A DNA stretch of 21,851 nucleotides from Candidatus Heimdallarchaeota archaeon (GTDB taxonomy: Archaea; Asgardarchaeota; Wukongarchaeia; Wukongarchaeales; JBHIFL01), in NCBI GenBank assembly GCA_046761065.1, contig JBHIFL010000068.1, positions 1 through 21,851 on the forward strand, in the 5' to 3' direction. Made by a program: the position numbers and the translations under genes. The notes under the pieces were generated by a model, which searched no databases, had not been told where the DNA came from, and saw nothing but the letters and a program-made list of their open reading frames with translations. Positions 1 to 21,851 of this stretch are shown one piece after another (the stretch's first letter is position 1; every line of letters starts with the position of its first letter).

Positions 1-320
1 TCTAAGAGGTTATATTCTAATGCGAGGAGAATAGTCCTTCAATCTGCATACTTATTTAAACCGAAACATAACATCTTTTTCTTAGGTAAGTTTCTCCGGA
101 CATTTTAATTGAATTAAGATATGGTTGTTGATTCAGAACTATTTTTATGCTTTGGAAAGCTTAACAAACATTGATCACAAGTTTACAAACTGTGGAAAAG
201 CTTTAAAGAGATTAACCTGGGATAGATCAGATATATTATCATCATGCGTGAAGGGAGGATTAAAGCAAATTTGAAATAATAAAGATGTTAACTTTCTGAC
301 AAAGGTGGAGTTGAATAAAA

Positions 321-590
321 GTGTCGAATAAAGTAACCTTGAATCAAATAAAGCAACTAGTGGCTCAACTGACACCACAAGAGCAAATAAAATTAATCGC
401 ACTTATCTGTCAGCGATTAAGTGAACTAACATTGCCAGAAACGACAGAGGAACGTTGGAAGCTGGATTATGCCACCCGAGTGGAAGCGTATTTGAAACTG
501 AGTGAAGAAATGGCAGCCACGACAGTTAACGATGTGGACTCTGTCCAAGACATCCGCCAAGCACGTGAAGAGAGGACATCACGACTATGA
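321..590 (+). CDS. Putative antitoxin upstream of a PIN/VapC toxin (89 aa)
   Basis: Small helical protein (VTLNQIKQLVAQLTPQEQIKLI...DSVQDIRQAREER). GTG start preceded by AGGTGGAG. Its TGA overlaps the ATG of the PIN gene (ATGA at 587-590). The acidic/Arg C-terminus is typical of VapB-like partners. Confidence 0.65.
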   Translation: MSNKVTLNQIKQLVAQLTPQEQIKLIALICQRLSELTLPETTEERWKLDYATRVEAYLKLSEEMAATTVNDVDSVQDIRQAREERTSRL

Positions 591-1019
591 CCGAGCGATG
601 CGTTGATGCCAGTATAGCTTGTCAAATGGGCCGTCAAGGGAGAACCATTCCGCCTACAAGCCCTTACATTTCTTAGAGATGCTGGCGTAAGCGGTATTAG
701 ACTTATTGCGCCGCCACTTTTTACTAGTGAGGCCGATAGTGCCATTTGTAAACGAGTTTTTGATGGGAGAATGACAACTGACGAAGCCCGGAATGCATTT
801 ACAATTTTAGATGCTGCACCTGTAGAGATCGTAGAACTACCTGGTGTACGTCAACGTGCGCGTGAGATTACTAAACAGTTCAATCAACGATATGTTTACG
901 ATGTAACATATGCTGCTCTTGCCGAGTCACTCGGTTGTGAGTTCTGGACTGCAGATAAGACATTTTATGATGCAGTGAAGACTGTGTTAACATTTGTGAA
1001 ATATTTACCTGAATATTAA
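587..1019 (+). pseudogene. vapC: PIN-domain (VapC-like) toxin with a +1 frameshift near 617-620
   Basis: ATG587 reads MTERCVDASIA and then stops at TAG 674-676. Removing one base in ATAGCTTGTC restores VKWAVKGEPFRLQALTFL...APPLFTSEADSAI..., in frame with ORF 771-1019 (YDVTYAALAESLGCEFWTAD). Together these give the PIN acidic motifs VDAS, E, YD and TAD. Confidence 0.85.
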
Positions 1020-1186
1020 TAAGATGGGAAGAACGCGCCTTATCCTTTTTAGAGCGCCTCAAAGCTCCTTGCCAGTCCTATGTTAATATCTTTATATGGT
1101 AAGACCTGTATGGAATCGTCAAATTATTTATTTTGGCTTATATTAAAAGTTAGACTATGATCGAATAGAACCAATCAATTGTTTAG

Positions 1187-1328
1187 GTGGGTTGAGATAA
1201 TCTCACTCATATAATTGTAAGACTCAACTGAGCTTGTTAGTCTCAACCGAGCAAGTTGGGTTTAAGGAGGTTGGCCAGGCCTCCTATAGCTATATTTAAT
1301 ATTTATAACCGCGCACACACACGCGCGT
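1187..1328 (+). repeat. Cluster of three hairpins / short direct and inverted repeats followed by an AT-rich tract and CGCGCACACACACGCGCG
   Basis: Stems: GTGGGTTGAGA/TCTCACTCAT (1187-1210), CTCAACT...AGTTGGG with inner GCTTGTT/AACCGAGC (1223-1260), AGGAGGTT/GGCCTCCT (1265-1285). Direct repeat CTCAACYGAGC at 1223 and 1242. Confidence 0.45.
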
Positions 1329-1795
1329 AAACTCCTTTGTCAAGTTCCTTAGAGCGCCCTATATCAGAAAAAAAGAAGTCCAACATACCTAAGGGGGAAT
1401 TTAGAGGGACACTTTTTTAGGGATATAGGAAACCCTTTGGAAATAAAAGAATCCAACAAAATGTTTCTCCAAGCTCTTTTGGTACCCTCAATTGGAAAAA
1501 ACGATGTTCTCAAAGGATTAATATTCTCTAAATCTCCGTAATTACACCTGCCGAGCTCTCAATCGCTACAACACCTATTGCGATACTGAACGTGGCCCTA
1601 AGATCGGATATGGCATCATTATTCCTAATACGAACCAAATTTTCTGTGGGATAATCATAAAGGCAAAAGTAGCTGAATGAATAGCGAAAAAATTGATATA
1701 TTAAGTAGTGACATATATTTAATATTTTTCATGAGATATTGAAAACGCATGTTGCCACTTTCTAAAAGCCTCGAAAACGCATTCATGGTGGTCAG

Positions 1796-2482
1796 ATGTT
1801 CATTAGGCATCGCAGATCGCTTCGAACTCCTGTAAATGTGGTCTTTGTTATTTTTATCTTATGTTTCGGGGTTCTCTGTATGACAATTCCCCAAAAACTT
1901 CAGTTCCAAGGAACCCGCAACCAAGTGGTCCCTAAGAAACTAGGATCTCGCTTACGATCACCACTCTTGCCAAATATCTACAAGGACGAAAAGATTCCCG
2001 TAGTGGTTGAATTTGAAGACCCATTGACTCCAATGGATCTAATTGAACTTGAAAGAATCGGAATAACATTTCGGAGGGTGGGATCCATAATTCTTCATAG
2101 TGGGGGGATTTACACTGCAAGGGTCCCTGCTGCGTTCCTTGAGGAATCGAGTTTTCTTAACCGAGTGGAGCGGATTGAATATGCGGGGAGACGCCTCCAT
2201 CCCCAACTAGATGATTCGGTTCCTCACACCAAGGCTTCTCGGGCCTGGACCCTCCTTCGGGATGATATCCCACTTACCGGCCAGGGTATCGTCATTGGGA
2301 TTATTGATACTGGAATCGACTGGAAACATCCTGACTTCTATTTTACAGATGGTTCTGCGGTCAACGTCAAATGGGGATCTGATGATGGCTGGTATTTTGC
2401 AGATTTGAATGAGGACGGTGGGTTTCAATCAACTGTCCCCTTCTTGGGTGTCAGTCTGTGGTTGGTTGCCAAACTACTCTAA
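1796..2482 (+). pseudogene. Truncated subtilisin-like (S8) serine protease: N-terminal hydrophobic anchor/signal, pro-domain and catalytic-Asp region only
   Basis: Hydrophobic VVFVIFILCFGVLCMTI, I9-like pro-region and TGQGIVIGIIDTGIDWKHPDF (S8 Asp motif). No HGT (His) or GTSMA (Ser) motif follows. The sequence turns unrelated at about 2428 and the convergent VIT1 gene ends 170 bp after the stop. Confidence 0.8.
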
Positions 2483-2651
2483 AGGTTTACGATTATGGTC
2501 AACTTTTACTTCCAGCTTTTTTAATGCTGTTTGAATGGTTCTATGAAGTGTTATTGTGTCTTATCCTTTCGAGACAAACACTGGAGTGTTGTGCAGTTCT
2601 TACATCTTTTTGTGATCAGGGTTGAAGCCTTTTTCAGTTGGGAAGGTTCCT

Positions 2652-3239
2652 TTAGTGAGCAACAGCCCCAATGACAAGGCAAAAGAGCGCAGTGATTATC
2701 CCTGCAAAGACCAGTCTAACTCCTGTTGTCCACTTATTCAACTTTCCAATTTTTGCTAGAAAGACTCCGAGAAAGAACAAGAATGTCATCGTGACCCCGA
2801 CCGAGATTTGGAAGGCAGCCTTGATTGATAGTGGTGGAACCATTAAAAACGAGAGAACTGGTAACAGTGCGGCAGGAACGGGGGCAAAACCATGAACGAA
2901 TGCCCCCCAGATGACCGCAAACTGCGAAGCCTTCTCATGGAGCGTGTTTTCCATGGATCGCATAACAGCCTTTTCAAGGCGGAACAACTCTTGGCGCTGC
3001 ACTACCCGCTCCGCTTCATAAGCGCCCCACGCGGAGGAAAGACCTAGAGCGATTGTTGCTCCAATTGCAGCGGGAATAATGAAGGAAGGCGAGAGACTTC
3101 CTGCGAAGTAGCTCGCAAGAACCATTCCAAGGACTGTCAAGGCTCCATCGAATGCACCGATTACAAAATATCTTTGACAGAGCTGGCCTGTATCTGTCAG
3201 GTAGATATATTGCTTTAATTTGTCAAAAATCTTAGGCAA
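2652..3239 (-). CDS. VIT1/CCC1 family (TIGR00267-type) metal transporter
   Basis: RYFVIGAFDGALTVLG motif, SSAWGAYEAER, acidic linker ELFRLEKAV, HGFAP motif and about 5 TM segments. Confidence 0.9.
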   Translation of the reverse strand: MPKIFDKLKQYIYLTDTGQLCQRYFVIGAFDGALTVLGMVLASYFAGSLSPSFIIPAAIGATIALGLSSAWGAYEAERVVQRQELFRLEKAVMRSMENTLHEKASQFAVIWGAFVHGFAPVPAALLPVLSFLMVPPLSIKAAFQISVGVTMTFLFFLGVFLAKIGKLNKWTTGVRLVFAGIITALFCLVIGAVAH

Positions 3240-3582
3240 TTGACAAATGCCTCACATTTGAATGCAAGCTCTCAATATGTATTAGATAAATTTAATTTTG
3301 ACTTTCTCAAAAAAGTTTTCGATTTTTAATGAAAAAAAGATCGGTACTTCTGAAATTAGTCGGATACGAGAAAATTTTCAGGTGATAGTGCGTTGAGGTG
3401 TTCTCCAGCTCACAGAAACATATAACCCAGAGTAAAGCATTGATCGCATCTTTCCCTTTCCGTATGGTTTTCATGGAATCTATCACATTCATTTCAAGTT
3501 CAATTGTCATGTTTTTGTAAAAGAATAGATTATATAGGTCTACCTCTATAATGGTCAGGTAGCATTCAATGGGGTTTTCAAT

Positions 3583-5178
3583 TTGTCTGAAGAACCAATC
3601 GATCTATCTGAAGAACTATTCCGATTTCTTAATGTGGAAGATCCTGGTCGGGCTGTCGCAAAAGCGTTAGAGATGTTTGCCGCCTATCAAGATCAAGGAC
3701 GCGAGACTGAAGCCCTTGAAACCGCACGAAAGGCCGTAATGTTACTAGATACGCATGTGTCAAAACTCTCGTCCGGACGGGAATTCAAGAAAGCCTCCCA
3801 GCAGATGATTGCGGCAGCAAAGATCTTTCAGGATGTGTTGAAGTCCGAGCCCGATGCACACCAGGCGTATCGAAAAGCCGCAGAACTGCTTGAAAAAGCC
3901 GCGGAAGAACACCGCATCTGGGAGGATATTGACGGAGCGGCTGCTGCTATAGCCGTTTCATGTCTCGTTGGATTTCTTGGTGATAATTTCGATGTGGAAG
4001 GGAAGATCGGCGCCTTCGAAGGGAAAATCGATTTAACACGTGCAACACCGACTGTTACGACAATCTTGAAAATCCCCCGAGGGTTTGCAACAGCCATACA
4101 ACATACGAACCCGGACTGGTTCGTGTGGGCCCGTGACAGCGTCTATTCCGTTTTATTACTCAGTCCTGTAGCCAAGCCTTATGAGGAACAAATTCACTAC
4201 GCTATGACGTATGTCGAGAAAAAGATGAGTGCCCAGATAAAATTCCCAAATCTCGCTCCCCACCTTGAGATGCCTCGGGATCTTGTGTTTGGAGAGGAAT
4301 TCCAGGTTTCCATTGGCTTGATGAATGAAGGTGAAGGGGTAGCCAAGAATGTCTCTTTCTCTATCGAATTACCGGGAGAACTTCAACTGAGAGCGGGCGA
4401 GCTAACAAGCACCATGGAAACCATAAATCCCGGACAAGACATCGAACAGACCCTTATCCTGATCGCACCCTCAGGAGAGGGGCGACTCGAGATCGAAACC
4501 CAACTCAAAATGACCATTTCTTACGAGGACATTCTTGGATCAAAACGCACTCTTCCATTTGGGCCATTCCCAATTCTACTCCGCGCCTACAGGAAAGCTG
4601 ATGAGGTGCGGGAAAACATCAACAAGACCACCACCGCCCTAGAGAGCGATTTTGAAGAAATTAAGGAAGTTGAACTTACGACAGCAGCCAAGCAGGTCAT
4701 CGATACCCTTGAATCACTTGCAAGAACATTTCTTGAGAAAAGCAACGCCGAAGTCGACGCCGAGGAATTCGAGAGAGCGGAAACATATATTGAAGCCGCA
4801 AATCTTTTACATAATCAATTGACAGAGGATTTTAGAAACGCGATCAAACCCAAGGTGCTACTTGAAAACGAGATCAAGCAAGTGATCTTGAAAACTAGTG
4901 AGGCTATTGAACCATTAACCATCCAAGTGAGGGAACTCCTTACAAAATTAGCAGAAATAAGCCAGAAACTTGAGACAGTTCTTAGGAAACCAGAAGAGGA
5001 AATAGAAAGAGTTGAACCACCTCCAGCGACAACCTTTAGGACTGAGCTAAATGAAGAAGAGGAACACCCAGAACGAGACGAAGAAGACCAACCCCCCGAG
5101 CGATTTGAGGAAAATCAACCTCCAGAACGAGATGAAGAAGATCGACCCCCGTACTTCCCGGGACCGGACATTGAATAA
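3583..5178 (+). CDS. 531-aa protein: SNAP/TPR-like alpha-solenoid, CARDB/DUF11-like Ig fold, coiled coil, acidic Pro-rich tail
   Basis: N-terminal helical repeats (KKASQQMIAAAKIF, AHQAYRKAAELLEKAA). Ig-like segment GEEFQVSIGLMNEGEGVAKNVSFSIELP...INPGQ...ISYED. Heptad-rich C-terminal helices. TTG start after GGGG. Confidence 0.75.
   Translation: MSEEPIDLSEELFRFLNVEDPGRAVAKALEMFAAYQDQGRETEALETARKAVMLLDTHVSKLSSGREFKKASQQMIAAAKIFQDVLKSEPDAHQAYRKAAELLEKAAEEHRIWEDIDGAAAAIAVSCLVGFLGDNFDVEGKIGAFEGKIDLTRATPTVTTILKIPRGFATAIQHTNPDWFVWARDSVYSVLLLSPVAKPYEEQIHYAMTYVEKKMSAQIKFPNLAPHLEMPRDLVFGEEFQVSIGLMNEGEGVAKNVSFSIELPGELQLRAGELTSTMETINPGQDIEQTLILIAPSGEGRLEIETQLKMTISYEDILGSKRTLPFGPFPILLRAYRKADEVRENINKTTTALESDFEEIKEVELTTAAKQVIDTLESLARTFLEKSNAEVDAEEFERAETYIEAANLLHNQLTEDFRNAIKPKVLLENEIKQVILKTSEAIEPLTIQVRELLTKLAEISQKLETVLRKPEEEIERVEPPPATTFRTELNEEEEHPERDEEDQPPERFEENQPPERDEEDRPPYFPGPDIE
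5065..5151 (+). repeat. About 3 copies of a degenerate 27-nt tandem repeat encoding (H/P)PERxEE(D/N)(Q/R)
   Basis: HPERDEEDQ / PPERFEENQ / PPERDEEDR / PP at the end of the 531-aa ORF. Confidence 0.85.
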
Positions 5179-5626
5179 CAACCACCATACTCATCAATTC
5201 TGGACTGTAAAGATCGGAGAAAAAGAGAAACTCGTTGAATTCCAGTTTATACCTTTGACTTTACCAAACACGGAGGAAGTGAAGTTAGATCCCTTTGTTT
5301 TAAGAAGTATCATGGATCTCGTCAAGAAAGAGGACAATTATCATCTCTTTCCAGATGTCTCCACTATTGAGCCACCTGATGAACATTTTGTTCAAAAGGA
5401 TGAGGAGATCATAGTTATTCTTGCCCGAAGTATGAAGACTCTGCCCTATGGCATTTTGGTCCTCTTCAAGGGTGCATCAAGTACGTTCGTTATCAAGGCC
5501 CTTTGGCCAGAAAGCTTCTTTACTGTTTGTCAAAAAAACTCCCAACTCCTATCTGCGGCTCTTAAAGCCGTGGTAGAGCGCCCAAAGGACTTCCTTGGGG
5601 TTTCGATTTACTCCGGTTCGAAGTAG
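5171..5626 (+). CDS. Hypothetical alpha/beta protein (about 151 aa), translationally coupled to the upstream gene
   Basis: The ORF track starts at 5051, but that N-terminus is just the alternate frame of the tandem repeat. In-frame TTG at 5171 overlaps the upstream stop (5176-5178) by 8 nt. Globular composition. Confidence 0.65.
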   Translation: MNNNHHTHQFWTVKIGEKEKLVEFQFIPLTLPNTEEVKLDPFVLRSIMDLVKKEDNYHLFPDVSTIEPPDEHFVQKDEEIIVILARSMKTLPYGILVLFKGASSTFVIKALWPESFFTVCQKNSQLLSAALKAVVERPKDFLGVSIYSGSK

Positions 5627-6357
5627 TCAGAGCGGCTACCCAGAACTCTATTTTGGGAAAAGAATAGAATAGTTTTAAGATAGGAAAAAGAATAACTGCA
5701 AGAAAAAAATCTATGAGTAAGTTACCAAATAAAAGCAAACAGTCTCCTAATAGTGATTTATATACTGAAAGCAATTGTGACTGCCTTGGTCACTCAATTA
5801 ACGAAAGAAAGTGATTACTCGCTTTGGGAAGTGATTGCAAGCTGGGAACACTCCTATTGTAAATCAAACAGGTATTATCAAAAATACAACCGTGCTTACT
5901 GGGCGAACGCTGGTTTAGGAAGAGTTTACTATTCCATCGTATTAAGAAATGAATTAATTCTTAGGAACTTCTATATGACTCCTATGCTCTGGGCTTTGCT
6001 TGTAGATACTGAAGTCTTACTCGTTTTTATAATCGAGGGAACTCAATAACAGATGTTCATTTCGAAGCAGATCTTGAAGACGGCTACGAAACGACCTCGC
6101 TCATGAGATTTATTCATTTTATATCTTTCTTGTAGATCGAAGCGAAATAAATCTTTTAAATTCCAAAATATATGTAATAGGACTCCTTAGCCGCATAGAT
6201 CTCTCTGATGCCGAAGCTTCCCTAGTAAAAGACGAAGGCGTTTAGAATTTAGTTGAGGATTTTTTGATAGAAATTTTACGAAGCGGCCCATCGAGTTTGA
6301 GTTTTGTTTTTATTGATATTTATGAATTCCTAGACTTTCCGAAAGTTATCTCACAAT

Positions 6358-6745
6358 ATGCAAGAGATATGCAAAACTGAAGAGAATTGTAAGTATTATA
6401 ACCGTACTGGTGTTTGGAAACTTCAGGAGGTTTATGAATTTGGCAGCACCACCTTAGAAGCTTATCTTCACAGGTAGGAACTAAGTTATTTGGCCTTATA
6501 ATTATCCATGATATCTGGAGGAAGGACAGGAACTTATTATTTGTGATGTAGTTACTGGTGCTATTGAGGGAATACACTTTACGTTATATGATATGAAAGT
6601 TCGAAGTATCAAGGGAAAAGATCCGTTTTACGAATTAGACCAACGGACGGGGGGTATTAAGAATAATAATAGGATTCTAAGCTTCTCTTAAGATGAAACT
6701 GGGGCGACTGGGGAATTCGTAATGAAATGGGTTTTGGAGCTATAA
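6358..6745 (+). pseudogene. Decayed coding remnant of unknown family
   Basis: Protein-like fragments MQEICKTEENCKYYNRTGVWKLQEVYEFG... and YLEEGQELIICDVVTGAIEGIHFTLYDMKV...FS*DETGATGEFVMKWVLEL*, interrupted by stops and a frameshift. Confidence 0.3.
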
Positions 6746-6815
6746 ATGACTTTTCTACCATATCAAATTTTTGTTGTATAAGTTTAATGAAGTTTTTTGA
6801 AAGTTTAATTAGGGA

Positions 6816-7274
6816 TTAATCAGGATGGCTCACATTCTCTCCAACACTGTAAAGAAAGATTCGGGCGGTAGAAGGCCCCACTCGTTGAAATCTTGTACTG
6901 AGCGATTTAATCACCAGAGCATAATCCTCAGACTTGTCCAGTCCATCAAGGTATGCTTGAAACGATTCCGACTCCTTTTTGATCTTCTGGAATTCTTGTG
7001 CATTGAATATTGTAGCTTCAATCTTTTTTCTATTGCGTACGATGCCTTTGTCATTCATTAACCGTTCTAAATCACTAACATCGAACTTAGCTACCTTGTC
7101 AATGGAAAAGTTCGCAAACGCTTTCTGAAAGTTCGGCCATTTCTTGCTGATCATCTTCCAGCTTAAGCCAGCTTGAAAGATCGTGCGTGTTAGGTTTTCA
7201 AAATATGCATCATCATTTGGTGGTCGAGTCTCTCGGTACATCCAGCTTGGAGGTTGCCAAGTTGATTCATTCAT
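6816..7274 (-). CDS. tag: DNA-3-methyladenine glycosylase I (short form)
   Basis: DDAYFENL, FQAGLSW, AFANF, GIVRNRKKIEATIFNA and FQRVGPST are Tag family motifs. ATG at 7274 is preferred over the upstream TTG at 7301. Confidence 0.9.
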   Translation of the reverse strand: MNESTWQPPSWMYRETRPPNDDAYFENLTRTIFQAGLSWKMISKKWPNFQKAFANFSIDKVAKFDVSDLERLMNDKGIVRNRKKIEATIFNAQEFQKIKKESESFQAYLDGLDKSEDYALVIKSLSTRFQRVGPSTARIFLYSVGENVSHPD

Positions 7275-7369
7275 AGTTCGTCTCCAAAATTTAATCACCA
7301 AGTGAATTATTTATTTCTTGCGGACTAATTGACGATAAAACATGAGAATTGTCGGTATTCTGTCGAAAA

Positions 7370-7456
7370 ATGCTGTTTATCATCCTATCAAAGATTAAAT
7401 GTACGGTTTGCCGATCTTTTAATACTAAAAGAGATCCCAATTGTTCTAAGCGTTGA
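7370..7456 (+). pseudogene. Decayed zinc-ribbon remnant
   Basis: Reads MLFIILSKIKCTVCRSFNTKRDPNCSKR*. CxxC-x10-Cxx spacing is identical to the downstream gene, and CGT TGA is one substitution per codon from TGT GGA (Cys-Gly). Confidence 0.35.
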
Positions 7457-7650
7457 ATCTTGACCCTGAAGAAGAATTTGATGGTTATTTAATAATTTAC
7501 ACTGTATAATCGTTCATGCTTATGAAATAAATATGTTGAAACTTCATAACTCTATAATAATCTATGTAGATTACTGAGAAAAAATTTAACTTATGTAAAT
7601 AGAAATATTATACTTGAAAAGAAAATTCTTATCGAGTGTGTGTATGTAAA

Positions 7651-7995
7651 ATGGTAAGTTGTGCGGTTTGTGGGCAAGAAAATGTAGACAAAGCGAAATT
7701 TTGTCGTTATTGTGGTACTACAATAATTCCAAGCTCGTACTCAGAGCCACGAGTACCCTATCAACGGGCATCATATCCTAGAGTAAAAGCATCTGTTGGC
7801 TTTGGAAGTCGAAGGACTGGGGAAGATCTCGTAATACAATGTAGTTTGTGTGGGGGACAGGATTTTGCTCAAGATTATGGCCGTTTCGACAGCAAATGGG
7901 GTTTCACCTCATTTAAAGTTATTATACTGACCTGTAAAAGCTGTGGACATATAGAACTCTTTATGAAGGGTCGAACAATCTTTGACTTCGATTAA
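7651..7995 (+). CDS. Protein with two zinc ribbons
   Basis: CAVC-x10-CRYCG at the N-terminus, a low-complexity linker, and CSLC...CKSCGHIELF at the C-terminus. ATG 7651 is preferred over GTG 7636. Confidence 0.85.
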   Translation: MVSCAVCGQENVDKAKFCRYCGTTIIPSSYSEPRVPYQRASYPRVKASVGFGSRRTGEDLVIQCSLCGGQDFAQDYGRFDSKWGFTSFKVIILTCKSCGHIELFMKGRTIFDFD

Positions 7996-8241
7996 AACAC
8001 ATATTAAATAAAATTAATTTGTTATTTTATCTCTAGATCATGCCTTGGGTTGTTCTTACCTTTTAAAGAACAATATATCCTTTTTCTTTTTGCCAATACA
8101 TTGTTTCTCCAATGACTAGAAGAGCCTTTCTGTCATCCAAACAATCTATTGTACCCATCACAGCATAAATATGACCAAAAACATACATAATTGTAGATTT
8201 ATCCGAATTACATACCTACGAAATAAAGAAAGCTGATATAC

Positions 8242-8841
8242 TTGCCTAGTGATTCAGAAGATTCCCAAAATCTTCTTCTTCTATTTGGCAGTAGAGCTAT
8301 TGACGAAGCAACTGCGGAAAGTGACCAAGATCTCTTAAGAATAGTACATGTTGAAACGAAACAAAAGATACAGGAGCTCCCAGCAAGTATTTCTAGATTA
8401 AAACGTGTCTCACTAGACGAGTTACCCTATAATATCGTCAAAGAAGGGCTAACTATCGGAGCGCCAGATATTTTATTTATTTTTGCGCAATGTCAGGTGT
8501 TGGAAGGCCATGACATTTTTCAAAAGCTTCTAAGGATAGATCAAGGGATAACTTCCCTTTCAGTCAGTCTATCCCTTCAAAAAGCCCAAAAAACTATCAA
8601 CTTTTGTGAAGAGTTGCTTTATGACGAGTTTGGAAGGTTAACAGCTCACCAATTAGCTGTAGCATGGTTTTGGGTTCTGGCAACAGCTAGGTTTGCAGTA
8701 GGAATGATCCCAAGATCTAAAAAGCAGCTATTTCACTTTGGTGAAGAGGAATTCACAATTTCTGAACAAAAAATGCTTGAATATTCATCATACGTGTCAG
8801 TAGATCTTTATGAGCCTCCTCATGAAGAAGTACGGGAGTAA
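8242..8841 (+). CDS. Minimal nucleotidyltransferase (MNT) domain protein with C-terminal helical extension; probable antitoxin
   Basis: LLLLFGSRA-x7-SDQDLL is the Pol-beta superfamily GS...DxD motif. It lies 3 bp upstream of a HEPN gene. Confidence 0.8.
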   Translation: MPSDSEDSQNLLLLFGSRAIDEATAESDQDLLRIVHVETKQKIQELPASISRLKRVSLDELPYNIVKEGLTIGAPDILFIFAQCQVLEGHDIFQKLLRIDQGITSLSVSLSLQKAQKTINFCEELLYDEFGRLTAHQLAVAWFWVLATARFAVGMIPRSKKQLFHFGEEEFTISEQKMLEYSSYVSVDLYEPPHEEVRE

Positions 8842-8844
8842 CTA

Positions 8845-9240
8845 TTGAAAGTTAAGGAAATTCTTAGGGCAGTGATTAAGACGACATACGAAAATTATCT
8901 CAGTAAAGCAAACAAATTTTTTGAAAAGACGCATGATTTATTTGCGAGGGGAGATTTTGATTTGTCGATTTTGGCAGCTCATGCTACCATAGAATTGGTA
9001 GTGAAAGGGTTTTTATTAAAAAAGGTCCAGAAGGCACCCCTCTATCTATTACAAGCATTAGAAGAAAAAGAACTTCATGCTGCACTGGAAGAATCCCTGA
9101 CCAAACATCATTTCAACAAATTACGGGAGATTAATAAAAAACGAACTCAAGTCTATCATACAACCTACTTTGCGAATGAAGAGGACGCGAAAAGAGCCAT
9201 AACCCTTGCTGAAACTCTTCTGAACATTCTCAGCTCATAA
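8845..9240 (+). CDS. HEPN domain protein; probable RNase toxin
   Basis: GDFDLSILAAHATIELVVKG helix, RTQVYH (R-x4-H) motif, and EEDAKRAITLAE C-terminal helix. Confidence 0.85.
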   Translation: MKVKEILRAVIKTTYENYLSKANKFFEKTHDLFARGDFDLSILAAHATIELVVKGFLLKKVQKAPLYLLQALEEKELHAALEESLTKHHFNKLREINKKRTQVYHTTYFANEEDAKRAITLAETLLNILSS

Positions 9241-9292
9241 CACAAAATTCCAAACCACAATATAATAGTTTAAAATCTAAATCGAATTTGCT

Positions 9293-9475
9293 TTATGCCT
9301 TCTTAATTGGAGTGACAATGACACAATATGCATCGTATAACGTCACTTTTTGTGCTCTGTGTCGACTACTACCAGATATAACCCTTGTTTTTCCACTTTT
9401 TCGAAATTGACATGCTATGCGTTTTCCTTTAATAGCGTCATCTGGTTCATAGTAGATTGGCATTATTCCGATCAA
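9293..9475 (-). CDS. Small basic hypothetical protein (60 aa)
   Basis: TTG start overlaps the TGA of the upstream gene (TTGA, 9475-9472). It fills the gap to the convergent HEPN gene. Confidence 0.45.
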   Translation of the reverse strand: MIGIMPIYYEPDDAIKGKRIACQFRKSGKTRVISGSSRHRAQKVTLYDAYCVIVTPIKKA

Positions 9476-9894
9476 TCCTTGATCTTTTTTTCTTTCTTCA
9501 GCTTTCTAACCGCTTCCATTGTAATTTCCAAATCAAGTCCTAACTCATCAGCGATGTCATCTGGATAGGCGACTTTGTGTGTTTCAAGATACTCGAGAAT
9601 CAGCTTTTCTGCTTCAGAGACAGTCACATCTCTCACTTCAACTACACGAATCCTCACAGGGGATTCTTCTTCGATCATCCGTTGCAATTCCGCCACTTGG
9701 TTCGTTATAGTGTCAAGTCGTTGGTTAAGGTCATTGATTTGTTTTTCAAATATTAGATATGGGTGTGAGTCTAACTCTCCCTCAACGAATGTCTCCTCAA
9801 TCTCTGCACGGGTATAACTTACCCTCCTCACCCTAGCAGATGGGCTTTCAGTTCCACTTGCTGCTTCTCCAAATTTAGAAATTTGATCACTCAT
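9472..9894 (-). CDS. Coiled-coil + C-terminal winged-helix protein
   Basis: EKQINDLNQRLDTITNQVAELQRMIEE heptads and EAEKLILEYLETHKVAYPDDIADELGLDLEITMEAVRKLKKEKKI wHTH pattern. Starts 1 bp after the upstream stop. Confidence 0.8.
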   Translation of the reverse strand: MSDQISKFGEAASGTESPSARVRRVSYTRAEIEETFVEGELDSHPYLIFEKQINDLNQRLDTITNQVAELQRMIEEESPVRIRVVEVRDVTVSEAEKLILEYLETHKVAYPDDIADELGLDLEITMEAVRKLKKEKKIKD

Positions 9895-9895
9895 T

Positions 9896-10564
9896 TTATG
9901 CAGCCTCGATTATTTCAATGAGTTTTAATATCTTCTCCTCCATTCCATCAAGAAAATCAAGTACTTTATTGCAGTTAATATTTCTATAGACTACATTAAT
10001 CACAAATTTGTTTCTAGGACTTGTAAGAATAGGTCGAATTGTTATGTCAAAGTAATCACTGTCACTAGGTATTTTTTCACTTGGTATAAGTCGGATTGCC
10101 AAAGGAGATACCTTCTCACCAAGTATTTCATCAAATTCTTGAAAGAATTTAAGCGAGCGAAATGCTTTACTCATACTCTTAAGTGGATCGAATTGAGTTG
10201 TTATATGGATCTTACCCAGAAGTTCATAGAACAGCGTATTCTTATCAATATTCATATTGGCTGTATCAGTAAGATGGGTTAAAAGTTCCTGAAAGCCTTC
10301 TGATGCAATTTTGGATGATTTTGTTTCGATCCCCAAGACTCTACGCGAAAGATTCAAAGTAACTATTATCCCCTTCTTTCTTGCGATTATGTCCCCTGAC
10401 ATAGCAATGCTACCACGTCGAGGTTCAGCAATTAGTGAGTAACCCCCTGAAAGAAGAGCATTTGCTAGCTCATTAGCATCAGGAAGTAGCATAAACAGCA
10501 TATTAAATGAAAGGGTTACTAAATTGATTGAAGGACCTTGAAAAAAATTATCTTTCTCGCCCAA
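9896..10564 (-). CDS. Hypothetical alpha/beta protein (222 aa), possibly TIGR04255-like
   Basis: Long ORF with alternating beta strands and a closing amphipathic helix in each half. Strong SD upstream. The family assignment is only a resemblance. Confidence 0.7.
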   Translation of the reverse strand: MGEKDNFFQGPSINLVTLSFNMLFMLLPDANELANALLSGGYSLIAEPRRGSIAMSGDIIARKKGIIVTLNLSRRVLGIETKSSKIASEGFQELLTHLTDTANMNIDKNTLFYELLGKIHITTQFDPLKSMSKAFRSLKFFQEFDEILGEKVSPLAIRLIPSEKIPSDSDYFDITIRPILTSPRNKFVINVVYRNINCNKVLDFLDGMEEKILKLIEIIEAA

Positions 10565-10570
10565 AAAAAA

Positions 10571-10578
10571 ATCACCTC
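10571..10578 (-). promoter_or_regulatory. Shine-Dalgarno GAGGTGAT for the TTG start at 10564
   Basis: The minus strand reads GAGGTGATTTTTTTTTGGGC, a full archaeal-type SD 6 nt before TTG. Confidence 0.7.
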
Positions 10579-11212
10579 TCTAATACTTCCCTCAATGGAG
10601 GGCAATTATTTTATTATTCTTTTGACTTATTTTCTTTTTGCTTTACATAATTAACAGATTATTCTGTAGTCTATTCCTTCTTTTTCTTTGGTAATCACAA
10701 GGAAAATATAGGTTTTACACTGGCTTTTGAAAAGCCACCAATTCGGGCTCTTTTACCAAGTGGATTTTGAAAGAATTACAAACCTTAAAAGAAAAAACGC
10801 GATTTATAGAATAGAAAGGAGGAAGGAGGTATGACGTCTTACCCATTTTTTTTATTTTTATAATGATTCAAAAGTGAGACATTTGACCCACTTTGGATAA
10901 CTTATCACTTTTAATTAAGCAGTATTCCACCGATTTCTGGTTCCAACTATTAAAATCGTATTATTTAATTTAATTCCCTCCATTAACAATGACACCGGAT
11001 GTAGCTGCAGAGATTGGCTCTATTTCGTAAAATCATTGGTATCATCGGTTTCTTAGGTTTTCACTAAAACTATGAAAATACTCAGATTTCTAGAATTTAC
11101 AATTAAAAAAACGACCTATTTCTTAAAACATCAATACATTTCTTTTTATAAGGGTATAGGAGAATGAAGCTATGATGGTCAATGCAGATACTGTCAATTT
11201 TCCAGAAAACAA

Positions 11213-11924
11213 ACAGAACTAGTTTTTAAGTATATTCAAACGATTCGCACATCTATCCCTCTCCACAAACGAACGAGTCGAGGAATCGTGTGGTCCTTAC
11301 AGCAAATGCGCAATCAAGCACAAGAGTCCGTACCATTTTATCTTCAAAAAGAATAATTAAAGTTATTATTGAATGCTGAACAGTGGGAAATCCGAGCGTT
11401 AGGTCCGTTCATAATTGCTAATTGCTGTCTCAAAGAAGGTGTTCCTCCTTATTTCACGTTCTTGAGATGATTGGCTAATGATTCTCACTCCGGGGTTCGA
11501 GAAACCACTCAGTCTATAATGCGGGATTAATGCAAGATTTTCGCGAGTGAGTGCTCCTACTGCATGATAAAGATTGGATCACAGCTCCTGAAGAGAATAT
11601 GCAGCGATGTGTATCCGAATCCCTCAGACCAGTATTAGTTAAAGGGAAAAATTGAATTTGAGAAAATCCACAGAAATCAGTCAAGTGATTAAAACGGTTA
11701 AACCAAAATTCGAGTATTTATATGAGGAAAAGCGTTGCGAACAATCTGTCGGATATTTCGAGAAGACATCCTTGCCTCATCTTATCCACTTTTCGGGAAT
11801 GGCTTAATGAAACCCTTATAATAAGTAGACTTGGTTTTTCGTTTGTAAGACTTGCCGTCGAATGATTAAAACACATCCATCGGAAGTTCAAGCTCTGTTA
11901 AAGGGAAAATCAATCATTAAATGA
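11213..11924 (+). pseudogene. AlkC-like HEAT-repeat DNA alkylation repair glycosylase pseudogene (start approximate)
   Basis: Manual translation gives ...LLNAEQWEIRALG...FLR*LANDSHSGVRETTQ..., KDWITAPEENMQRCVSESLRP..., ENPQKSVK*LKRLNQNSSIYMRKSVANNLSDISRRHP...REWL, and CRRMIKTHPSEVQALL. This matches the AlkC pattern (RRxxSExxRP; SxYVRKSVANxLxDISKxHP). It carries several TAA/TGA stops and frameshifts. Confidence 0.8.
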
Positions 11925-12290
11925 TCCATTTTTGATAATAATATCCATAAGGATTATATTCATTCTACAAGGCATCCATACACAATATAACCCTCATTTT
12001 TACCAAGCGGTGCAACCCAAGTCTTTTCCCGTTCATTCGATAATTCAGGTTTAGTTCGCGAACCAGTTCTTTGTAATGGTACGGGTCGTGATATCCGTCA
12101 CTTGTATACTGTTGTGGCGATTACCTGTTGGGTTGAGTGTTTCCCCTCCATGATATCTGCTATTTAAATCGCGGTTCTTGTGCACTAAAGAGTGGAAAAG
12201 AGGACGATTTGCGGTCTCTGAGGTACTTGAAAGGAATAAACGTTTGAGGTCATTAGTTCCCTGTTACAATTTTTCATTAGATCTCTAGTT

Positions 12291-12666
12291 CTATACCAGT
12301 TGCAGTTTCGAGATTTCGCTAAAATGTTTCTTGTTGAGCGTAAACAGTTTGCATTTATGATTCAAGGCGATGGCGGCAATTAATATATCACTGCGCGGTT
12401 TCTTTTGTCCCTGACGTTCGAGTTCGACTTCCATCCGGGCTGCAATATCCGCATCTTTGGCTGTAAAGGGAAGTGTTGGGAGTTGCCACAGGAAATGATC
12501 CTCAGGAAGTTTTTGGATTGGAGTTCTCTTATAAATTCCATAAAGAATTTCCTCTAGGTTAAGAGCTGTCGTGGCGAGTTCATTATTCAGCCGTTTTAAT
12601 TGATCAAGCAATCTTAGAGTCCTTTGCAAGAATTTCAATGATCACATCGGAATCTAGGAGAATCAT
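12291..12666 (-). pseudogene. vapC: PIN-domain (VapC) toxin with a frameshift near 12604-12612
   Basis: ATG at 12666 overlaps the antitoxin stop and reads MILLDSDVIIEILAKDSKIA* (TGA 12606-12604). The +1 frame continues DQLKRLNNELATTALNLEEILYG...SDILIAAIALNHKCKLFTLNKKHF. The ORF-track protein lacks the first catalytic Asp. Confidence 0.85.
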
Positions 12667-12884
12667 GCGCGCCACTGCTCCCGGCGTTTCCTTATATCCT
12701 CAATGAGAGAAGTCGGGTCTTCAAACTCAATGGTACCTTGGAGTTGCTCGAGGATGGAAAGCATCTTTTGGCCATGACCGGTAACTAACCGTTCCAATAA
12801 ATCGCTGAAATCTTCGTGTGCTCGCTTAATATTTATGAGTAACTGGTAGACTTCTTCACGGATGGTAATGGTTTTGTCAGGCAT
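12663..12884 (-). CDS. vapB: Archaeal VapB-family (DUF217-type) antitoxin
   Basis: KTITIREEVYQLL-x7-DFSDLLERL signature. ATGA overlap with the PIN gene. ATG 12884 preferred. Confidence 0.85.
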   Translation of the reverse strand: MPDKTITIREEVYQLLINIKRAHEDFSDLLERLVTGHGQKMLSILEQLQGTIEFEDPTSLIEDIRKRREQWRA

Positions 12885-13280
12885 GTGAAACTCTACACCG
12901 AACAAGAATAAAAAACTTTGGCATGGTTCTCCGAAGAACTATGAAATCTACGTGATCGATTCCCGTCTTCTGAGTTAGATATCCCGGAGGTAACAGCTCG
13001 CCATAGTGCCCTACGTTTTTTTATCACTGGATGTTCACACAGAGTTAGAATCGTAGTGTCGTTATATATAGTGTTCCTTTAACAGAAAAAAGCCTCCCTA
13101 GAGAAAATCATAAATTGAAACCAATGGAAGGTACTTCAAACGAGTAGAAACCCATATTCTTAGCCGTTGTACAAATTCTTTTGAAGCATTCGATTTTTCA
13201 TGAAAATAAATCAACTTGATCGCTCTAATATTTCTCCTCCCTATACGTATGAGCTTCTTTGTATGAGACAGATCGAAAGC

Positions 13281-13606
13281 ATGGCAAACTTAGTCAGAAT
13301 ACTTGCTGATATAGGTAAGATTCATCAATAGGTGAAAGATTTTATATCACTTGATGCGACGATTGGGAATTCTGCTAAAATCATTGCTCTAAAAAACATT
13401 GAATTTCTTCCAGCAACTGCAGGGATCTATATCTCCGCAATGGCGCTCTAATGAAGACCTATGCCATCTCTTCAATTTTTGATGCAATACATGCTGCTAC
13501 AGCACTTGGAGCCCTAGCCAAGGACAACAAGATAATTTCTACAGATACTGTCTTTGATCGAATCCCGAATTTGGAACGAATTGATCCCGGAGATCTTATT
13601 TCTTAG
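13281..13606 (+). pseudogene. Degraded PIN-domain toxin remnant (5' boundary approximate)
   Basis: 13451-13606 reads MKTYAISSIFDAIHAATALGALAKDNKIISTDTVFDRIPNLERIDP (FDAxHAATA...IISTDxxFDRI). The upstream frame KIIALKNIEFLPATAGIYISAMA joins across a frameshift at about 13446-13450. No intact N-terminal Asp motif is visible. Confidence 0.75.
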
Positions 13607-13968
13607 GTACAAAGCAAATTTTAATATGCAATTCTAAGATTGCACCATGGGGATCCCGCGATGCGTGAAAGCCGCCTCCCTCCATTCAATCCAATCCAAG
13701 ACCTAGTCAGCAGAGGGCAGTGAGTACTACTAGAGTACCTTCTAAAGCTCTATTAATGCTTAATTTAATCGATTGAGCACTTCTAAACCCCATTTTATTG
13801 CTTTTACTACTTTTGCATGGCTCTGATCTCTAGATTATACAGATACATTATGGTATAACACATGAATTTCAAATTATCTTCCAAAAAAAGAATGACTAGA
13901 TCATACTATTCCTTTACATCAACAAGATTATTAGGTATACAACGATACTAGACATAATTGCAGGTGCG

Positions 13969-14577
13969 TTGCGTTTTGAGTGGGCCTCAATGAGTGAAAA
14001 CGAGCAAGAAGGTTTAAAAAAGTTACTGGTAACTCTTAATCCCCGTGCAAAAGTTTGGCTTGAATATAAAGGGGAAGCACTTGTAGGTCCCGGGCGCGCA
14101 GACCTTCTAGAAGCGATTCTTCAAGAAGGGTCATTAGTTCACGCTGCCAAAAAAAGGAATATTTCATTTCGAGCCGCTTGGGAACGAATAAGAAAAATAG
14201 AACACCGGTTAAAAATTCAAATTGCAAAAAGCAAAAAGGGCGGAGAAGGAGGAGGGGGTACAACCTTATTAACAGAGATGGGTAGACGTATTTTGAGAAG
14301 GTATAAACGCCTAGAAACCGCTATGGAGGATGTTTTAAGTGATCCAGAGCTTATGGAGGTCTATGGAATGAAAATAAGTGCCAAGAATAAACTGAAAGGA
14401 ACAATCCAAGACATCGAACAAGTGGGAATCATCGCTAAGATTAAAATCCAAGTGAAACAGCCATTAGTTATTACCAGCATAATTAATACGGAAGCCATCG
14501 AAGAGCTAAATCTTAAGGAGGGAGACACTGTTAATGCTATTATAAAAAGTACTGAAGTGCTAATAGGGAAGGATTAA
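13969..14577 (+). CDS. modE: ModE-family molybdate/tungstate-responsive regulator (wHTH + single TOBE)
   Basis: GPGRADLLEAI..GSLVHAAK..ISFRAAW...GGEGGGGTTLLTE and ISAKNKLKGTI...ITSIINTEAIEELNLKEGDTVNAIIKSTEV. Alternative start ATG 13990. Confidence 0.9.
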   Translation: MRFEWASMSENEQEGLKKLLVTLNPRAKVWLEYKGEALVGPGRADLLEAILQEGSLVHAAKKRNISFRAAWERIRKIEHRLKIQIAKSKKGGEGGGGTTLLTEMGRRILRRYKRLETAMEDVLSDPELMEVYGMKISAKNKLKGTIQDIEQVGIIAKIKIQVKQPLVITSIINTEAIEELNLKEGDTVNAIIKSTEVLIGKD

Positions 14578-14762
14578 AAGCCATTATGAGTGAAACCTCC
14601 AATATTCTCTTAAAAAATGTGTTTTATAAACTCAATTGCAAAATACTTTTCAAAGATTAGTTCGATTAAGTTGTAGCAATTTGTTTTATAGATTTAATGT
14701 CAGTGCAAATCATTTTATAAAAACAAAAAATTACAGAAATCGAATTAGAGAGATGTCAGTGA

Positions 14763-15329
14763 ATGAGTGAGAAATCAGCGCACTGTTGGCGTTGTGGAAC
14801 CCCCCTTGTCTCGGGGGCTTCGTTTTGTAAGCGTTGCGGAGCTAACGTTGAAGATCAAGAACCAACAAAGCAAGATATGCAGAAAGACATGAAAATTCAG
14901 TATTGTTCTCGATGTGGGAAGAAAGTCAGCCCCAGAGCGGCCTTCTGCTCGAACTGTGGCTTAGAACTGGCGCGTCCAGAAACTACGTTGTCCCCTATTT
15001 TAGAACCAGACATGGCTGCAAAGGAATCAATACCCCCAACCTGGCCCGCACCTCGAGAATACCCATATCCTTCAATGCCCACTGATCGTGATCGATCCCT
15101 TTCCTTGATCGAGGGGGTCATTGTTGCCATTTGTTCTTTTCCATTTTATGCCATTCCGGGAATTGTGGCTTGGGCGGCTTGGCGAGGGAAGTATCCTCGG
15201 CGAGCAAGGCAAGCATTTTTAGTCGGTGCCTTGGCATTTGCCGTAAACGTTATTTTAGTTATTTACATTATCAAATACAGACCTTATTTGATCCCTGAGG
15301 ACTTACGGCGGATGCTAGAACAGCCATAA
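14763..15329 (+). CDS. Double zinc-ribbon protein with two C-terminal TM helices
   Basis: CWRCG-x9-CKRCG and CSRCG-x9-CSNCG, a Pro-rich linker, and two hydrophobic segments flanking WRGKYPRRARQA. Confidence 0.85.
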   Translation: MSEKSAHCWRCGTPLVSGASFCKRCGANVEDQEPTKQDMQKDMKIQYCSRCGKKVSPRAAFCSNCGLELARPETTLSPILEPDMAAKESIPPTWPAPREYPYPSMPTDRDRSLSLIEGVIVAICSFPFYAIPGIVAWAAWRGKYPRRARQAFLVGALAFAVNVILVIYIIKYRPYLIPEDLRRMLEQP

Positions 15330-15349
15330 GGATATCATGAGGAAGAAAG

Positions 15350-15742
15350 TTGATCCGTGAACTTGCTTATCGGTTCAAAAAGATGAAGTTTGAAATTGTT
15401 TTTTGCCATCGACTGCCCAATCGGACTCCAATTATTTGGTTATTAGGAAAACCAAGAAGGCTGCTTTGCTATCGCTGTTGTGGAGCCGCGGTGGGATTCA
15501 TTCTTCCTTGGATTCTATTATTCATGAATAATATGTATAGACAACTGATTTTCCTCTACCCACTCACTGGATTTACCCTATCGCTACTCCTTTTCCTCCC
15601 TATGGGGATTGATGGCCTTGGACAAGCCTTGGGATACTGGTCAAGTACAAATCTCAGACGATTCCTAACTGGACTTGGAGGAGGGGCCGCTCAGACGATT
15701 CTAGCTATGATTGTTGCAGGATTACTTCTCCGTATTGTTTAA
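15350..15742 (+). CDS. DUF2085 family membrane protein
   Basis: CHRLPNRT, LCYRCCG, PMGIDG..Q and STNLRRFLTGLGGG motifs. Confidence 0.85.
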   Translation: MIRELAYRFKKMKFEIVFCHRLPNRTPIIWLLGKPRRLLCYRCCGAAVGFILPWILLFMNNMYRQLIFLYPLTGFTLSLLLFLPMGIDGLGQALGYWSSTNLRRFLTGLGGGAAQTILAMIVAGLLLRIV

Positions 15743-16018
15743 TGCGTTCTATAAAACCCTCTTGAATGTAGGAAGGAATCGGAGATGATATAATTAGTTC
15801 CAATCACGAGATTTAGGCATTAGTCCCTCAGAATAAATAGCTATGGATAAAACGAGGGATTAATCACTGTGATCTTGCTCTATTTGAATTTTTTTCCCAA
15901 AGCAACAAGCCTCAGGTGTTTTTTCAGCTTCAACTTCCATTTCGCTGGGGGAACAAATGTAATAGAAAAAAGATAAATCTGAGGCGAGCAATCACTGACT
16001 TAAGCTAAGTAGTTCGTT

Positions 16019-16579
16019 TTGCCATATTTGAAGAGTGTGCCTATCATGTCGGGAACCCCTCCATTAGTCCCACTCCCAGGACATAGCGATTTCCTCATCC
16101 GAATTGTTCCAAAGAGCCAAAGATACCATTTGAAAATAAGTTGTTTCGTTGAGCTCTATAAACAGGAAGAAGAGGGTAATATTTTGGTAGGGGAAAAGGA
16201 AGTCGGATCATTATCTGAACTTCTTAGAGCTGCTGAAAACCTTGTGGGGCAGGAATTAAGGACAAATCGCCCCGCTAGTTCAACCATTCGGGCATTTATC
16301 ACTGATTATCTGTCGAAATACCTTTTTCCTGAGGCCCAAGATGAGATTGCTAGTGACGTGCAAGAGGTCGTTATGGAACCGATTTTAGAAGATATTCGGG
16401 GCATTGGCCCAAAAACTGTTGTGGAACTGCGAAAAAAAGGGATCACGGATATCGACCAGCTTGTACGAGCACCAGAAGAGCTTTTGCGTGAAGAAGTAAA
16501 ATATATGGGGGATAAAAGAGTAAAAAGTGCAAAAAACCACGCAAGACAGCTGAAACGGCAAGACGAAGTGGAAAAATAG
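16019..16579 (+). CDS. Protein with an unknown N-terminal domain and a C-terminal helix-hairpin-helix (HHH_5/RadA-N-like) domain
   Basis: LEDIRGIGPKTVVELRKKGITDIDQLVRAPEELL...MGDKRVKSAKNHAR. Alternative start ATG 16046. Confidence 0.8.
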   Translation: MPYLKSVPIMSGTPPLVPLPGHSDFLIRIVPKSQRYHLKISCFVELYKQEEEGNILVGEKEVGSLSELLRAAENLVGQELRTNRPASSTIRAFITDYLSKYLFPEAQDEIASDVQEVVMEPILEDIRGIGPKTVVELRKKGITDIDQLVRAPEELLREEVKYMGDKRVKSAKNHARQLKRQDEVEK

Positions 16580-16621
16580 GAGACTTATATAAACTTATTA
16601 AATGGTTGTGGAGGCATATAA

Positions 16622-19162
16622 ATGACGCAACAGGATATCCTGGCAAAGTTAGGGCTCTCCGAGTCCGAACAAAAAGCGTACATCACGCTACTTGCAATGG
16701 GGCAGTTGAGTGAGGGTGAACTTGCGAAATTCTCAAATATAAGGGTACAAGAAGTCATAGGGATTCTTTCCCAACTCAAAGAAAAAGGGCTTGCTCACGA
16801 GATCCATGGCATTACCGCCAAATGGGTTGCATCCTATCCGTTTAAAGACATGTCAGAAAGTATTGCTCACTTAAGGACGGATCTCGCAGCCCTAAGCTCC
16901 GACCTTGATGCAGTTTTAAAAAACCGTGTGACAGAATACCAGTCCTACTCTGAACAAACTCGGAAAGAGATGGAAGAATCATTAGATCGAACGAAACGCA
17001 CGATAAAGATCAGCACTGATACCATGAAGGAAGACTTTGAAAAGTTCACTGATTCAATTGTAGAAAAATCAAATGGAATTTTAAAAAACGAAGAAAGCCA
17101 GCTTATTCAAACAATAAAGACAACCCTAGATGCAGAGAAAACACAATTATCCGATATACGAGCGCGAAACCAAGTAGCGTTAGAAGAAGCAACTACTAGT
17201 GTGACAACTGCGGTTTCCACGGGAAAAGAACAGGTCAAGCAGCAAACAGCTCATGTGAGGACCTCCCTTATATCAAGCGTGGATGATTTTGAGGCGAAAA
17301 CACGAGCCAATGCGACAACCCACCTAGATAACGCAACAACCACCTTAGAGCAGGGGAGTGTCACCTTGAATGACGTACTTACTTCCAGCTTCCAAAATTT
17401 CAATATGGCCCTTGAAGAACTCCAAACGAAGCTCGAAACGATGGCAAAGGAACAATCACGAGCGATGACGGGTGTTGGAAACACAGTAAAAACAAATGCC
17501 ATGGGATTCGCAGAGAAACGGCAGTCAGACATTCACACTTTTTTAGGGTCAGTCAGAGATCAAAACGCTGCAATTATGGAACAACACTCTACGACTCTAC
17601 GAGAGAGAGCAGATCAAACCCACAAAAGATTAATTGCAAAGGCGAATCAAGAATTAAACCAACTTCGGATGACTGCGAACACTGTTATTGAGAATCTTCA
17701 ATCTAACGCGACCACGATTGTCCAAGCACTTGAAAGCAAAGTCACACAATTACTACAAACGTTTCAAGAAACAATGAGCGCAGGAGTAGCTGAGTTTAAT
17801 ACTACTCTACAACAACAAGGGAGTACCTTTGGGGAGCAGGTGGAATCCTCCCTTCAAAGTTTTGAGACTACTTTGACGAACACAACCCAAGAGTTTGCTA
17901 CAGGAATGTCATCTCTTGTAGGAGAAATCGACACCCGATCCAAAGAAGCGGTGGAACAACTCGTTACTGAACAACTCCAAACCGCAGATGGTGAAACCAC
18001 ACAGTTTAAGGAACAAATTGAAGCGACAATTAACCAAGGAACAGAACAAACCGAGCAACTATCATCGAGTTTTCGGGAGGAGTCTCAAAACCTTTTCAAG
18101 GGCTCATCAGACGAGGTTCAGGAAATTATAACCTCTGCTAAGGGGACTATTTCGCAACTTGCTGAGCAAGTACGGCAATCTCACAAGCAGGCGATTACAG
18201 ACCACCTAGAACGCTTAGGTTCAATTGTTGCTGAACAGAAAGAGGTGGTAAATACCAATACTGCAGAACTTGAAACTTCCCTTGAAGCCAACCTCACCAC
18301 GCATGCTAATACAATCGATACAACCACTCAGACACTTCAACAAACGTTTAACAACCTAGTTACGAACGGGCACACCGCCATTGATACGGTTCAGCAAGAG
18401 CTTGCCGAGACAATCCAGCAAGCCACAACACAACTTGCTGAGCAAATCAGGATGAATACCAGTAGTCTCCAGGATAAGGCAATTGACACAATGAATGAAA
18501 GCTTTTCAACTTCAATGCAAGCTATTGATACTACCGAGACTACAATCGGGACGGGAATTAAAGAACAGATCAATACCCTAATCGGAAAATTACAAGACTT
18601 CTCAGAGCAGTTTGCGAATAAAGTTCAAGGTGTTTCAGACATTGTTGGAAATACAGAGACGGCGTTAGGCACTTTATGGGATATTGTCCAAACTTATGAC
18701 CGTAAACCACTCTTTACTGCTGTCTTACTGGGAAAAGAATCTATCATTTCGTATATGGAGAAGATGCTCAAGGAGGTTAAATCAACCATCACTCTAGTCA
18801 CACCCTCATATCAGTTCCTTCCAGTAGATGCAATCAAAGCGGTTAAAAGTGCAGTCAGAGTCTCGATTTTAACTACCGTGGATCCAATGGATCCAAGCGA
18901 CCGTGAGTTCATTCAAGATCTTTATCAACAAGAGAATGTCCGTGTTAGGACCATTCAACGCGAACGAATCGAGTATTGGGGAGCTGATAGGGACTCAGAA
19001 GAGGTAGTACTTGCTCCGGCTGAACCGGAACGACCAGATGCAGAGCTGGTAGGTGTAGCTACTCAAACAAAAGGTTTCATTGATCTTCTAAGCAAGGTAA
19101 CAGTTGGGTCTTATTTAATGGGAATGAGCAAGGAGATTAGTCGAAGAGAAGTCGATATGTAA
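16622..19162 (+). CDS. 846-aa protein: TrmB-like wHTH, about 620-aa hendecad helical region, TrmB-C/PLD-like domain
   Basis: LAKLGLSESEQKAYITLL...ELAKFSNI...LSQLKEKGLA is a TrmB wHTH. There is no Pro between residues 73 and 696. The C-terminus GKESIISYMEKMLKEVKSTITLVTP...VRVSILT...DSEEVVLAP fits the TrmB effector/PLD-like fold and lacks HKD. Confidence 0.85.
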   Translation: MTQQDILAKLGLSESEQKAYITLLAMGQLSEGELAKFSNIRVQEVIGILSQLKEKGLAHEIHGITAKWVASYPFKDMSESIAHLRTDLAALSSDLDAVLKNRVTEYQSYSEQTRKEMEESLDRTKRTIKISTDTMKEDFEKFTDSIVEKSNGILKNEESQLIQTIKTTLDAEKTQLSDIRARNQVALEEATTSVTTAVSTGKEQVKQQTAHVRTSLISSVDDFEAKTRANATTHLDNATTTLEQGSVTLNDVLTSSFQNFNMALEELQTKLETMAKEQSRAMTGVGNTVKTNAMGFAEKRQSDIHTFLGSVRDQNAAIMEQHSTTLRERADQTHKRLIAKANQELNQLRMTANTVIENLQSNATTIVQALESKVTQLLQTFQETMSAGVAEFNTTLQQQGSTFGEQVESSLQSFETTLTNTTQEFATGMSSLVGEIDTRSKEAVEQLVTEQLQTADGETTQFKEQIEATINQGTEQTEQLSSSFREESQNLFKGSSDEVQEIITSAKGTISQLAEQVRQSHKQAITDHLERLGSIVAEQKEVVNTNTAELETSLEANLTTHANTIDTTTQTLQQTFNNLVTNGHTAIDTVQQELAETIQQATTQLAEQIRMNTSSLQDKAIDTMNESFSTSMQAIDTTETTIGTGIKEQINTLIGKLQDFSEQFANKVQGVSDIVGNTETALGTLWDIVQTYDRKPLFTAVLLGKESIISYMEKMLKEVKSTITLVTPSYQFLPVDAIKAVKSAVRVSILTTVDPMDPSDREFIQDLYQQENVRVRTIQRERIEYWGADRDSEEVVLAPAEPERPDAELVGVATQTKGFIDLLSKVTVGSYLMGMSKEISRREVDM

Positions 19163-19180
19163 TTAAACGAACACTTACTT

Positions 19181-19199
19181 CTATCCTTTTTCTCTTTTT
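19181..19199 (+). terminator. Pyrimidine/oligo-T tract, putative archaeal terminator
   Basis: CTATCCTTTTTCTCTTTTT about 20 nt after the stop codon, between convergent genes. Confidence 0.4.
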
Positions 19200-19324
19200 A
19201 ATATGTAGAACCATTCAACTGATTGTTTTTTAGCTGTAGAATCAAAATTTATAAAACCAGTGGGAATTTTTTTTCAGTCAAATTGAATAATTAACTGATA
19301 TACCGGGAGATCGAACTTTTATTC

Positions 19325-20305
19325 TTAAGAATTCTTAGAAGAGCCATGTTCGTGAAGAGAGATTGTGCAGATCATCCCTACAAGGGCAATAAGGATCGGA
19401 CCGATCATATTGGAAAGCACATCTACGACTACCATAGCAGCTCGTGAGACGCCCAAGAAATCCAAGATTACGATGGTGGGAACAAGAGAAGTGCCGAACC
19501 CAAAAGGCACCATCGTTAGAATTGTAATAATCAAACGCAATGACAAAATAAGCACAGTAAGCCCAAATGAAATTGCAATTTCAGCACTTTTCAATATAAG
19601 GCTGAAGGCAGCAAATTCTAAGAGCCATCGAGCACCTGTTAAACATGCAACTGTAAATAAGGTGACTTTTTTCTGGCTATAAAAGCGAATCGTCCTGATA
19701 TAATCCTCTAGGATCGCTCGGATTTCCTGTCTAAGCTTTACTACTCGGCTTCTAAAAATAATATTTAGCAATCTACTCATGAAGTCTGCCATTTTTTCGC
19801 TAGTAGATGGAAACAATAAAAAAAAGAACAATAGAATAAGGATAATAGTGCATAAAGCTAATGTTGGTTCGAGCCAATCGATATTGATCAATCCTGAGAT
19901 TGAAAAACTCGAAACAGTAGCTGCGACAAGTACTATTGCAACATCATATATACGATAAAAAACGACAAACGACGCACCGTCTCCAATAGGAATTCCAACA
20001 TACCGCCTTGACACTTCAAGACCCGCCAGATCCCCCGTCTTCGAAGGAAAACTCACTGAAAGCCCGTAATTCACCGCAAAAACTGGAAAAAGTTTTGAGA
20101 CAGAAATTGTTGTATGCTTTCCTTTGACTAAAATAACCCATCGTAGAAATTTAATCGCATAACTCACGCTCATTAATATCACTGAACCAAGAAAGTAAGA
20201 TAGAGAGATGCTTCGAAGTACATCTAGGACGCGAGCGGTGCCAACCCACCAAAGAACATACAAAAAGATTATTAATCCAACGGCTGTTGGAATAAACCGC
20301 TTCAC
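19325..20305 (-). CDS. UPF0104 / lysylphosphatidylglycerol-synthase TM domain (flippase-like) membrane protein
   Basis: KFLRWVILV, FPSKTGDL, FYRIYD and PFGFGT motifs, with about 8 TM helices. Confidence 0.88.
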   Translation of the reverse strand: MKRFIPTAVGLIIFLYVLWWVGTARVLDVLRSISLSYFLGSVILMSVSYAIKFLRWVILVKGKHTTISVSKLFPVFAVNYGLSVSFPSKTGDLAGLEVSRRYVGIPIGDGASFVVFYRIYDVAIVLVAATVSSFSISGLINIDWLEPTLALCTIILILLFFFLLFPSTSEKMADFMSRLLNIIFRSRVVKLRQEIRAILEDYIRTIRFYSQKKVTLFTVACLTGARWLLEFAAFSLILKSAEIAISFGLTVLILSLRLIITILTMVPFGFGTSLVPTIVILDFLGVSRAAMVVVDVLSNMIGPILIALVGMICTISLHEHGSSKNS

Positions 20306-20468
20306 TGTTAGTTCTTCCTTTTTACCCTTTCTATTTCTTTTCTAAGTTGGTTACCTTAGAATAATATAATGGGCTTCAGCGATGAGAAACTTTTTAAAAA
20401 GGATTTATCTTTTTTTAAAACGGTTCAGCTGGATTCATGCTCCAAGAATCTGATTAACACATATGGAA

Positions 20469-21821
20469 TCAGCCGTGTTTTTCAAATTTGGTCAGAGCAT
20501 CTATAATTTCACGAGGTATAGTCCTTTGTGTAAATTCTTGTAATGTTGGCAGCTGTTCCCCGGTTTTGAGACGCTTTTCTGTCCGATCACAAAGGAACAG
20601 AGAAATCAGTGAGAATGCGGCCTCAACGTTTTCACCTGTTTTTGCCGAAGTTTCGATGTAGGGGCATTGAAGCTCATGAACAAACGTCTCAATATCGTCG
20701 GCTTTGATATCTCTTTTTTCTCCTAGATCAATCTTGTTTCCTAAGAGGATAATGGCGGTCGATTCACCAGCATATTTCCTTGTTTGCTCGTACCAGCTCT
20801 TCACATTTACAAATGATTTGCGGTTTGTGATATCAAAGGTAATAAAACAAGCATGAGTTCCTCTGAAATAGGCTTTTCGCACGCGAGCAAACTGCTCTTG
20901 TCCCCCCATATCGTGAATACTCAACTTCATCGTGGTTTCTTGATCAGGAAATCTAACAATCTTAGTCATTATATTAACGCCTAAAGTTGCTTTATAATCT
21001 TCATTAAAAGCGTTCTCTACAAATCGTCGTACTAACGAGGTTTTACCAACGGCTTCATCACCCACAATAGCTAGTTTTGCTAAATAATTACCAGGTTTAA
21101 TTTCAAGATATCTAATTTGGTCGGCCTTTGGTTTTATGCTAGGCGGTAACTCTTCTATATCCAAGATGGGGATATCTAACGTCACGCTTCGGTCGTCCAT
21201 AATTCGCCACAGTTTTTCAGCTGCCAATAAACTGTATGCCAGAGTTTGTTCAGTTGGAACACGGATGTTTGAAATTGCAACAAGAGATAGATCGGATCCT
21301 GCCCTTGCAAATACAAATCGAAAATAACCAAGCTCAAATACTCCCGTTCCGAGCGAAGTGAGGTCAAAACTCCTTATAATACCATCAATTATTTGGTAAA
21401 CCATAACTTCCATCATATCGATTTTATCGTCAGGTATGTCAGGAGCAGGTTTAATTCCAATATTGGTTCCTTCCCTATCCAATACCAAAACACAAGTAAT
21501 TTCTGGCACGATGCCAATGAAATTTGTAAGTAGTGTGTCAATATCTTTTGCTTTTTCTTTGGGAATCCGTTGATGCGACGAGGCCACAATAGCTCCGACG
21601 ATACTGTCCCCAGTGACTTGCCCACGAACTTGGATTCTGCCTTTCGCTGTTGTTAAGAAAAAAATCGTAGAATGTCCCCTGTGTGGCACTTCCACCTTGA
21701 AAATCCCACCCTTACTCTTTGCCTTCAATTCTTCAAGGACTACCTGTAAATAGAGCTTTTCTTTGCACTTTTCACACACTGCAAAGACAGATAATCTATT
21801 GGTATTAGTTGGCATCGACAT
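20469..21821 (-). CDS. Fusion: CxxC/HxxH putative Zn domain + roadblock/LAMTOR-like domain + Rab-like small GTPase
   Basis: G1 GDEAVGKTS, G2 YKATLG, G3 DMGGQE, G4 NKID, G5 SAKTG. Roadblock-like pattern IDTLLTNF...EITCVLVLDREGTNI...FVFARAGSDLSLVAIS. N-terminal CEKC...HRGH. Confidence 0.9.
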   Translation of the reverse strand: MSMPTNTNRLSVFAVCEKCKEKLYLQVVLEELKAKSKGGIFKVEVPHRGHSTIFFLTTAKGRIQVRGQVTGDSIVGAIVASSHQRIPKEKAKDIDTLLTNFIGIVPEITCVLVLDREGTNIGIKPAPDIPDDKIDMMEVMVYQIIDGIIRSFDLTSLGTGVFELGYFRFVFARAGSDLSLVAISNIRVPTEQTLAYSLLAAEKLWRIMDDRSVTLDIPILDIEELPPSIKPKADQIRYLEIKPGNYLAKLAIVGDEAVGKTSLVRRFVENAFNEDYKATLGVNIMTKIVRFPDQETTMKLSIHDMGGQEQFARVRKAYFRGTHACFITFDITNRKSFVNVKSWYEQTRKYAGESTAIILLGNKIDLGEKRDIKADDIETFVHELQCPYIETSAKTGENVEAAFSLISLFLCDRTEKRLKTGEQLPTLQEFTQRTIPREIIDALTKFEKHG

Positions 21822-21851
21822 TTCTCCCTATGTGCAGCAATCCACCACGAA

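Follow-up and report, generated by a model that had tools for sequence, protein, structure and literature searches.

The closest described relatives of the protein analyzed here are TrmB of Pyrococcus furiosus (PDB 3qph, 2f5t) and TrmBL2, a chromatin protein of Thermococcales (TK0471 / PF0496; PDB 5box, 5bpd, 5bpi, 5bqt). In characterized TrmB members, Tyr50 and Asp51 of the recognition helix are required for DNA binding, and the pairing helix of TrmB packs antiparallel through F81/I91' and F84/L88' (PMC4158304). Repeats of 11 residues, or hendecads, are known to bring helices together almost in parallel, with a core of the a/d/e/h type (PMC3293630). The two types of element, TrmB-like ends and a hendecad rod, are found together in a single protein of an Asgard archaeon (Candidatus Heimdallarchaeota archaeon, assembly GCA_046761065.1). 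Among known prokaryotes, Asgard archaea are the nearest kin of eukaryotes, and little is understood of how their cells are built.

The rod gene and its product

The window, that is, the whole stretch of DNA analyzed, comprises 21,851 nt of contig JBHIFL010000068.1 and contains the following features around the gene of interest:

16019..16579, + strand: helix-hairpin-helix (HhH) protein, 186 aa, ending 42 nt 5' of the rod gene (Pfam HHH_5)
16585-16592, + strand: TATA-like TTATATAA, putative signal (read from sequence)
16610-16614, + strand: GGAGG, 7 nt 5' of the rod-gene ATG, putative signal (read from sequence)
16622..19162, + strand: rod gene, 846 aa, ATG start and TAA stop (ORF translation)
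16640..16831, + strand: TrmB-type winged helix-turn-helix (wHTH), residues 7-70 (Pfam PF01978, 40.9 bits vs cut-off 25.6)
16841..18706, + strand: proline-free hendecad rod, residues 74-695, about 56 repeats (composition, Fourier, AF2)
18707..19159, + strand: TrmB/TrmBL2-type PLD-like C-terminal domain, residues 696-846 (AF2, Foldseek, VIA, Pfam)

A search of the window against Rfam gave no match. The 846-aa product is tentatively read here, at somewhat less than an even chance, as a cytoplasmic architectural protein that descends from a TrmBL2-like ancestor and serves as a stiff spacer of fixed length.

Periodicity of the rod

Prolines are found in the 846-aa protein only at 73, 696, 728, 734, 755, 758, 799, 802 and 805, leaving a proline-free stretch of 622 residues (74-695) between P73 and P696, as the first-pass annotation had described. 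That annotation had also listed the residues at position 4 of 23 consecutive 11-mers, and cutting the rod from residue 191 returns the identical letters (V,V,L,T,A,L,F,L,M,A,I,N,L,L,L,L,L,F,F,F,F,F,I); the richness in Thr, Gln, Ser and Glu that it mentioned is equally apparent (T 15.0%, E 9.8%, Q 9.8%, S 8.4%). Its proposal of a hendecad rather than a heptad period is borne out by Fourier analysis of Kyte-Doolittle hydrophobicity over residues 75-695, with the maxima of 200 shuffles as control. A single peak is present at 3.67 residues with a power of 623, compared with 11 at 3.50, 12 at 3.60, and shuffle maxima with a mean of 60.5 (sd 11.4, largest 101.6). This is the hydrophobic period expected of a hendecad coiled coil (11/3 = 3.67). 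The signal is found in all sub-stretches tested and the phase drifts by so little, from about 4.2 to 2.0 residues across 600 residues, that the rod can be considered free of stutters. Over the 56 hendecads, 54-62% of repeats have a large hydrophobic at positions 1, 4 and 8, or 57-71% when Ala is counted; at positions 5 and 11 the share is about 30%. No DNA tandem repeat was found beneath the hendecad pattern.

An orthologue with 82% identity has the same length, and pairwise comparison places 0 indels over the 622 rod residues, which are 78% identical. Within the rod, positions 1, 4, 8 and 11 are better kept (82-89% identity) than positions 2, 5, 6, 7 and 9 (70-73%), and together with the absence of indels this indicates that selection acts on the rod. 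To our knowledge, this is the longest uninterrupted natural hendecad array, and an unbroken array of such length would be useful for coiled-coil physics and design.

An amphipathic 11/3 helix might also bind a surface, as do those of apolipoproteins, perilipin 4 and synuclein, with the rod lying on a membrane or lipid and the wHTH tethering DNA or a partner; the first-pass annotation had raised lipid binding as an alternative. Pfam Apolipoprotein A1/A4/E (PF01442) scores 81.5 bits on the 846-aa protein (cut-off 90) and 102.6 bits, above the cut-off, on a 1208-aa paralogue, and ApoA-IV (3s84) is matched with an E of 0.005. In addition, perilipin 4 provides a precedent for a very long lipid-coating 11/3 helix (10.1101/276238), and a gene for a lysyl-phosphatidylglycerol-synthase-type membrane protein adjoins the rod gene locus. 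However, such a Pfam match is expected of any long amphipathic 11-mer array, and the membrane-protein neighbor is confined to this locus and that of the close orthologue and is not among the families recurring across 52 family loci. The hydrophobic stripe is narrow, made of three main positions with large Leu, Phe and Ile, and Pro-punctuated 22-mers are absent. Positive charges are few, Lys/Arg being in the majority at neither flank of the five-position hydrophobic arc (20% Lys/Arg vs 25% Asp/Glu at position 9; 7% vs 16% at position 7). Because the class-A charge pattern is missing and the rod has a net charge of -37, lipid binding is disfavored and is regarded as very improbable.

End domains and DNA binding

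Both end domains of the 846-aa protein are of the TrmB/TrmBL2 type, in agreement with the first-pass annotation. The N-terminal wHTH aligns to residues 16-80 of TrmBL2 5box, its best PDB sequence match (E 9.7e-5). For the C-terminal domain, modeled by AF2 with a pLDDT of 92, the top Foldseek matches are TrmBL2 (E 7.6e-8), and VIA gives a Z of 17.1 to TrmB 2f5t (rmsd 2.0 over 132 residues) and of 14.2-14.3 to TrmBL2 5bpi/5bpd/5bqt. Pfam PF11495 falls just below its cut-off on this domain (20.9 vs 22.2 bits), and a profile search of PDB sequences with it yielded a single weak match, to FAM83B (E 0.15). Together with roughly the final 45 residues of the rod, the C-terminal domain superposes on TrmBL2 76-264. 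With zero histidines, the domain does not carry the catalytic H-x-K-x4-D of HKD phospholipase D enzymes and has the fold alone in common with them; its family motifs are K-S-[ST]-I and R-D-x-E-E-V, with E794 invariant. The second, sugar-binding subdomain of TrmB (G320/E326 region) is absent, as the protein stops about 150 residues past the rod and the model of its C-terminal domain aligns solely to residues 110-243 of 2f5t.

At the recognition helix, TrmBL2 Tyr50/Asp51 align with Ile46/Gly47, R-T-Y-D being replaced by E-V-I-G. The Tyr column holds Q, E, R, D, K, N, S or I across 163 family members, the Arg-Pro of the wing is substituted family-wide, and the net charge of the wHTH averages -0.8 over the family. 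DNA binding by the wHTH of the rod protein can only be proposed as a putative role from its sequence, because the DNA-contacting Tyr/Asp of TrmB are swapped for Ile46/Gly47. The 'DNA tether' proposed by the first-pass annotation is thus weakened: the wHTH is of the TrmB type, but it lacks Tyr50/Asp51 and the wing Arg-Pro signature.

These data also bear on whether the protein could be an ordinary sequence-specific regulator of the TrmB type whose rod is just an overgrown dimerization element. Its wHTH scores over the Pfam cut-off for TrmB, and its relatives appear in databases as 'sugar-specific transcriptional regulator TrmB'. Against this, the sugar-binding subdomain is missing, the recognition Tyr/Asp are lost, and a strictly kept rod of 540-620 residues would be needless for dimerization. 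Moreover, the same genome encodes five canonical TrmB-like proteins of 260-292 aa, which keep [RK]-[VIC]-Y-[DQH]. A conventional role in sugar sensing or sequence-specific regulation is therefore unlikely, and the overgrown-regulator explanation is considered the least probable of those weighed.

Predicted shape and pairing of the rod

The architectural reading supposes that an ancestor resembling TrmBL2, composed of a wHTH, a pairing helix and a PLD-like domain, had its pairing helix stretched to 622 residues in strict 11/3 periodicity. Two (or four) chains would zip through the narrow a/d/h stripe into an almost untwisted coiled coil. The result would be a stiff spacer with a set length, which for a continuous rod comes to about 92 nm. 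Given the antiparallel packing of TrmB's own pairing helix, an intermolecular antiparallel dimer would pair one wHTH with one PLD-like domain at each end, an arrangement comparable to the domain-swapped head of TrmB. Kept a fixed distance apart, these heads might then serve as a bridge or tether for DNA or for protein partners.

AF2 predicts the rod to be all-helical. In its monomer model the rod is divided, with low confidence, into four helices, each about 150 residues long; one break, at 379-382, falls exactly on the midpoint, and those at 227-230 and 532-534 lie symmetrically on either side of it. At these breaks pLDDT is 40-50, and a monomer model cannot do otherwise. A complex prediction for two copies of a short 450-aa family member scored 0.01, a value that speaks neither for nor against pairing. 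Compared with the PDB, only the two end domains of the full-length model match meaningfully, and these two do not superpose together on any one chain of TrmB or TrmBL2.

The break positions could be taken to mean that the helix reverses at about 380-388 and that its two halves, of 310 residues each, pair with each other in antiparallel fashion in the same chain. The rod would then measure about 46 nm and resemble an ATPase-less SMC/Rad50 arm, one end of it bearing the wHTH and PLD-like domain rejoined as a TrmBL2-like head. Several family features are consistent with such a turn. Register breaks across the family are concentrated at 0.45-0.55 of rod length (39/158), and it follows that other subfamilies probably fold at the middle of the rod. 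A subfamily of 760-aa paralogues has invariant I338, R341, K342, F344 and G346 at the rod midpoint, and a 1453-aa paralogue in the same genome shows prolines and phase jumps near the quarter, half and three-quarter points. In the subfamily of the 846-aa protein, by contrast, the a/d/h pattern and phase continue unbroken across residues 367-407, no phase jumps are seen in its rod or in those of nine divergent representatives, and no conserved central motif was found in the subfamily alignment. The rod has no midpoint Pro, and mirror-symmetry tests about its midpoint, for charge pairing and core matching, were without signal. The AF2 break, with its pLDDT of 40-50, hints at a central turn of the SMC/Rad50 type in this protein; the mismatch of the end domains of the model with any single TrmB or TrmBL2 chain argues against it. 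An intramolecular fold-back is a serious alternative, somewhat less probable than the intermolecular spacer, which is preferred.

Gene neighborhood

The HhH gene is retained at the locus of the 82% orthologue; neither the rod paralogues of the same genome nor the 52 family loci examined elsewhere have it alongside. As a general partner its product was rejected, and it appears to be a lineage-specific neighbor. Ras-like GTPase genes lie within 4 kb of 3/6 rod genes in the same genome and at two other loci. Linkage to them was rejected because only 4 of the 52 loci (21 genomes) have one within 3 kb and their density is no higher near a family gene (0.17 per 10 kb) than further out (0.20). Linkage to SMC/ScpB was also considered and was not seen in the 52 loci bar one weak SMC-like match; a relative in Hodarchaeum mangrovi sits between two ScpB genes and SMC. 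The SMC gene of the rod gene's own genome sits on a 3.3-kb contig. No conserved neighbor indicating a chromatin role was found among the 52 family loci.

An Asgard-wide family

Family members were found in 39/41 sampled Asgard genomes, including 19/19 of the high-quality ones, at 2-5 copies per genome, and so far the family has been seen only in Asgard archaea. In the genome that encodes the 846-aa protein, the C-terminal domain recurs in four further proteins, three of which have the full layout, and a wHTH-rod protein of 1940 aa is encoded there as well. At E<=1e-3, 254 representatives were collected, nearly all with a period of 3.64-3.68. Rod length in the family runs from about 104 to 1550 residues. 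No paper describing the family was found in a literature search, which agrees with the suggestion of the first-pass annotation that the system is undescribed, although the protein is one paralogue of an Asgard-wide family and no singular oddity. In P. syntrophicum, DSAG12_03376, named 'TrmB family transcriptional regulator', is highly detected (PMC11284389) and is a lead only as a possible rod-family member.

Rod length is constant within orthologous groups while rod sequence diverges. The 760-aa subfamily, for example, retains 539-540 rod residues at 36-64% identity. The idea that lengths vary in steps of 11 across the family failed on testing (Rayleigh p 0.36 for 56 distinct lengths, 0.74 for 18 unbroken rods); rods of 579, 590 and 623 residues in the nearest subfamily differ by 11 and 33. 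Placement of indels against homologues gave scores near zero, the rods being too diverged.

Several paralogues per genome, each of a different fixed length, would also suit a building block for filaments or lattices of a cytoskeleton or nucleoskeleton, comparable to intermediate filaments or CCRPs, in which the end domains serve head-to-tail or lateral assembly and not DNA. The loss of the DNA-contact signature from the wHTH, the conserved acidic R-D-x-E-E patch of the C-terminal domain and a rod-only partner gene beside the 1453-aa paralogue are compatible with this, and TrmBL2 assembles into thick filaments, in its case on DNA (PMC8707338). However, no stutter or linker pattern resembling that of intermediate filaments is present and higher-order assembly is hypothetical, making a filament improbable.

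As near-universal genes of sampled Asgard genomes, present in 2-5 copies, the family looks like structural hardware and not a gene switch, with rods tens of nm long that keep their length as their sequence drifts. Should the heads bind DNA, fixed-length spacers of this kind would represent a long-range chromatin bridge of a new class; should they bind another partner, a transcription-factor fold would have been recruited into a scaffold. In its broadest form, admittedly a long shot, the family might consist of Asgard-specific molecular rulers or struts that link chromatin, membrane or cytoskeleton at set distances. Built on a transcription-factor chassis with the wHTH turned to a new partner, they would be prokaryotic forerunners or analogues of the coiled-coil proteins that serve eukaryotes as nucleoskeleton and tethers.

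Comparison with known systems

TrmBL2 shares with the 846-aa protein the order of wHTH, helix and PLD-like domain and the lack of a sugar-binding subdomain. Its helix is about 40 residues long, against 622 in strict hendecads, so that the rod extends far past any described TrmB linker, as first annotated, and its Tyr50/Asp51 and wing residues differ. The protein scores 27.1 bits against a cut-off of 530 for the TrmBL2 equivalog (NCBIfam NF041141) and is thus similar in architecture and no equivalog. With TrmB it has the wHTH family in common, and its C-terminal domain corresponds to the first effector subdomain; in contrast to TrmB, it is without the sugar-binding second subdomain and Y50/D51, and its rod is about 15 times longer.

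A working architectural precedent is found in Sso10a, in which a wHTH at each end of an antiparallel coiled-coil rod bends and bridges DNA (PMC4941522). It has a mass of 10 kDa, its rod measures a few nanometres and it lacks a C-terminal domain; homology is not claimed. The E-G peripheral stalk of A/V-ATPases and tetrabrachion are likewise built of 11-residue repeats (PMC3293630), in rods of about 5-10 repeats compared with about 56 unbroken ones here. Exchangeable apolipoproteins and perilipin 4, with helices of 11-, 22- or 33-mers, are alike in their 11/3 period and in partial matches to PF01442, and the perilipin 4 helix is similar in length to the rod; the rod differs from them in that it is not punctuated by Pro and lacks a belt of interfacial Lys, its stripe of large hydrophobics is narrow, and it is strongly acidic.

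Genomic context of the rod gene

The rod protein, 846 residues encoded by the open reading frame 16622-19162 (+), has an 82%-identical orthologue of the same length in another genome (locus L009). The gene is preceded by a TATA-like box and by GGAGG before the ATG, and followed by T-rich sequence. Other genes in the window include:

12291-12638 (-), PIN-domain protein of 115 aa, in an AT-richer stretch
13969-15742 (+), three genes whose order matches that at L009: ModE-like regulator (LysR-type HTH + TOBE), double zinc-ribbon protein with its membrane segment at the C-terminus, and DUF2085 membrane protein
20469-21821 (-), 450-aa protein in which a long N-terminal extension precedes a Ras-family GTPase domain (residues 249-406); 34 Ras-family matches were counted in this genome

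At both loci the ModE-like regulator, zinc-ribbon membrane protein, DUF2085 protein and an HhH protein lead to the rod gene, after which, on the other strand, come an LPG-synthase-type membrane protein and the Ras-like GTPase. None of these window neighbours recurs beside other family members, and an apparent association of Ras GTPases with rod genes dissolved when 52 loci were tested. Other subfamilies have conserved neighbours of their own: the combination of a rod-only protein and an AAA_16 ATPase, and unknown proteins, one 417 aa and the other about 290 aa long. In Candidatus Hodarchaeum mangrovi (locus L016, 6001-8400), the nearest non-orthologous relative of the rod protein (799 aa, 26% identity) is flanked on one side by two ScpB genes and on the other by a 289-aa gene plus SMC; an SMC/ScpB neighbourhood was absent from the rest of the loci examined, save for one weak SMC-like match.

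A continuous hendecad pattern

The hendecad rod is real. Proline occurs at residue 73 and next at 696, leaving residues 74-695 proline-free as the first-pass annotation had stated, and its series of position-4 residues was reproduced letter for letter by cutting 11-mers from residue 191. Fourier analysis of hydrophobicity over residues 75-695, which it had proposed, gives a single sharp peak, at 3.67 residues, whose power is 623, against 11 at 3.5 and maxima averaging 60.5 (sd 11.4) in 200 shuffles of the rod. The peak is found in every third of the rod, and its phase drifts by only ~2 residues over 600, indicating about 56 hendecads without a stutter. Positions 1, 4 and 8 are occupied by large hydrophobics in 54-62% of the repeats; for positions 5 and 11 the share is ~30%, and the other positions are Thr/Ser/Gln/Asn/Glu. 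No DNA tandem repeat lies beneath the protein repeats, which are therefore old and diverged.

Such a periodicity could also belong to an apolipoprotein-like, lipid-binding rod, and the Pfam Apolipoprotein model does reach 102.6 bits in a 1208-aa paralogue (cut-off 90). The rod protein itself, however, scores 81.5 bits, under that cut-off; its hydrophobic stripe is narrow and made of Leu/Phe/Ile, it has neither an interfacial Lys belt nor Pro punctuation, and it is strongly acidic (91 Asp+Glu vs 54 Lys+Arg). Lipid binding is accordingly given a low probability.

An Asgard-wide family

Four further proteins in the same 4.4-Mb genome share the C-terminal domain of the rod protein; the full layout is seen in three of them (1208, 1453 and 768 aa), the fourth being a 538-aa form with rod and C-domain. 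The 11/3 signal is present in all of these and in a 1940-aa and a 425-aa protein. Three of the loci concerned, given by contig of this genome, are:

C20:39110-46411 (L011 = 40776-46411), three-gene array encoding a 569-aa protein (its relatives carry an AAA_16 ATPase domain), a rod-only hendecad protein of 425 aa and a TrmB-rod protein of 1453 aa
C36:25952-28258 (L012), paralogue belonging to a subfamily of ~760 aa
C73:4025-9847 (-) (L013), 1940-aa protein with an N-terminal MarR-type winged helix; most of the chain shows the hendecad signal, a TrmB-type C-terminal domain is lacking, and a Ras-like GTPase is encoded 3.2 kb from it

Translational coupling links the 425-aa gene to the 1453-aa gene, whose start it overlaps by 4 bp; the ATPase-like gene recurs two genes upstream of long rod genes, at 6 loci in as many genomes.

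Exhaustive HMMER searching of 1.84 billion representatives retrieved 254 proteins at E<=1e-3 (98 at E<=1e-10), with lengths up to 1794 aa among the 150 best. Nearly all matches examined have a best period of 3.64-3.68, an N-terminal winged helix and the C-domain at the extreme C-terminus. All named members looked up are Asgard (Hodarchaeota/Hodarchaeales, Heimdall-, Hermod-, Thor-, Frey-, Sigyn- and Helarchaeota, Njord- and Baldrarchaeia, 'Promethearchaeota'). ESM Atlas clusters of the long forms are 98-100% Archaea, Promethearchaeota being commonest, and short TrmB relatives of 260-290 aa are scattered over other phyla. Rather than a one-protein oddity, this is an Asgard-wide family with paralogues in the same genome and a match in 39 of 41 sampled Asgard genomes, including 19/19 of high quality, most with 2-5 copies. 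No description of it was found in the literature on Asgard TrmB, coiled-coil, winged-helix or apolipoprotein proteins or on archaeal hendecads, and the family, found in nearly all the Asgard genomes sampled, is apparently undescribed. In the proteome of the cultured Asgard archaeon Promethearchaeum syntrophicum, DSAG12_03376, annotated as a 'TrmB family transcriptional regulator', comes tenth in identification score and has a low length-normalised abundance (NSAF 0.15; PMC11284389, Table 1). Such a value is as expected of a long protein, and DSAG12_03376 is a candidate lead to the family.

Rod length and shape

From the near-invariant Pro after the winged helix to the start of the C-domain, family rods span 104 to about 1550 residues. 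Compared with the L009 orthologue, no indel is found in 622 rod residues, the rod being 78% identical and the ends 93-95%; core positions 1, 4, 8 and 11 are 82-89% identical, and positions 2, 5, 6, 7 and 9 are 70-73%. The ~760-aa subfamily (19 members, 36-64% identity, 765 alignment columns) keeps 539-540 rod residues in nearly all members and a total length of 759-765 aa across Heimdall-group lineages. Rod length is thus constant within orthologous groups and different between paralogues, as would be expected of a ruler or strut. Variation in steps of 11, raised by the first-pass annotation, did not hold family-wide (Rayleigh p 0.36; unbroken rods 0.74); rod lengths in the closest subfamily are 579, 590 and 623, differing by 11 and 33.

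The rod may be extended or may reverse at its midpoint. In TrmB, the pairing helices of two chains pack against each other in antiparallel fashion, through F81/I91' and F84/L88' (PMC4158304). In-register lengthening of this helix would place each winged helix beside the partner's C-domain at either end of a 92-nm rod. An AF2 monomer model (pLDDT 66.7, pTM 0.36) instead breaks the rod exactly at its midpoint and at symmetrical quarter points, giving helices 74-226, 231-378, 383-531 and 535-691, which favours folding back; confidence at the breaks is 40-50, however, and a single chain could not bury its stripe otherwise. Two further observations favour folding back: across the family, register breaks concentrate at 0.45-0.55 of the rod's length (39/158), and the ~760-aa subfamily has invariant I338, R341, K342, F344 and G346 at the exact rod middle, within an R-K-L-F-K-G-K-D-E-F-like motif that is a candidate hinge or tip. 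In the subfamily of the rod protein the balance leans slightly towards a continuous extended rod, folding back being less favoured: no register jump was seen in the rod protein or nine divergent representatives, the a/d/h pattern runs unbroken through 367-407, and the centre has neither Pro nor conserved motif. Mirror-symmetry tests on its rod were flat.

DNA binding and relation to known TrmB proteins

The first reading had proposed a DNA tether, and DNA binding is its weakest link. The TrmB-type N-terminus stands: residues 7-70 match the TrmB winged helix at 40.9 bits (Pfam cut-off 25.6), TrmBL2 being the closest PDB relative (E 9.7e-5). The DNA-contacting Tyr/Asp, however, have been replaced. 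Recognition-helix Tyr50 (and Asp51) matter for DNA binding in characterised TrmBs (PMC4158304), and R-T-Y-D of TrmBL2 aligns with E-V-I-G of the rod protein. Five canonical TrmB-like proteins of the same genome (260-292 aa) retain [RK]-[VIC]-Y-[DQH] and the wing Arg-Pro; both features are gone from all four rod paralogues. In the Tyr column of 163 family members, Gln or Glu predominates and Tyr is outside the eight commonest residues; the wing pair usually consists of Lys or a hydrophobic residue, then Val. The winged helix may bind DNA by another mode, or may bind protein instead.

The C-domain (residues 696-846), folded from a 66-sequence alignment, gave a confident model (pLDDT 92) for which Foldseek ranked TrmBL2 chains best, followed by PLD-family proteins and TrmB. 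The TrmB-type C-terminus claimed earlier is borne out by VIA-align, which matches the first subdomain of the TrmB effector domain (Z 17.1, rmsd 2.0 over 132 residues) and also TrmBL2 (Z 14.2-14.3); together with the last ~45 rod residues, the C-domain superposes on TrmBL2 76-264. It has no histidine and is therefore not an HKD enzyme. Altogether, the rod protein is most likely a fixed-length coiled-coil spacer. The sugar-binding second subdomain of TrmB is absent, which, with the end-domain matches, identifies the layout as that of TrmBL2, in a new and greatly extended form: the arrangement is the same, but the linking helix is ~fifteen-fold longer.
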